Part shown: piece by piece, positions 1-64,000 of the stretch
How the letters are laid out: each line of letters opens with the position of its first letter
Position numbering within the stretch: the stretch's first letter is position 1
Origin: Promethearchaeota archaeon
Lineage (GTDB): Archaea; Asgardarchaeota; Lokiarchaeia; Sigyniarchaeales; SOKP01
Length of the DNA stretch: 64,000 nucleotides
Direction: 5' to 3'
Assembly (NCBI GenBank): GCA_030599585.1
Contig: JAUVNS010000016.1
Coordinates: 1 to 64,000 of the forward strand
The notes under the pieces: model-generated
What the model was told of the DNA's origin: nothing
What the model saw: the letters and a program-made list of their open reading frames with translations, nothing else
The model's database searches: none
Made by a program: the position numbers and the translations under genes

Positions 1-581
1 ACTTTTTCTTTATCGTCCACGGTTACAAATTTGGAGAGCGCTGAAGCGAGAATATCTGGTAAATTTTGGTTTAATACTACTTCAAGCGAAGAATCTTTTG
101 TCTTAGCTATCGAAAGGATTACTTCTACTTCTTCGCAATACCCAAGGGCATCTACGTTAAAGTGGTTAACGATGGCGAAAAGTAAGGAAGAAGAAAATTT
201 ATCTAAATTTATTACGCGTATCGATACTCTGAACTCGCGGGCGTTGGTTTTTATTTTAATGGAAGTACAATTACTTATCTTCGAAAATCGGTTCAGCGAA
301 CTCTCCAAGTAATTGTTAAGTGCGCCTTTTATAACGTCTTTTATTTTTACGCACACTTCTTTTTTCTGAAACGATTTAATTTTACCTTCCTCAAGGAATT
401 TTTGCACTAAGGGGCTCTCGACCGTGGGCGGTTTTGCGACAATTATAAGGAATAACTCGTGCGGCATTATGGATTGTTTTTCCATTATAGCCGTGATCGT
501 TTTTTTTACGATCGAAAAATCGTAGGCGTTTACGAGCATATCGTTCATTAGATACTGAAGGCCATTTTCGTAAAAATTCAA
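1..581 (-). CDS. Hypothetical protein, 3' end outside the window (absent from the ORF track)
   Basis: Hand translation from TTG at 581 (TTGA overlap with the stop of 578..1396, purine-rich RBS upstream) is open to position 1: LNFYENGLQYLMNDMLVNAYDFSIVKK...VTVDDKEK. Confidence 0.7.
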   Translation of the reverse strand, partial: MNFYENGLQYLMNDMLVNAYDFSIVKKTITAIMEKQSIMPHELFLIIVAKPPTVESPLVQKFLEEGKIKSFQKKEVCVKIKDVIKGALNNYLESSLNRFSKISNCTSIKIKTNAREFRVSIRVINLDKFSSSLLFAIVNHFNVDALGYCEEVEVILSIAKTKDSSLEVVLNQNLPDILASALSKFVTVDDKEK

Positions 582-1396
582 GCAGATTCTCCCTCTTCTT
601 GTTGTTTTTGTAATAAATCAACGGCAATATATTTGTGAATCGATTGTACCAAGGTATTCGAAGAGCTATAATCTTCCGCAAATTCAGGTTGGGGTAGGAC
701 TGTGAGTAAAGCGTCAATGGTCTCGTAGCACAACTGTTTTACGTCCATTTCGAGTTTTTTGGCCCGTGCGTCTAATTTTCGCTCGAGTTTAGACTCAACC
801 TCTAATACTGCGGTTGAAGGGGGATCAAAGTTAGTTATTATTGTAGTTTCGTCTTGAATATCTTGGCTATCTTTCTTTAACGGTAATTGTTTAACTTTTG
901 GAGTTTTTAGTGTTTTTACTTCAGGAGGAATTATTATAATTTCTTGAGATACGGTCAATTTTTTCTTTCTAACTTTGCGTGGTTCGTTAGTTTCGCTAAG
1001 AATTTTTTTGTTTTTCTTGCGCGATGTAACCGTATTCTCGACGACGGGAGGTCGGGTTCGGATTTCGAGAAAAGAATACGACTCGTTTACCGTTAATTCT
1101 TCCTTTACCCCAACGAGATAGATGAACTTAAGGGACACGATCTCTATCTCGCATTCGTCCGGTCTGTGAAGTTGGTTTAACTCGAATTTTACGACAATTT
1201 CTCCCCGTACGACCGTAATGTCTTTTTTTCTAATAAGAATCGTATCCCTAACGTAATTACCGTTCGCTTTTATTTTGTAGACTGCGTACACGCTTTTAAT
1301 TTTCTCAAGTGAACTTTCGTTCTGTTCTTGCCCCTGAGAGCCGTCTAAACCGATATAAATACAACTGTCCTGATATTTAACGCTTGTCAAATTCAT
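578..1396 (-). CDS. Hypothetical protein
   Basis: 272-aa ORF with ATG start; no motif recognised. Confidence 0.75.
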   Translation of the reverse strand: MNLTSVKYQDSCIYIGLDGSQGQEQNESSLEKIKSVYAVYKIKANGNYVRDTILIRKKDITVVRGEIVVKFELNQLHRPDECEIEIVSLKFIYLVGVKEELTVNESYSFLEIRTRPPVVENTVTSRKKNKKILSETNEPRKVRKKKLTVSQEIIIIPPEVKTLKTPKVKQLPLKKDSQDIQDETTIITNFDPPSTAVLEVESKLERKLDARAKKLEMDVKQLCYETIDALLTVLPQPEFAEDYSSSNTLVQSIHKYIAVDLLQKQQEEGESA

Positions 1397-2088
1397 AATT
1401 TGTAACCTAAATTAAACTCTGGTTAACATTTTGTGTGTTCCAATGGTTCATAGAATACCCAAATAATAGGTCGAAACCTACGTTAATTTTTTCAGAACAT
1501 GGGTATTTAAACTGCTACCATTTTTTAGAATCAAAAGGAAGCAATATTGTAAGATACCACCTAATGAGATTTCACGCTTGTAGCTTCGAATGTAAAAAAA
1601 TTGTATGATTTTTGGTCAAAAAAAACTTATTCGTTAAGAAAAATAAATTCCTGTTTACAAACCTTGCTTTCTTATTTAACAAATAAAGTTTTTTATAAGG
1701 GTTTAAAACTACCTTTCTTCGTCTATATTGAAAGAATAGAAGAAAGAAAAAAAAAAGAAAAAACGAGAGAAATAAAGAGAGAATTGATTTATAGAATAAG
1801 ATTGGGTTTTATGAACACATAAGGAGTACAATTCATCTCTTTAAATCTCAATTAAAGTTAAAAAAAGTTACCATATTTCTAAGTGCAACTATATAAACTC
1901 GCGTTTTTTTTTCACTTTGATTTTTCAGGGGCTATCAATGAAAAAATCAAAAAGAAAAGTTGAGGGAAGAGGAGACTTCTCTCCCCGCCCTCGGTACCAA
2001 AAACCAAAATAATCCAATACAGAGAAAAAATGCCTGTCAAATGTATAATGTAATTGAGGCCCATTTAACGGACCACGCTTCGCAAGTT

Positions 2089-2646
2089 TTATAATTTTTC
2101 GCTTTTCAACTTAATTTCGTCTAAAATGTCGTCGAGATAAAACACGTGCTCCCGCCCCGCTTCCCATATTAACGCTCTAGAAAGGGATTTTCGAAAGCTC
2201 CACACGTCTACTTCGATATCGAGTTTTTTTAGCTCTTGTACTACAGAAACGAATATATTGTCTCCACTCACGATTATCGCTTTATCGTACGCGCCCTCGT
2301 CTGCGAAATCGCATATGTTCTGAAACATCGCTTCGTCTACGCCACTTTGAGACGGTCTCCCCGACTCGTCTACTCGAAGTGGTTTTTGAATAATTGACCA
2401 ACCCGTCTTTTCTAACGCTGCGAAAAATTTCTGTTTTTTAGGATATACTACCCTTGGTCTTCCCAAATACATGACCGGTGCGACCAAGTAGTAGCCACGC
2501 GCCAACCTTCTTTTGACCGACTCGTAATCGATCCTTACTTTTAGTTCTTGCAGGTTGTGAAACACGTTCGCGTGATCCCAGAAAATAAACGTCCTTTTTA
2601 AACCTTTTTCTGCTTCCCAATACTGCATTTGGTACTCATCTTCCAC
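2089..2646 (-). CDS. NYN-domain (LabA/PIN-like) protein
   Basis: Motifs FWDHANV, SGVD, IIVSGDNIF and VDVWSF match the NYN pattern (DxxN...VD...SGD). Confidence 0.85.
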   Translation of the reverse strand: MEDEYQMQYWEAEKGLKRTFIFWDHANVFHNLQELKVRIDYESVKRRLARGYYLVAPVMYLGRPRVVYPKKQKFFAALEKTGWSIIQKPLRVDESGRPSQSGVDEAMFQNICDFADEGAYDKAIIVSGDNIFVSVVQELKKLDIEVDVWSFRKSLSRALIWEAGREHVFYLDDILDEIKLKSEKL

Positions 2647-3263
2647 GAGAGTTGCCAGACTCCGGATTTTTGTCTTGACATTTCAAAATACAACTAATAT
2701 ATAACTACCTACCGCAATCTAATAATGCGCTATGTTCTTTTATGGCGATTTGTTGCTAATGATACTAGATAAAAAGCGATTAAAAATATTTAGAGAGTTT
2801 AAGTTTTGTAGTGATGATAGCGCACAAGAGAGCGAACCCTTTTTTTGTCGGCGTAATCCTCGATATCACGTCTTCCTCGCGTTGTCTATTAGACTGTTTT
2901 TACCGAAGTATATAAAGTCTACCAATTGTCGTTTTTTAAGCTTTAACACCAAAGAGGGCCAAAAGTAAGAATAGGTAGCGTGCCGAAAAAATCTTTCGCC
3001 ACAAAAGCCCACTTAGCACCGTTTAAAACGAAGTTGTTAAAGTTTTTTTATCTAACTTTAACCTAATTTAATTTCGCTAAATGGGAATTTAGGCACGTAC
3101 CTACTGTTACTCATTGCTTACAAGTAAATCCGTCCTAAAATTAGAATTGAGATTGCCAAATTTTTAATTTGTCAAGATTTATAAACCTAAATTTATATAA
3201 ATAACATTTTCCTTGTGTTATGTACCGACAAAAATTGTGTGTGATGTTTGTTTAGGTAGTTTA

Positions 3264-3511
3264 CAATTAAATCGAGATTCCTACCAATACATAGGCGATT
3301 ACTCCATTCCTCTCATGTAGTTACGTTACTCAAATATTTTTTCCTTAGGAGCTAACTATGCTTTTAAGTTTCGGAGGGGTTGAGTTGAAGTTAATTGGTA
3401 GGAGTCATCTTTTTTAATTGAGGTGAGGATCGTTCCAACAAATTATAAAGTAATTAGGAATGTACAGAGAACCGATAGGAAGTTACATTACGTGTACTCC
3501 AACCCTAATTT
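3264..3511 (+). ncRNA. Putative structured ncRNA or long 5' leader
   Basis: Nested helices 3264-71/3413-20, 3276-88/3394-3406, 3301-12/3374-85 and 3318-23/3354-59 (several G-U pairs on + strand); second hairpin ~3450-3511; TATA-like element at ~3190-3201. Confidence 0.45.
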
Positions 3512-3598
3512 GAACCTTAAACAATCAATAAAGGCGGTAAACAAAATTTATAAATCTTTTAATAAAAAAGATAAAAAACTTCAGGTAAAAAGTAGAAA

Positions 3599-4309
3599 AT
3601 GGGGAATCATCACAATAAAAGTTTTTTTGGCGCGGATACGGCCATTCTTTTTGATAGCGGTCAGTTAAGTAGCCCTGCTATCTTTTTAACGTTCATCAAG
3701 AAAAAAAAGGACGGTTCGTGGGAAAAGCCTTCGCAAAAAGAAGGTAGAGCAGTAAAATTCTCTTTGGTGGATATAGCATTTATGCTCCAAGTGTTGCGAG
3801 GAGATAAAATTGCGTGGAAAACCGTCCATTCTTACGAGAAACGAGAGATATCAATATTGCTCGAGCAAGATTCTGAGAATAGAGAGAACGTCAAAGTTAA
3901 GGCGGGGAATTACTTAAAAGTATTGAATTACGGCGAAGTAAAAGTTTTTAAAACTTTGCTTGAGCATACGTTCCAAGAAAAAGTAATAGCTTCAACTGAA
4001 GTCGTAAAACGAGAAGAAGCTACTGAACTTAAAAAAGAAACGATCGTAACAGCTACCGAAGTAGCACCGGAACTTGTAATAAAACCAATGTTAGTAGAAA
4101 CCGCAATTTTGACTGGCGTGATCAAAGGAGAAACGGAAAAAGCCCTTCTAATAGATTTTAAAGGGAAAAAAGAAATCTGGGTCCCAAAATCCGCTATTGT
4201 ATCCAACTACGACTCAAAATCAACAAATTTTCAAGAGTTCGAGATCGACACTTGGATACTAAGGAAAAATAATTTAATAGATAAAACTCATTCTGTTTCG
4301 AACGCGTAA
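3599..4309 (+). CDS. Hypothetical protein, possible PC4/Whirly-like ssDNA-binding N-domain plus small beta-barrel C-domain
   Basis: 236-aa ORF; WEKPS..GRAVKFSLVD resembles PC4/Whirly-type strands; C-terminal ETEKALL...WVPKS motif. Fold call is inference. Confidence 0.6.
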   Translation: MGNHHNKSFFGADTAILFDSGQLSSPAIFLTFIKKKKDGSWEKPSQKEGRAVKFSLVDIAFMLQVLRGDKIAWKTVHSYEKREISILLEQDSENRENVKVKAGNYLKVLNYGEVKVFKTLLEHTFQEKVIASTEVVKREEATELKKETIVTATEVAPELVIKPMLVETAILTGVIKGETEKALLIDFKGKKEIWVPKSAIVSNYDSKSTNFQEFEIDTWILRKNNLIDKTHSVSNA

Positions 4310-4509
4310 TCGGATAAGTTCAATTCCGCAGGCGGTTCAAATCGCGAATGGTCTAAGAATTGGCAGTAATCGCAAGTTTGTCCGGAAGGAATTGTGAACA
4401 CGACTACGACCTCCTCTTTTGTAATAATTATAGTAAAAACACCTCTTAATGTATTTCTATTATATGAATATTATATGAAGATGTATAAACAAAAAATATT
4501 TTTCAAATC

Positions 4510-7500
4510 TTATTCTTTGGGAGCAATACTTTCCATTGCCTGTAAACTTGGATACACTGGATTGTTCTCTTCGTCGTATAATTTAGGGTTGAGGTAAATT
4601 TTATTTTTTTTGTCCCACTTTAAGTTTAGAAGAGGGTTGTAACCGTTTAGATCAACCGACTCTCCAAGCACGTAATTTAGAAAAGACTCTGGCTTCAACA
4701 CGTTGTTTAATATAATGTAGTGGCTTATTCCCAGAACCTCGAACGATTGTTCCAATACGCTTAATATGGTGCCGATAGAGTCCGAATTTTCGTTGTTCCC
4801 GGTGTTATATCCTGGGAGATACAATTTCACATAGAGCCCGTTATCAAACTCTATCTCGTTTTCCAGTCCTTGAACGTATAACTTACCCTCGATCTTATAA
4901 GCTTCGCAACAGTTAAAAAAAGTGAATATACGTAACAGTTTCTCGGTAGCACGTTTAGAAATGTTCGGTAAAACGAAGCGAATCTTCTCGTGTAAATCTA
5001 AATTCTTAAACTTTACTTGAGGTCGCACTAAGTTTTTCGAAAATAAACGAGAAAAATCCTTTAGGTTCGAATCGTTCTTAAAAAACAAGCTTTTCTTCAA
5101 ACCGATAGATTTTCGAGAATAAATTCGTTGAAGGCTCAAAAATTCTTCCGAATCAGGTCCGAACACCGTAGAGGTTAAGACGTCAAGGTTGCTTTCCTTT
5201 AAATATTCCGGTGGTTTCTGCCAATTGTCTTGAAATAATACTTCTTGAACGTGTATTTCGAACTCGTTCGGGCTTATTTGCCAGCCCTTAGAGGTAAAAG
5301 GAAATTTCTCGTGGAAGTTTACATAAGCTCGAATTAACCGAAACATACAATATTCCCTAATGATCCGTAGCGTTTTCGTCGCTCTGTTCACGTAGCGCAT
5401 GTTCGGAACCCTATAAGGCGTTATATACTTAATCAAGAACGAAGGAGCGACACCGACGCCTACCGAACACTTTAAGCTTTGAAAAGAATTGTTCAGAAGT
5501 AATCTAAAATCTATTTGATCTGCGTCAGTAGGATAAAAATAGAGGTGATATTGCGATAACCCGAACCGAGATAAGATCGGCAAGATCTTTACGAATTTCA
5601 CGTGGTTCTTAAAAAAAGGTTTGTCCTTAATTTGGTTAAAACCTTCAGAGTCTTTAAAAGTTTGATCGATAGCTTTAGTGAAACCTTTCAGGTCTTTTAA
5701 CATGGATACATCGTACGAAATAGATGCTTTGGCTCTTTTTTGGGTTCTTTCTAAAAGGGTTTGCATGGAAGTGTCTTTCGAAAGCAAGTGTGGCCACAAA
5801 TTAGAGGACTGTTCTACGATAGGAGCTTTAAGGTTTCCAAACTCTTTTCTTGCGTAAAGCAAGTAGTTAGAAAATAAATCTTTCGCGTAAAAATATTTTT
5901 GTTCAGGAAAGTCGTAATATTTCCTTAGCGTTATAAAGGGAAGTAATTTCCACCCTCTTACCAATTTAAGGTAGAGGACATCGCCTTTATATTCGTTGTA
6001 AATTATAGAAATTAAAAAATATCGTTCGGATGGTGTTAAATAACTCGTTCTAAGCGAAAGGAAAATATAGCGATTGTTAGAACTTATACTAATTGATTTT
6101 TCGTAAAATCCTAGTTGAATAAACGGAAAGAGTTCTAACAGCCTTTCCATATTTTCTTCGGTATAGCGAACAAGCCCGTTAATTTCTATTTTATATTTAG
6201 CGCTCATTGTGTTCGTAACAGAGGGATTCATGGCGCCCGCTTTGAGATAATCGTTTAATTTGGTATTTATAAGACTTTTCGTTAATTCGTTTTCCTTTAA
6301 TTTGTCGTAATAGTCGAGTTGTTTCTGTTCTCTGCCGTCGTAAACATCTTGGGCGATTGTATCGTCAACTATTATCTTCAAGACGCGATTTAAGCCGTAC
6401 AATTGCAGATTAGCACAACTCGATAAAAATTCCGACGAATCGTAATACTTCTTGCTTATATTGTCAAATTTTTCTCTTTCTTGGTAATATAAAGGAAACA
6501 ACTCTTCTCTCACGTGATTCTTTATAGCTACGTTGGTTAAAATAAAGTTAGTCTTTAGCTGTGGGAACGCAGTTCTTCTATTTAAAGCTTCCCCAAATTG
6601 AGACTTGTCCTTTATTCCAAAATTTAATCGGTTGCGATTTTTTAACGCCTTTGCGATGGTATCTAAGTTTCGTAATAGTTCTAACACGTAGAAAAACCCG
6701 TGAACCTTATGTTTATTTACGAAAGATACGAAAAAGTCTTTTACTTCTGAATTTTTAATAACCGCGTCGAAATGATCTTTCAAATTTGCGTTTGAACTGA
6801 TAATTTTTTGCTTATATCTTTGGAGCTCTTCTCTATACGCCCGCAATCGATGTTTGCCGTCGTCGAAGGCGCTCCCTTCTACTGAAAACATACGAAGGTA
6901 TTCCGTTAAAAAGAAATCAACCACCGATAATTGGGTCTTTGCAGGAACTTGAATTTCTAAAGTACGTTTCGCTTTTATGACTAATTTATTATCGTAATTC
7001 GCGTTGTGAAGGTCTAATAAAGCGTTTTCGAGGTAAAAATCTTTCCAAACGTTTAGATTGGTTGCAGACGCATCTGATTCTATTTTTAACAAAAAAAAAT
7101 CAACAATGTATCCTAATTTTTTAAGATGGTTAAAAAAACCTAAAAAGTCTTCTTCGTAGACTTTGGGAAAAAATGCCCCAATAACGAACTCGTTGCTAAG
7201 AGAAGCGTAGTTATTTTGTTTCGAAAACACAAATTCAATCTGATCCAATACTTTTAGGATGGAGGGTCTGGTAAGGAGTGGATGGAACCTGATAAAAACT
7301 CTATACACAACCGCACCGAAATAGGACCAAGACGATTTGTACGTTGGAGCTATCACGGTGTTTTTTAAGCCTTTAAAGAGCGTTGCGTAAGCGCTTTTGC
7401 TTAAGTAAGAATCAATTTTTCTTGTAGAAGTAAACTGACCGAACAACTCTTCGTAATCCTTGGCAGAAGTGTAAATTTTTTTCTTTGAAAAGATATCGAT

Positions 7501-8154
7501 CGTAACTCGAAGCATTTCTAGATTATCGTCTTTAGATAAAAAGAGGCGAGTGTAATCGTCGTATATCTGAAACAAGACGGAAGAAAAATCGTGGGTGTCT
7601 GGCTTAATAACGGACTCGTTTCTTTCCACGTAAGAAAAAAAGGTTGTTACTAATTTTTGATGGTGAACTTGGTTTCTAAAATACTTATTTATTTGTTCTT
7701 GGTCGTCGTCCATGGAATCTAGGTGGTTTCTGTTAGAATCGACGAATTCTTTCCAGACTGCGCTATCTTTCTTAACGAAGCTTGCGTCTTCGAGAACTAT
7801 GTAGTGAATTACAAGTTGAACAGAATTATAGGTTTTAACCGATTCAGGTAAGAAACAAGCGTACAACTCGCGAAGGAGAATAAACGGCAGCTTTTCGCCG
7901 CATTCTTTGTAAATTTTAAGCACAAATCCTTCGTTAACAATTTCTCGCTTTACCCAACAGAAAAATACATTCTCGTGGGTTATTCGATCAGGATACGGAC
8001 TATCTATAATCTCAACTGAAACGTTCTTATTTACGGGGGGAACTCCTAAATACTCAGATAATCGTTGTAGACACCAATTAAAAGATTTTTCTATCGACGA
8101 TTTATCCCAATAACCCCCCAAAGACCACAACTGGTCGAAATTAACGCGTTCCAC
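4510..8154 (-). CDS. Large hypothetical protein (Lokiarchaeia-type, repeated Lrp/AsnC-like segments)
   Basis: 1214-aa ORF, GTG start; canonical AAAAAC-TTTAAATA promoter at 8220-8233. Confidence 0.75.
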   Translation of the reverse strand: MERVNFDQLWSLGGYWDKSSIEKSFNWCLQRLSEYLGVPPVNKNVSVEIIDSPYPDRITHENVFFCWVKREIVNEGFVLKIYKECGEKLPFILLRELYACFLPESVKTYNSVQLVIHYIVLEDASFVKKDSAVWKEFVDSNRNHLDSMDDDQEQINKYFRNQVHHQKLVTTFFSYVERNESVIKPDTHDFSSVLFQIYDDYTRLFLSKDDNLEMLRVTIDIFSKKKIYTSAKDYEELFGQFTSTRKIDSYLSKSAYATLFKGLKNTVIAPTYKSSWSYFGAVVYRVFIRFHPLLTRPSILKVLDQIEFVFSKQNNYASLSNEFVIGAFFPKVYEEDFLGFFNHLKKLGYIVDFFLLKIESDASATNLNVWKDFYLENALLDLHNANYDNKLVIKAKRTLEIQVPAKTQLSVVDFFLTEYLRMFSVEGSAFDDGKHRLRAYREELQRYKQKIISSNANLKDHFDAVIKNSEVKDFFVSFVNKHKVHGFFYVLELLRNLDTIAKALKNRNRLNFGIKDKSQFGEALNRRTAFPQLKTNFILTNVAIKNHVREELFPLYYQEREKFDNISKKYYDSSEFLSSCANLQLYGLNRVLKIIVDDTIAQDVYDGREQKQLDYYDKLKENELTKSLINTKLNDYLKAGAMNPSVTNTMSAKYKIEINGLVRYTEENMERLLELFPFIQLGFYEKSISISSNNRYIFLSLRTSYLTPSERYFLISIIYNEYKGDVLYLKLVRGWKLLPFITLRKYYDFPEQKYFYAKDLFSNYLLYARKEFGNLKAPIVEQSSNLWPHLLSKDTSMQTLLERTQKRAKASISYDVSMLKDLKGFTKAIDQTFKDSEGFNQIKDKPFFKNHVKFVKILPILSRFGLSQYHLYFYPTDADQIDFRLLLNNSFQSLKCSVGVGVAPSFLIKYITPYRVPNMRYVNRATKTLRIIREYCMFRLIRAYVNFHEKFPFTSKGWQISPNEFEIHVQEVLFQDNWQKPPEYLKESNLDVLTSTVFGPDSEEFLSLQRIYSRKSIGLKKSLFFKNDSNLKDFSRLFSKNLVRPQVKFKNLDLHEKIRFVLPNISKRATEKLLRIFTFFNCCEAYKIEGKLYVQGLENEIEFDNGLYVKLYLPGYNTGNNENSDSIGTILSVLEQSFEVLGISHYIILNNVLKPESFLNYVLGESVDLNGYNPLLNLKWDKKNKIYLNPKLYDEENNPVYPSLQAMESIAPKE

Positions 8155-8280
8155 TTACCCCTAACAACCTGTTATTTTTTATTACCTACTAGTCTATCAA
8201 TACAAATGTTATCTGGAACTATTTAAAGTTTTTTACGAGAGAGTTCCGATCTATAAAAAAGGTAGGGTTAAAAGGAACAT

Positions 8281-8625
8281 TCATGTCTTTACTTTTAACA
8301 TTTTCTTTCCTCCCGATTCCTCCAATTCTAAGCAGTCGATCAAGGCGATGTTAGCAGTAAAAAAAGATTTCTTACCTTCTGAACCCACTTGAGAGGCGTT
8401 ACGTACCTTCACCATCTTTTTAACGAAGAAGTACCGGCTTAAATAAGAACCGATAGACCAAACAACTAACGTTCTTTGAGTCGTTTGTTGAACTCGAAAA
8501 CACCATTTATCTTTACAAGATTGGGAGCAAAAAAAATGTTCTCGAGCTGACTGAGATATATTTACGTGTCTTACAATTTTCTTTTTAAGTCCGTTAAGAA
8601 TACCTCCGCAATATTCGCAGATCAT
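8281..8625 (-). CDS. Small TRASH/MYM-type zinc-finger protein
   Basis: CEYC...FCSQSC. Confidence 0.7.
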   Translation of the reverse strand: MICEYCGGILNGLKKKIVRHVNISQSAREHFFCSQSCKDKWCFRVQQTTQRTLVVWSIGSYLSRYFFVKKMVKVRNASQVGSEGKKSFFTANIALIDCLELEESGGKKMLKVKT

Positions 8626-8717
8626 AAGAGTTTTGAAAGAAGGGATTATAACTAAAATTATCTCTTACAAGGTAAGCCTACGAATATTTAAAGAAAAAAT
8701 TAGCCTCTACGAAAAAA

Positions 8718-9455
8718 CTAAAACCAAGAGTCAAGAGTTTTATTTTTGATAGGCGGTCTCATCCCACGTTTTGGTTTCTTGGGTAGAAGTTTTTTTATTT
8801 GTTTCTCAGGCATTGAAGGGTGTTGGAGCAACGTATAACTTACCATTCTTTCAGTTTGTTCCATTAATACCAGCGCGTGTCCAAAGTGATACAGCGAATT
8901 ACCTCCAACAGGCTTAATTTTAGAGTAAGTATTACGAGGGGCAGTAATAACAATTAAAGGTTTTGACTTTTCCATTACTTTTTTAATCCCGTTGATCGCT
9001 CGGTTTAGTTCTTCGAAAGAGTGCTGCTCGTAATTGGGCCACATGGAAGTTATTCCCGAGATAAGGAGTACTTCTATGTTCTCAAGGTTAGTAATCTTAT
9101 TTTCTAGTATTTCTATCATCTGGTCGTAAATGAAAGCTCGGGAGATGAGAATGTGTTCGAGGACTCTGGTAGGCGACATTTTCCTGCTTATCGCAAGTTT
9201 ACTGATGTGATACGGGTTAAACCGGTTGTTTCCGTCGATAAAAGCTACGAATTTGTTGAAATTTCGATCAACGAACGTTGAAACTGCAGTCGTTACTAAA
9301 ACCCTAGACGTTAACTTCTTATCCCCGATTAGAAGATAAATCGTATCCTTCTGGAAGCCACCTTCGAGGAGGTCGTCTAATATAGCGTCCCCGCTTGGTA
9401 TAAGGGGTTGTCCCTTTTTGCGTTCGTGTTCGTCAAATCCGGAATTATACATCAC
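8718..9455 (-). CDS. Inactivated RecA/RadA-fold protein (ImuA-like)
   Basis: SGDAILDDLLEGG, FIDGNNRFNPY and ISRAF are RadA-like; Walker A degenerate (GDKKLTS). Confidence 0.8.
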   Translation of the reverse strand: MMYNSGFDEHERKKGQPLIPSGDAILDDLLEGGFQKDTIYLLIGDKKLTSRVLVTTAVSTFVDRNFNKFVAFIDGNNRFNPYHISKLAISRKMSPTRVLEHILISRAFIYDQMIEILENKITNLENIEVLLISGITSMWPNYEQHSFEELNRAINGIKKVMEKSKPLIVITAPRNTYSKIKPVGGNSLYHFGHALVLMEQTERMVSYTLLQHPSMPEKQIKKLLPKKPKRGMRPPIKNKTLDSWF

Positions 9456-9550
9456 AATGATAAAATACTTATCAATTATAAAAAATCAAACGGGCAGGAA
9501 ATTTCTAAGTTACTTTTCATGTTTAGAAAATTAGAAAAACATTAAAAGTC

Positions 9551-9844
9551 TTACTCCCATAATCCAGCCCGTAGCGTAACGTAAATTTTTTTGTTAAACA
9601 GTTCTATTTCCGTATCTTCGTAAGCCTTCTGAAAAGAAAACGTTGAGATAATATTGTTAGCAAACACCTTCCTTGCGGTATTAAGGACTTTCGCGTAATA
9701 AACTTCTTTTTTACTGTCGTTTTGCTCGTAGCTGACGAAAGAGGCGAATGCTAGTGCGTTAACTTTTTTAACGTTGGAATTGAGGTTAAACCATCCGTGT
9801 TTATCTTTTTCTACTGGATATATTTGGTCATTAAATTTTTTCAT
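9551..9844 (-). CDS. Hypothetical protein
   Basis: 97-aa ORF, ATG start. Confidence 0.55.
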   Translation of the reverse strand: MKKFNDQIYPVEKDKHGWFNLNSNVKKVNALAFASFVSYEQNDSKKEVYYAKVLNTARKVFANNIISTFSFQKAYEDTEIELFNKKIYVTLRAGLWE

Positions 9845-9911
9845 TAGGACTAGAATTTTATCTTCGTCAGTTAGGGGGAAAAATCTGTGCCAATTTCTAA
9901 AATATTTCGCT

Positions 9912-10262
9912 TCAATTAACGAGTTGTCCTGCGATAACGCAGATATCGATCATTTTTTCCTTTTCTTTATTCCTTCCCATGTCAACCGTAGTGGCGTACT
10001 TTCCTTTCGATTTCGTATAAATGAAATAGCAAAATTCTTTCACTAGGAATTTTTCCATTTTTCCAGTCAATTGAATGTAGGCAATTCTCTTTCTATTATC
10101 CTTGAGATATTCTAAAAAATCCTTAAAATTTGTCTGTAAATCAAACATATAATATTGATGAGCGTTATTGTATTTAAAAATTACTTCTACCACCTGATAA
10201 TCTAAAAATTGATTTAACCACAACTTTTTCTTTAAATAAAGACGCGAAGTTGTATGTAACAA
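9912..10262 (-). CDS. Hypothetical protein (AT-rich, CpG-poor)
   Basis: 116-aa ORF, start uncertain. Confidence 0.4.
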   Translation of the reverse strand: MLHTTSRLYLKKKLWLNQFLDYQVVEVIFKYNNAHQYYMFDLQTNFKDFLEYLKDNRKRIAYIQLTGKMEKFLVKEFCYFIYTKSKGKYATTVDMGRNKEKEKMIDICVIAGQLVN

Positions 10263-10440
10263 AACTAAAGGTTGTGATAATAATTAGCTACCCTGAAAGT
10301 GTGTCCCAAATAAACGATCCAAGGACTCCTTCTCGAAATAAAGTCAGATTTCTCTCAGACGATACTATACCGTTCGGTTGTCTTGACCCCGAAAATTGGG
10401 ACGATATGGTTTTGGTCTATTCAAAACGGAGGTTTAAAAA

Positions 10441-10665
10441 ATGAAGAAAATGCGCAACGTAGAGTGGGGGAAGTTTCGACACCCGGAGTTCCTCGAGTCG
10501 CTCACCATAAGCGTGAACGAGTTTAAATTTATTCGCTTGTTCCTAAAACGAGGTTCCGTTGCGATGGTGAACGAATTATTGTGGGAGCGAAATATGAAGC
10601 AAAAAAGTCGTCCCAAAGATTATTTTCCTCCTCGATTCAATAAACGAGAGAAAATCGTAGCGTAA
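10441..10665 (+). CDS. Small basic hypothetical protein
   Basis: GGAGGT RBS just upstream of the ATG, T-tract after the stop. Confidence 0.6.
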   Translation: MKKMRNVEWGKFRHPEFLESLTISVNEFKFIRLFLKRGSVAMVNELLWERNMKQKSRPKDYFPPRFNKREKIVA

Positions 10666-10775
10666 CATTTTCTTTTTATTTTCTATTTCTTCTTTTCGAT
10701 TTCAAAAAATGCAATAAATATATAAATAAAAAGTAAGTCAGTTTAACTAGAACTTACTACTATTTTTAACTAAAC

Positions 10776-12356
10776 ATGTCGTTGCATGAAAAAGAGGTCT
10801 TCGTAAATTCTAAAGAAAGATTTGACGCTTTACCAAATGCAATAAGGAAATTTTTTCGCTTTTTTTACTCAAACGAAGTCCAATTGATGCAGTTCGATAC
10901 GATACCGTATTTTCCTAATCAGCTCTCTTTTATTTCCTTTGTCCTTTTTGCTGACGAGATTGATAAAAATAGAGAAAACAAAGAAATCTTTTTGATTAAA
11001 ACTTCTCGCGATTCCTTTTCTGGTGGATATTCTCTTTCTGAGACCGCGTTAAATTTACGCTCTAAATACGAATATATAGATAAAGAGCAACCTCTACTAC
11101 AATATCTTAATGGTAATTACCAAGTCGTCAGGATTCTTGAAATCCTTACTTTTTTACGCGCTTTTGAGAGGAATAATCTTTTTCAAATGTCAAGTAGTAA
11201 TTACAGTAAATATGGCGAATATAGTGGATCCTACTTACTGTTTCGATTATCGAGTAATTTTTCAGTTGGGCTTCGCAGTTGCGATGATTTAGGCGAAAAA
11301 GGGGTTTTTGAAGAGGAAAAAATACAATTAAATAAATATTTTCATAAAATTCTCGAAAGAGATTACGAATATCTCGAATATTGGACTTCCAGACAATTGA
11401 GAAATTATTGTAGGAAAAATTCCATCCCACTCCCGGGTGGAAGAAGGAAAATAGATTTAATTAAAACAATTCAAAATTCAAAACTTAGTAAAAAACCACG
11501 ATTGTTGTTTATTCAGAATTTATTAAGATATCCTACGATCTTTCAAGAAATATGTGTCCGGCACGCAGAATATTTTGAAAGTTATTACGTGTACGCGATA
11601 GAGACGGAGAAGTGGTCCAAACAAAAGATAAACGAGTTTTTTGAAAAAAACGATAGCCAAAGAACGGAATTTATGATAGAGTATTTGTTAGAAAACAAAG
11701 AAAACGACATGTATCTCAAGCTATTGGAAAGAGGTTTGGCACAAAAAGAAAATAAAATCCGGAAAGACGTTAAAAGATTATTTCAAGAATCTTACAAATT
11801 AATCTTTCCTGAACCGATCAAGCCAAGAAAAATTGAAAAGTCAAAATTGTATAGTTCAAAAATATCTAAATTCGCTCAAGTGAAAATTAAAACTGACGAT
11901 TTTCGAGTAACTCGCAACATTGGGCAGAGGGGAGAGTGTTATATCTGCTACAACGTGTTGTTGTCAGATTTAGAAAAAAAATACCCACAAGGGAAAGTAA
12001 TTAACAACGAATGGGAAAACGGTTTCTACATAGAAATAGATGGAGAAGAAATAGCAAGAGTTATATGGAACAACGAAATTGAGGAATCTTTTGAACCCTA
12101 TGACCTTCTTCTTATGGATAATAACGAAGAATTTTTCGTTGAAGTGAAAGCGTCGATAAACAATTACATCGACTTTACCATAAGTAAGAAAGAACTCGAT
12201 TTTGCAAAAGAAAAAGAAGAAAATTACGTTTTATATCAAGTTGTAAACGTAAATAACGACAATATTGGTAGCTATAAGTTTGAAGATTTCTACAAGAAAT
12301 ATCAAGAAGGGAAATTCGAGATAGATTCGTACAAAATAAAATATCGCGAGCTTTAA
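10776..12356 (+). CDS. SAP/HeH-like DNA-binding motif plus C-terminal DUF3883 (NOV-C, PD-(D/E)xK-like) domain protein
   Basis: WTSRQLRNYCRKNSIPLPGGRRKIDLIKTI (SAP-like); IGQRGE...PYDL...FVEVKAS...ISKKE (DUF3883-like). Confidence 0.75.
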   Translation: MSLHEKEVFVNSKERFDALPNAIRKFFRFFYSNEVQLMQFDTIPYFPNQLSFISFVLFADEIDKNRENKEIFLIKTSRDSFSGGYSLSETALNLRSKYEYIDKEQPLLQYLNGNYQVVRILEILTFLRAFERNNLFQMSSSNYSKYGEYSGSYLLFRLSSNFSVGLRSCDDLGEKGVFEEEKIQLNKYFHKILERDYEYLEYWTSRQLRNYCRKNSIPLPGGRRKIDLIKTIQNSKLSKKPRLLFIQNLLRYPTIFQEICVRHAEYFESYYVYAIETEKWSKQKINEFFEKNDSQRTEFMIEYLLENKENDMYLKLLERGLAQKENKIRKDVKRLFQESYKLIFPEPIKPRKIEKSKLYSSKISKFAQVKIKTDDFRVTRNIGQRGECYICYNVLLSDLEKKYPQGKVINNEWENGFYIEIDGEEIARVIWNNEIEESFEPYDLLLMDNNEEFFVEVKASINNYIDFTISKKELDFAKEKEENYVLYQVVNVNNDNIGSYKFEDFYKKYQEGKFEIDSYKIKYREL

Positions 12357-12382
12357 GACAAGTATTAAATTAAATATATAAT

Positions 12383-13327
12383 CTATGGAAAGTCAAAATA
12401 CCACCCATGTCTGTGCTTCACTAACCTAAATATATCCTCTGGAACCCGAAAAGAAAACTTATAGGACTTGAGCTCAGCGAACTCTTTACGACCAACAAAA
12501 CGATCTGAAGCGTTATTTAACTCTTTAACAAAAGCTTTGGCTTTTTCAACCTTTTCTTCGAACCAATATACTTGTGCGAGAAATTGTAAAGCCTCGTCGT
12601 CTTTAGGATATAATTTTAATAGTTCTTTCAGGACGATTTTTGCTTTTACGAGGTTGCCGAGTTTTAAGTACACAAACGCCAAAACTAAGTGAGCTTTGCG
12701 ATGGATGGGGTTAATCCAGAGAAGCCGCTTAAGAACCTTCATATTGTTGGAAAAATCGTTTTTACCGTTAAAGTGTGCGCTAAGGAGCTCCAAAACTTCT
12801 ATATCGTCCGCGTAATCTATTAAATCTCTCAATATAGAACGTCTTAAGCGAGCAAGGTGTTTTCCTAAGACTAAAAATTTCTGAACGGTTGGGGACCTGC
12901 TTTTAAATCGTTTTGCTGCTTCTTGCGAAAAGATTTTCTTTGCTTTAATGTCGCCTACGGATGATAGCCTTTTTAGCAAAGGGAACGCCAAGTTTCTGTG
13001 GAGCAAGCGAGTGTCGTAATCGTTCTCTACCCATACCTGAAGGTTCGAGCAATGTCCCCAAAATTCGTCTTCCGGCGACAAACCGACTTCCTCGCGAGTA
13101 ATCTCTCTTTCCAATTGTCCGTTTAAAGATTCGCTCATTTGGTCTATGGAGTCAAAAGACATGGTTGATTTAATAGACGGTGCGTTCATAAACAAATACT
13201 TACAAGCGATAAACGGTTCTTCCTTGACATAAATAACGGTTTTTTGATGCTTAAATCGAACTGAGATGTATCTGCTTAACTTAAAAACGGTCGATCCATC
13301 GAAGCTCAAACTCATCTTAAAGCTCAT
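12383..13327 (-). CDS. Lokiarchaeia-expanded 'FWGHCSNLQ' domain protein with TPR repeats
   Basis: PEDEFWGHCSNLQVWVENDYDTRLLHRNLAFPLLKRL; TPR-like helices in the C-terminal half. Confidence 0.8.
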   Translation of the reverse strand: MSFKMSLSFDGSTVFKLSRYISVRFKHQKTVIYVKEEPFIACKYLFMNAPSIKSTMSFDSIDQMSESLNGQLEREITREEVGLSPEDEFWGHCSNLQVWVENDYDTRLLHRNLAFPLLKRLSSVGDIKAKKIFSQEAAKRFKSRSPTVQKFLVLGKHLARLRRSILRDLIDYADDIEVLELLSAHFNGKNDFSNNMKVLKRLLWINPIHRKAHLVLAFVYLKLGNLVKAKIVLKELLKLYPKDDEALQFLAQVYWFEEKVEKAKAFVKELNNASDRFVGRKEFAELKSYKFSFRVPEDIFRLVKHRHGWYFDFP

Positions 13328-13582
13328 CTCGAGGGGTAAAAAATGTTATTGTAGAAAAACTCCTTAATCCCCATTATAGAGAATTGATTTTAGTATGTTA
13401 ATAAAGTTTTCTACAGGAGTGAAATATACTGTAAAAAAGGTAGGTTTTTGCACTTGCGTAATAAAACACGTTTAGCGATAAGTATAATTATATTTAAAAA
13501 CAACCTAAAACTACTACTGTTTAAGACAAAGATATACCAAAGTAAGCGGTTAAAACGAAGGTTAATCTAAACGAATTAGACG

Positions 13583-13849
13583 ATGAGTAATACCGGATAT
13601 AAAAAATATAAAGGAGTTTCAATACATAATAACCAAGTAAGAGCTCTTCAAGACATTGAAAATCTTATAGGTAAATTTGATCTAAGCCAAACGATAGAGC
13701 TCAGTGGGTTTCCAAGACGTTTTACTCTCAAAAACAACAAGGTCGGATTAAACTCTGTATGTTCTGAGTGTGGGAGCGGAAACCTTGAAACAGACGATAT
13801 AAATTATTGGTATTGTCCTGACTGTGGACTAAATTACACAAAAGGATAG
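13583..13849 (+). CDS. Small protein with C-terminal zinc ribbon
   Basis: CSECGS...CPDCG. Confidence 0.55.
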   Translation: MSNTGYKKYKGVSIHNNQVRALQDIENLIGKFDLSQTIELSGFPRRFTLKNNKVGLNSVCSECGSGNLETDDINYWYCPDCGLNYTKG

Positions 13850-13890
13850 CGAGATTTTACGAGCAAGAATAAATGAAAAGAGAAAAAAAA

Positions 13891-15588
13891 TTACTTAGTA
13901 TTAATTTTTTCAATAATGTCGAACCGTTGAGCCGACACGCCAATTCTTTGCGCTTTTCGAGCTTTACGATTTTGCCTGCGTTCTTCCATTACGTAATCGA
14001 TGACGTATCTCGCAGCCCCACCAATCGTAAATCCCGCGTTTCGATCTGTTTCTTGAATTCGTCGTATTAACTCTACGACTTTCTGATTGGGTATAGGGCG
14101 CTTAAAAGAGTAGGGAATTTCGGATAATTCGGCTTCGATGTTTTTGATTTGATCGCGATTTCGTCTTGTTATAATCTTGCACCCCCAAGGTTTTGTGGCA
14201 GATTCTATTTTTTCTTTGTAATCGAACGAACTCGGTACAAGATACATAGGTGCAGGACGAAATTGTATGGGAAGCGGAACTTGTTTCCCGTTTTCGGTTA
14301 TACGCTTTTGATTAGAATAGTGTTTTATTGTATTTATAACGCTTTCGCAATTGTTTAACTCGGTGTTAAGGTTGCTAAATCCGACTACTAGCATTGCAAT
14401 CACGTTCACTCCTGCTTGAGTTAAGTTCTCGATAGTTTCCATGTTTTGATGTACGCTCGTTCCTTTGTTCATTTCTTTTAAGTCCTCGTCTGAAAAAGCC
14501 TCAAATCCCACCCAAGCGTCTTCAAATCCCGCTAATTTAGCCTTTATGGCAAGTTTTGGAGTGATATTTGCTCTGAAATGCGTACCAAATTTAATGTTAA
14601 GATTTTTATCTATCAAGGCGTCGCATAACTGCTCGAAATAGTCTAAATCGTCGTTTATGAGCGATTCCCCAAACAGCATAAATCCAGGGTTGTTTTTTTT
14701 TACGATTGTCTCGATATCTTGAACTACTTTCTCAACAGAACGTGTCCTAAAGCGCGGTCCAAATAGTTTCCATTCTGCACAGAACTTACACCTATTCGTA
14801 CACCCGCGCGATCGGTAAGTTGAGGCAATGTTAAAATAAGTATCTAATGGAATGTCGGTGTAGTCAGGGGTAGGCAACGAATCTAAATCGAGTTGCACTC
14901 CTGGTGAATAACAAATTTTTTTGTTAGCCTTGAAATCAAGACTTATCACGCCTTTTATTTTCGAAAAATCTTTCCCTTGAGATATCTCAAGTAGCGGTTG
15001 TTCGCCTTCACCAATTACTAACCCATCACAAACTCTTTTACTGAGAAACATCTTAAATGTTTCAAACGATTGAGTAATAGAAGGTCCACCCCACACAATT
15101 TTACAATCGGGATTATTTAGTTTTAAAAAACAAGATGTTACGACCGTTTCGGGTATGTTAAGATAGTTAATCGAGAAGGCCACCGTTGAAAAAGATTTTA
15201 GAGTTTCAAAAACGGTTGTCTTACAATATTCAATCGTCGCTCGGAACCGCGTGTGAGTCGCTTCTTGGGTGTCGAACATTCTGTTAGCGTAATCGAGCAT
15301 TAAATCGGGATAAAAACCTTCCGAAAGGTTGGGAATTTTTCCTTCCAATATATCGTTAGCGATAGGGAGTAAGAGCGGAAAATCTTGGTGGTTCATAACG
15401 AAATCAGTAAGGTTTAGTTGAATTAAAGGATCAAAAACCGCTTTCGGCAATTTATATTCTGTTGTCCTAAAGTTAAACACTTTTACTGGGATTGAGTTTT
15501 GCTTAAGATACCCCTGCAAACAAGCTAAACCAAGGGGAATGAGCCTATCGTTGATGCACGATACTTTTACTAACGCAATTTTTGTCAT
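13891..15588 (-). CDS. Cobalamin-binding radical SAM protein
   Basis: PLGLACL and WGGPS (B12-binding domain); SRGCTNRCKFC (CxxxCxxC). Confidence 0.9.
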   Translation of the reverse strand: MTKIALVKVSCINDRLIPLGLACLQGYLKQNSIPVKVFNFRTTEYKLPKAVFDPLIQLNLTDFVMNHQDFPLLLPIANDILEGKIPNLSEGFYPDLMLDYANRMFDTQEATHTRFRATIEYCKTTVFETLKSFSTVAFSINYLNIPETVVTSCFLKLNNPDCKIVWGGPSITQSFETFKMFLSKRVCDGLVIGEGEQPLLEISQGKDFSKIKGVISLDFKANKKICYSPGVQLDLDSLPTPDYTDIPLDTYFNIASTYRSRGCTNRCKFCAEWKLFGPRFRTRSVEKVVQDIETIVKKNNPGFMLFGESLINDDLDYFEQLCDALIDKNLNIKFGTHFRANITPKLAIKAKLAGFEDAWVGFEAFSDEDLKEMNKGTSVHQNMETIENLTQAGVNVIAMLVVGFSNLNTELNNCESVINTIKHYSNQKRITENGKQVPLPIQFRPAPMYLVPSSFDYKEKIESATKPWGCKIITRRNRDQIKNIEAELSEIPYSFKRPIPNQKVVELIRRIQETDRNAGFTIGGAARYVIDYVMEERRQNRKARKAQRIGVSAQRFDIIEKINTK

Positions 15589-15657
15589 AATATTCTTTTT
15601 CTCTTTATTATTGATGTTTTACAACGAATATAACCGAGTATATAAAAAGAAAAAAAA

Positions 15658-17112
15658 TTATTTCGCATTGAGAGAATAGATTTTTAAAAGCTCAAGTCGT
15701 ACATTTTCTGCTGCTTCCACGATTTCCGAGCTGGTCATGTGTTCCGTAGAGTGTGAACCGTATTCAAACTTACCCCAGTTGCCTAAATCTTGGTCTCCGA
15801 TGGCAAATTTGCTTTGGATGTTCAAGCCCCACTTTTCGGGATAATTGTAGTAATCAGAACCGGGATATATCTGCAAAACGCGAATGTCAGAACCGTCCAT
15901 ACCCGCTTTCGTGAGGTCACATACAACTTTTTTGGTCTGTTTTACGGTTTCTTTGCTCTCGCCCGGTAGACCTATTATCCACGAGCTAGCACATATTAAA
16001 TCTTGTTTTTTAGCGTTATCTAGAGCTTTGAACATATTTTTGGTGTGTTGCCGACCTCCATCGACATCTTTTCCCCTTAAATTTTTTAATATCTCTTGAG
16101 ATCCAGACTCACCTCCTAAAAAAAGGAACACCGGATTAAGTTTATTCATCAAACGGGCGTCTTCCTCTGAAAATTGGTCTGCCCTCGTTTGTAGAATAGT
16201 GCGTAAGGAAAGCTTTTCTTTTTCGTACATCTCGACAAAGTCTTGAAACCGTTTCTTGTGTAAAGTAAAGGTAGAGTCGGTAAAGAGAATTACTTCACAA
16301 CCGTGTTCTTCAAACGTTTTTAATTCTTTTTCTACGTTCTTCATCGGTTTATAATCTACTTCTAAACCCCAATACTTAGAATGTAAGCAATATGGGCAAT
16401 TAAAAGGGCACCCTCTAGCGGTCTGCACGTTACCAAATCGATTGCTTTTCATGTACTCGTCGATATTTAAGCCTTCTAAATCAGAAGGGGGCAATTTAGA
16501 TAAGTCTGGTTTAACTGCAAAGTGAGGAGATATGTGTACGCTTCCGTTGTTTTTATAGCAAAATCCTTGTATGTTTCTGTAGTTGCTCTCTGTAGGATCC
16601 ATTGCGTACTGTTTTGATGCAATTTCTCCTGGACCTCTGATCAAATAATCAATTTCAGGGTTGAAAAGAAAAAATTCGGGATACATAGATGGAAGTACTC
16701 CTCCCACCATAATATGCGTACTGTTATTAATTTTTTTTATGATTTTTGCAAACCTCAACACTTCAACAACTGCAGGTGGAGACCCAACCGATAACCACAC
16801 GGAATCGTAATCAAAAGACGATATACGCTTCTCGATCTCTTTCTCAGTTAAGTACCTACTAATCTCGTCTAAAAGGAACGGAACGTGGTGGGTTGAAATT
16901 CCTTCTTCTTTCAACACCGAAGATAGTTGCGCTAACCCTAAAGGAACTGAATGAAGAGCCGGTAACGCGATTTTGTGTTTCTTGTAAATTAACTTTACCA
17001 AATGTGCGTATATTGAGTTAGTACTTTTGGAATTGACGGAATCTTGCGACTTCGTTGTAACCTTATTCGGAGTATTATACGGTTCTAGCAACAAAACACT
17101 TTTTAAATGCAT
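15658..17112 (-). CDS. Cobalamin-binding radical SAM protein
   Basis: PLGLAQL, VGG, GPGE; TARGCPFNCPYC; GGESGS; IIGLPGE. Confidence 0.9.
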   Translation of the reverse strand: MHLKSVLLLEPYNTPNKVTTKSQDSVNSKSTNSIYAHLVKLIYKKHKIALPALHSVPLGLAQLSSVLKEEGISTHHVPFLLDEISRYLTEKEIEKRISSFDYDSVWLSVGSPPAVVEVLRFAKIIKKINNSTHIMVGGVLPSMYPEFFLFNPEIDYLIRGPGEIASKQYAMDPTESNYRNIQGFCYKNNGSVHISPHFAVKPDLSKLPPSDLEGLNIDEYMKSNRFGNVQTARGCPFNCPYCLHSKYWGLEVDYKPMKNVEKELKTFEEHGCEVILFTDSTFTLHKKRFQDFVEMYEKEKLSLRTILQTRADQFSEEDARLMNKLNPVFLFLGGESGSQEILKNLRGKDVDGGRQHTKNMFKALDNAKKQDLICASSWIIGLPGESKETVKQTKKVVCDLTKAGMDGSDIRVLQIYPGSDYYNYPEKWGLNIQSKFAIGDQDLGNWGKFEYGSHSTEHMTSSEIVEAAENVRLELLKIYSLNAK

Positions 17113-17204
17113 AGTGTTGCTTAAAAACGACCTTTGTATATAAAGGAAAAATTAAGTCTTAATGAAAACATGTAAAAAAACTCAGCCAGCTAATACGCTT
17201 CTTC

Positions 17205-17450
17205 TCATAAGAGAAACCGACTTGCGTTCATTAAAATCTCGCAGTCGCAATGTCCCCCGTTTTCTTTGCATAATTCCAAAATTTTTTCTTGATCGGTCGG
17301 GGGGATTCCCATTGAGGCAAGTATTTTCCTCGCGTATGGAAACTCCGAACCTCCACACTTCCATTCGTTTCCACCAAATTTGCATTGACCCTCTAAAGCG
17401 TAGAGAAATACGTTTAATTGCAACTGGGTGAGTGGGAATCCTTCCATCAT
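17205..17450 (-). CDS. DUF2695-like small protein
   Basis: C-terminal ENGGHCDCEILMN motif. Confidence 0.75.
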   Translation of the reverse strand: MMEGFPLTQLQLNVFLYALEGQCKFGGNEWKCGGSEFPYARKILASMGIPPTDQEKILELCKENGGHCDCEILMNASRFLL

Positions 17451-17486
17451 GCGAGATCAAATATCTTATTTTATTTAAAGAAAAAG

Positions 17487-17720
17487 TTACCCCTCTTTCC
17501 GAAACCCTAAATAGGATTGAAAGTAACTGTACTTATTTTTTCTGTACGGTCTCTCAGGAGCGTTAAGAAAACACGCTGGACAAAAAATTGACAATAATTC
17601 GTCGTTCCAAACGAGAAGCGCTCGCTCTGTGGAATACTGAGGGTGGTTTAACAAAAATTCGTCGAACGAGATGCTTTTTTCACAATCGACGCAATTCCGA
17701 TCTTGAGAAATAGGGACCAT
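17487..17720 (-). CDS. Small zinc-finger protein (probable start ATG 17720 rather than 17870)
   Basis: CVDC...CPAC; TATA-like element ~22 nt upstream of 17720. Confidence 0.6.
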   Translation of the reverse strand: MVPISQDRNCVDCEKSISFDEFLLNHPQYSTERALLVWNDELLSIFCPACFLNAPERPYRKNKYSYFQSYLGFRKEG

Positions 17721-17952
17721 ATTAGTAACTTTATAACGATCTATATTAAAAACAGATGGGTATGAGCCCAGTAATTTTTTCACATTTATCGATACTAACA
17801 TCGAAAAAAAAAGGTTTAGACGCCCACAACTACAAAATCGTATCCGTACGTAAAGTTTTTTTTGCTTCAAATACGGTAAAGATTTTTTTAATTGTCGAAG
17901 CCTAAACTTTTTTTTGAATATAGAATAACTTTTTACATAAATTTGTATCCTT

Positions 17953-18204
17953 TTACCTGAGGTGTTTATCTAAAAATTGTTTCACCCTTTTAACGAGCAA
18001 ATCTTTACACGCAGGATCGCTCCACTCACCTCCCGATAAAAGTTCTTCTTCTTTCGCTTCTTGTTGGAACCCGTATTTCGCAATCATGTAAAAAACTCGC
18101 GTGTGAAAGCGAGTAAAATCCGATACATTTGATATTTCTTTCATTGCTTCTTGTCTTAAGAACTCTCGAGCTTGTTCCTTTGTGTGATTAGTGTTTATCA
18201 TCAT
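17953..18204 (-). CDS. Hypothetical protein
   Basis: 83-aa ORF, ATG start. Confidence 0.6.
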   Translation of the reverse strand: MMINTNHTKEQAREFLRQEAMKEISNVSDFTRFHTRVFYMIAKYGFQQEAKEEELLSGGEWSDPACKDLLVKRVKQFLDKHLR

Positions 18205-18271
18205 AAAATAAAACTTGAAATCAAGATTTATATCACTAGAGAGTAAAAAATTAGAAGAATAATCCCTACAC

Positions 18272-18916
18272 TTATCTTAAGCCAGAAATTAACTGAATTA
18301 GGCGGGAGCCCCACTTTTTCCATTTTGGAAGTTGCATATCTTCATACCGCCCAATTGTTTTATAATATTCTTTACAAAATTCAAATTGGCAATCTTCAGG
18401 CCAGATACCTATATGTTGTTCAATAAATCTCTTAAATTCCTTGACCTTTTTATTGCTCGCGTTGCTAAAATAGGGGTTAATCACGTCATTTACGTACGAT
18501 TTAATTTGGATAGTTGTTCCAAATTTTGTTATTTTAATTAAGTCGTTAATTTTATCGATCCAATTTTGATTTTCAGAAAGAACTTCTTTTATGGGACCTT
18601 CAACTAGCTTTTCAGTAACAATTTTTATCGAAAGCCATTCAGGTTGATAAATTCCTTCAATTTTAACGATGTTTCCTACTAAATATATAAAATTTATAGA
18701 ATTGAACTCAAGTTCGCCGCTTGTGAATCGTTTAGCGTGTAGACTCCCAGTTTTGTGTTTCAAGGTAAGAGAAAAATACGACGTGCCGTTCTTTGCAATT
18801 TTTTTTCTAACACTAATGATCTGAAATTTTTCTTTAATAATAAAATCGTTAATAGAGCCTTGAGCGGATGTAATAATATCTTCTATTGAGACGGATTCTC
18901 TCTCCATACTAAACAC
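18272..18916 (-). CDS. OB-fold protein (YhaM N-terminus-like) with a C-terminal helical domain shared with 46439..47716
   Basis: AKNGTSYFSLTLKHKTGSLHAK...VKIEG is OB-like; C-terminal ~80 aa align by eye with the TPR protein. Confidence 0.7.
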   Translation of the reverse strand: MFSMERESVSIEDIITSAQGSINDFIIKEKFQIISVRKKIAKNGTSYFSLTLKHKTGSLHAKRFTSGELEFNSINFIYLVGNIVKIEGIYQPEWLSIKIVTEKLVEGPIKEVLSENQNWIDKINDLIKITKFGTTIQIKSYVNDVINPYFSNASNKKVKEFKRFIEQHIGIWPEDCQFEFCKEYYKTIGRYEDMQLPKWKKWGSRLIQLISGLR

Positions 18917-19116
18917 TTAATTTTCAGATTAATTTTAAATTCCATAAATTAATATTAGCCGAATATTTAGACTATCTTGAGATATTATTTTTTTTCTACT
19001 TAATACTTGTTATTATTTAAGGTTTAATAATCACAAGTTCAAAACTTAAATTTTAAGAGCTTCTATCCTTAAATAGGTAAAATATGTGTGAATAAAACGT
19101 TCACTATAAAATAAAA

Positions 19117-19533
19117 ATGATAACTTGTCAAAACTGTAATAAGTCTTTAGATCAGATTGGAAGTGTAGAATTTGTTATTAGATGTAAGTGTGGCTGGTTT
19201 AATAAGTTTCGATTTGGAACTTTAAAAAAAGGAGAAAAAATAATTAAAGATTCGGATGGTAATCCTACATTGCTGATAAAACAATTGGATAACGGAATTT
19301 TACATACTCATAGATTTGATTTTCGTCATCTCGTTTTTCTGAGAAAAATATCTCAGAAATCTGGGGAGGCTCTAGAAAATTTTCTTTTATACTATAAAAA
19401 AAGGTTATCTCTTCAAGAGAAAAATATCTTATACAAACTTAAAGCTCAATCAATCTCTAAAATTCAAGACAAGATAAAATATTTAGAAGCAAAAAAAAAA
19501 TGCATAGAAATACTGAGATTTTTGGAATTTTGA
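19117..19533 (+). CDS. Zinc-ribbon hypothetical protein (CpG-poor)
   Basis: CQNC...CKCG. Confidence 0.6.
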   Translation: MITCQNCNKSLDQIGSVEFVIRCKCGWFNKFRFGTLKKGEKIIKDSDGNPTLLIKQLDNGILHTHRFDFRHLVFLRKISQKSGEALENFLLYYKKRLSLQEKNILYKLKAQSISKIQDKIKYLEAKKKCIEILRFLEF

Positions 19534-19563
19534 AATTATAGATTAAAAAAAATGAAAAAAAAT

Positions 19564-20736
19564 TTATTTTCTTAAGATTCGTTTTTGGACAACGAAGTGA
19601 GTTCTTAACGGCGAGGAATGAGGAAAAATAGCCTTTATGGCACGATCGTTGTTCGCCCATATCGTAGTCCCTTCGAAGTAATTATATCCGTATACGGCAG
19701 AAGACAAAGTTTTACCAATGTTGTGAAGCGCAGAGAAAATACCTTTTCCAGCGTATTCTTTTTTGATAATGACTGTGTCAACGTTCATGTGCGTAAGCGG
19801 CTCTTCAGCCCATAGCTGATAAAGGTTAGGTTGGGCCATCAATAATCCAGCGAGTTTTCCCGAATTTTTATCGAACGCGAAAATACTGGTGGATACAATG
19901 TTGTCGAGATCGGCTGTGTTCCATGTGTCTAAAAAACCGGGCATTTCTGCGTAGGTATGGGGGTCGAATTCGGGGTTTGTAATTTTGACTTTTTTGCCGG
20001 CTTGATAAAATATGTCCATGACCTCTTCGAACCGATCTTTTCCGCCAGATGAGTCCGCTAACACCGAATAAAAAGATTGCTGAGCTAAATCCAATACTTG
20101 ACCTTTCAATGCTTTTATTTCGTCGAGCGGTAAGAAACGAATCGCGATGTCTTCGCCTAAATCTTTTCCTTTCTCCCATTCTTTCACGAAAGCGTCTACG
20201 CACGAGTATTTTGCGTCTATTTTGTATCCCAGTTCTTTTAAATAGACAAGAACATTGGAACCTGGGTCGTTAAACGCCACTCCACTCATCATAGGACAAC
20301 CAAACCCTTCGGTTTGGAATCCTATTCCTCCGACTTTTTTAGGATAGTTTATTGGACCCCTGAGCTTTCGAAATTTGTTCGTTCTCACGAACTTTTCACA
20401 TTCTTTCATGAGCGCTTTACACGCTTCGAAATTTTGGGCGTGTAGCCAACCAAAAGTAGGACAGGGCATGCCATAACTTCGAAAGTCTTGATCAATTTGG
20501 CAAAACACAAAACCTTTCTTAATTCCGTTTTGAAATGCCGCGAACATTGTTATTTTTGCTTCGTTACTTTTCGATTTGTGGTCGTAGAAAGCCACGATTT
20601 CAGATACGATTCTGGGTTTTAACGCTTCGTTCGGAACGTATAATAGTTCTTCTAAAATTTCCCCGACCTGAGAAGAATCGGTTGCTTCTATTACCTCTAC
20701 TCTTTGGTAAAGTTCTTTTTGTGTAGTTAATTCCAT
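19564..20736 (-). CDS. GNAT-fold protein (YghO-like)
   Basis: FGWL...LRGP...GF; IKKEYAGKGI acetyl-CoA-binding motif; TIWANN. Confidence 0.75.
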   Translation of the reverse strand: MELTTQKELYQRVEVIEATDSSQVGEILEELLYVPNEALKPRIVSEIVAFYDHKSKSNEAKITMFAAFQNGIKKGFVFCQIDQDFRSYGMPCPTFGWLHAQNFEACKALMKECEKFVRTNKFRKLRGPINYPKKVGGIGFQTEGFGCPMMSGVAFNDPGSNVLVYLKELGYKIDAKYSCVDAFVKEWEKGKDLGEDIAIRFLPLDEIKALKGQVLDLAQQSFYSVLADSSGGKDRFEEVMDIFYQAGKKVKITNPEFDPHTYAEMPGFLDTWNTADLDNIVSTSIFAFDKNSGKLAGLLMAQPNLYQLWAEEPLTHMNVDTVIIKKEYAGKGIFSALHNIGKTLSSAVYGYNYFEGTTIWANNDRAIKAIFPHSSPLRTHFVVQKRILRK

Positions 20737-20900
20737 TTGTTTTCACTAAATTAATATTTACCTTATAAGATACTAAGTCTATTTAAAGGAAAATTTGTGC
20801 GATTTTTGCCAAAAATCGTTAGTTCTATTCTAAAGTAGGATAGCTCGTATGAAAAAATAGGAAATTTGGGGATAAAAAATTTAGATATACGTCAAACCAC

Positions 20901-22238
20901 TTACTTAATAAGATCGTGGGCAAATATGGTATACGTCTTTATGGCGTTAATGAAATCAGATATTTCTATACACTCGTTTTTTGCGTGAGCATTTAGAAAT
21001 CTTCCAGGACCAAACGATACAGTTTTTTTGCACCATCCTGTGTTTCTTAAGAACTCTGCGTCAGCGCTTGCTGGGGACAGAAAATAACAAGGAGGGCTCC
21101 CATACGATTTTGTTATCGCTTCACGCATTTTTTTCAAGTACTCGGAGTCCTTCCATTCGTAAAAATACGACGGATCGGTAGATTTGTATATTTCCAAACT
21201 CACACTTGTCCCAGTTGAGTCGTCAGACTTCGAATAACCGAGATATTTAATGAGTTTCTCAAGTGCTTTTAGTATATTTTCTACGTTGTGGTTTGGAAGC
21301 GTTCTAAAATCCACGATCGCTTCGCATGAGCTTGGAATTGTATTTTCTTTCACACCTCCAGAAAACATAGTAACGGCTCCTGTAAGAGAACGTACAGAAG
21401 AAATGAGATTTTCAATGTAGGGATCGACCACGTCGGTGGATACTAGCTCTCTTAGCACATCGATTGGGATCGGCGGATCTATTTTAGGCATGAAATCGTG
21501 TATTTCGTCGAGATGTTGTAGTATATCACCTAATATGAGGATAGGATTTATCCCATTGAACGGAACGGATGCGTGACACCCGACTCCGTTAACCGTGATC
21601 TTTACTTGAAAAGATCCTTTTTCCCCAACAACGATTGCTCTTGGAAGAGGGTGAAAATCGGTCGGCTCCCCCACAACAGCAAAATCGCACTTTATATCGC
21701 GTAAAAGGTTATCTACGCACCACTTCGTACCTAGCAACCCGCCGCTTTCTTCTTCCGCAACAGCGTTAAGGATCAAGTTTCCAGAAACTGGTAATTTTAA
21801 TTTTTTTATAATACTCAAAGCAATTACCATTGCTGTAAGACCAGATTTCATATCCACCGCACCTTTCCCGTAGAGAATCCCGTCTACGATATCTCCCGAG
21901 AGCGGATGATGGTTCCAATCGTCTTCGTTAGCTATTGGAACTGTATCCATATGACCATTGTAGAGAACATTTATCCCTTTAAAATTACGGTTTAGTGTTG
22001 CAACAAGATTCGATCTATTATCCCCAAACTGATGTATATCGCATTCGACACCAAAGCCTTTCAAAAAGTTTTCGATCTCTAAAGCGATTCTCATTTCGTT
22101 TCCAGGAGGATTAGTCGAATCTATTCGAACTAAACGTTGGAAGATTCTTACGTAACGATCTTTGTTTTCTTCTATTTCGCGGAAAATTAGTCCCTCTGGA
22201 CTCTCAAGTAGAGTAGTTTCTTCTTCGTTTACTATCAT
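20901..22238 (-). CDS. M20 family metallopeptidase/deacylase (ArgE/DapE-like)
   Basis: NGHMDTVP, GKGAVDMKSG, EEE, GEPT, HAS, AHAKNE. Confidence 0.92.
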   Translation of the reverse strand: MIVNEEETTLLESPEGLIFREIEENKDRYVRIFQRLVRIDSTNPPGNEMRIALEIENFLKGFGVECDIHQFGDNRSNLVATLNRNFKGINVLYNGHMDTVPIANEDDWNHHPLSGDIVDGILYGKGAVDMKSGLTAMVIALSIIKKLKLPVSGNLILNAVAEEESGGLLGTKWCVDNLLRDIKCDFAVVGEPTDFHPLPRAIVVGEKGSFQVKITVNGVGCHASVPFNGINPILILGDILQHLDEIHDFMPKIDPPIPIDVLRELVSTDVVDPYIENLISSVRSLTGAVTMFSGGVKENTIPSSCEAIVDFRTLPNHNVENILKALEKLIKYLGYSKSDDSTGTSVSLEIYKSTDPSYFYEWKDSEYLKKMREAITKSYGSPPCYFLSPASADAEFLRNTGWCKKTVSFGPGRFLNAHAKNECIEISDFINAIKTYTIFAHDLIK

Positions 22239-22269
22239 TATACATCATTCCCATAAAATAAAAAAAGGG

Positions 22270-23514
22270 TTAGTTAATATCTAAAGCGTAGTATAAATCT
22301 TTGGCAGATTGTATCAATTGGATGTCTTCAGATATTTCTTCTTTGTAGGAGTTGAAGATGATGTGATCTTCAGAAGTTTGAGTCGTTTCATCGTATTTCC
22401 AACTCGGAATATACCCTCGTGGTCGCATACCAGCTTCCAAAAATACTTTTTGATGTTCTGGTTTAAACGCAGAGACATAAACTTCTAAATATCTCACGTT
22501 CAACTTTCTTGCAAGCCTTTGCATCCGTGTAATGAACGCAATGAGTTCTTCTACGCTTTGCACCTCGTATTCCACATTTTCAAAGTTCTGGACCATAGGA
22601 GTGTACAAAAACTTGCAGAACGACCCAGAGTCGAGTTTGAATACGACGTCATGATAACCATATTTATCTTTCTCAATACTCACGTCGATCTGATCGAGTA
22701 ATTCGTATATTTCGTCCTCTTCGCAACAGATCTTCGGCGTGCGCACGTTGATAGGACCAAGGCCGTATCGATCAGAACAGTAAGTAAAGCTTGCAACTGC
22801 TTCGGGAATGATCGTAGGATATTCGTTCATTCTTTCGTTTAAAGTACTTCTTTGAATAGCGTAGACGTATAGATCTGATTCTACTTTTCCAAGGAAAAAA
22901 TCTTTATTGATCAGAACTGCTGTAGGTAATAATCCACATAACTCGCAGAAGTATTGCACTTTTGCGTGTGCGGTTCTTGCTTCTCCATAGACCACTTTAA
23001 TCTTGTCTTTATATTTTCGCATGAAATACAAATTCATTCCGATGTAGGCTCTTGTAACATCTATCTTGCCAAGAAACCTTTTCCACAACGCCATCCCTCC
23101 ATTATATCCTCTATGATTATCTGGCTCTATTAAAAATTTAATACATCCATATACTTCGCCATCTTCGCTTTTCATTAACACGAAATTAAGGTTTCCTTTT
23201 TCTAACCGTTTTTGTAATTCGGTTTCGTCTAAAAATTCTTTGTAAGGATAACTTCCGTCGTAAGCTTCTTCAAACAAACCTGTAATGATGTAAGCGTCCT
23301 CAGGTCTTGCAATTTGAAGTATCGGGTTTATCTTGGTTCTGTTACTACTTCTTTTTAATTCTGTTGCTTTGAACTTACATCCATTTACCAAATCCAATTC
23401 CTCGTCGGCGTAATGATCCAAGAAATCTTCGATAAAAATTGGGACAAAATTCTTATGTTCTTGTTCTACTGGTTTGAAAAACTGGGGATGTAAAATTTGA
23501 CTTTCTAGTGTCAT
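22270..23514 (-). CDS. Multi-GNAT-fold protein
   Basis: ARPEDA...YDGSYPY; EARTAH; GMRPRGYIP. Confidence 0.7.
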   Translation of the reverse strand: MTLESQILHPQFFKPVEQEHKNFVPIFIEDFLDHYADEELDLVNGCKFKATELKRSSNRTKINPILQIARPEDAYIITGLFEEAYDGSYPYKEFLDETELQKRLEKGNLNFVLMKSEDGEVYGCIKFLIEPDNHRGYNGGMALWKRFLGKIDVTRAYIGMNLYFMRKYKDKIKVVYGEARTAHAKVQYFCELCGLLPTAVLINKDFFLGKVESDLYVYAIQRSTLNERMNEYPTIIPEAVASFTYCSDRYGLGPINVRTPKICCEEDEIYELLDQIDVSIEKDKYGYHDVVFKLDSGSFCKFLYTPMVQNFENVEYEVQSVEELIAFITRMQRLARKLNVRYLEVYVSAFKPEHQKVFLEAGMRPRGYIPSWKYDETTQTSEDHIIFNSYKEEISEDIQLIQSAKDLYYALDIN

Positions 23515-23850
23515 ATATTTTCACCTATTTATTTTATTTTTTTCACTGATAACTACATATTTTGTGATGCAGAGCACAATTCACCAGACTATTTAAAGAA
23601 CAAAGAGAAAAAAAAGGAATAATAAACTATACAATTATAAGTCAAAAATTAAACGAGAACGATGAAATTTGAGAAGTATATTTATTTATTGCTTGGGGAT
23701 TATCTAAGGAAAGAAATTTACGCCCACTATTTTAGATTTATTTTTTGCATTTTTTCTTACAATCGACTTTTTTTCCTTTATATATCTTCTTGAAGTGAAC
23801 GCTGTAACACAATAGAATCTCAACAGAAATTGAAACAGATGAAAAAATAA

Positions 23851-24675
23851 ATGTTTGTTAACCAAAAGCTAGAACACATAGTAAGGAACATAAGACCTAA
23901 TACCTTCGAGGAACAAGAAACTATGAAAACCTCGCGCGTTGCAGTGCTCGGGTTGGGCGGTCTAGGCGGTCCACTTGCGGAAAATCTCGTCAGAGCAGGA
24001 TGTCAAGATTTAGTTATTTGCGATTTCGATATTTTTTTTAACCGACAAATTTGCACCGTCGACGACTTCGGAAAAAGAAAAATCGACGTGGTAGCGGAAT
24101 ATTTACAGAAAATTGACTCTGAAGTAAGCGTCAGGAAGTTTTTTAAGATTTCCCCAAGAAACATTGATGATGTCCTTGAGGGCGTGAAAGTGATTGCGCT
24201 AACCTTAAACGATCCCGCCACCTCGATCTTTATTGCCCGAGAAGCACAAAAACGAAGAATTCCTATGATCGAATCTTGGGACGTGCCCTTCCTGTTTACT
24301 TTGTGGTTCACTCCACAAAGTGTGGATTACGAAGAATGTTACGGGTTAGATACAAAAAAGTTCAATTATTTCGAGCTTTCCAACCTCAAAAAGGAGATAA
24401 ACCTTGCAACTTATCAAGCTTTGCTACCAAAAGTGTTTAATATGCCAGGAGTCAGAGAGAAATACGATAGAGGGCTGGGAGTCTTCGAAGAAATGATGAA
24501 GGGAAACATCGGAGCGCGCTCGTTTGCTCCTTTTGTAAGATTTAATTCCGATTTACTTTCAATGGACGTAATTTTCTCCGGAATTTTGGACGTGAGACCG
24601 AAAAATTTAGCGCCAAACTTAAAAGGGTTCGACTATATCAACATGGAAGTCCTAAGAATTGTTCTAAACGTCTAA
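23851..24675 (+). CDS. ThiF/MoeB-family adenylyltransferase-like protein, possibly degenerate
   Basis: VAVLGLGGLG; DFD..NRQ with the usual SNL segment missing. Confidence 0.8.
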   Translation: MFVNQKLEHIVRNIRPNTFEEQETMKTSRVAVLGLGGLGGPLAENLVRAGCQDLVICDFDIFFNRQICTVDDFGKRKIDVVAEYLQKIDSEVSVRKFFKISPRNIDDVLEGVKVIALTLNDPATSIFIAREAQKRRIPMIESWDVPFLFTLWFTPQSVDYEECYGLDTKKFNYFELSNLKKEINLATYQALLPKVFNMPGVREKYDRGLGVFEEMMKGNIGARSFAPFVRFNSDLLSMDVIFSGILDVRPKNLAPNLKGFDYINMEVLRIVLNV

Positions 24676-24920
24676 CAACTAAAACTAATAATATTTTTTT
24701 TCTTATTTCTTTAGCTTCACCAATCTTGCCATACTTTTTGTATTCAAAATAATTTATATTTTTAAGTATCCTATTCAATATAGAGACAAAAGATTGAAAT
24801 TACTTTCTAATAGTGAATTCAAGGTTTGAAGGTTAAAAGTAAACGATCTTAGAAGAATGTGAAGTAAATAGCTTTATTTCAGTTAAATTAGAAGAAGGAA
24901 GAGAAGAAGAAGAAATACTC

Positions 24921-25097
24921 TTATTTAGTTTTTAACTTCCACATAACCCAGAATCTAATAGTAAAATAAGATTTACTTCCAAATCCTGAAGCGCTTATAT
25001 TAAGAACTTCGTAATTAGGGTTTTTTATCCTAAACTCTTCTATGTCTTTATTTAGATTTTTTTCGTTTCTACTTTTGCTTATTTTAAATTCGTCCAT
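24921..25097 (-). CDS. Small hypothetical protein (58 aa, below the ORF-track cutoff)
   Basis: MDEFKISKSRNEKNLNKDIEEF...MWKLKTK*; GGTGGTGA RBS upstream. Confidence 0.5.
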   Translation of the reverse strand: MDEFKISKSRNEKNLNKDIEEFRIKNPNYEVLNISASGFGSKSYFTIRFWVMWKLKTK

Positions 25098-25122
25098 TTT
25101 TAATTTTCACCACCTTTTTTAT

Positions 25123-26016
25123 TTAATTTAAAATCGTTTTAAGTTGCCCAGCTATTTCTTTACGAAATAAGGGATTTCCCGTGAGCCGTTTAGAGAAAAA
25201 ATTTGCTAACTCTTCGTATAAACTTTCCCTATCCCGTGAGAGAAATTCGGTTTTTAGGTTGCTCACGATTAAATAAAGAAAAACGTTTACGAACACTTCC
25301 CGCGCTAGTTCCAAGTGAGAGGGTGATAGGTCGACCATAGTGTGCTGGTACTTGTTACGAATAGCGATATATTTAATGATTATCGTCTCAATTTCTTTCG
25401 GAAACTTGAGCTTTACCATCTTATTGACCATGATCTCTTTTCCATCTTGATTGTTTTCGTCATTTTTTTCGCTAAACCGTTCCTTGTAGAGCGTTTCTAA
25501 TTTAGGATATAATTTCACAAAAAACTTGTGATCGTCGTAATAGCTCATTTTAATCCACTGTTCTGCCCCAATCTGGTCTAAACACCGATCAATTTCTTCT
25601 TTAACTCCGTCAATTATGTTTGGCTTTTTTTCTTCCTCCGAATTATCGTTGTTATGCTTGGATACCAAATTATTAACTCGTCTCGCAACCGTCTCCAAAA
25701 GCTCGTTCTTTTCTTCTATTTCTTTTCTTAATTGCGATTCAACGCGAGGAGACGAAGGATTTATTTGGGTTTGTAAGAAGGCCTGAGTCTTTTTTTTTAC
25801 GAAGAGAGAGGTAAAATACGTGACGTCTTCAGTCATACGAGCTCGACATTGAAGGAGCAATTGTTTTAGCTCTTTTGCGCTGGTTTTTCCTTCGGTAAAG
25901 TTTTTTATCGCGATTTTAAGTTCTTCTAACTCCTCATCTTTGAAAATAATTTTTTCTATTATGTTCTCAAAATCCGTTATTTCTTGACTCTTTACTACTT
26001 CTTGACTCTTTGCCAT
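25123..26016 (-). CDS. Helical hypothetical protein, downstream gene of the VirB4/HerA-like operon
   Basis: TAATG overlap with the upstream gene; coiled-coil region; RNKYQH resembles a HEPN Rx4H motif. Confidence 0.75.
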   Translation of the reverse strand: MAKSQEVVKSQEITDFENIIEKIIFKDEELEELKIAIKNFTEGKTSAKELKQLLLQCRARMTEDVTYFTSLFVKKKTQAFLQTQINPSSPRVESQLRKEIEEKNELLETVARRVNNLVSKHNNDNSEEEKKPNIIDGVKEEIDRCLDQIGAEQWIKMSYYDDHKFFVKLYPKLETLYKERFSEKNDENNQDGKEIMVNKMVKLKFPKEIETIIIKYIAIRNKYQHTMVDLSPSHLELAREVFVNVFLYLIVSNLKTEFLSRDRESLYEELANFFSKRLTGNPLFRKEIAGQLKTILN

Positions 26017-29000
26017 TATATCGCCCCCATATCGCCCTCTACGTATTGTCTGAACCCGTCAAAAAGAGTAGAATAGGTTTCAAATATATTTTTACAGGTT
26101 TCGGCTACCTTTACTTGATCGGTTACTTCGACGCTGTTAATTAACGACAAATACTTCCGCAAGTCGTCGCTTGTAAATGGAAAACCTTGAATGTTTCCGA
26201 ATTTACCTAAGAACTCGTCGATATCTTCGGAAGTTACGGCGTAATTCACACTGTAATATTCTTTGTAGACGCTATGTAGAAATTTTGGAAGCAAATCCCG
26301 AGCCGTTTTGAGCACTTTCTCGTATTTTTTGTAGCTTAAATTTTTGTGCATGATGAAGTATTCGTAATACAATATAGGAGCAAAATGTTTAGCTAGGGCG
26401 CTTCTTATCTTGATCGGGTTTAAAAGCTCCGGATCGGGAGCTTCTTCAAGTATGAGCGCAGCATCGGATTCTAATTCCACCGGCTCGTAAGTTATTATCG
26501 AACTATCTCGCGAGTCGTAGTAATCTTTTAACACCCTCTGGTAATGGGGTCCGACCGCAAAAGAAGTCTGCATGGATTCTGAACCGCTCGCTCTTTTTGG
26601 GTGGCTTTCTATTAAATATTGTTTGCTTACCATAATCTCGAACACATTATCTACGATTTCCCTCTCCCGTTTTTTGTCTGTCGTAATTTTTGCGACGTAG
26701 GGCTTCAACACTTCCCGAAGTTCTTCTTTTACTTTTTTTTTGTAAAGATTTCCTACGGTATCGACCGCTTGAATGTTGTTTAAAAATTTCACAATTCCTT
26801 CAATTAAATCGCTATAGCCGGCAAAATCACTTTCGAAAAGAGTAGTCTGAGCTCTTTTCATGATCTTTCTCTCCGTTTTTTCTAAATCATACCCTTGTTT
26901 TTCCATATATTTCACGATCTCTTCCCACGAAAGAGGTTCAGTTTGTTGTAATTCTTCGAAGTCAAGTTGCACGGGGAACGATTGGTAAATGTCTTCTCGC
27001 TTCACTACAGCCTCGTCTTGCTTCATCGCTGCGATGTACCTCGTCTGATAGCCTTCGTTCCTCCGACTGCTGTAGTAGCCTACACCGTGTAAGTTCTCTA
27101 AATTCATCTGTCCGTTGAGCACTGCCACGTCTCTTTTATCCGAAGCCCGAAAGGTTACGATGTTATCGAAGTAATTGAACGCGTTCGGGTGTAAATACCT
27201 TATCTGAGAAGCAGAACAGATGGTTCCAAACCCTTTTTCTACGAAAGGGGAGAGGAATTTGTCTATTTTTCCGTATTGGATTTTTTTATCCAAGAAAAAA
27301 CCATCAAATACTACGTCTATGTGTGGCATAGCGATAAATTTAGGGATATAGGATTCTCCAGTTTTTAAATAATGAATAAATTTCGAAAGGACCACGAAAG
27401 CAAAATAACATTGCTTATCGTAGTCTCTTAGCTCGGAAAAATCTATGATTATAGTTTTATCGTTGGTGATGAACTCGTGCGCTTGGGTGGAGTCTTGAGA
27501 CTCGGGTTGCTGATTCTGAATAAACGAGGCTTCTTGAGGCGTAAATTCTTTGAAGAAAGAAAGCAAAGTTTCGGTAACCGAAGATTTCTCCCAGTCGCGT
27601 TGCGTAGTTAAGTCTAACACTAAGGTAGATACGTCGATATCTGGGTTTCGGAGTATTGTGTTTTTAAAAGTCTCGATAGTCCGCTCGTCTTTCTTAAAGC
27701 ACATCATGTAGGCGTCAAACATGTAGTCCAAATATCCAGGGTTGTGCTTATCGAAAGGTATTCCCGAACGGAGTGGGTTTATCACGATAGTTTTGCCTAG
27801 TTTGTGGTAGATAAACTGATTCTCAAAGATGGAACCTTGAAACATTTTTATAACTTTTGACCAATTACCAGTAAAATCGAACACTATAGAAGAATAGCCC
27901 TTTTTAACCAATTCTACTACGATTTTTTGGGCTAAAAGTTCTCGGCTAGAGTTCGTGCCGTTAGTTAAAAATAGATTGCGCGCTTGCTCGATCAAAAATC
28001 CAGCGGGCACTTCGCTTTCTAAGTATTCGGTGTTAATCGTGGAGCCAACAACGATATCGTTTTTAAGTTGTAAAGGCGTGTTAAACTCTGCGGCTAACCT
28101 GGTTTCAACTCCTTTTTTAAACTGGTTAGCGATCATGGTAAGAAAATTTAAGGTTTTACCTTGATACAACAAATAGTTAAGGTGAGAGCCGTTTCTTCTA
28201 AAGAACCTATTCTTAAGCACTTCTAACTCAAAACCCGATTCTAACAGGTTGCCTCTTAATTGTTTTAATTTAAAGTTCATATAATTGTTCCCGTAAGCCG
28301 CTTTTAACACGCCCATTTGTTCTATTAACGTTCTTTCGATCCTGTCCATAGTTTCGTAATCGAGAGAAGGTGAATTAGAAACCACCGAGGTAGAATAGGT
28401 TGTAATTACGCTCCACATCCCCGCCCGATCTCTCAACCAAGCGTCTCGCCCTTCTGGGTTGTTTCGGAAAGCCATAAGTAAGATTTTTTCTCGTTCGTTT
28501 AGGTAATCAAACCCCTCGTCGTCAAATTTCTTGAAGTTTAACGGTTTTAATTGAAACGAGACGGTAAAAGGCGTTCCTTCTTTGTTTAACGATTCGTAAA
28601 ACTTAGCGGGATTGCAATACGGTGGCGGGTTGCAAAAATACACGTTTGCCATTTTAATTCCGCCGGTAGTTTTTCCTTCCACTTGGTAAAAAATAGTTTC
28701 AGGAGTTTTTCTCGATTTAAAGAATTCTATTTCTGCAAACGGATCGATAAGCCCAATATCTTTAAATTTAAACAAAGAACCCTTCATTACTTGAAATAAC
28801 AATTCCTGCCACCAAAAAAGTAAAATCGTAACGATTATACCAAGGCTTATTAAAAAACGGTATCCCATAGGTAAGGCAAAAAACAATAGAGACACGTCTA
28901 ACGCTATCGTTATGCCAATTACATACGCCACCTTTAAGATGGAAGCCGTTAGTTTTGAATTTGTAGGTTTACACGTAATTTTTTTAGGATCGGACTCTAA

Positions 29001-29843
29001 TGGAACGTCTCGCTTCAATACGGTGCTCCTAAACGACTCAATTAACGCTTGTTCGGTTAGAAGCGACACTTTAAAGTGGTGGAAATTGGACGAAATCCCC
29101 GTTTTTAACGCAGTTACGCTTTTCCGGAGCTGACCTACCAACTCGGTCACCTTAGACTTCGTGATTTTTCCGGTCATTTTATAATAAGTAGAAAACAAAA
29201 TAACCGTCTCGAAGGTAGTATTTTTTCCGTTTCCTTTACTATCGATTATTTGAAGTGGTTTGTGAACGATCTGGAAAGTATAAGGGGTTCGATTGTTGTA
29301 CATTCCTTTGATAAATGTATGTAAGGACGGATTCACGTTTTCGGCCATGACTTCGACTTTTAAAGTACTTACGCCGGTAGTTACCAAATCTACTCTATTT
29401 GTATAGTACAGCACGGATTTATAATACTCAGCCTTGTCGTAATCTTTCTTGTCGTATTCAGTCTGCCAGAAAATCAAGTTTTGAAAAGGGTTAAACGCTC
29501 CAAATTCCAATAGGTGACGCAAACCAAAAAAACTTTTTCTAAACACCAGCACGAAACTTATCCCGACTACAACGGTTGCGCCAATCGAGAGCACAAAATC
29601 CATCGTGGTTAAAACTAACGAGGCAAAAAAAAGAAATTCGATTATTACAAACGAGATCGCTTTTTTGAGCGTGTCGGTTTTATCGATGTCTTTATAAGAA
29701 GGGAAAGCGTTCCAGACGCTATAGTAGGGGTCGTCGTCGCCTTCTCTGTCGTCACCTTTACTGTTTTCGTTACTTTCTTTTCCTTTTCCTTTTCCATTCC
29801 AATTATTATCTTCGTCTAAAAATTCTCCATACGATTTTACCAT
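26016..29843 (-). CDS. Membrane-anchored VirB4/HerA/FtsK-superfamily protein with degenerate Walker motifs
   Basis: Two pairs of N-terminal TM helices; SIVFDFTGNW, INPL, TIIIDFS, GFGTICSASQ and NIVTFR follow HerA/VirB4 order; P-loop position reads TNGTNSSRE, Walker B position FIAMPHID. Confidence 0.75.
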   Translation of the reverse strand: MVKSYGEFLDEDNNWNGKGKGKESNENSKGDDREGDDDPYYSVWNAFPSYKDIDKTDTLKKAISFVIIEFLFFASLVLTTMDFVLSIGATVVVGISFVLVFRKSFFGLRHLLEFGAFNPFQNLIFWQTEYDKKDYDKAEYYKSVLYYTNRVDLVTTGVSTLKVEVMAENVNPSLHTFIKGMYNNRTPYTFQIVHKPLQIIDSKGNGKNTTFETVILFSTYYKMTGKITKSKVTELVGQLRKSVTALKTGISSNFHHFKVSLLTEQALIESFRSTVLKRDVPLESDPKKITCKPTNSKLTASILKVAYVIGITIALDVSLLFFALPMGYRFLISLGIIVTILLFWWQELLFQVMKGSLFKFKDIGLIDPFAEIEFFKSRKTPETIFYQVEGKTTGGIKMANVYFCNPPPYCNPAKFYESLNKEGTPFTVSFQLKPLNFKKFDDEGFDYLNEREKILLMAFRNNPEGRDAWLRDRAGMWSVITTYSTSVVSNSPSLDYETMDRIERTLIEQMGVLKAAYGNNYMNFKLKQLRGNLLESGFELEVLKNRFFRRNGSHLNYLLYQGKTLNFLTMIANQFKKGVETRLAAEFNTPLQLKNDIVVGSTINTEYLESEVPAGFLIEQARNLFLTNGTNSSRELLAQKIVVELVKKGYSSIVFDFTGNWSKVIKMFQGSIFENQFIYHKLGKTIVINPLRSGIPFDKHNPGYLDYMFDAYMMCFKKDERTIETFKNTILRNPDIDVSTLVLDLTTQRDWEKSSVTETLLSFFKEFTPQEASFIQNQQPESQDSTQAHEFITNDKTIIIDFSELRDYDKQCYFAFVVLSKFIHYLKTGESYIPKFIAMPHIDVVFDGFFLDKKIQYGKIDKFLSPFVEKGFGTICSASQIRYLHPNAFNYFDNIVTFRASDKRDVAVLNGQMNLENLHGVGYYSSRRNEGYQTRYIAAMKQDEAVVKREDIYQSFPVQLDFEELQQTEPLSWEEIVKYMEKQGYDLEKTERKIMKRAQTTLFESDFAGYSDLIEGIVKFLNNIQAVDTVGNLYKKKVKEELREVLKPYVAKITTDKKREREIVDNVFEIMVSKQYLIESHPKRASGSESMQTSFAVGPHYQRVLKDYYDSRDSSIITYEPVELESDAALILEEAPDPELLNPIKIRSALAKHFAPILYYEYFIMHKNLSYKKYEKVLKTARDLLPKFLHSVYKEYYSVNYAVTSEDIDEFLGKFGNIQGFPFTSDDLRKYLSLINSVEVTDQVKVAETCKNIFETYSTLFDGFRQYVEGDMGAI

Positions 29844-29849
29844 TTTTTT

Positions 29850-30704
29850 TCACCTTTTTCCGTAATACAGTTTGTTAATAAATACTAAAATTACCATCAC
29901 TCCTACGCAAATAAGAGTCGAATTACTTACGGTCATGGATAACACGCCGTACATGAACGACTCCACCAAAAGAATTGCCCCAATCATGCCAAATAAAATA
30001 ATTAAACCAAAAACCACGAGTTGTCCGGCGTTTTCTTTTGTATTTCGATACGAAATGTTGTCTTTTAACGAGCCTGAAACTACGATCTTTCTCCTCGATT
30101 TCTGCTCTAACTTTGTTTTGATTGTTTTTAGTTGTAAAATCTTTTCAAACGCGTTTTTATCGAATTGTTGTTCGAGCTGAATCTGGAGGGCTTTCTCCTC
30201 GTCTTTAAACCGTTGCATTAATATCGGGCTAAAAGTGTTGTCGCTTCTTCCTTTTTTAGACCGACCACCAGAAAGAAACGAAAACATAGATATATTGCGG
30301 TTTGAATGTAGAGCGTCTGCGTTAATCTTCTCGTGTAAATTGGGAATTTCTAATTTTCGGAGCTCGTAATACGTCTCAAGTACGCTTTTTACTTGCGTCA
30401 GGTTAATATCTCCCTCCCGTCTTAAAAACAAAAGTTCGATCTGAGAAATTGTTTCTATCCATTCTTTCTTGAACACGACAATATCGAAGTTGAGCGAAAA
30501 TATGTTGTTTACGAGTTTCATGTATTCAAAAATGTTCTCCCCCGCTTCTTTGCTCCTCGACCGAAACCCTAATTTAATTCCGATCTCGTCTACGGCGTTG
30601 CTTACGAACACGAAACTGACCACTGATAACCTTTTGTAGTTACCTGACTCCTTACAGAGCTGGGCCAACCGTCTTAACTTTAGATCTAACACTTGTTCGC
30701 TCAT
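29850..30704 (-). CDS. Hypothetical protein with two C-terminal TM helices
   Basis: ATGA overlap with the upstream gene; hydrophobic C-terminus. Confidence 0.8.
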   Translation of the reverse strand: MSEQVLDLKLRRLAQLCKESGNYKRLSVVSFVFVSNAVDEIGIKLGFRSRSKEAGENIFEYMKLVNNIFSLNFDIVVFKKEWIETISQIELLFLRREGDINLTQVKSVLETYYELRKLEIPNLHEKINADALHSNRNISMFSFLSGGRSKKGRSDNTFSPILMQRFKDEEKALQIQLEQQFDKNAFEKILQLKTIKTKLEQKSRRKIVVSGSLKDNISYRNTKENAGQLVVFGLIILFGMIGAILLVESFMYGVLSMTVSNSTLICVGVMVILVFINKLYYGKR

Positions 30705-31450
30705 TTTTTGCCCCTCGCTTCCAAAAAATCTTCATATATAAATTCTGCTTCGTTTTTTACCCCTTTTTTGCGCTTGACTCGGGAAGATTCGAGTTCTAAT
30801 TCTTCTTGGGCTATTAATCGGTCTAAATCGAACGGTTCTTTTGCGTTCGTAATATACGCGTTAACCATTTTTTCGGGAGTTGATTGTTCCTTTTCGAAAG
30901 TATTTACTACCGAATGGTTAAACAAGGCGTACGGAAAAGTACACCCAAAAGAAATTACTTGAAGCCAATATCCAGGACCAAGGGAATAATACAAAGTAAG
31001 TTCTAACTCGTAATCGTAATAGACCATGAAAGGATAATACAAGTCGTTTGGCAATAGAAAAAATAACGGGAACACCGACACAAAAAATCCTATAAGCGTT
31101 ACTAACGAGAGAGTAATAAAACCGAACCTTTTAACTTTCACCAAGTTATCTCCTTTTTCTACGTCGTGAAAAAGCGCGGAGTAGCCAGAAAGGAAAATAA
31201 CGATTACAAAAATAATCGCGATCACAACCGGCATAGTAGCGTTCTGGGGCTGGAAATGATCGTTAAATAAATTCCCACCCGCAAACGGAGTGCTCCACCC
31301 TAACAAAGCGTTATACGTCCACGAAGTGACGGTCGCTCCGCTATCGAGTACTCCTTGAAAGTAATACCAATCCAAAAAAACGGAGGCGAGACTAAAGATA
31401 AGGCCAACTAAAAAAATTATTTTATATCCTGATTTTATATTTATCGACAT
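30701..31450 (-). CDS. Four-TM membrane protein (claudin/tetraspan-like topology), first gene of the operon
   Basis: Four hydrophobic segments, W-rich first loop, LGPGYWL before TM4. Confidence 0.8.
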   Translation of the reverse strand: MSINIKSGYKIIFLVGLIFSLASVFLDWYYFQGVLDSGATVTSWTYNALLGWSTPFAGGNLFNDHFQPQNATMPVVIAIIFVIVIFLSGYSALFHDVEKGDNLVKVKRFGFITLSLVTLIGFFVSVFPLFFLLPNDLYYPFMVYYDYELELTLYYSLGPGYWLQVISFGCTFPYALFNHSVVNTFEKEQSTPEKMVNAYITNAKEPFDLDRLIAQEELELESSRVKRKKGVKNEAEFIYEDFLEARGKK

Positions 31451-31500
31451 ATTGCGTTACGCTCTATTTATTTTCACTTGGAGGGTATAATAGAGGGGAA

Positions 31501-31513
31501 TTTATAAAGAAAA
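31501..31513 (-). promoter_or_regulatory. Pyrimidine-BRE promoter of the VirB4/HerA-like operon
   Basis: Minus strand TTTTCTTTATAAA, ~50 nt upstream of ATG 31450. Confidence 0.55.
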
Positions 31514-31528
31514 AAAGAAGAAAAAAAA

Positions 31529-31617
31529 TTACTTTACACCACAAAGCTTACTTTACACCACCAGGTTGCGCGTAACTCGCTGAACTTACTTTACACCACC
31601 AGGTTGCGCGTAACTCG
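31529..31617. repeat. Direct repeats: 33-bp perfect unit x2 plus a third 14-bp partial copy
   Basis: CTTACTTTACACCACCAGGTTGCGCGTAACTCG at 31547-31579 and 31585-31617; TTACTTTACACCAC also at 31529-31542. Confidence 0.95.
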
Positions 31618-31711
31618 TTTCTCTCCGTAGCACAACGATTTTGGATATGAATCCTTCGGTTTAATCTTTGTGCGACTGCGTTTCACTAAAGTGTCGCAAC
31701 CAGATATTAAC

Positions 31712-31930
31712 TTATTTTGATAAGTCGCATTCAATAGAATAACAATTCTCTCCAAATTTGTCTTCCTTAGTAAAATAAGCTAATTCGTTATTATTGCGCT
31801 CTTTAATTACTCTTAGGTAGAACCTATCGTTTTCAATCCAAATTTTATCAGCGTAAATTCCATCAATATCAGGCTCTTCACCTCCTTCCGGATTGAACAC
31901 GTTTAGCAAAAAAATATTATTATACACCAT
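31712..31930 (-). CDS. Small hypothetical protein (CpG-poor)
   Basis: 72-aa ORF with GAGG RBS. Confidence 0.55.
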   Translation of the reverse strand: MVYNNIFLLNVFNPEGGEEPDIDGIYADKIWIENDRFYLRVIKERNNNELAYFTKEDKFGENCYSIECDLSK

Positions 31931-32068
31931 ATCTCTTTTTTCCTCTTGTTGTTTTATCTGAGGTTTAAAAATTTGTTAATTTTTTTAATAGTAGAACTCT
32001 TTTGATCATTTAAATTTTTAAGAATTAATTAGAAACACATTGCGCTAAAAGAAAAAGAAAAAGTAATT

Positions 32069-33856
32069 TTACGGATCGTCTAAAAACGACGAGTATTTAC
32101 CGTTATATTTTGTTGTTGATACGTTAACAGACTTAGCTTTGACTTGCTCGGGTTCAAACATGTTTTTAAATTCAGGTTCGCTTCGTTTCGTGTCAATGCT
32201 ATTTTTTAAAGATTTGACTTCGACTTGTTCAATTACCCCAAACGAGGCTTCCTTTCCTAAACACTCGTATCCAAACTGAGCCATCAACTCGTCCGTCAGC
32301 TCTTCCTTAAAATCGAGTAAATCGGTTTCGTTAAATTCCAAAGTTTGTTGGTAGTATGGCGTTTTTACTTGAACCACGAACTCCTTTTTAGTTTTATAGG
32401 CTCTGAAGTATAAGAACGCGAGCAAGGAAAGGTAAATCCCTAGGACAGCGAACCCAACGGTGTTAAGTAACCTCAATAAAAAATACATTTCGGCAAAATA
32501 AATTACTAAAAGCGCTACTGCGTACCCGAAGATAGGAATTGAAGCGTATCTTACGCGAGAGTTAAGCTCGACTTGTGATTTTTGATAATCTTTAATAGAA
32601 CTCTTTTTTTTCGTTCTCTTCTCGATCATTTTGTATTTCTTCTCTAAAAATTTAACCAGAGGAGGAACATCGGTGCGAACAACTGCGTGAAGGTTCGAAG
32701 TTCTTTGGTACGGAAAGACCAGCGATTTTTCCATGCTTTTAGGAGGGGCGTTGCACACTAAGATAGGTTCGATAACGACTTTATATTGCGTGGTTCCAGA
32801 GAGAAACACCAAATTTTTATTTCCGAAGCTTTTTTCCGATCGTAATTCTAGTTGTAAATATTTTTGGAAGAACTGAAGAATAGTAGTATCGTTTGCCACG
32901 TCTTCTTGGATATTATTTCGGACTTGGAATAAATTCTGGGTAATTTGTTTTACGTCGTTAAAAGCTCGCGAATCTTTGTTGTTCCGATAATCTTTCAATT
33001 CTATCTTGGTTTCGTCAACTAATACCGTTCCGCTTCCTTCAAACCGTTTCACAGGAAACAGAAACAAAATTTTAAGGTTATTCGAAACCCCCACTAGTTT
33101 ACACCCGAGATAGTCGAGGTTCTTCGTAAACTCACTTAACGATTCTAACGAGTCAGGGATTTCGTAACACCCTAAATCTTTGAACGTTTCTCTAATTTCG
33201 AAAGCTCTACTTCTAGAAAGTCCTGCGTCTACGGTAATTGGTTTTGTGGCAGTAACTTCGATTTCTTCTTCTACTCCTTTTTGTTGTTCTGGCTGATCTT
33301 GTTCCGTTAACATCGCGCGACTAGTATGTTTTATTTCTTGCGAAGCTTCTTCTTCGTATTCAACTACTTCCTCCTCTTCTTCCTCGTATTCAATTACTTG
33401 CTCAACCTCTAGTTGACCACCGTAATCAACGATTTCAGGGAATTGAATTGCTTTTGGTTTGCTTGCGCTAAAGTCTTCTTCCGCCTGAACTTCTTCGTAA
33501 GAATTTTGTGTCTCTTCTACGATTAGTTCTTCCACTTCGTATTTTTCAACTTGGGTTGGTAATAATTCGATTTCTACTGCTTCTTGAATTTGAGGCGTAT
33601 TGTTTGCAATACTTTCTTCTTGAGAACTATCCAAATAATTTTTAGCCGCAGTAATGAATTTTGTGGCGGTGGTTAAACCAATTCCGGGAGTTTCAGAAAG
33701 TCGTTCAGGAGTCATCTCGGCAATTTGTCTTACCGTTACAATTTTTGCGTTATATAATTTCTCGGCGGTAGTCGTACCAATACCCTTGATCTTGGTTAGA
33801 TCGTCTCTAGAAAGCTTAACAACTACGTTTTTTTGGGTTCCGTATACATCTGTCAT
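32069..33856 (-). CDS. Helix-hairpin-helix DNA-binding protein with acidic linker and two C-proximal TM helices
   Basis: DLTKIKGIGTTTAEKL and LSETPGIGLTTATK (HhH x2); Glu-rich linker; TM pair YASIPIFGYAVALLVIYF / TVGFAVLGIYLSLLAFLYF. Confidence 0.85.
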   Translation of the reverse strand: MTDVYGTQKNVVVKLSRDDLTKIKGIGTTTAEKLYNAKIVTVRQIAEMTPERLSETPGIGLTTATKFITAAKNYLDSSQEESIANNTPQIQEAVEIELLPTQVEKYEVEELIVEETQNSYEEVQAEEDFSASKPKAIQFPEIVDYGGQLEVEQVIEYEEEEEEVVEYEEEASQEIKHTSRAMLTEQDQPEQQKGVEEEIEVTATKPITVDAGLSRSRAFEIRETFKDLGCYEIPDSLESLSEFTKNLDYLGCKLVGVSNNLKILFLFPVKRFEGSGTVLVDETKIELKDYRNNKDSRAFNDVKQITQNLFQVRNNIQEDVANDTTILQFFQKYLQLELRSEKSFGNKNLVFLSGTTQYKVVIEPILVCNAPPKSMEKSLVFPYQRTSNLHAVVRTDVPPLVKFLEKKYKMIEKRTKKKSSIKDYQKSQVELNSRVRYASIPIFGYAVALLVIYFAEMYFLLRLLNTVGFAVLGIYLSLLAFLYFRAYKTKKEFVVQVKTPYYQQTLEFNETDLLDFKEELTDELMAQFGYECLGKEASFGVIEQVEVKSLKNSIDTKRSEPEFKNMFEPEQVKAKSVNVSTTKYNGKYSSFLDDP

Positions 33857-33884
33857 AGGGATCGATACGGGTAGAATATAGCTT

Positions 33885-33898
33885 TATTTAAAGGAAAA
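33885..33898 (-). promoter_or_regulatory. Pyrimidine-BRE promoter of the HhH membrane protein gene
   Basis: Minus strand TTTTCCTTTAAATA, 29 nt from the ATG. Confidence 0.7.
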
Positions 33899-34218
33899 GT
33901 TATTTTAAATTTTTTAATATCTCTTTTTTATTTATATAGATACGAAAAATAGTTTTAATATGGTTTTTACCAACTCGCCACCAAGAAATTCTATTCAATT
34001 TTTCATCTTCATTGGACCCCGGAAAATTTTTTTAAATTTTTTTTTTTGCCATAATTAATCACTTTCTTTTTCTTTGCATTGTTTGGTAGGTAAGCCGGTA
34101 AAAACCTCTTTCTTTTTCTTTATTACCTCTTCCAAACATTGGAGAAAGTAAATTACTTTTTAATTTTGATATTTATTACAAAGGAAATTTTAAAAAAAGA
34201 ATAAGATTTAGAATTTAA

Positions 34219-34767
34219 TTATTCCGTCATTACTTCCGTCATTATAGTAATATTCACTATATACGGGTTTGATAGTACACGATATTCAAGATACCAAATG
34301 TCGTGATAAGGGATATTCCAAACCCTTCTAAGATACATATTATTGAAAGACAAAACATCATAAGTAAAATCAGAATCTTTAGCTTCTAACCAAAAATCAT
34401 ACATCGAATCTTGAATTAAATATAGCTCAATATCAACATTATCCGTTTTGTTAACTGTAAATATGACGATGTTATTACTGTATAATTCTAACGTATTATT
34501 AGCAAAAAAACCACTTGCTGTCGTTATATTATAATAATTCTCGATTTCCAATGGATATATTATTGTTTCAGTTTCATTATCTCCGCCAATAATAGTTGTA
34601 GAATTATCTATATTGACTATCGTGGTGTTATTCGTGGTATAATAGTTATTAGTGTAATAGTTGTTTATTGTAGCGTCTTTATTGAACCCCATAATTCCAA
34701 TTGGAAGCGAAACACTTGCGATTGCGATTGCTAATATCAAGCCTACGCTTTTTATATTTTCTCTCAT
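34219..34767 (-). CDS. Secreted or membrane-anchored Asn/Thr-rich protein (CpG-poor islet)
   Basis: N-terminal hydrophobic helix; multiple N-x-T sequons. Confidence 0.7.
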   Translation of the reverse strand: MRENIKSVGLILAIAIASVSLPIGIMGFNKDATINNYYTNNYYTTNNTTIVNIDNSTTIIGGDNETETIIYPLEIENYYNITTASGFFANNTLELYSNNIVIFTVNKTDNVDIELYLIQDSMYDFWLEAKDSDFTYDVLSFNNMYLRRVWNIPYHDIWYLEYRVLSNPYIVNITIMTEVMTE

Positions 34768-34845
34768 TTGTTATCATCTTTTCTTTTAGATGTTTGTCTG
34801 CTCGACCATATCGGGAAATCCGATTATTAATAAATAAAAATTGAT

Positions 34846-35451
34846 TTAATTCTTAATCTTTTCTGCATACACTATAATCACGCCAATACATATAAACCCT
34901 AAGAGAAAAGGTATGATGTTTATTCCTATTTTTATTACATCATCTGGCTGGTTTTCTACAATATCTCTTTCAATCCAAAATTTCCAAGTAAGATGATAAA
35001 GATAACCCTTAGGGTTAAGAAAACCACGTCTTTTTACAAGAACAAATGTGTTGTTGCGATTATCAGGGGAAAAATTACCTACATCATGATATTTTCTCTG
35101 GTCGCATACATCATTATCATCTGGATGTATATAAAAAGCATCTCCTCCCGATCCACCTTCGGGTATCGGTCTAAAATAAAATATGATAGTTAAGCTATCA
35201 CAATTTCCCGAATATATACTATGCCAATATAGTCTATCCCTACCACTTTTAAGTAGAATTGGAATTGAAATGTTGAATAGTATTTCCCACTCTTCTATAG
35301 TACCATTGAAATCTCGCCAATTATCTTTGTCATATGTTATATTACCTTCAAGTGAGTACACTTCTTCAGTTTCCGCATTTACATTCTTAGGTATTCCACA
35401 GAACACCATCAATAGTAATATCCCTATTAATAAAATGTGTTTTTTTCTCAT
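34846..35451 (-). CDS. Surface protein with signal peptide and C-terminal TM (CpG-poor islet)
   Basis: MRKKHILLIGILLL...VNA; hydrophobic C-terminus. Confidence 0.7.
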   Translation of the reverse strand: MRKKHILLIGILLLMVFCGIPKNVNAETEEVYSLEGNITYDKDNWRDFNGTIEEWEILFNISIPILLKSGRDRLYWHSIYSGNCDSLTIIFYFRPIPEGGSGGDAFYIHPDDNDVCDQRKYHDVGNFSPDNRNNTFVLVKRRGFLNPKGYLYHLTWKFWIERDIVENQPDDVIKIGINIIPFLLGFICIGVIIVYAEKIKN

Positions 35452-35503
35452 TTGTTAATTGAATAATTGAGTTTTATGTTTATAAATACATGTTTGCTAC
35501 GGT

Positions 35504-35517
35504 TTTTCCTTTATATT
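35504..35517 (+). promoter_or_regulatory. Pyrimidine-BRE promoter of hel308
   Basis: TTTTCCTTTATATT in a divergent intergenic region. Confidence 0.65.
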
Positions 35518-35581
35518 TGCTCAAACCTAATTGATGTAATGCAAAATAACAATTTAACAAGTAATAGATAAATCGCGAATC

Positions 35582-38122
35582 ATGTCTCTTACAAACTATA
35601 CCGACTCAAAGAGTTCGTCAGACGAGGATGGAACGGAGGAAGAAATATTTGAATACGTTCAAGACGAGCGTATCCTTCGAGTATTATTCGAACAAAAGAT
35701 ATTTAAGCTCCGGCAGATTCAAAAAGAAGCCATCCAAAAAGGTCTTTTCTTTCGAAAGTCTTTCCTCGTAAGCGCACCTTCGGGAAGCGGTAAAACGCTG
35801 ATAGGAGAAATTAGCGCCGTAAACAACGTGTTCCAAAAGTTCGGTAAATCGATTTATTTAGTTCCCTATAAAGCTCTCGCAACCGAAAAATACGTCCATT
35901 TTAAGAAAGCGTACGAACGATTCGGCGTTAAAACCGAGCTATCGATAGGCGATTACGATGTGGACGATTCTCGGTTGGCTAAAGCAGATATTATAGTAAC
36001 TACCTACGAAAAAATGGATTCGATTTTGCGAAACTTCAGCGAAAAAGAATGGATTATCGACATCTCGACTATTATAATCGACGAAATTCACATTTTGGGA
36101 GAATCGAGCGGTTCTCGTGGTCCACGGTTAGAGTCGTTAATCGTGAGACTGAACGAGTTCTTACACCAACCGCAGCTTATAGGACTTTCGGCAACCATAA
36201 AAAATCCCCAATTTTTTAACGAGTGGCTCTCTTCACTTGGTAATAGTTCTACACTTATAATGTCCGACGCCCGTCCCGTTCCTTTACATTATAGCGTAGA
36301 TATAACCCAGAACAAAGACTCCACGATAAAAAAAATAATCAAAACAACTTTAGCAGATAGGGGACAAATCCTAGTTTTTTTAAACAGGAGAAAATCTACT
36401 CAACAAACCGCTCGAAACCTAAAAAATTTGGTGAAGACCCAATTATCCGAAACCGAGTTAAAAGCGTGTAAGAAGATAGAAGAAAAGCTCAATAGAATTA
36501 AAGGAAGACACGCAGAACTTAAAAAGGCGGTTAAGTGTGGGATAGCGTTCCATCACGCCGGATTGCTTCCAAAGGAACGAAAACTAGTAGAAGACGGGTA
36601 TCGAAAACACGTGATTAAAGTGATATGTTGTACAACTACTTTAAGTGCCGGTATTAACGTGCCTGCTCGAGTAGTGGTAGTCAAAGATTTCAAGCGATAC
36701 GTGACCTCAGGGCACAACATTAAAAACTTTTCTGGATACTACGAACAGGGGGACGGCTTCTCCTACTTCATGCCCTTCTCGGCTAATTCCGTGTTTCAAA
36801 TGCTCGGTAGAGCGGGAAGACCGGGGCTTGACTTAGAAGGGTTTGGTTATTTACTCGCAAAGAACGTAGACGAAAGGGATTGGATCGAGGATCATTACTT
36901 CCAAAACGCCCATACTACGGATACCTACGTTCCTAAATACAACGATTTAATTTCGGGGCTCAATAAACTTAACACCTTGAAAGAACAAGTACTATTACGA
37001 ATTTACGAGGAGAAAAATATGACCTTGGACAAGTTAAAAGATTTTTTCCAGAAGACGTTTTTTTGGTTCAGCATAAAAGATAAGATGTCAAAAGAACAAA
37101 TACCGATAGATCAACTCTTAATGATTAAAGAAATAACTCCTGCAAACATACTCAAACTCCACTCACATCCAGAAAAAGTTAAGAAATTAGGTATTAGGCG
37201 TTACCAAATTAAAATTACCAAGCTCACGAAATCTAACGTGTCGGGATACATAAAAACCGATTTTGGAGTCTTTTTTACCGAGTTCGACGTTGATGTGGGA
37301 ATACGATGTTCGTGCGGGTTCGAAAACGGACTGTCAAACAATTACTCTAACGAGCAGTTTTCGTTCGAGTTCTGCGACCACATCACTGCATTTTTGCTCC
37401 ACTTGATCGAAATCCCAGATAAAAACTTTCAAAAATATGTAGAAGATATCGTTCCTAAGTCGGTTAAGAACCAATACGTGCTCAACTATCTTTTTGAAAA
37501 AGGGTTAATCGTAAAGAGGGATAACGGCACCATAAAATGCTCGCAATTCGGAAAACTCATTATAAGGCTTTACCTTTATCCCGTTTCAGGAGTTTTAATA
37601 CGATACAAGCTCGAAAACGCCGCGATTGAAACATACCAAGACGTAATTAAGGAAGCGTACGAAGTGCTTAAATCGGAAATGAGGGTTCGAGACTACAAGT
37701 TGCTCCAACCCATCTTGGAGTGGTGCGACGAAGAACCAATCGACGACATTTTAGAGAGACATAAGATAATGGCGGGCGACCTTTACACTATTAAGGACAA
37801 CTTAGAGCGCATCATAACGTTTATTGGAATTATTGCGGTTCACCTAAGCGAGTCAGATCGAGACATCGCTGAGGCTATGGTTAAAGTAGCGGAGATGTCC
37901 GAGACGCTCAAAATTAGGGTGCATTACGGGATTAGCGAAGAGTTATTCGATTTGGTTTTACGACTGGACAACGTGGCAAGAGTAAGAGCGAGAATATTAT
38001 ATAACGCCGGTTATCACACCGCCACGAAGGTTAAAAGAGAAAATCCTTACGTATTGAATCGAAAAACGGGATTAGGGATTAATTTATGTAAGAAGATTGT
38101 AGGAAAAAAAACACTTTCTTGA
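35582..38122 (+). CDS. hel308: Ski2-like DNA helicase Hel308/Hjm with an inserted SWIM zinc finger
   Basis: APSGSGKT, DEIH, GLSAT, AFHHAGL, TTTLSAGINVPA, QMLGRAGRPG, RVRARILYNAG; insert CSC...CDH. Confidence 0.92.
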   Translation: MSLTNYTDSKSSSDEDGTEEEIFEYVQDERILRVLFEQKIFKLRQIQKEAIQKGLFFRKSFLVSAPSGSGKTLIGEISAVNNVFQKFGKSIYLVPYKALATEKYVHFKKAYERFGVKTELSIGDYDVDDSRLAKADIIVTTYEKMDSILRNFSEKEWIIDISTIIIDEIHILGESSGSRGPRLESLIVRLNEFLHQPQLIGLSATIKNPQFFNEWLSSLGNSSTLIMSDARPVPLHYSVDITQNKDSTIKKIIKTTLADRGQILVFLNRRKSTQQTARNLKNLVKTQLSETELKACKKIEEKLNRIKGRHAELKKAVKCGIAFHHAGLLPKERKLVEDGYRKHVIKVICCTTTLSAGINVPARVVVVKDFKRYVTSGHNIKNFSGYYEQGDGFSYFMPFSANSVFQMLGRAGRPGLDLEGFGYLLAKNVDERDWIEDHYFQNAHTTDTYVPKYNDLISGLNKLNTLKEQVLLRIYEEKNMTLDKLKDFFQKTFFWFSIKDKMSKEQIPIDQLLMIKEITPANILKLHSHPEKVKKLGIRRYQIKITKLTKSNVSGYIKTDFGVFFTEFDVDVGIRCSCGFENGLSNNYSNEQFSFEFCDHITAFLLHLIEIPDKNFQKYVEDIVPKSVKNQYVLNYLFEKGLIVKRDNGTIKCSQFGKLIIRLYLYPVSGVLIRYKLENAAIETYQDVIKEAYEVLKSEMRVRDYKLLQPILEWCDEEPIDDILERHKIMAGDLYTIKDNLERIITFIGIIAVHLSESDRDIAEAMVKVAEMSETLKIRVHYGISEELFDLVLRLDNVARVRARILYNAGYHTATKVKRENPYVLNRKTGLGINLCKKIVGKKTLS

Positions 38123-38185
38123 TTTTTTGTTTAAATGTTTTCACACAATTCTTCTGGTAAAATCGTTTGAAAACTTATCGATACT

Positions 38186-38527
38186 ATGAAAATTAACAAC
38201 CTAGAAATTACCAGAAAAATAGTTCAGATAGTTACCGTTTTAACCGTGGTGAGCTGCGTTCCATTAGCAATATTTACTCCTTGGAGTAAGGAGCGCGTCG
38301 TAGAAGACTACGGTCTTTACGGTTCTATTACTTGGGTTATTCATTTTAACATTTATATCGCTATAGCTTTTTTTCTTCCCGTAGTCGGGTCGCTATTTAC
38401 CAACGGGAGCGTAAAGCGATATTTTAAACAACGCAGAGCCGAGATTAACCCTCAATTTTGCATCGTTTGTGGTAAACCTAACAATTCTACAGGAAAATTC
38501 TGCAATTATTGCGGAACCAACTTGTAA
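38186..38527 (+). CDS. Two-TM protein with C-terminal zinc ribbon
   Basis: Two hydrophobic helices; FCIVCG...FCNYCG. Confidence 0.75.
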   Translation: MKINNLEITRKIVQIVTVLTVVSCVPLAIFTPWSKERVVEDYGLYGSITWVIHFNIYIAIAFFLPVVGSLFTNGSVKRYFKQRRAEINPQFCIVCGKPNNSTGKFCNYCGTNL

Positions 38528-38722
38528 CTCTTTTTTTCCTTTTGTTTTATTTTTGTCTTTTTTTTCTTTGACTTTCCAAGTTTTAGTATGAGGGCCAACT
38601 CGTAAAGATCAAAAAAATCAACTGTTCCTGGCATGATCACTACAAGACAATTTTAGTATTTAAACTATTGTTCTGGAGTAAACCTTTTGCTACGAAATGT
38701 ATGAAAATTAGATTTCACTGGT

Positions 38723-39142
38723 TTACACTTCGTGGAATCGTTCCGCAAGCAAGTCCAAAACCCTTTCTTTCTTAGTTTTTTCGACTTCTTGGCTAAAATC
38801 GCGAAATCTTCTTAAATCAGAGTCCCACTCCTCGGGCAAATTTCGATACATTTCTACAAATTTGTCCCCGAGATATTCTAAGTTTCCTTGAGCTGCTTTT
38901 GAGTTAACGTTTTTTTTGGAAAACCCAACGAATAAAAATTGATCCTTTTTGTAAAAAAAGATCGTGTGCGTTTTAAATTCGACAGATTTCAGTTCTTTTA
39001 CGAATAACGTTTCGTGGAAAGAGATACACGCAAAGAGAAACCCACCAATTAATTGCTCGTCGATAGTAAACGAATTACCCTCGTTAAACACTACTTTTCC
39101 GCTTTCAGAAAGTATTAAAAAATCTGTAAGAAATTGAGGCAT
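38723..39142 (-). CDS. Longin-like domain protein (Asgard eukaryotic-signature family)
   Basis: LILSESGKVVF...LIGGFLFA...LFVGFS...F..F pattern; purine-rich BRE promoter at ~39200-39213. Confidence 0.75.
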   Translation of the reverse strand: MPQFLTDFLILSESGKVVFNEGNSFTIDEQLIGGFLFACISFHETLFVKELKSVEFKTHTIFFYKKDQFLFVGFSKKNVNSKAAQGNLEYLGDKFVEMYRNLPEEWDSDLRRFRDFSQEVEKTKKERVLDLLAERFHEV

Positions 39143-39288
39143 ATTCGTGTCTCCCTAAGTTACCCTATTTTGGTATTATATCGATAATAAAAGGCTTGTT
39201 ATTTAAACTTCCCTAGCGGATATATCTGTTCGATCTATCGTTCCCAAAATTTTTCCTTTTTAACCGTTTACACGTTATTACCTTTATA

Positions 39289-39573
39289 ATGGGATCTAAT
39301 ACCGAAAACGATCCGTTTGCCATTCACGACAAAAAGAAGGTAAGAATCACGGAGTTTTTGGTTTATTTAGAATCAGAAGACGGACAAGACAATTACATCA
39401 TAAAACAGTTTGATAAAACCAAAGAGCAGAACTTAGAGGCGCTTACATTCATCCAAAACCTTATTAAAAGCTATCCCGATATCAATTCAGATCGTATGAA
39501 AGGATATTTGAAACGACAACGTTTTTTTATGAAACTTTACCTAAAAGAAGTAAACAAAGATTCTTCTGAGTGA
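39289..39573 (+). CDS. Hypothetical protein
   Basis: 94-aa ORF; TTTTCCTTTTTAA at 39251-39263, 26 nt upstream. Confidence 0.7.
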   Translation: MGSNTENDPFAIHDKKKVRITEFLVYLESEDGQDNYIIKQFDKTKEQNLEALTFIQNLIKSYPDINSDRMKGYLKRQRFFMKLYLKEVNKDSSE

Positions 39574-39641
39574 AGGCGGTTATTTTCTTTTATATACTTC
39601 TACCAATTATTTGCTGCAAAAATCAATAAGAAGCGATAATA

Positions 39642-39893
39642 TTGGGTGTAGAAGTTAGTAAAAAGAAAGACCACGAACCAATTGTTATTGAAATAGTGAA
39701 TTACGACAACCTCGAAGCGTTGCTGTCGAAGATAGTAATTCCCTTTTCAGAAGTTTTAGGAAATACCAACGTCCCAGATTTATACGCAGGACACGAAAAA
39801 ATACCGTTCGAAAAACGCTACCCGCTTTATCAGACTATTATGAGGCGCGAGTTTGCAGACGCAATCAAAAAATTAGAACCTAAAGAAAAATAG
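39642..39893 (+). CDS. Hypothetical protein
   Basis: 83-aa ORF, TTG start; TTTTCTTTTATATA at 39583-39596. Confidence 0.6.
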   Translation: MGVEVSKKKDHEPIVIEIVNYDNLEALLSKIVIPFSEVLGNTNVPDLYAGHEKIPFEKRYPLYQTIMRREFADAIKKLEPKEK

Positions 39894-39900
39894 CGTTTTT

Positions 39901-40425
39901 CTATTTCTTTTTACGCCTGTAATATGTATCGTCATTCTCAATCTTGATCAGCTCCCCGCTTTTCTTAGCGCTTCGAATTAAAGTTTTTAACTCTATTGCG
40001 GGAATTCCGTAGTCTTCGGCCTTGATTTCGAGCAAGTATTTTGGAAATTGGTTGTATAGGCTCGAGAGCTCTATTACCATTTCGTTAAATTTATCTGTAT
40101 AGTCAATTTCTTTATCTTCGTCCCCCAACTTGATTTTTTTGCTTTTAGGTCTAGCAGTATTACTAGCAGTAATAACAAAATCACCTCCAGAGCGGAACTC
40201 CGGAATCGCTATCTCGTTCTGCTTTCTTTTTACGGCATTCACGGCTTCCGTCATGCCAATTACTTCTTCGCCATCACTCAAAATATCTCGTACTTGGTGA
40301 GTTCTCCCGCACCTTAGACATTTTTTAGTTTTCTGGATAGTTTTTACGTAGGAAAACTCCTGACATTTTTTACAAGCAAACACTAAATACGGTGTTTCGT
40401 CTTTTTTAAAACCAACATCTTCCAT
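39901..40425 (-). CDS. DUF1922-like zinc-ribbon protein with winged-helix-like C-terminus
   Basis: YLVFACKKC...KTKKCLRCG; co-oriented 3 nt after hef. Confidence 0.75.
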   Translation of the reverse strand: MEDVGFKKDETPYLVFACKKCQEFSYVKTIQKTKKCLRCGRTHQVRDILSDGEEVIGMTEAVNAVKRKQNEIAIPEFRSGGDFVITASNTARPKSKKIKLGDEDKEIDYTDKFNEMVIELSSLYNQFPKYLLEIKAEDYGIPAIELKTLIRSAKKSGELIKIENDDTYYRRKKK

Positions 40426-40428
40426 AAT

Positions 40429-42606
40429 TTACAATCCTCCTTCGTTTTTTACGTGTAAATAGATGTTTTTAACTACAAAATACAACTCTTCTGAAAGATC
40501 GATCGTTATGGCTTGAAAATCGTTGTTTTTGCCCCAATCGTTAATTTTTCTCTTCAGAAGCTTTTCTTCTGATTCGAACTGTTCTTCGAAGTCTACGAAG
40601 TCGAACAGCGACGCTATGAGTTTATACTTTGTACTGAGCAGAGCGTATTTTTTTAGGGTTGCGATTCTGTCAAACGTTCGGGGGTCTATTATTTGGACTA
40701 ACGCTTTATCAAATAAGGTTAAATCGAGTATAGACTTTACTGTTGTAAAAGGTATTCCGTCTTTCTGAAACTTTTTTCGCAGACCAAATTTTACGGGAAA
40801 GGAAACGTTAATTTTTACTTCTGGTTGGCTGCTAACCGGTTTACTTGGCAATTCTTGGGAAAAGGAATGTAAACTCGATTGCACTTCCTTTTTGTTTGCG
40901 TTCTTACTAAACTTGGGAGGTTGTGCTGGTTTATTGGTATCCGATGTGCTTACAGGCTGCGGCTCTTCAATAGTATCAATCGAAATATCGGAATAGGCGG
41001 TCTGAAGTTGTTTTTCTCCTTTTAAGTTCACGTTCATTTTTTTAAGCTTCGTTAAAGCTATGTGCATGTAAACTTCGTCGTGTGTGCCCTTACAATAAAG
41101 GATAATTACTTTACCCTCTCGATGACGAGCGGTCCTTCCTTTTCTTTGGATAAACCGTATTTCCGAAGCTACTACGTCGTAAAACACTACAAGGTCGCAC
41201 TCTGCAATGTCTAACCCTTCCTCACCAACGTTAGTGCTAACCAAAATGTTATACTCGCCTTTCTTAAACATTTCTAATACTTCTAACTGCCTTTTCTGCG
41301 ACATTCCTTTGTCGTTTTTAGATTTAGTCGCTTGCCCTACGAATCGAGTTGGTTTAAAAACTAGACTACCGCTCGTTTCTAGCTTGATCGTTATATTTTT
41401 TACCGAATCTCGCAACTTCACGAACACTAGCACCCTCGAACTCGGGTTATTTTCAAATTCTTGGGCTAGTAAAGATTCGAGCGCGTAATATTTGGGATGG
41501 ACCAGATTCTCAGAAGAATATTCTTCGTTTTTTTTCAACTCGATAAATATCTGATTGAGCCTGTGATCGCTCACCAAAATTTTTAAGGCTTTGGAGCTGT
41601 TTTTCTTTCTAGCCTTGGCTTTCATCTTAGTTAAATAAATTAAAAGCACATCTAAGCCTTGTTGTTCTATTAATTCTAACATGTGATACAAAATCAAACC
41701 TTGTGCGTTTACCGATAGGGCGCTATAAGCCCCGGTTTTGTCTCCATCTCCTTTGATTATCCTCGTCAACTCGCTATTTAGCGTTAACAAATCTTTTCTA
41801 ATAATTTTAGCGTATAGCTTATCTGACTTCGTATTTATGAAACTAAGCTGAGAAAGGTATTGCAACCGCTCCTCCAAAAGAGATTGAACGGCGTAGTAAG
41901 TTTGGCCCATCAATTCGGTTAAATTAACCCCGATTTTGTAAATATCCATTGGTTTTAAATACGATTTCACGTCCAAGTCTTTTCGGGTGCGGGTGTGAAT
42001 GTTTTCTTTAGGAACGTAGAGGTTTTCGCAAAGTATCCGTATTTTTTCTTTCGAAGCGCCGGGACTTGCGGTTAACCCTAAGATCGCACCATCGGGATTT
42101 TGGTATTGGAATTCGTCGGCAATAAATGTGTAAGCGTAATCTCCTGTGGCGTGGTGAGCTTCGTCAAAAATAATTAAGCACGTATCCTTCAAAGAATATC
42201 TAAGATTTACTAAGTCGTTTCTTAGCGTTTGGGGGGTGTAAAAAATAATCTGGTTTTTTTCAAATAATACTGCTCTTTTCTCGGAGTTTATTTTTCCGGT
42301 TAAAACCACGAATAACTCCTCAGAAATCGTCATTAAATTTCTAAACGAGTCGTAATGTTGGTTAATTAAAGGTCTTGTTGGTGCTAAAACGAGTATTTTG
42401 CTCTTAGGAGGAAAGTTTTCTAGGGTGAGCGCTGCCACAAAAACCCCAATAATCGTTTTTCCAAGACCTGTAGGGAGGACTACTAGCGAGTTTTTGGACG
42501 CGCACTTTTTTGCTATATCGAGTTGATATTTTCTGCTTTCGATGTTATCTTGGCGTAAGTAAGAAGTAGTAATACCTTCTAGCTTGCTTTTCTCGGGTTC
42601 AATCAC
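40429..42606 (-). CDS. hef: Hef/FANCM/Mph1-like DEAH helicase with degenerate ERCC4 nuclease region
   Basis: RKYQ, LPTGLGKT, DEAHH, GLTASPG, HPK, RFVGQA, EEGLDI, QRKGRTAR; no ERKxxxD and no C-terminal HhH. Confidence 0.9.
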   Translation of the reverse strand: MIEPEKSKLEGITTSYLRQDNIESRKYQLDIAKKCASKNSLVVLPTGLGKTIIGVFVAALTLENFPPKSKILVLAPTRPLINQHYDSFRNLMTISEELFVVLTGKINSEKRAVLFEKNQIIFYTPQTLRNDLVNLRYSLKDTCLIIFDEAHHATGDYAYTFIADEFQYQNPDGAILGLTASPGASKEKIRILCENLYVPKENIHTRTRKDLDVKSYLKPMDIYKIGVNLTELMGQTYYAVQSLLEERLQYLSQLSFINTKSDKLYAKIIRKDLLTLNSELTRIIKGDGDKTGAYSALSVNAQGLILYHMLELIEQQGLDVLLIYLTKMKAKARKKNSSKALKILVSDHRLNQIFIELKKNEEYSSENLVHPKYYALESLLAQEFENNPSSRVLVFVKLRDSVKNITIKLETSGSLVFKPTRFVGQATKSKNDKGMSQKRQLEVLEMFKKGEYNILVSTNVGEEGLDIAECDLVVFYDVVASEIRFIQRKGRTARHREGKVIILYCKGTHDEVYMHIALTKLKKMNVNLKGEKQLQTAYSDISIDTIEEPQPVSTSDTNKPAQPPKFSKNANKKEVQSSLHSFSQELPSKPVSSQPEVKINVSFPVKFGLRKKFQKDGIPFTTVKSILDLTLFDKALVQIIDPRTFDRIATLKKYALLSTKYKLIASLFDFVDFEEQFESEEKLLKRKINDWGKNNDFQAITIDLSEELYFVVKNIYLHVKNEGGL

Positions 42607-42621
42607 GCTTATCTCCTCCTA

Positions 42622-43197
42622 TCAAACGATTTGTATTGAGTAATCCCCTATTTCTAATTTCGATAAAGTTTTTTTGCTTCGTTTGTATGACTGGATGAGT
42701 TTACCCGCCTCGACCGCTAATTTCGAAGGGTAAATCAGTCCGTTCCCTCTATGTTCAAATAAACAAGGGAGCGCTCGGTTAAGGAGTTTAACTTTCTTTG
42801 AAAGTTCCGTTCCATTTCTTTTTACGTCAAATCCCTTACCAATCTTTATGTGGTGAAAATAATACACTATATCGTTTAATAGATCGGCTTGTTCTTTATT
42901 AATTTCGATTTCTTTTAGCTCCAAAGCGTCAAAATTTCTAATTTCTGTTTTTGGCTTTAAAGTGAGATACGAGCTTCCGTTTTTCCACTTCTTTACGAGA
43001 ACATATCCTTCAAACATCGAGCTAAATAGTTTTTGAAACCGAAACACCAACTCTAACACCTCTTCCAAGTCTCGTTCGGATACGTTGAGGTAGGTAGCTA
43101 GCTTTTCGAGGCTAAAAAGACTATTCTTTCTAGTTTGAAATTGTTCTAACGCCAAAATAATTTTGTGTAATTGATTAATTTTATCGCTTTGAGCCAT
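42622..43197 (-). CDS. Putative HTH/winged-helix protein leading the hef operon (probable start 43197)
   Basis: FSLEKLATYLNVSERDLEEVL; minus-strand TTTTCCTTTTTATT at 43220-43233 places a leaderless start at ATG 43197. Confidence 0.7.
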   Translation of the reverse strand: MAQSDKINQLHKIILALEQFQTRKNSLFSLEKLATYLNVSERDLEEVLELVFRFQKLFSSMFEGYVLVKKWKNGSSYLTLKPKTEIRNFDALELKEIEINKEQADLLNDIVYYFHHIKIGKGFDVKRNGTELSKKVKLLNRALPCLFEHRGNGLIYPSKLAVEAGKLIQSYKRSKKTLSKLEIGDYSIQIV

Positions 43198-43277
43198 TAC
43201 AAGGTACATTTGTCGTAAGAATAAAAAGGAAAAATTGTGAAATGGATAAAAAAATAAAAAAAAAAAGAAAATATGAT

Positions 43278-46250
43278 TTAATTTTTAGAATTTCGCTTAT
43301 TTTTAAATATCTTAGTCCGAATTGTTTTAGAAGAACCAAGCATTGAGGTAGTAGCGACGCCCAACAGTCCAAACGCTAAGGGAGGCGTAAAGACCGCGTC
43401 TCCTTGGTATAATTCAGTTGAATCGGGGTCTGGATCTGGATCGGGGTCTGGATCTGGATTTGGGTTGGAATTAGGATCGACGTAATCGAAAGTTGCGTTG
43501 CAGACGAATTGGGAGTCCCCCAAGTAAGGATCGTTGAGAATAAATTCAAAATAATAGTTTCCGTAATAGGTGGGCGAGTAATCGAAAGTAAACGTCGAAC
43601 TTTCTAAGGAATGAGAGGAAAGCAAGTCAATTACGTCGACATAATCTCCATCGCGGTATACTTTTGCGTACATCAAGCCATCAAAGATCGGTTCGTCTCC
43701 TGAGATAAAAGCGTGGCGTCCATAGATATTTGCTTGGATGCGAGATTCGGTCTTTACTATCGAATACGAAAAGAAAGAATCAAATTCAGTAATAAAAGAG
43801 AACGGGAGACTCGCTTTTTTTATCGCTCCGTCGTACACGCATAAATCTCCTTCAACAACAGGATAATTACCGGTATCAATAGACACGTATACCATTTTCT
43901 GGTAAGTATAGTTGCCTAATTGGTCCAGTAGTATAGTTCCTAACTGTGTCGACTCGATTTTAACCGTAGTATATTGTCCAAAATCCGAAAGTACGAGGTT
44001 TACCAATTCGACGGAAAACAAGTTGTTGCTTCCTAAGCCAACCGCGTCGTAATAGGAAGCGCTCAATCGAACGGTGTCAGTTTTTGCTATTTCGCATAAC
44101 CACATAAACACATCGTGGTCCAAATCCTTTCTTTCAACGGTAACGTAAAATTCGTTGTAAGTATCAGAAAAGATGTTTTGAACGAGTAGGTGCGTTTGTT
44201 CTACGTCGAATTGAATATCTAGGGATAACAATTCCGAAATTTTGTAGCTGTAATAGAGATTTTTTGCGTTCGAATAGTTAAGGTGGTTTACAACGAAATT
44301 ACTAATTTTATTAGAGTCCAGATTATATTGTTCAGTCGAATCTAAAATAAATATAGTGTAGTACAAATTCTCTAAGATTAATTCTACGTTGTCAGAATAT
44401 TTAGCATCAAAAAATATCTCGGTTGGAGTTTCCACCAGATTTCTCGTAATATATGTCCCGAGCGCGGTTTTATCGAACCCTAAATCGGCGAAATATTGAC
44501 CTGTTATATTCCCTAGTCCAAAAAATTGACTGATAATTTCCATTGTTTGTATGGCGTAATAAGAATTCATTAGGTACACTAGGTCGTTTTTCCATTCGGA
44601 AGAAGAGTTAATATAAATGTTGATTAAAAACCCTCCAAAGTTATCTGCGTAGTTCGGATCGAGGAATTGAGAGTCGATAACGTCTTGTAAAACAGGATGT
44701 AAATCGTAAAGTGAGGCAAAGTCGTTTAATTTAAAAATTTTTTTCAACGAGTCAAGCATTTTGAAAATATTTTGGTGGGCGCTTATAGAATTGATTTCTT
44801 CTACGAATTCGTGGTGTCCAGCGGTGTCGTAATCGAAGGGATTCGAACGAAAACTTACCTTGTTTAGATTCATGCTGGTGCATGCGAAAAAATCGTAATT
44901 ACCACCACGATCTACCACAGTGCCTACGAGTAAGTCGTATATCGATTGAATGTTAAGTTCTCCAATTTTCCCGAAGTATTCGTAAGACTTCACTAGGTTA
45001 TAGAGCAAATCTACAGAAGCGTAATCCTCTGAAAGTAAAGAATATCCGCGTTCTTGAGCAAATAAGGTTATAAACAAAGAAATCTCGTCCTTATCACCTA
45101 ATGACAATTCAAATAGATCTCCCGTATTAGAAAGCGACCTTACAATTTGGAACGTATCGATAAGCTCGTGATATTTCACCGAAGTCGAAGCTTCCCAACC
45201 ACCGCGATAGTTTCGATTGTTAAGGATAAACGACACTACATCGCTTCTCGCAAAAGAAGTAAACCCCGTAATATCCGATAGTTCTAAATTAATCGCAGTA
45301 GCAACTATATTGGAATAATTGACCACCCACACAAAGTCGGAAAGATCAAAGTAAGCTCCTTCGGAATGATATAACGCTGTAAGGTGCGCGTGAAACTTGG
45401 TTTTATCTATGATATCTATATAACTACTTCCGAAAATTTCTAGGGTTTTTAAGCAATAGTAGGAAGCAAATTGGTTCGGTTCTGGCTCCAATAACGAGTC
45501 AAACATGACCTCGTTATCGTTATAAAAGCCTGAAGAAGAACTCAACGATTGCAAACTATCAATGTAGGAGGCTATATCGCTCCTTTCTTGGGAGTGTGCG
45601 TTCCAGTCAACGCCTAAAACGTCTAACGTAAGAACAGCGTAATAGGTGTTATCTGCAGTAGGGACTTTAAATCCTTCTTCTAACGAGGGATCGTAAGGTT
45701 GACCTATAAATCCATATAAATTTGGGTGATAACTATCCCAAATAAAATCAATCATATCGGCTATATCTATCGAATTAACAGTATTTAAAAGTTCCAACGA
45801 AAGAACTGCGTAGCAATTGACTTGTAAAAGCGTGGACAGAGGGTAATACCTACCCGGTATTTTTGAAGCGAAGTATCTATCAGAATTTTTATCCGAAAAA
45901 ATATGAGTGCCGGAGTCGTAAAACGATAAAATATAATCGGTTACAGCTTGTTGGTCAATATCCCCTAACTTTCCGATAGCGTCTAGGACATAAAGAGCGT
46001 AATAAGTCGCTTGAAGAGAATCCGAGTAAATCTGGAGGTAATAGCCGTAAGTTGCGTAATCGGCGTTTTTTGCGTCAAAAACTGATTGCAATATTTCGAG
46101 GTTCGAGACGTCAGATGTTGCCAACAAGTCAAAATTTTCGTTTTGTTTTTCACCAGGATTCGCGACAGATTTTATGCTTATTGTAGAAACATAAGCTAAA
46201 ACCACAATTAACACAACGCTAACTAAAACTAGATGTTTTTTCCATTTCAT
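43278..46250 (-). CDS. Cell-surface protein with prenyltransferase/squalene-cyclase-like repeats, Pro-Asp linker and C-terminal TM
   Basis: Signal peptide; repeats TYYALYVLDAIG, TYYAVLTLDVLG, SYYCLKTLEIFG, GGF, SYYAIQTME; (PD)n; TM plus basic tail. Confidence 0.85.
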   Translation of the reverse strand: MKWKKHLVLVSVVLIVVLAYVSTISIKSVANPGEKQNENFDLLATSDVSNLEILQSVFDAKNADYATYGYYLQIYSDSLQATYYALYVLDAIGKLGDIDQQAVTDYILSFYDSGTHIFSDKNSDRYFASKIPGRYYPLSTLLQVNCYAVLSLELLNTVNSIDIADMIDFIWDSYHPNLYGFIGQPYDPSLEEGFKVPTADNTYYAVLTLDVLGVDWNAHSQERSDIASYIDSLQSLSSSSGFYNDNEVMFDSLLEPEPNQFASYYCLKTLEIFGSSYIDIIDKTKFHAHLTALYHSEGAYFDLSDFVWVVNYSNIVATAINLELSDITGFTSFARSDVVSFILNNRNYRGGWEASTSVKYHELIDTFQIVRSLSNTGDLFELSLGDKDEISLFITLFAQERGYSLLSEDYASVDLLYNLVKSYEYFGKIGELNIQSIYDLLVGTVVDRGGNYDFFACTSMNLNKVSFRSNPFDYDTAGHHEFVEEINSISAHQNIFKMLDSLKKIFKLNDFASLYDLHPVLQDVIDSQFLDPNYADNFGGFLINIYINSSSEWKNDLVYLMNSYYAIQTMEIISQFFGLGNITGQYFADLGFDKTALGTYITRNLVETPTEIFFDAKYSDNVELILENLYYTIFILDSTEQYNLDSNKISNFVVNHLNYSNAKNLYYSYKISELLSLDIQFDVEQTHLLVQNIFSDTYNEFYVTVERKDLDHDVFMWLCEIAKTDTVRLSASYYDAVGLGSNNLFSVELVNLVLSDFGQYTTVKIESTQLGTILLDQLGNYTYQKMVYVSIDTGNYPVVEGDLCVYDGAIKKASLPFSFITEFDSFFSYSIVKTESRIQANIYGRHAFISGDEPIFDGLMYAKVYRDGDYVDVIDLLSSHSLESSTFTFDYSPTYYGNYYFEFILNDPYLGDSQFVCNATFDYVDPNSNPNPDPDPDPDPDPDSTELYQGDAVFTPPLAFGLLGVATTSMLGSSKTIRTKIFKNKRNSKN

Positions 46251-46438
46251 TATACTTCACGTAAAGTTTGTTACAAAAGCTTTGAAATACCCTTATACCG
46301 AGCGTTTATAAATAAAAAAGTGTAAAAAAATTTCGAAATCATAAAAGTAAAAATAGAAGGAGCACCATCAATTATATTATATTGAAACACCCTCACAATA
46401 AATTCTTTAGTAGCAAAAACCTGAAAATTGTATAAATT

Positions 46439-47716
46439 ATGACGGCACCAGTATTGACTACGGAAGCTGTAATGGAAGCTTTATCGAACAATTGGCAGCC
46501 AATAACAGCGTTAATATTTAAAATGCAAATAAAAGAAATGATGGACGCTCGTTTTTTACAAATTAAATTAAAGGATTTAGAGCGCAAAGAGTTAATTTTA
46601 GTTGAAACAAAATTGGGTAAAAAGCATTTCAGATTAAACGAATCAGTCGATATGGTTGTTGACGTTGAAGAAGATTTCGATATTGACACTATAAATTCGG
46701 ACGAACCAGACGTTTCCTACTCTCAAGGCGATTATCCCCGCTCTCAAGATAACATTGATTTTATTAATTCAGAAGTGAAAAATTTGCTTGAAAAAATTGG
46801 TAACATGGAAACCTTAGACGAAGATACATTGATAGATGTAGCTTTTAACATAATGGGTCTTAGCGATTTAGGAGACAAGTATCACAAACACGGTGATAAC
46901 CAGTTAGCGATGGGTTTTTACGAGAGTGCTCTTAAATTAGACGCCGCTTCTGGAGAAGATAAGAATTTCAGAAAATTTCTTTTTAAAGATATTGGTAATT
47001 TATTTTTCGAGGAAGGCAATCACCAAGAAGCTATAAAATATTACGAAAACGCTATTGGGTTGTCAATATTGGAAGAAGTTTCTCCTTTTAATCGAGAAAT
47101 TTTGTTCAATCTTGGAACATCGTATAGTAATATTAACCAGCCAGAGAAAGCTATTCTTTACTTTGAAAAATTAGCTGAACACGATCCTGAACTTGATATA
47201 CTTTGGAGCGCGTTAGGTCTAGCATATAGCGCTAATAAAGAATACGATAAAGCTGCCGATTGTTTTAAAATTGCACTTAAATTTAATCCTTCAGATGAGG
47301 ATATTATAGATAAACTAAATTTCGTTGTAGAACAAAAGAAAAAAAGCGAACAATTTGCTTTAGAAGATTTAGAAAATTCTCCTCAAGAACTTCAAGACGA
47401 AACTATACTCTCGTTATTGAAAAAACTAAACGATAAGTTTGGCGAATTAATTAAAATTAATGAATTTTCGACTACAATTCACATTAAATCGTACATAAAC
47501 GACCTAATTAAACCCTTTTTTGAAAAACCAAGCGACAGAAAGATTAAAAAACTTAAAAAATCTATTGAACAACACATAGAAGGTTGGCCCGAAGATAAGC
47601 GAGAAGAATTTTTCAACGAATATTTCAGGACCATAAAGCGATACGAAGAACTCCAACCGTCAAAATGGAAAAAGTATGGGTCAGCGCTCCTTAAATTAAT
47701 TCCCATTCTAAGTTAG
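46439..47716 (+). CDS. TPR protein with winged-helix-like N-terminus and a C-terminal domain shared with 18272..18916
   Basis: About four TPRs (IGNLFFEEGNHQEAIKYYENA, LGLAYSANKEYDKAADCFKIALKFNP). Confidence 0.85.
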   Translation: MTAPVLTTEAVMEALSNNWQPITALIFKMQIKEMMDARFLQIKLKDLERKELILVETKLGKKHFRLNESVDMVVDVEEDFDIDTINSDEPDVSYSQGDYPRSQDNIDFINSEVKNLLEKIGNMETLDEDTLIDVAFNIMGLSDLGDKYHKHGDNQLAMGFYESALKLDAASGEDKNFRKFLFKDIGNLFFEEGNHQEAIKYYENAIGLSILEEVSPFNREILFNLGTSYSNINQPEKAILYFEKLAEHDPELDILWSALGLAYSANKEYDKAADCFKIALKFNPSDEDIIDKLNFVVEQKKKSEQFALEDLENSPQELQDETILSLLKKLNDKFGELIKINEFSTTIHIKSYINDLIKPFFEKPSDRKIKKLKKSIEQHIEGWPEDKREEFFNEYFRTIKRYEELQPSKWKKYGSALLKLIPILS

Positions 47717-47809
47717 TTAATGAAAAACATAAGTCTTAGAAAGCGAAAAAAAAAGAAAAGAAAAGAAAAAAAAAAAAGGAATTTAACTCGTTATATTTTC
47801 AGCCCACCG

Positions 47810-49084
47810 TCAACAAACCGATGGTGGACCGGTTGGGTTGTGATATCTCCATAGTTCGACTTTCACGCCCTCCTCATCCATATTACCTTTTTTGTTAGAT
47901 AAAGAAACGTCTTGAAAGTTCGTTGAATTATCGTTATTTTGATTTTTGGCAACTGAGGCTACTAAATATCCACTTACGTCTTTTACAACGAGGTAATATT
48001 CTTCGCTCTCGTTTAAGTTGTTAAACACTTGACTTGCGTCCCCTAAGATTATTTGAACTATGTCGTCGCACTGTTCCTCGCCTTCCGAAATCTCGCCAAG
48101 GTCTGTAAACGCAGGATCGAGCACGCCTAATTTGTTCATAACTCTTTTTAATAAATCAGCCGATTTTACGAGACTTACAAAACCCGGAACGTTAAGCCTT
48201 TGGATAACCCTTTTCTCGACTTGCCTGTGAATCGTTGACATTTTAACGCCTAAACGCTCGCAGATTGCGCTAACGCTCACTTCTTTTTTCTGAGAGCAGA
48301 GAAGCGTAATTGAAGTCACTAAACCCACTACCACGTCGTCCTTAGTATTTTTTATAACATCGTAAAACCTGTCAAGTATTCGTTTCGATTGGTAGTAGAA
48401 CGACATCCCCAAATTGAAGTGCTCGCTGACCTCTAAAATTCTTTCTTTTATGTATTGCTTGCGATCCCGCTCTTGATATTCGGGCCAAATGCGTATAATC
48501 GAAAATTTAAACGAGTTAAAATCGTTCTTGGAAACCTTGGACACCCCCAAAAGTTCTTTCTCGCTGATCGGTTTACCGTTCTCTTTGTAGTACGCGTAAA
48601 TAACGCAAGGCACAAGCATTTCAGCGCTTCTATATTTCGTTCCTTTTTCTAAACTCGCTCGAAATTGCTTGACCTTGCGAACAATTACCTCTACATCGCC
48701 TGAGGAGAAACCTAACGCGGTTAAAATTCGTTTTGCTTCTACTTTTACCGCAATATTAAAAGTTTCTTCGGTAGGTCGGGAAGCGTCTATCTTGCTTAAC
48801 CCTTCTAATTTAGCGGAACGTTGCATTCTTCTTCTTTCAGACCTAAATCCGATTTGGGTTTTTCCTAATACGGCGTACTGAACGATGTCTGCGTCGTACG
48901 GTCGGTGATATTCTAATTTTTGTATTTCTAATACTATTCCACACGCTCGACAAGTGTAACCTTCCCGGGTTTCTATCACGTCGGTAGAATTACACACGTC
49001 GCATTGATATTGCGACTCGAGACCTGAGACAATTTTTAACGATTTTATTTTATCAGCACTATGAGGCGTTGCCATTTTTTTCAA
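47810..49084 (-). CDS. Divergent transcription initiation factor IIB (TFB) paralog
   Basis: Zinc ribbon CDVC...TCRACGIVL; cyclin repeats (KGTKYRSAEMLVPCVIYAY); C-terminal HTH VSAICERLGVKMSTIHRQV; start could be ATG 49075. Confidence 0.85.
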   Translation of the reverse strand: MKKMATPHSADKIKSLKIVSGLESQYQCDVCNSTDVIETREGYTCRACGIVLEIQKLEYHRPYDADIVQYAVLGKTQIGFRSERRRMQRSAKLEGLSKIDASRPTEETFNIAVKVEAKRILTALGFSSGDVEVIVRKVKQFRASLEKGTKYRSAEMLVPCVIYAYYKENGKPISEKELLGVSKVSKNDFNSFKFSIIRIWPEYQERDRKQYIKERILEVSEHFNLGMSFYYQSKRILDRFYDVIKNTKDDVVVGLVTSITLLCSQKKEVSVSAICERLGVKMSTIHRQVEKRVIQRLNVPGFVSLVKSADLLKRVMNKLGVLDPAFTDLGEISEGEEQCDDIVQIILGDASQVFNNLNESEEYYLVVKDVSGYLVASVAKNQNNDNSTNFQDVSLSNKKGNMDEEGVKVELWRYHNPTGPPSVC

Positions 49085-49165
49085 CTCAGTTTTTTTATTG
49101 TAATCTATTTTTCTTTGATCGATATTTTCTTCCTTTTACTAAGAAAACTAAAATGGGGTGAGGCC

Positions 49166-49181
49166 TTTTTAAACCTTTCGG
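49166..49181 (-). promoter_or_regulatory. Canonical BRE-TATA promoter of the TFB paralog
   Basis: Minus strand CCGAAAGG-TTTAAAAA. Confidence 0.75.
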
Positions 49182-49615
49182 TTGCTAAAAAAATTTCACA
49201 AAAGGTGGAGTTTATAAACATAAAATGAAATTTTTACAAAACTATAAGATACTAAACATTGTTCACTACAGATTTGTAAAAAAAAATTGTGACGTGATCG
49301 CCTCCACGATCTGAATCCGAGAGAAGCTCGGTTGGACTGAGTCAGTCAAAATAAGGGTAAGTTTCTCAACCGAATTTTTCTTAAAATCAATATTTTTCTT
49401 GTTTGGTTATGCGATAAAAAGATACACTTTTTGATCAAAGTTCGTTTGTGAAACTTTTTTACTTTTTATTGCACTTTGATCTCTTTTTTTGAAATGATCT
49501 TTTTAAATCCCACGGATTTTTCCAAAAAATTTTTTACAATTTTTTTTCCTCCTGAAATTTTTTTTTAGATTAATTTTTTCTTTATATGCTTCCTTTGCGT
49601 GACCTAATTATAATC

Positions 49616-50380
49616 ATGATAATGTTATATATTTGGTTTTTCGCCTTGTTAGCTGCCTCCAGCGCAATTCGAGCCCTCTACGGGTTAGCACATACGCCCG
49701 GATACAAGTTGTTTTTTAACTTGATAGCCTTTGTTGGAGTGTTCGTTCACGAAGTAGCGCACTATATTGTGTCGCTCATTGTAGGTGGGAATCCCGGTAA
49801 AATTCGGGTGAAATATCGAAGTGAGGATAAAACGAGAATATCCCCTCACGGATCGGTCGGCAATCCGGAATTCAAAAGGCAATCGGTCCTACAAGCGTTC
49901 AGTATAAGTTTTGCCCCTCTTTTGGTGTCCACTTTACTGTTTATGTTTTGCTTAGACGTCGTCTTTCACATCCAAACCGATCTATGGGTAAAAGTAGTTG
50001 CTGTAGTTTTTGGCGTATCGTTAGTGTTTGGCTTAAAACCTTCGGGACAAGACGCGAAAATAGTCGGCTACGCGTATCAAAACGACCCTCGTTATTCGAT
50101 GTATCAGATATTTCTCCTAGTATTATCGGGAGTGATTATTTGGTTATTTGTAGATTTATATTTTATCATGCTACCGTTTGAGGTAATGTATTACGCCGAA
50201 TATATATTAATTCTAGTCGTATTTTACTTCGGACTAAAAGGTTTGTTTTGGTTAGCAGGTAGAATTATAGGTAGCGTAGCTAAAAAATTGGGAAAAGCTC
50301 AAGTATCGAGCCCTAAATTCCTTACCCGAAGAAGAAGGTTTAAATACGTAAAAGACCCTAACGAAAGAGAGGTGCAATAA
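49616..50380 (+). CDS. M50-like membrane zinc metalloprotease (probable start 49616)
   Basis: GVFVHEVAH, SFAPL, PSGQD; multiple TMs; TTTTCTTTATAT at 49576-49587 overlaps the ORF-track start. Confidence 0.8.
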   Translation: MIMLYIWFFALLAASSAIRALYGLAHTPGYKLFFNLIAFVGVFVHEVAHYIVSLIVGGNPGKIRVKYRSEDKTRISPHGSVGNPEFKRQSVLQAFSISFAPLLVSTLLFMFCLDVVFHIQTDLWVKVVAVVFGVSLVFGLKPSGQDAKIVGYAYQNDPRYSMYQIFLLVLSGVIIWLFVDLYFIMLPFEVMYYAEYILILVVFYFGLKGLFWLAGRIIGSVAKKLGKAQVSSPKFLTRRRRFKYVKDPNEREVQ

Positions 50381-50386
50381 TAAAAT

Positions 50387-50731
50387 ATGAAAGGATTTTG
50401 TTTAATCGCGATAATAGTCACAATGCTGATGTTTTACCAGAGAGAACCTATCTACACGGTAATTATAATCGGTATCGGTTTAGTATTGTATATCGTTTAC
50501 AAAGCAAGGAAAGGGGGTAACGGAATGATCGGAGCTTTTTTCAGTGGGAATCAATCGCGTCAAGACAACAGGTTGGACGATTTAATTGCTCTGATGATGC
50601 TCCAACAACTCTCTTCGACCAACTCTCAGAGCATGGGGGCGTCTGAGCAAATTTCCGAACAAGCTCGAAAACGACGGGAAGCAATCGAAAAGACGCAAAA
50701 AGAAACCTTAGATTTACTGGGCGGTGACTGA
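50387..50731 (+). CDS. Small two-TM protein with charged C-terminal helix
   Basis: Operonic spacing of 6 nt; GAGGTG RBS. Confidence 0.75.
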   Translation: MKGFCLIAIIVTMLMFYQREPIYTVIIIGIGLVLYIVYKARKGGNGMIGAFFSGNQSRQDNRLDDLIALMMLQQLSSTNSQSMGASEQISEQARKRREAIEKTQKETLDLLGGD

Positions 50732-50733
50732 AA

Positions 50734-51438
50734 TTGGATACCTTTGACATAGCTTCCTTACTAAATTTGCTAAAAGAATGTAGAATCGTTTCGATCTCGG
50801 GAGAATCAGGCACCGGAAAAACTACCTTAGCTTTACAGTTGGTCGCTTCTGCGTTAACTCAAAAGGGCGGGAGCGAGAACCAAGCTTTATGGGTCCAAGC
50901 CAGCGAACAATTTCCTAAAAAACGTCTTCAAGTACTTTTTAAAAATTCTCACGATAGCTATAAAGCCCTCCTAAAAAGAATTTTTGTACATCCAGGAACG
51001 AATCCTTTTTTGGATTATCAAACCCAATCTATCTTTTTTGCGAACTTAATATCTGTAATTTTACCGTTTAACACTAAATACATCGTAATTGATAACATAT
51101 CCCACTACCTAAGGTTTGCTGCTTCGTGTTGCTCCGATGTAAAGCAAAAGATGGCGCTCTTAGACGCTTTTTTTAGCTCACAACTATTTCCTCTTATAAT
51201 GCGGTGTCTAAGGGAAGAGATCGTTCTTGTGTTAATACACGAAGTCTCTTTCGACCCTGCGCTAGGAAAAAACCAACCATTTTTTAACAAGTTATACTCG
51301 AGGATCAACAGCGTAAACGTGAGCTTGTCAAAACCGTTCGGCTCTAAAGTCAAATTGATGGAACTTGCCTCGCGGGACGAGTTAATTTCGAAAGGCGTAA
51401 GATACATGATCAAAAACAAAGGAATTTCTATAATTTAA
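50734..51438 (+). CDS. RadB/RAD51-paralog-like ATPase
   Basis: GESGTGKT, EQFPKKRL, IVIDNIS; no N-terminal HhH domain. Confidence 0.85.
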   Translation: MDTFDIASLLNLLKECRIVSISGESGTGKTTLALQLVASALTQKGGSENQALWVQASEQFPKKRLQVLFKNSHDSYKALLKRIFVHPGTNPFLDYQTQSIFFANLISVILPFNTKYIVIDNISHYLRFAASCCSDVKQKMALLDAFFSSQLFPLIMRCLREEIVLVLIHEVSFDPALGKNQPFFNKLYSRINSVNVSLSKPFGSKVKLMELASRDELISKGVRYMIKNKGISII

Positions 51439-51484
51439 GAGTAAATCGCTATATAAAGCAAAAATTTCGCCTTCTTATTTTTTC

Positions 51485-51498
51485 TTTTCCTTTAAATA
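51485..51498 (+). promoter_or_regulatory. Pyrimidine-BRE promoter
   Basis: TTTTCCTTTAAATA, 22 nt before ATG 51520 (leaderless spacing). Confidence 0.7.
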
Positions 51499-51519
51499 GT
51501 TCTACGTAGTATCTAGTGC

Positions 51520-51894
51520 ATGATCAACTCGACTAATTCTAAAATTTCTCGGGGGATTAAATGTTCCATCTGTCGATCCGGGATTAAAGACCTCAGAACA
51601 ATGTATCAATCAAGGCTAAAATTAGGAGTAATCTGTAAAACTTGTCGGAAACATTTCTCTGAAGACGATATCGAGATGATCGTGAACTTATTTTTTGCGT
51701 TTGGAGGATATTTCGGACAGTTCGATAAATCCGACTTTTCTATGGACGAAGCAATCTTCGAATTTGCAGAAAAGCTATCCGCGGGAGATTCTACTTTTCA
51801 CGCCCAGAACGTGAAGATGTGGCACAAAATACTAACTTACGGCATCACACCTAAAGAGTTTTTGGAAGAGTTGTCTGTTTTTGCTAACCAGTAA
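51520..51894 (+). CDS. Zinc-finger hypothetical protein
   Basis: CSIC...CKTC; FFAFGGYFG. Confidence 0.75.
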   Translation: MINSTNSKISRGIKCSICRSGIKDLRTMYQSRLKLGVICKTCRKHFSEDDIEMIVNLFFAFGGYFGQFDKSDFSMDEAIFEFAEKLSAGDSTFHAQNVKMWHKILTYGITPKEFLEELSVFANQ

Positions 51895-52019
51895 TTTTGA
51901 ATTAATCGTTCCTGCTTATTATGCAAAAGTTTTTCACAATATTTGATCTGATTTAAATATTTAGGTACATAATAAGTCTTAAAATTCAAAAGACGAATAA
52001 ATTACACAAAAATTAGTAT

Positions 52020-52295
52020 ATGGAAGTAAGCATTATGGATTGGGAGAAATATATTAAAGATTTTGTAACTTATACGGAACATACTAAAAGTGTATCGGTC
52101 CTTGAAATTGATGAAGGAGGAGAAATAAATAAAGTAGATGTTTTGGATGAAAAGGTTGAAGATATAGGAAAAAAATATTTTACTTGTTTATTATGCAATA
52201 AAAGGATTAAAGATTCCACAGAAAGTAGTTTATTCCAAATATTTACTGCAAAGAAGATTAAACTTCATTTTGAAAAAAATCATCTTCAAACTTAA
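52020..52295 (+). CDS. C2H2-like zinc-finger small protein (CpG-poor)
   Basis: CLLC...HFEKNH. Confidence 0.55.
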   Translation: MEVSIMDWEKYIKDFVTYTEHTKSVSVLEIDEGGEINKVDVLDEKVEDIGKKYFTCLLCNKRIKDSTESSLFQIFTAKKIKLHFEKNHLQT

Positions 52296-52315
52296 CAATT
52301 AAAAACTCTCTTTTT

Positions 52316-52328
52316 TTTTCTTTAAATA
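52316..52328 (+). promoter_or_regulatory. Pyrimidine-BRE promoter of radA
   Basis: TTTTCTTTAAATA, 35 nt before the ATG (T-run may double as the upstream terminator). Confidence 0.55.
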
Positions 52329-52363
52329 AAATCGTTTGTATACAAGTTTAATTCAAATTACAC

Positions 52364-53657
52364 ATGAGAGATGATAACAAAAAAATTATGTCAGACTTAG
52401 ACCAAGTAAAATCGATCAACGCCCGACAGATCAAACTCCTTCAAGAAAGCGGGATTAGCACGGCTGAAGCGCTTGCAATGTCCCCACACAACATCATATC
52501 AGAGATCGACGGATTAGGCGGTAAAACGGCGAAAAAATTAATTTGGAACGCGAGAAACGCCCTTGGAATGACAGAATTCACGACTGCTTACGATATCGAC
52601 GAGAATACGGAGTATATTACCACCGGTTCTTCTGAACTAAACAGGATTTTAGGCGGTGGGTTCCAAACGGGTAAACTTACCGAAGTATACGGTCCTTTCA
52701 AAAGCGGGAAGACGAATTTGGCCCATACCATTGCGGTAACCATCCAACTTCCAAAGAAAAAAGGAGGTTTGAACTCGGCTGTTGCTTACATTGACACGGA
52801 AAACACGTTTGCTAAGGAAAAAATCAAAAGAATCGCCAAGAGATTTGGACTCGATCCAAAAAAAGTACTGTCCCAAATATTTCACGCCAGAATATATTCT
52901 TCAGACCACCAGATGCAAATGATTCAGAAGGCAGAAACCCTATGCAAGACGAGGAACGTGCGACTTATCGTGGTAGATAGCTTAATGGCTTTAATGAGAG
53001 TTGAATACATAGGAATTGGAATGCTCGCTCGTCGTCAAGGAGTTCTCAACAACATGATACACGGGCTTTCTCGAATTGCAGAGACTTACAATTGCGCTAT
53101 TTTACTTACCAATCAAGTATCGACCAAAATGATGGGTATGTTTTCAGGAAACGACGCCATAGGGGGAAATAGTGACGAGATATTTCGTCAGTCACTTCTA
53201 AATAGTAGCCCATGGTTGCCACTTCCGTGTCATGTTTAAAACAAAAGGATTTTCAGCAAATAACTCTTTGAAGCGAAGAGCAGTGATAGTAGACGCGCCC
53301 GACTTACCACCAGACGAAGCTGAGTTCTATATTACAGCCGTAGGTATTGCTGACACAGAAAAAGGAGAAGTTCCGGAAGCGAAAGGGTTGGACTTCGAAG
53401 TAGAAGCGTTGTACGAGGAAGAGCAAGTTGTAGAAGAAGTGTCTATTGAAGAAAGTACCGATTCAGGAGAGTATTCATTAATAGACGTAAAAGGGATAGG
53501 AGCCGGAATGGCAAAAAACCTCATTAAAAACGGAGTTACTTCGGTTGACGCCTTGATTGAATCCGATCCCGAACAACTTGCCTCCAAAATTAGCGGTATC
53601 TCCTCTAAAATGATAAATGATTGGCAAACAAACGCGATTGCTCTTATAAACGCCTAA
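52364..53657 (+). CDS. radA: RadA recombinase with extra C-terminal HhH domain; join(52364..53170,53202..53657), 420 aa
   Basis: N-terminal HhH, ITTGS, GPFKSGKT, YIDTENTF, LIVVDSL, LARRQ, TNQV; removing 53171-53201 gives DAIGGN|IVAHGCHFRVMFK...DAPDLP and fuses the two ORF-track ORFs. Confidence 0.92.
53171..53201 (+). other. 31-nt putative bulge-helix-bulge/loop (EndA-type) mRNA intron in radA
   Basis: AGTGACGAGATATTTCGTCAGTCACTTCTAA; central helix GGAA/UUCU, bulge AU^A, inner stem GUGAC/GUCAC, 3' cut AA^A; the predicted cuts equal the frame-restoring deletion. Confidence 0.75.
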
Positions 53658-53794
53658 ATTTCTTTTTTTTTATTTTATTTTTTGCTTTTTTTTTACCTTG
53701 TGATTCAAGCTAAAAAAATAATTTTGAATTTGATGGGCTTAGAATAATTTTTGATTTTATTGAGTGGTTTAAAGAAAGAGTGTTAGAATTTGGT

Positions 53795-54019
53795 CTACCC
53801 TAATTTATCCTCTGTCATGTTGTGCGTTTTCCAGAGCTTCACGTAGTTTTTAAAAAGATCGTGCGAGAGACCAATGGAGTTAATAACACTCGTATCTTTT
53901 TTCAAAGGTAATATTTTTTTGGCCTTCTTTTTTTTAAAGGTCTGTTCCCAGTCAAAATACGATCCTGGTTTTTCCATACAAAACGAATATAAATTTGAAC
54001 TATTAAGCGGAAAGACCAT
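53795..54019 (-). CDS. Small hypothetical protein
   Basis: 74-aa ORF, ATG start. Confidence 0.45.
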   Translation of the reverse strand: MVFPLNSSNLYSFCMEKPGSYFDWEQTFKKKKAKKILPLKKDTSVINSIGLSHDLFKNYVKLWKTHNMTEDKLG

Positions 54020-54043
54020 TTTAGTTTAGAAATTTTTCCCGAT

Positions 54044-54925
54044 TTACCTTAATTGCATCAGAGGAAATATTGTCGAGGTTACGTCGGACAGGTCGGGAAT
54101 ATATCTCTTAACGAAATTCTTGACACGAAAAACGATCTTTATGGTTAAAAAGAACCACAGACAAAAATACACGGCGTAATAAAACAACACGCAAAAATTT
54201 GTTAACCAGAGGCCGTCGACTTGCGGAAGATACCGTAAAAAAATCCACGGATCGCCAAATTCTTGAAAAACGCCGTTATGCCAGTAAATTGCCTCACCAA
54301 GTATGTATCGACCGATTTGGGCGTAAATAGGAACGAACACCTCGAGTTTCATCTTTTTTTTTCTATAGATTACAATCGCTAAGATCAACCCGAAGATCGT
54401 AGATCCCAATGCTCCAGCTAGGGAAACAAAAGACCTTCTATAATCGGGGGGTAAAGAATAATATTCTACTAGTCCGCCTCCAAAGGGGTAGATAGTAATA
54501 CTGTGAACTTGACCGCCGTACGCAGCAGCGGTTATTGCGTGGCTTATCTCGTGAACAAAGGTAAAAATATATGGTAAGGAAAAATATAGAACGATTCCTA
54601 ACCAAAACCCAAGCAAACCTTTCGCGTAAAAGACGTTTTCGTAAGACCAAATTTTCTTAGATTTTATAACTTGCTTATTTTCTCCAACAAAAGTTATTGT
54701 TAATTGCTGGTTCGTCGCGTAAAAAGTTCTAATTTTGGCGTGAAGACTAATTTTGGTAGAAAGTAGTTTGAAAAAACAATAGAAGCCGAGATTTAGCCCC
54801 ACGACGCTTAAAAAGAGCGTAATCTGCGCGATTCCTAATTGGTCGTAGAATCGCGTAAGAACGCTGAGAATTAAGTTAGCAAAGGCGAAATACAAAATAA
54901 TTTTCTTTTTCTTTTTCGATACCAT
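54044..54925 (-). CDS. M50B-like membrane metalloprotease
   Basis: TFVHEISH, GGGL, VSLAG, GD; several TMs. Confidence 0.85.
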   Translation of the reverse strand: MVSKKKKKIILYFAFANLILSVLTRFYDQLGIAQITLFLSVVGLNLGFYCFFKLLSTKISLHAKIRTFYATNQQLTITFVGENKQVIKSKKIWSYENVFYAKGLLGFWLGIVLYFSLPYIFTFVHEISHAITAAAYGGQVHSITIYPFGGGLVEYYSLPPDYRRSFVSLAGALGSTIFGLILAIVIYRKKKMKLEVFVPIYAQIGRYILGEAIYWHNGVFQEFGDPWIFLRYLPQVDGLWLTNFCVLFYYAVYFCLWFFLTIKIVFRVKNFVKRYIPDLSDVTSTIFPLMQLR

Positions 54926-55002
54926 TACAAATAACGTAACTCGGATAAATTATTTAAACAAAAAAATGTAGAGCTTAAAAAAAAAAGAAGTTAAAGGTAG
55001 AA

Positions 55003-55290
55003 TTACTGAACGATTACTTGGTTCCCAGTTTGTTTCTGAGCGTTCGCTTCGTATTTTCGAATAAACCACGCTGGTTGGAAGCGGTATATGTAAAGGTTAA
55101 TAGAGCCCACTATGCTCCCCGCGATCACCAAGAATAACGAAAGCAACCCAAGGTTCAAAAAATTAAACGTGAACGCGAAAAAAGCTCCAATGGCAGCGAC
55201 AAAGCTAACTATTCCCCAAACTAAGTTAAGTTTTACCACGCTTTCTTTTGAAATAACTATTTTTTCTACTTGGTCTAAAATTATCACCAA
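55003..55290 (-). CDS. Small two-TM protein
   Basis: Hydrophobic hairpin; minus-strand TTTTCTTTTTAAA at 55310-55322. Confidence 0.65.
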   Translation of the reverse strand: MVIILDQVEKIVISKESVVKLNLVWGIVSFVAAIGAFFAFTFNFLNLGLLSLFLVIAGSIVGSINLYIYRFQPAWFIRKYEANAQKQTGNQVIVQ

Positions 55291-55494
55291 ACATTAGACT
55301 TCAGCCATGTTTAAAAAGAAAAAAGATTAAAAAAAAACTTGGAGAAGAGGTATAACTAATGCTAAGAAGTTTTTAACCGCATTTTTCTTTATTTTTCCTC
55401 CTATTTTTATTTTATAATCAGGTGAGAATTTATCTGTAGTATTCACCTTACACGATTATAACTTTATAAAGAACAAATAAAAAAAAATAAAAAT

Positions 55495-56529
55495 TTAAGG
55501 GGGTGGCAAACTGACCGAGTCTTTTCTACGCCTGAGCACTCCAAAGACTATTAAAACACATATTAACGCCCCAGAAGCGATTCCAAATCCTAGTGTCCAC
55601 TCCATCGGCATGTAGAAATATCCGCTTACCGTTTCGTTTTTTGGTGGCTCGGGCTCTGGCTCAGTTCCGTTGTTTACGGTACTAATCTGATAATCTTCTG
55701 CTATGGCGTATGCAACGTTTACCACCTCAACTTGACAACGAATTCGAATTTTTACCGTGTATATTCCTTCTATAGCGGTTCCGAAATCGAAACGCAACAC
55801 CGTTCCCACGCTTCCCATGGTTTCGTTTTGGTAGATCGTAAATTCAATCTCGCCGGGATCAGTCACGTCGTAATCTACCCTCACTTCGTTGTCAACGGTT
55901 AGCCCACCAATAGCAGAAACTCGTCCGATGTAGAACTTGTAGGACGTATCGGTTTTAAACGCTGTGTTATGCTCGACCACCATCTCGTTGGTGAACTTGT
56001 TTACTTGGTAGAGTTTCAATCGTTCCAAAAATTTGGGGGCTATTATGTCGTATAAACACTTATCTTCTGTATCGAACGATATTTTTACGTGTAAGTTCAA
56101 GTTAAGCTCACATTCAACTGAAATAATAAAGCTGTAATTGCCCTCAATCGCAGTTCCGAACGGAATTTCGAACCAATCGTCGCCTTGAGAAATGTTCACT
56201 TCCGTCTTAAACACTTCGTATACATCTAAAACCGGATCGATAATAGTGACGTTGATTTCGCTATTGTGAGGGGTTACGATCTCAAGTAAGATGTAATAAT
56301 TAATTTTTTCAAACAAGTAAAAGTCGTCGAATCGCAAAGTATCGAAAGGCGCCAAAAAGGTAAACACTTTATCTACTAGATTTTCTTCGGAACTCGTCTT
56401 TAAGTTGTTAGTTTGTTGATCTATATTTCCTAAGCCGGTGCGAGGATAAGTAGACAACGTTCCAAAAACGATTAAGCAGATAACGAGCGCAATAATTATT
56501 AATGGTTTTCTACGAGAGTTAATAACCAT
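55495..56529 (-). CDS. Surface protein with two repeated beta-rich domains and a C-terminal TM
   Basis: Signal sequence; internal repeat FGTAIEGNY / FGTAIEGIY; EPEPEPP linker; TM followed by RRRK. Confidence 0.8.
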   Translation of the reverse strand: MVINSRRKPLIIIALVICLIVFGTLSTYPRTGLGNIDQQTNNLKTSSEENLVDKVFTFLAPFDTLRFDDFYLFEKINYYILLEIVTPHNSEINVTIIDPVLDVYEVFKTEVNISQGDDWFEIPFGTAIEGNYSFIISVECELNLNLHVKISFDTEDKCLYDIIAPKFLERLKLYQVNKFTNEMVVEHNTAFKTDTSYKFYIGRVSAIGGLTVDNEVRVDYDVTDPGEIEFTIYQNETMGSVGTVLRFDFGTAIEGIYTVKIRIRCQVEVVNVAYAIAEDYQISTVNNGTEPEPEPPKNETVSGYFYMPMEWTLGFGIASGALICVLIVFGVLRRRKDSVSLPPP

Positions 56530-56836
56530 ACACCTGCAATTCTTTGAATTCAGAAACGAGAATCTTAACGTTTGAACACCTATCGAAATCGATACAAGTA
56601 AAGCACGGTTGGTCCGACCAAAAATACGCCGGCTGATTTGTCCTCTCCACGATTAAAAGCGGAAACTTACCTTTTGGGCATTCTAACGCAGAATTGCTAA
56701 TCGTCCCCCTCTTTGGAAGCGGATAGGAAGTCCCACACGCATCGCACTTTACGAACCGTTTGTAATTTTTTGTTTTGTACATCATCAAAGAGCATTGACA
56801 GGACGGACAAGTACCTATTTCTTGAATCTGTCTCAT
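56519..56836 (-). CDS. Topoisomerase-I-type C4 zinc-ribbon protein
   Basis: IGTCPSC...RFVKC..C..SYPLP...CPKG. Confidence 0.8.
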   Translation of the reverse strand: MRQIQEIGTCPSCQCSLMMYKTKNYKRFVKCDACGTSYPLPKRGTISNSALECPKGKFPLLIVERTNQPAYFWSDQPCFTCIDFDRCSNVKILVSEFKELQVYGY

Positions 56837-57276
56837 AAAATTTCATACACCTAAAATATACTTTTACCTAGTTGCACGCGTATTTACTTATAAAGAAAAA
56901 AATAAACGGTCGACAAAAATCAGAAATTAGGGAATTTTTTTTGAAGGGTTGGGATTTACTTCCTGACCTTTCTTTTTTTTTTTTTATTTATATTGAGAAT
57001 TGAAATGAAAAAAATTCTGACTATTTCTAAACCTCTTTTAACTTAAAAATTACTAAAACCTTTAAATTACTGTCGGAGGTACCACTAATATTAAAAACCT
57101 TATAATTGGGGTTTTCTTCCTTAAATTCCTTTATTTTTCTGTTTACTTTTTTTATAGTAACTTTTATTATTTTATATTCTTCTTTATCCATACTATTTTC
57201 TTCTTATTTTTTTTATTTAAAAGTAACGAAAATGGTAGGATTGTATTATGAGCTTAGAGAATGACGAGATGTAAAG

Positions 57277-57657
57277 ATGGCAGGAAACGATCATAAAGTT
57301 GATACAAAAGAATATATCGCCAATTATATCGAACAGAAGGTAAGAGATTTGCTTGAATACGACATGAACGAATACCAAACCCCCGCGTGGGTACAAGCTG
57401 CCGAATTATTTAACGAAATTGTGGTTCCTTGTGAAAGTTATTATTCAGAAGGGTTTTATACTTTAGGAATCGATATCGTGAAGAAAGCAGAAAACCACGG
57501 GTTTCAAGTAGCGTATCAAAGAATCCCTGGAACCTACAACGCGAAATTAATCTCAAAAGAAGATGATTCAGACGCTAAAATTGATAACTTCGACTACTCA
57601 AAAACTATTAATTCGATTAAAGCGTGGCTAACAAAAAATAAGGAACGGTTTTCGTAG
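57277..57657 (+). CDS. Hypothetical protein
   Basis: 126-aa ORF, ATG start. Confidence 0.7.
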   Translation: MAGNDHKVDTKEYIANYIEQKVRDLLEYDMNEYQTPAWVQAAELFNEIVVPCESYYSEGFYTLGIDIVKKAENHGFQVAYQRIPGTYNAKLISKEDDSDAKIDNFDYSKTINSIKAWLTKNKERFS

Positions 57658-57658
57658 T

Positions 57659-57672
57659 TTTTCCTTTAAATA
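57659..57672 (+). promoter_or_regulatory. Pyrimidine-BRE promoter
   Basis: TTTTCCTTTAAATA. Confidence 0.65.
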
Positions 57673-57718
57673 TATAAACTTCCCTATCTTCAATTAGTAT
57701 TGTAGGTGAACTAAAAAA

Positions 57719-57817
57719 ATGCGACGAAAGATTATAGAGAGGATTAGACGCCTTTTTAAGCGAAAAGAACCTATGAGAAGAGGTGGGCACCCTCATCCCC
57801 ACATTTACTTACCGTAA
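57719..57817 (+). CDS. 32-aa Arg-rich peptide (absent from the ORF track)
   Basis: MRRKIIERIRRLFKRKEPMRRGGHPHPHIYLP*; AGGTGA RBS 9 nt upstream; own promoter motif. Confidence 0.55.
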   Translation: MRRKIIERIRRLFKRKEPMRRGGHPHPHIYLP

Positions 57818-57973
57818 CTATTGCTTTTAGCACGTATTAGGTCGATTAAGGTCACCGTGAGTAATATATATTTTTTCCTTGGAATATAAAATCTAAAATT
57901 TTATTTTTACATCTAATTGTATTTACTTTTCATATTTTTCTTTTAAATACTCGCAACTTCTATGGCGTATATA

Positions 57974-58198
57974 ATGGTAATGTTCGATTATTTTGAAGAA
58001 TTACTAGGTGGCGTCGAGTTTTTAATAGCCTTCGGCTCGCTTATAGGCATATTAGGAATCTTAATTGGTTTAATTTTTGCCATCTGGGGCGGAAGCAGGC
58101 TTCGCTACAAAATGGTTGGAGTCATAGTTTTCTCTTTTATTTTAGTAGCAGTATGCGGGTTCGACACTGGCTTCAAATACTTCAGGATTTTTAGGTAG
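57974..58198 (+). CDS. Small two-helix hydrophobic protein, VirB2/CedA1 pilin-like topology
   Basis: Gly-rich TM1, short basic turn (SRLRYK), TM2; TTTTCTTTTAAATA at 57936-57949 favours start 57974 over 57962. Confidence 0.7.
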   Translation: MVMFDYFEELLGGVEFLIAFGSLIGILGILIGLIFAIWGGSRLRYKMVGVIVFSFILVAVCGFDTGFKYFRIFR

Positions 58199-58353
58199 GT
58201 CCAAGAGTCAGTCTATTCTCGTATTTTTTTACAAGGCGACAATTTATAAAATTGTGTTTCGTATCTTTTAGTAGGATATAACTTTTTTGTGTTAAACCTT
58301 ATTGATTGTACTTATCATGTTCAGGAGAAAAAAAGAAAAAAAAAAGAAAAAAA

Positions 58354-58725
58354 TTAATAAAAGTGGTATCCTTGAGGCGGGGGGTTGCCTCCTATCATAA
58401 ATCCTAATATGTCGAAGGAAACTCCGGTAAGAAACGCGCCGATCCACAGCAACAAAACGCCATACAATATAGTTTTTACGCTAAACCTTTTAAAAAAGAT
58501 TTTAAGAAACCCGATTACTAACACCGCCCCTCCGATAGTAAGGCATATCTCTCCTACGCTCACGAAAACAGTTTTAAAAAGCGATCCTACCATATAACGT
58601 AAGTTTGACCCGAAGAAAGGGACGACTATAGCTATGAACCCCAATATTCCTGCAAAAACTAGAAAGATACGGTTTGGCTTGCGCTGTTTGCGAAGGATGA
58701 AAATGTCGTTTTTATTTCTAGCCAT
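58354..58725 (-). CDS. Small multi-TM membrane protein
   Basis: Three hydrophobic segments; minus-strand TTTTTCTTTAAAAA at 58772-58785. Confidence 0.75.
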   Translation of the reverse strand: MARNKNDIFILRKQRKPNRIFLVFAGILGFIAIVVPFFGSNLRYMVGSLFKTVFVSVGEICLTIGGAVLVIGFLKIFFKRFSVKTILYGVLLLWIGAFLTGVSFDILGFMIGGNPPPQGYHFY

Positions 58726-58908
58726 CGATTGTTTGCTCGGTATGATTTTTACCTTACTTACAGGTCGAATCTTTTTAAAGAAAAAGTTTACAGTATTAGG
58801 AATAGCTAGTTTTGTGGCGATAGTGCTGACCGTAAGCGGAATAGTTTTTAGACCGTTTTTCTAATTATAAACTTCTTTTTTTTCAATTTTTTTCGAAGTT
58901 CAATTACC

Positions 58909-60114
58909 TTAAATTAGATTAGAAGGTAAAACTGGATTTTCGAGTAAGGAGCGAAAATTTTTGGCAGAAGGATGTTCTCCTAACGCTTCGATTATTAACC
59001 TTTTCCCGAGCGTAGCAGCAAAGCCCACCATTTTATAAGTTGGATCATCTGTTCGAACCATCATATCGTTAATTGACTTATCGGTATATACTTCAAAATC
59101 TTTGATGTATTGTATTACTTCTTTATCTTCCCAACCTTCGACAAGCTTATAATAGACAGCGTTAAACTCTATAAAATACAAGTCCTTCCTTACCATATTT
59201 TGCTGTAGCAACTCCTCGATGGACGGTTTATCTCGCTCAACACAGAATTCTTTTAACGCGATCTCTTCTTGCTCTCGATAAGAAAAAAGCGTATTTATTC
59301 CAATACCGGCGATCCCTTCACACATTATCATATTAGGTGTGTTGTAAAGTAGAATAGCGTGTTCGAACCGATTCTCTTTTCGGTATAGTTTATCTTCTGC
59401 GACCACAAACTCGGTATGGTGCCCTGGATATCCCTCGTGAGAACTCGCCCGCAAAAAACTAGTCCAATACAACTTTTTCGGATTAATTTTCACTAACGAA
59501 TAATAATTCCCGTCATACCATTCGTAGGCAGCCCAAGGTATGCTTGAATCTACAACCACTTTGATGTTTGATTCTTCGGGAAGCATTTCAGGGTACAGTT
59601 CTCGAGTTTTTTGTTCTGTTAATTTTAACCCTTTCTCGAACGCTTCTTTAACCTCTTCTTCGGGAATAGCTCGATTCTTTCTCATTTTTTCCATACGCTC
59701 TGTTAGAGTTCCTGATCCCCCGTATGCTTCGTCTGTCCGCGCCTTTAAATCGTCCAGTTTCGATTCTTTAAAAGGACGGAGTTCCATATCGGCTTGTATG
59801 CTAAAATCTTCCTCTATTGATCTTCCTTTTCTTTTTCCTAAGACATCTCTTTCGATGGTAACTTCTATCGCGTTAAGCATTTTTTCGAGGTATTCCTCGC
59901 GCTTTCCGTCGAACCCTTGATCGGTAACGCTTTTTTGCAAGGAAGCACAATCCTTAAGGAGCTGTATGGGAGAGATTTCAGATTCTTTGTTAACTTTCCC
60001 TTTAATTTCCTTCGGACCGTAGTAATAATCCTTGTATCCCTTTTGATGTTTATCAATTCGCAACCCTAATTGCAAATAATCGCGTCCAAACGGTCCGATT
60101 GTGCCTGCTGCCAT
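58909..60114 (-). CDS. DUF885-like zincin metallopeptidase
   Basis: DYYYGP; HEGYPGHHTE; EGIA. Confidence 0.85.
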   Translation of the reverse strand: MAAGTIGPFGRDYLQLGLRIDKHQKGYKDYYYGPKEIKGKVNKESEISPIQLLKDCASLQKSVTDQGFDGKREEYLEKMLNAIEVTIERDVLGKRKGRSIEEDFSIQADMELRPFKESKLDDLKARTDEAYGGSGTLTERMEKMRKNRAIPEEEVKEAFEKGLKLTEQKTRELYPEMLPEESNIKVVVDSSIPWAAYEWYDGNYYSLVKINPKKLYWTSFLRASSHEGYPGHHTEFVVAEDKLYRKENRFEHAILLYNTPNMIMCEGIAGIGINTLFSYREQEEIALKEFCVERDKPSIEELLQQNMVRKDLYFIEFNAVYYKLVEGWEDKEVIQYIKDFEVYTDKSINDMMVRTDDPTYKMVGFAATLGKRLIIEALGEHPSAKNFRSLLENPVLPSNLI

Positions 60115-60222
60115 TCTTTAAAACGCCAAAAAAAGTTTACTAAGTCTTTATCTAGTAATATGAGTTTTAATTATTAACTTTTAGGTCAAAAACGTTTCCT
60201 TTATTAAATATAAGTAACTACT

Positions 60223-60236
60223 TTTTCCTTTTTATA
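60223..60236 (+). promoter_or_regulatory. Pyrimidine-BRE promoter of the fen-like gene
   Basis: TTTTCCTTTTTATA, 22 nt before the ATG, in a divergent intergenic region. Confidence 0.7.
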
Positions 60237-60257
60237 GAACCGAATTACCTAAACTAC

Positions 60258-61355
60258 ATGGGAGTTAAACTTCAAGACTTAGTAACCCGAAACGCGATCG
60301 AATTTTCCAAGCTCGCAGGCAAGATTATAGCGATAGACGCCCCGAACATTATTATGAGCTTGTTTAATTTCGCTCGTAAAAACTCAGACGGTTCAAGAGC
60401 GGGACTCATTCTCGACCGCACCCAAAGACCTATATCTCACTTATATGGTTTACTCTACAGGACGAATTTTTTCCTTTCTAAAAAGATTTTTCCAATTTTC
60501 TGTTTCGACGGGCTCGATTCCGACCTCAAAAAACTTAAGACGAAGGACAGACTCAACGATTTCTTGTTTACGGAAAAATTATTCCGATCTTTACTACAAT
60601 CGGGAAACAAGCAAAACGCGAGACAAATTGCAATGTCGAAAGAATACATGTGGCCTAACATCGTTAAAGAATCAAAGCAACTTTTAGGAGCGTTGGGCGT
60701 CCCGTGTATTAATTCACCAGCATCAGCGGAATCGCAATGCGCTCAACTCGTCAAAGATAAAGTAGCTCATTATTCTAACTCGCAAGATTTCGATTCGCTG
60801 TTGTTCGGCTGTCCAAGAACGATACAAAACTTCTCAAAGTCGCGTAAGAGAAAAGTTCACGGTCGATGGACCTATCAAAAAATCGCTCCGGTTCAAATAA
60901 ATCTCAAGGAGAGCCTAAAAAAATTAAATGTAAACCAATTTCAGTTGGTAGACATGGCAATTCTCATCGGGAACGACTATTTTAAGGGTATAAAAAATAT
61001 TGGACCGAAACACGCGCACAAATTCCTTCTCAAACATAAAAGTTTAGAAATGGTTATTCAGCAGGAAAAAAACGCGTACGATTTTTCCTTACTCACCTCA
61101 AGTATTATCTCAAAAGTGAGAAAAATTTTTTTGTTGCCTGAAGTAATAAATCGCTACCAAGACATTAGGTGGAACTATCCGAACGAACAAAAAACACTTT
61201 TTTTACTGTGCGAAGATCACCACCTCAACTTGGAAAGAGTGCAAAAAAATCTGGACAAGTTTTCTACAAATTTTGAAAAGTGTCAAAAATATTTCGACGC
61301 TCACAAAAACAACCGTAGAACGGTTCAAAACACTTTACAAAAAGTAATTTCCTAA
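60258..61355 (+). CDS. fen: Flap endonuclease 1 (FEN1/XPG family), divergent
   Basis: MGV.L, AIDA.N, SHLYGLLYR, FDG, SQDFDSLLFG, LIGNDY..GI..IGPK; SPASAESQ in place of APSEGEAQ. Confidence 0.9.
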   Translation: MGVKLQDLVTRNAIEFSKLAGKIIAIDAPNIIMSLFNFARKNSDGSRAGLILDRTQRPISHLYGLLYRTNFFLSKKIFPIFCFDGLDSDLKKLKTKDRLNDFLFTEKLFRSLLQSGNKQNARQIAMSKEYMWPNIVKESKQLLGALGVPCINSPASAESQCAQLVKDKVAHYSNSQDFDSLLFGCPRTIQNFSKSRKRKVHGRWTYQKIAPVQINLKESLKKLNVNQFQLVDMAILIGNDYFKGIKNIGPKHAHKFLLKHKSLEMVIQQEKNAYDFSLLTSSIISKVRKIFLLPEVINRYQDIRWNYPNEQKTLFLLCEDHHLNLERVQKNLDKFSTNFEKCQKYFDAHKNNRRTVQNTLQKVIS

Positions 61356-61402
61356 CCTTATATCAAGACGCAAAAAAATACTCAAAAAAGAAAAAACAAT
61401 TA

Positions 61403-61999
61403 TTATTTTAGATTAAATTTTACTTGTTCTCTATATTTTTCCTTACCAATGTATATTGCATAATGAGGAACTTTGAGTATTTTGAATTTATGGTTCAAGT
61501 TTCTTTTTAGAATATTATATGAATCGTTACCAAACGCGATTAGAGTTGGATTATTAGCACCTATATCAGCCAATTCTTGTAAAAAGTTTTCAACGTTTTC
61601 TTCCTCAAATTGTGTGTTGTTCTTTAAATATGAAATAACCTTACCAGATATTTTTTGTTCGAAGTCTTTTATAATATCTGTCATATAACCGCCCCAATAA
61701 GGCGTCCCTCTAAATGCAAATCTAATTTTGAAATCATTTGACCCTGGTCGTTTATCGTGAAAGTTTGCTAAGGGAACTTTAATACTCCTTGAAATGTTTA
61801 AACCAACTAGAACAACGTTAGGTTTAAGTTGTGAAAGTAAATTTTTATTAATATCGGGGTCTAAAATAGTTAGGTCGCCAGTATTGCTTTTCGGTTTATT
61901 ACCTTCTTCCGCCCATATTGCCCAACTTCCAACATTACCATATTTTTCCTTTATGAAATCATATTTTTTTCTGGTAAATGTTCCATCTAATTCTTCCAC
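61403..61999 (-). CDS. Uracil-DNA-glycosylase-superfamily-like protein (CpG-poor)
   Basis: SWAIW, VLVGLN, YMTDIIK, LIAFG, VPHYA. Confidence 0.65.
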   Translation of the reverse strand: MEELDGTFTRKKYDFIKEKYGNVGSWAIWAEEGNKPKSNTGDLTILDPDINKNLLSQLKPNVVLVGLNISRSIKVPLANFHDKRPGSNDFKIRFAFRGTPYWGGYMTDIIKDFEQKISGKVISYLKNNTQFEEENVENFLQELADIGANNPTLIAFGNDSYNILKRNLNHKFKILKVPHYAIYIGKEKYREQVKFNLK

Positions 62000-62221
62000 T
62001 TTCTCTCGTCTCCTTTATAAAAATCAAACTGGTTAATTAATTATAGTACGCAAAAGATAAATTAGAAATTAAATTTACCCTAATTTTTTTTGATCCTCTG
62101 CTAACCTTGCTTCCTACCAATTTCTCTTTTTTATTTATAAATAACGGTAGTCTAAACTATGCATTTAGTAAATATTTTAATTTAAACATAAATTTTTTAA
62201 AAAAAAACTGTTGAGCAAGGC

Positions 62222-62839
62222 ATGCCAGGATCAGCGGACGATTCGATCGTCCTCCAAAACCACTTAGGAGCGTATAGAAGCGCTTCTGGAAGCAACGTAA
62301 ACAAAGCACAAGTGCTTAATTTTTTTTTTAGGTTCGAAAGCTTTGCAAACGACAACAACGAATACAGAGATTTAAGCCCTTTGTTCGTTGGAACCATAGT
62401 AAAGGATACGGATTTACCCGATTCAGTCGTATTGCGCACTGCTTTAGGGTTCATTTCAGAAGCGTCTAAATTTAGCCAATTGTTAAGCTTAGGACTCGTA
62501 TCGTGGGGTTCGGGCGAAAAAAGTAAATTGAGACAAGCAAGGTTCTACTTGCGGAGGGCGTATAATATAGCCCCGGTGTTCAATTATGCTCGAGCGATCG
62601 TTAACTTAGGAATACTGCACAAAATCTTGAAAAAACATTTTTATTGGCCTCGCATCACCACTCAGCTTGCTTTAACAATTTTTGTCACTGACAGGAACGA
62701 CCCAACTATAGAGAAAAATGAGTATATTTTGCAAAAAAACTTAAGAGCTTTTTGCGCGTGCTCCGCTTACGCGTTTCACATGGCTCGAAAAAAGTTAAAC
62801 ATCAACAAAATGGGACGCGTGACTCCTAACCCGTTTTAA
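62222..62839 (+). CDS. Hypothetical protein with a possible TFB-like cyclin-fold/HTH C-terminus
   Basis: TQLALTIFVT...ILQKNLRAFCACSAYAFHMARKKL resembles the spacing of the TFB second repeat (inference). Confidence 0.6.
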   Translation: MPGSADDSIVLQNHLGAYRSASGSNVNKAQVLNFFFRFESFANDNNEYRDLSPLFVGTIVKDTDLPDSVVLRTALGFISEASKFSQLLSLGLVSWGSGEKSKLRQARFYLRRAYNIAPVFNYARAIVNLGILHKILKKHFYWPRITTQLALTIFVTDRNDPTIEKNEYILQKNLRAFCACSAYAFHMARKKLNINKMGRVTPNPF

Positions 62840-62857
62840 TATTTTTTTCAATAGGAT

Positions 62858-62871
62858 TTTTCCTTTAAATA
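62858..62871 (+). promoter_or_regulatory. Pyrimidine-BRE promoter of rpa
   Basis: TTTTCCTTTAAATA, 50 nt before the GTG. Confidence 0.7.
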
Positions 62872-62920
62872 TTCGCCCCTTATTTTTTACTTATTAGTAA
62901 ATTATTATTAGGTTTTAATC

Positions 62921-63844
62921 GTGAGCGATTCAGTAGACGAGTTATATCGACAGTTATTAAATCTTGGTATGTCAGAAGCAGAACTAGAAAAAAAAGTTAA
63001 AAACAAAGTAGAAGAATACGGCGGTTTTATGACAGAACAGGGAGTGTTGTTTATAATTGCCAGAGAAAACGGGCTTGATTTACGGTCTCCCGATATTGAC
63101 GATTATCTTTACGACGAGTTAGAAGAAGAAATTGATTACGACGAGTTTACCATAGATAATTCGGACCTCAAGGAAGGTATGACCAACATAGTGCTATTAG
63201 GTAAGATTTTAACCGTCCAAAAAGTTCGCGAGTTCGTCAGGAAGGATCAGTCCGTGGGAAAGGTGTGCTCTTTTTTGTTCGGCGACTCAACCGGAACCGT
63301 AAAAATCGTTTTGTGGGACGATCGGGCAGATATCGTTAATCAAGAATATTTCAAACAGAAAGAGCTCGTAAGAATTGTTGGTGGATACGCAAAATTAGGA
63401 CAGAACGAGGCAATAGAAGTTCACTTAGGAAAAAAAGGTACGCTACTTCTCTCTCCCGAAGTGTCCGGTAAGAAGCGGGAACAATTAGAAGCGATAACGG
63501 TTGCAAGTTCAGACGATTATTCTCGTAAGAGCGCTTTAAAACCGTTAAGTCAAGCCCTCGAGCAAAATAAATACGTCAGCGTAGTAAAAGGAACCGTCCT
63601 AATTGAAGAATTTAAGGAGTTAGAATTGAAATCGGGCGATAAATCGTTTTTGCTCACCATCCTCTTAGAGTCGGAAGGTACTACGATTCGAGTGAAAGCG
63701 TGGGGTATGAAAGCGATAGAATGTTTAAAAATAATAAACGACGGAGATTGCGTTTCAATAACTAATCTAGCGGTAAAAGAGAACAAATACTCGTTAGAAA
63801 AAGAGCTTTCTTTTACGAAGAATTCGAACGTGTTATTAATTTAA
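62921..63844 (+). CDS. rpa: Replication protein A-like ssDNA-binding protein (DUF2240-like N-terminus, two OB folds)
   Basis: GGFMTEQGVLFIIARENG; REFVRKDQSVGKV...GDSTGTVKIVLWD; IRVKAWG. Confidence 0.9.
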   Translation: MSDSVDELYRQLLNLGMSEAELEKKVKNKVEEYGGFMTEQGVLFIIARENGLDLRSPDIDDYLYDELEEEIDYDEFTIDNSDLKEGMTNIVLLGKILTVQKVREFVRKDQSVGKVCSFLFGDSTGTVKIVLWDDRADIVNQEYFKQKELVRIVGGYAKLGQNEAIEVHLGKKGTLLLSPEVSGKKREQLEAITVASSDDYSRKSALKPLSQALEQNKYVSVVKGTVLIEEFKELELKSGDKSFLLTILLESEGTTIRVKAWGMKAIECLKIINDGDCVSITNLAVKENKYSLEKELSFTKNSNVLLI

Positions 63845-63939
63845 AATTTAGATTTATTTAGATTTCAGGTCTTAGAAAAGTATAATTGATCGCAAAAATA
63901 ATTATTTCTAGTTGAATAATAATACAAGGAGGGATACTA

Positions 63940-64000
63940 TTGTCAAATATTGAAGATAAACAAAAAGCTATCCTAAAAGAGCTAGCAAAATACAACAAGT
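63940..64000 (+). CDS. 5' end of a CDS running out of the window
   Basis: AGGAGG RBS, TTG start, open to the window edge. Confidence 0.5.
   Translation, partial: MSNIEDKQKAILKELAKYNK

What the first reader, a model, noticed from the sequence alone, without database searches (positions are those of the whole stretch)
53156..53216. radA is split by a 31-nt bulge-helix-bulge/loop intron whose predicted EndA cuts restore the frame
Seen: radA changes frame within the GGN-IVAH motif at the end of the L2 DNA-binding loop. Deleting 53171-53201 gives GCC ATA GGG GGA AAT|ATA GTA GCC CAT GGT TGC and one 420-aa ORF. The pre-mRNA folds into a 4-bp central helix GGAA(53165-68)/UUCU(53196-99), a 3-nt bulge AUA(53169-71), an inner stem GUGAC(53172-76)/GUCAC(53191-95), a 3' bulge or loop starting AAA(53200-02), and an exon-exon stem GCCAUAGGG(53156-64)/CCCAUGGU(53209-16). 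Established: the archaeal tRNA-splicing endonuclease cuts after the second nucleotide of each bulge, which here means after 53170 and 53201, exactly the frame-restoring boundaries. Such mRNA introns are known mainly from crenarchaeal cbf5. Unspliced mRNA yields a 291-aa protein lacking the end of the ATPase core. Inference: recombinase production is gated by non-spliceosomal splicing, conceptually like HAC1/XBP1.
Basis: partly seen in the sequence, partly recalled or inferred. Interest (0 to 1): 0.92.

Follow-up and report, generated by a model that had tools for sequence, protein, structure and literature searches.

The report
tRNA-type mini-intron in Asgard radA paralogue
A 31-base insert shaped like the introns that archaea cut out of tRNAs breaks an extra copy of the recombinase gene radA in a Loki-type Asgard archaeon and in at least 33 related sequences, so the messenger RNA very probably has to be spliced by the tRNA-splicing enzymes, something published for only one archaeal coding sequence (cbf5); no spliced transcript was seen here.

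Summary
Bases 53171-53201 interrupt a RadA-family gene between GGN and IVAH. Removing these 31 bases gives a 420-aa reading frame.

Main evidence:
- The same 31-nt insert sits at the same site in 34 distinct sequences from Promethearchaeota (Lokiarchaeia) genomes and metagenomes. It is exactly absent from 62 close homologues.
- A 4-bp central helix, a 3-nt 5' bulge and an intron hairpin are paired in 99% of cells. Six of 12 pairs show compensatory changes.
- The insert shows no codon periodicity. The flanking codons vary only at third positions.
- Exon 2 is under strong purifying selection in the spliced frame (dN/dS 0.015-0.04).
- The genome encodes an EndA alpha subunit with the crenarchaeal-type loop, a beta-like subunit and RtcB.

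- The exon-exon stem is not conserved, so the motif is HBh', not a full BHB.
- The gene is a divergent RadA paralogue. Two canonical radA genes in the assembly are uninterrupted.
- Nothing supports HAC1/XBP1-like regulated gating.

Intron presence needs at least 7 changes on the gene tree, including a recent precise loss. Splicing itself is inferred, not shown.

This scan already reported the same intron on another contig of this assembly, and other mRNA mini-introns in it.

The parts
52364..53170 (+). Exon 1 of the RadA paralogue: N-terminal HhH domain plus the ATPase core through GGN. Most homologues align only from residue 7-9, so the true start may be the ATG at 52388.
   Evidence: Pfam Rad51 1.3e-60 and HHH_5. 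NF003301 RadA 273 bits. ORF list.
53171..53201 (+). 31-nt intron, phase 0, between the Asn and Ile codons. The placement 53172-53202 gives the same product.
   Evidence: An exact 31-nt gap in 62 intronless homologues, and the insert present in 34 distinct sequences. No codon periodicity: 7, 7 and 7 variable columns by codon position.
53202..53657 (+). Exon 2: the end of the ATPase core (IVAHGCHFRVMFKTKG...), an acidic linker, a C-terminal HhH domain and the stop codon at 53655-57.
   Evidence: Pfam HHH_5 2.6e-10 and the Rad51 C-terminal end. dN/dS 0.015-0.04 in the spliced frame, and IVAHGCHFRV identical in all 9 genome copies with synonymous changes only.
53165..53168 (+). 5' strand of the central 4-bp helix H (GGAA, exon). 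It pairs with 53196-53199.
   Evidence: 100% of cells paired in 34 sequences. The pair A-U changes to G-C in 7 of them.
53196..53199 (+). 3' strand of the central helix H (UUCU, intron).
   Evidence: The variants UCUC and UUCC keep all four pairs.
53169..53171 (+). 5' three-nucleotide bulge AUA. The predicted cut is after 53170.
   Evidence: It lies between H and h' in all copies. In L094 the third base is U, so only a cut after the second base keeps the Ile codon AUA.
53172..53195 (+). Intron hairpin. It has h' (53172-76 / 53191-95), an apical helix (53179-81 / 53187-89) and a 5-nt loop.
   Evidence: Five of its 8 pairs show changes on both sides, and 98.5% of cells are paired. RNAalifold finds the same hairpin.
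53200..53202 (+). 3' splice-site nucleotides AAA. The predicted cut is after 53201. They are followed by 6 unpaired exon bases, so this is a loop rather than a closed 3-nt bulge.
   Evidence: AAAU is invariant in all 34 sequences. No conserved closing helix was found.
53156..53164 (+). It is present in this copy but is not a conserved feature.
   Evidence: It is in the MFE fold. It shows no compensatory change, 79% of cells are paired, and the closing pair is broken in 6 of 9 copies.

Best explanation
Bases 53171-53201 are a 31-nt archaeal splicing-endonuclease intron of the HBh' class, sitting in the pre-mRNA of a RadA paralogue of a Lokiarchaeial (Promethearchaeota) archaeon.

Proposed mechanism:
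- In the transcript, four exon bases (GGAA) pair with four intron bases (UUCU) to form the central helix.
- A 3-nt bulge (AU|A) and an intron hairpin follow on the 5' strand. AA|A follows the helix on the 3' strand.
- The heterotetrameric (alpha-beta)2 EndA cuts after the second nucleotide at each site, that is after 53170 and after 53201.
- RtcB joins the exons. The intron is released, probably as a 31-nt circle.
- The product reads ...DAIGGN|IVAHGCHFR... and encodes a 420-aa protein (412 aa if translation starts at 52388).
- Unspliced RNA would give a 291-aa protein that lacks the last strands of the ATPase core.

Status of each step:
- Shown: the insert, its conserved structure, its non-coding substitution pattern, selection on the spliced frame, and the presence of the enzymes.
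- Inferred: that EndA and RtcB act on this RNA.

Splicing is most simply constitutive. Over evolutionary time the intron has been lost precisely, or moved between alleles, several times.
For: 1. Frame restoration. Removing exactly these 31 nt restores a RadA-family frame.

2. Distribution.
- The insert has the same length and site in 9 distinct genome copies and 25 further distinct metagenome copies.
- It is exactly absent from 62 homologues.

3. RNA structure.
- With helices H, h' and the apical helix, 99% of 408 cells are paired.
- Six of 12 pairs, and 42 cells, have changes on both sides.
- No shuffle of 500 reaches the observed score.
- Sliding the partners by 1-3 columns drops pairing to 26-50%.
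- Some compensatory pairs need two non-synonymous changes in the read-through frame (G-C to A-U at 53172/53195).

4. Substitution pattern. Variable columns by codon position are 7/7/7 inside the insert, against 0/0/6 and 1/0/5 in the adjoining exon codons.

5. Selection.
- Exon 2 has dN/dS of 0.015-0.04 in the spliced frame.
- The 10 codons before the first downstream ATG are identical in protein across all copies, with synonymous changes at all 10 of them.

6. Cut rule.
- The predicted cut sites equal the alignment gap.
- L094 singles out the cut after the second bulge nucleotide.
- Chance of such a motif at a fixed boundary is 2.3e-4.

7. Enzymes in the assembly.
- An EndA alpha subunit aligns without gaps to the Aeropyrum pernix catalytic subunit, including the KPR loop region.
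- A beta-like subunit lacks the catalytic His and is 28% identical to alpha.
- RtcB is present.
- PMC5829648 reports that Asgard archaea have the (alpha-beta)2 type with the L1 loop, which gives broad specificity.

8. Precise loss. Intronless L041 nests with 99-100% support among intron-bearing copies and lacks exactly the 31 nt.

9. A second case in the same assembly. The single-copy uL11 gene carries a 28-nt insert with the same layout (H, AA|A, hairpin, H, AA|A), and its predicted cuts restore GIN|IKD.
Against: - No RNA data. No spliced junction or circular intron was seen. An exact search for this allele's spliced junction in the metagenome contigs found nothing.
- The 3' site is not a closed 3-nt bulge. 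The outer helix h is not conserved, so cleavage relies on the broad specificity inferred for this EndA type.
- RNAalifold prefers a register with A53171-U53196 and only three central pairs. That register would predict a 32-nt excision that does not restore the frame.
- None of the nine genome introns has an in-frame stop. The chance of this is about 0.4-0.6 per sequence, so it is not informative.
- Folding energy alone is not significant.
Confidence: 0.86

Rival explanations
1. The insert is translated. The ribosome reads the 10 extra codons (SDEIFRQSLL) and then makes a programmed +1 frameshift at the conserved CUU CUA A|AU A to enter the IVAH frame.
For: - None of the 9 distinct genome introns has an in-frame stop.
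- The 3' end (UUCUAAAU) is highly conserved.
- The length is always 3n+1.
Against: - There is no codon periodicity in the insert (7/7/7), against strict third-position variation in the flanks.
- The would-be shift codon varies (CUA, UCA, CCA), while base pairing with the exon is kept.
- Paired positions change together even where both changes are non-synonymous.
- The 0-frame A-site codon AAU is neither rare nor a stop.
- 62 orthologues, up to 96% identical, lack these 10 residues inside the conserved GGNIVAH motif.
- Absence of stops has a chance of about 0.4-0.6 per sequence.
Confidence: 0.04
2. The gene is split into two polypeptides. A 291-aa N-terminal fragment ends at the TAA at 53237-39. 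A 141-aa C-terminal fragment starts at the overlapping ATG at 53232 by translational coupling. The 31 nt are never removed.
For: - The ATG at 53232 overlaps the stop of the upstream frame (ATGTTTAA).
- Five of the five intron-bearing copies examined keep TTT AAR, which creates that stop.
Against: - The 10 codons between the insert and that ATG (IVAHGCHFRV) are identical in protein in all 9 genome copies, with synonymous changes only. They are nearly identical in the 25 metagenome copies. These codons are therefore translated in the spliced frame, and there is no start codon between the insert and them.
- The Met is part of the conserved RVMFKTKG motif in the intronless genes too.
- The split would cut through the ATPase core.
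Confidence: 0.04
3. The insert is removed or skipped by a different route than EndA: ribosomal bypassing (hopping), DNA-level excision, or an unknown nuclease.
For: - The insert forms a hairpin next to the take-off position, as in T4 gene 60.
- AAAU occurs at both ends (53167-70 and 53200-03).
Against: - A hop from AAU to the matching downstream AAU spans 33 nt and lands in the wrong frame. The codon before the correct landing site is UAA.
- Recombination between the AAAU repeats would also remove 33 nt.
- The conserved exon-intron helix H, with its compensatory changes, is explained by the EndA motif. Hopping does not explain it.
Confidence: 0.04
4. The gene is a decaying pseudogene, or the insert is an assembly artefact.
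For: - The assembly has 8.9% contamination.
- One copy in another genome (L115) has lost its first 54 codons.
Against: - The insert is present in 34 distinct sequences from independent assemblies.
- Exon 2 is under strong purifying selection in the spliced frame: dN/dS 0.015-0.04, with synonymous sites saturated.
Confidence: 0.02

Closest known systems
cbf5 pre-mRNA intron of Desulfurococcales and Sulfolobales (Watanabe 2002; Yoshinari 2006; Yokobori 2009, PMC2738675)
   Same: - It is a short intron inside an archaeal coding sequence, with a BHB-like motif.
- It is cut by the tRNA-splicing endonuclease of the heteromeric type.
- The insert disrupts a conserved catalytic-core motif, so it must be removed.
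- Lineage-specific precise losses occur.
   Different: - The host gene differs (a RadA paralogue, not cbf5) and so does the phylum (Asgard/Promethearchaeota, not Thermoproteota).
- Here the motif is HBh', with an open 3' site.
- The distribution is far patchier: at least 7 changes on the gene tree.
- Splicing of cbf5 was shown experimentally. Here it is inferred.
Non-canonical tRNA introns with HBh' motifs in Thermoproteota and Asgard archaea (Marck and Grosjean 2003; PMC4090602; preprint 10.64898/2026.10.13.758758)
   Same: - The motif definition is the same: four exon bases upstream of the 5' bulge pair with four intron bases upstream of the 3' site, plus an intron helix h'.
- The size range is similar.
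- The enzymes are the same.
- Gains and losses are repeated.
   Different: The host RNA is an mRNA, so there is no tRNA body to help recognition. The excision must be exact to the nucleotide to keep the reading frame.
BHB intron in the 5' UTR of Haloferax volcanii HVO_1309 (PMC7714728)
   Same: An mRNA is a substrate of the archaeal splicing endonuclease. That case was confirmed by circRNA-seq and in vitro cleavage.
   Different: That intron lies in the untranslated leader and does not interrupt the coding sequence. Its host is a euryarchaeon with a strict-specificity enzyme.
HAC1/XBP1 unconventional mRNA splicing in eukaryotes
   Same: It is protein-only, non-spliceosomal excision of a short intron from an mRNA. 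The excision changes the reading frame, and the exons are joined by an RtcB-type ligase (in metazoa).
   Different: - That system uses the stress-activated Ire1 kinase-nuclease and twin 7-nt loops.
- Here the motif is an EndA-type helix with bulges.
- No Ire1 nuclease domain was found, although the control for that search was uninformative.
- No sign of regulation was found.

Membership tests
Archaeal EndA-dependent (BHB-class) intron | [quoted passage not shown] | tested here: met
   GGAA 53165-68 pairs with UUCU 53196-99. All cells are paired in 34 sequences, with A-U changed to G-C in 7 of them and G-U/G-C exchanges elsewhere.
Archaeal EndA-dependent (BHB-class) intron | A 3-nt 5' bulge closed by an intron helix h' of at least 2 bp, with the cut after the second bulge nucleotide | tested here: met
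   - The bulge is AUA 53169-71.
- h' is 5 bp, and 3 of its pairs show compensatory changes.
- The cut after 53170 equals the alignment gap.
- It is the only cut that keeps the Ile codon in L094.
Archaeal EndA-dependent (BHB-class) intron | A 3-nt 3' bulge closed by an outer exon helix h (needed for the strict hBHBh' form) | tested here: not met
   - Six unpaired bases follow AAA.
- Its closing pair is broken in 6 of 9 distinct copies.
- The motif therefore qualifies as HBh', not as strict hBHBh'.
Archaeal EndA-dependent (BHB-class) intron | The host encodes a splicing endonuclease of a type that accepts relaxed motifs, plus an RNA ligase | tested here: met
   - Two PF01974 genes of 200 and 201 aa are 28% identical.
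- One aligns full-length with the A. pernix catalytic subunit, including the KPR loop.
- The other lacks the catalytic His.
- RtcB scores 567 bits.
- PMC5829648 gives the literature on Asgard EndA type and loop.
Archaeal EndA-dependent (BHB-class) intron | Cleavage and ligation actually occur (spliced RNA, circular intron) | not testable with these tools
   No transcript data are available here. The exact spliced-junction search in metagenome contigs gave 0 hits.
RadA recombinase (NCBIfam equivalogs TIGR02236 / NF003301) | Whole-protein score above the curated cut-off | tested here: inconclusive
   - The intronless orthologue L058 (N-terminally short) scores 309 bits on NF003301 (cut-off 259) but 272 bits on TIGR02236 (cut-off 361).
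- Two other genes of the assembly (C24, 331 aa; C27, 423 aa) score 427-448 bits on both models.
- This gene is therefore a RadA-family paralogue with an extra C-terminal HhH domain.
HAC1/XBP1-type regulated unconventional splicing | A dedicated stress-activated Ire1 nuclease, and twin stem-loops with 7-nt loops at the splice sites | tested here: not met
   - The splice sites lie in a helix-bulge motif, not in 7-nt loops.
- PF06479 has no match in the assembly, but the control genomes do not carry it either, so this absence is weak evidence.

The most novel reading that the evidence does not exclude
Loki-type Asgard archaea carry a whole population of EndA-spliced mini-introns inside protein-coding genes. 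Candidates are this RadA paralogue, uL11, uS3 and others noted by the scan. These introns are gained, lost or exchanged between alleles on short evolutionary time scales.

In this gene the splice could in addition be condition-dependent. Unspliced RNA would then yield a truncated 291-aa RadA fragment, and spliced RNA the full ATPase. That would make it a prokaryotic counterpart of frame-switching unconventional splicing in the closest archaeal relatives of eukaryotes.
Probability: 0.12. Interest if true: 0.88.

Novelty: new member of a known kind. Interest (0 to 1): 0.72.

Why it matters
- **Rarity.** For more than twenty years cbf5 of some Crenarchaeota has been the only archaeal coding sequence with a documented protein-spliced intron (PMC7714728 says so explicitly). 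I found no paper describing one in Asgard archaea.
- **Quality of this case.** It is well supported in a second phylum, the one closest to eukaryotes. It comes with 34 natural variants that map the sequence requirements. It also comes with natural precise-loss alleles.
- **Consequences for annotation.** Gene callers will split or truncate such genes in Asgard genomes.
- **Consequences for biology.** The tRNA-splicing machinery appears to have mRNA clients there. The dynamics of intron gain and loss in a prokaryote can be studied on a coding gene whose reading frame reports the exact junction.

Tried and rejected
- **Folding energy as evidence.** The z-scores are -1.61 and +0.07, so it is not informative.
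Rejected.
- **The RNAalifold register with A53171-U53196**. It predicts a 32-nt excision that does not restore the frame, so it was set aside in favour of the 4-bp helix register.
- **Ribosomal hopping and repeat-mediated deletion between the AAAU repeats.** Both remove 33 nt and give the wrong frame.
- **Rfam scan of 52300-53700 at E up to 1.** No match.
- **tRNA scan of the window.** No tRNA found.
- **ARAGORN with introns on the whole assembly.** It gave only 21 tRNAs with odd intron calls, so it was not usable for comparing tRNA-intron motifs.
- **Exact search for this allele's spliced junction in metagenome contigs.** 0 hits.
- **Ire1 nuclease domain search.** No match, and the control was uninformative.
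- **The uS3 insert.** I confirmed the 30-nt in-frame interruption with stop codons. I could not place a clean 4-bp central helix at the boundaries I tried.
- **Kinship of the genomes holding L094, L096 and L110.** It could not be obtained.
- **Three copies in this assembly as paralogues.** Rejected. The C12, C49 and C20 regions are syntenic over more than 20 kb, so they are probably co-binned populations.

Full report
**What is in the sequence**

The plus strand carries an ORF at 52364..53239 (291 aa). It matches Rad51/RadA from its N-terminal HhH domain through the ATPase core up to ...NDAIGGN, then turns into unrelated residues and stops. The frame one base further on continues with IVAHGCHFRVMFKTKG, the end of the core, an acidic linker and a second HhH domain. 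It ends at the stop at 53655-57. Removing 53171-53201 joins GGA AAT to ATA GTA GCC and gives 269 + 151 codons.

**Organism and gene**

Close homologues lie in MAGs named Promethearchaeota or Promethearchaeia, the Loki-type Asgard archaea. The gene is not the canonical recombinase:
- Its intronless orthologue scores 309 bits on NF003301 and 272 bits on TIGR02236, whose cut-off is 361.
- Two uninterrupted genes of the same assembly (C24, 331 aa; C27, 423 aa) score 427-448 bits.
- It is therefore a conserved RadA paralogue with an added C-terminal HhH domain.

The assembly holds three versions of the whole region (C12, C49 and C20). They are syntenic over more than 20 kb. With 8.9% contamination these are probably co-binned populations rather than paralogues.

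**Comparative evidence that the insert is real and must be removed**

- Among species-representative genomes, the insert has exactly 31 nt at exactly this site in 9 distinct copies. It is exactly absent from 62 others.
- A degenerate pattern search of metagenome contigs gave 42 hits. Of these, 38 are this gene, and they add 25 further distinct sequences.
- In the nine genome copies, the ten codons that follow the insert and precede any possible restart codon all encode IVAHGCHFRV, and every one of those codons shows synonymous variation.
- Over the first 51 codons of exon 2, dN/dS in the spliced frame is 0.015-0.04, with synonymous sites at or near saturation.
- Inside the insert, variable columns fall evenly on the three positions of the read-through frame (7, 7, 7 of 10 each). 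In the six codons on either side, variation is 1/0/5 and 0/0/6.

The switch from coding to non-coding behaviour thus happens at the predicted boundaries.

**RNA structure**

I counted a fixed structure on the 34 distinct sequences: central helix 53165-68/53196-99, hairpin 53172-76/53191-95 and apical helix 53179-81/53187-89. The results are:
- 99.0% of 408 cells are standard pairs.
- Six of 12 pairs, and 42 cells, have changes on both sides.
- No shuffle of 500 reaches the observed score.
- Sliding the partners by 1-3 columns drops pairing to 26-50%.

The nine genome copies alone give 98.1% paired cells and the same six pairs.

The 14 central columns, which include the apical helix, were unconstrained.

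Some compensations require two non-synonymous changes in the read-through frame, for example G-C to A-U at 53172/53195. The central exon-intron helix also covaries: GGGA with UCUC, and GGAA with UUCC.

The motif is therefore HBh', with the 3' site in an open loop, and not a full hBHBh'.

**Cut sites**

In the canonical tRNA case, the first two anticodon bases lie in the central helix and the intron follows position 37 (PMC4090602). The cut therefore falls after the second bulge nucleotide. Here that means after 53170 and after 53201.
- This is the gap seen in the intronless homologues.
- In L094 the third bulge base is U instead of A, so only this cut keeps the conserved AUA Ile codon.
- A motif with a 4/4 central helix and an adjoining helix of at least 5 bp, at a boundary fixed in advance, occurs at 2.3e-4 of random sites in this genome.

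**Machinery**

- The assembly has two PF01974 genes of 200 and 201 aa, 28% identical to each other.
- One aligns end to end with the catalytic subunit of the Aeropyrum pernix heterotetramer, including the KPR loop region. It keeps the Tyr and His.
- The other lacks the catalytic His.
- RtcB is present.
- PMC5829648 reports that Asgard archaea have the (alpha-beta)2 enzyme with the L1 loop that gives broad substrate range, and that even a loop-less heterotetramer cuts HBh' substrates.

**Context in the same assembly**

Other notes reported mini-introns in uL11, uS3, elf1 and other genes.

I checked two of these:
- The single-copy uL11 gene is interrupted by 28 nt with the layout GCAU-AA|A-hairpin-AUGC-AA|A. 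Its predicted cuts give GIN|IKD.
- The single-copy uS3 gene carries a 30-nt in-frame insert with stop codons.

**Evolution**

- Intron presence needs at least 7 changes on the gene tree.
- A single clade of intron-bearing copies is rejected (p-AU 1.4e-77).
- Intronless L041 nests with 99-100% support among intron-bearing copies and lacks exactly the 31 nt.

The introns are clearly homologous to each other. The pattern therefore points to repeated precise loss or exchange between alleles, not to independent insertions.

**Rivals**

- *Translated insert with a +1 frameshift.* Unlikely. There is no codon periodicity, the shift codon varies, paired changes are non-synonymous, and the ten residues would sit inside GGNIVAH.
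- *Two-polypeptide split gene.* Contradicted by selection on the ten codons before the downstream ATG.
- *Hopping or repeat-mediated deletion.* Both would remove 33 nt and give the wrong frame.
- *Pseudogene or artefact.* Contradicted.

**What remains inferred**

No transcript was seen, and the exact junction search found nothing. Nothing supports regulated, HAC1/XBP1-like gating. The canonical radA genes are intact, the enzymes are housekeeping ones, and ribosomal protein genes carry similar inserts.

**Literature**

The searchable papers document a protein-spliced intron inside an archaeal coding sequence only for cbf5 (PMC2738675, PMC7714728). They document one in a 5' UTR in Haloferax (PMC7714728). 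I found none for Asgard protein genes.

Noticed in passing
window 40000-64000; G000:C49 35700-53560; G000:C20 255000-281000: Three syntenic versions of this region exist in one assembly. Flanking genes are 85-94% (C49) and 65-80% (C20) identical in protein. The MAG (8.9% contamination) probably mixes two or three related populations.
   Followed up: partly
L058:840-940 (G000:C20): The intronless orthologue has ATT where the other copies have the ATG of MSDLDQ. The first ATG, GTG or TTG in frame comes 30 codons later. This could be an unusual start codon or an N-terminally shortened protein.
   Followed up: no
L115:1170-1530 (Loki_b31, NJBI01000023): A second copy in this genome lacks the first 54 codons, which are replaced by unrelated AT-rich DNA. 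It still carries an intron identical to that of the genome's full-length copy.
   Followed up: partly
L136 (G000:C28:30910-34113), minus strand: The single-copy uL11 gene is interrupted after ...GPTGIN by a 28-nt insert with the layout GCAU-AAA-hairpin-AUGC-AAA. The predicted cuts give GIN|IKDVV.
   Followed up: partly
L137 (G000:C11:36302-39553), minus strand: The single-copy uS3 gene has a 30-nt in-frame insert with two stop codons between ...RFELEN and PQIEVEEV. The insert contains a GGGGAAAA/UUUUCCC hairpin. I could not place a clean central helix at the boundaries I tried.
   Followed up: partly
window 53400-53654: This RadA paralogue ends in an acidic linker and a second helix-hairpin-helix domain (PF14520, 2.6e-10), which ordinary RadA lacks. 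Exon 1 is 96% identical between populations whose neighbouring genes are only 65-80% identical.
   Followed up: no
window 50734-51438 and 51520-52295: Upstream on the same strand lie a 234-aa P-loop NTPase (weak KaiC/STAND-like Pfam hits) and two small proteins with CxxC pairs. The arrangement is conserved in the C49 and C20 versions, so it may be an operon with the RadA paralogue.
   Followed up: no
G000:C24:158000-166000: One canonical radA (331 aa) lies about 7 kb from the gene for the catalytic EndA subunit on the same contig.
   Followed up: no
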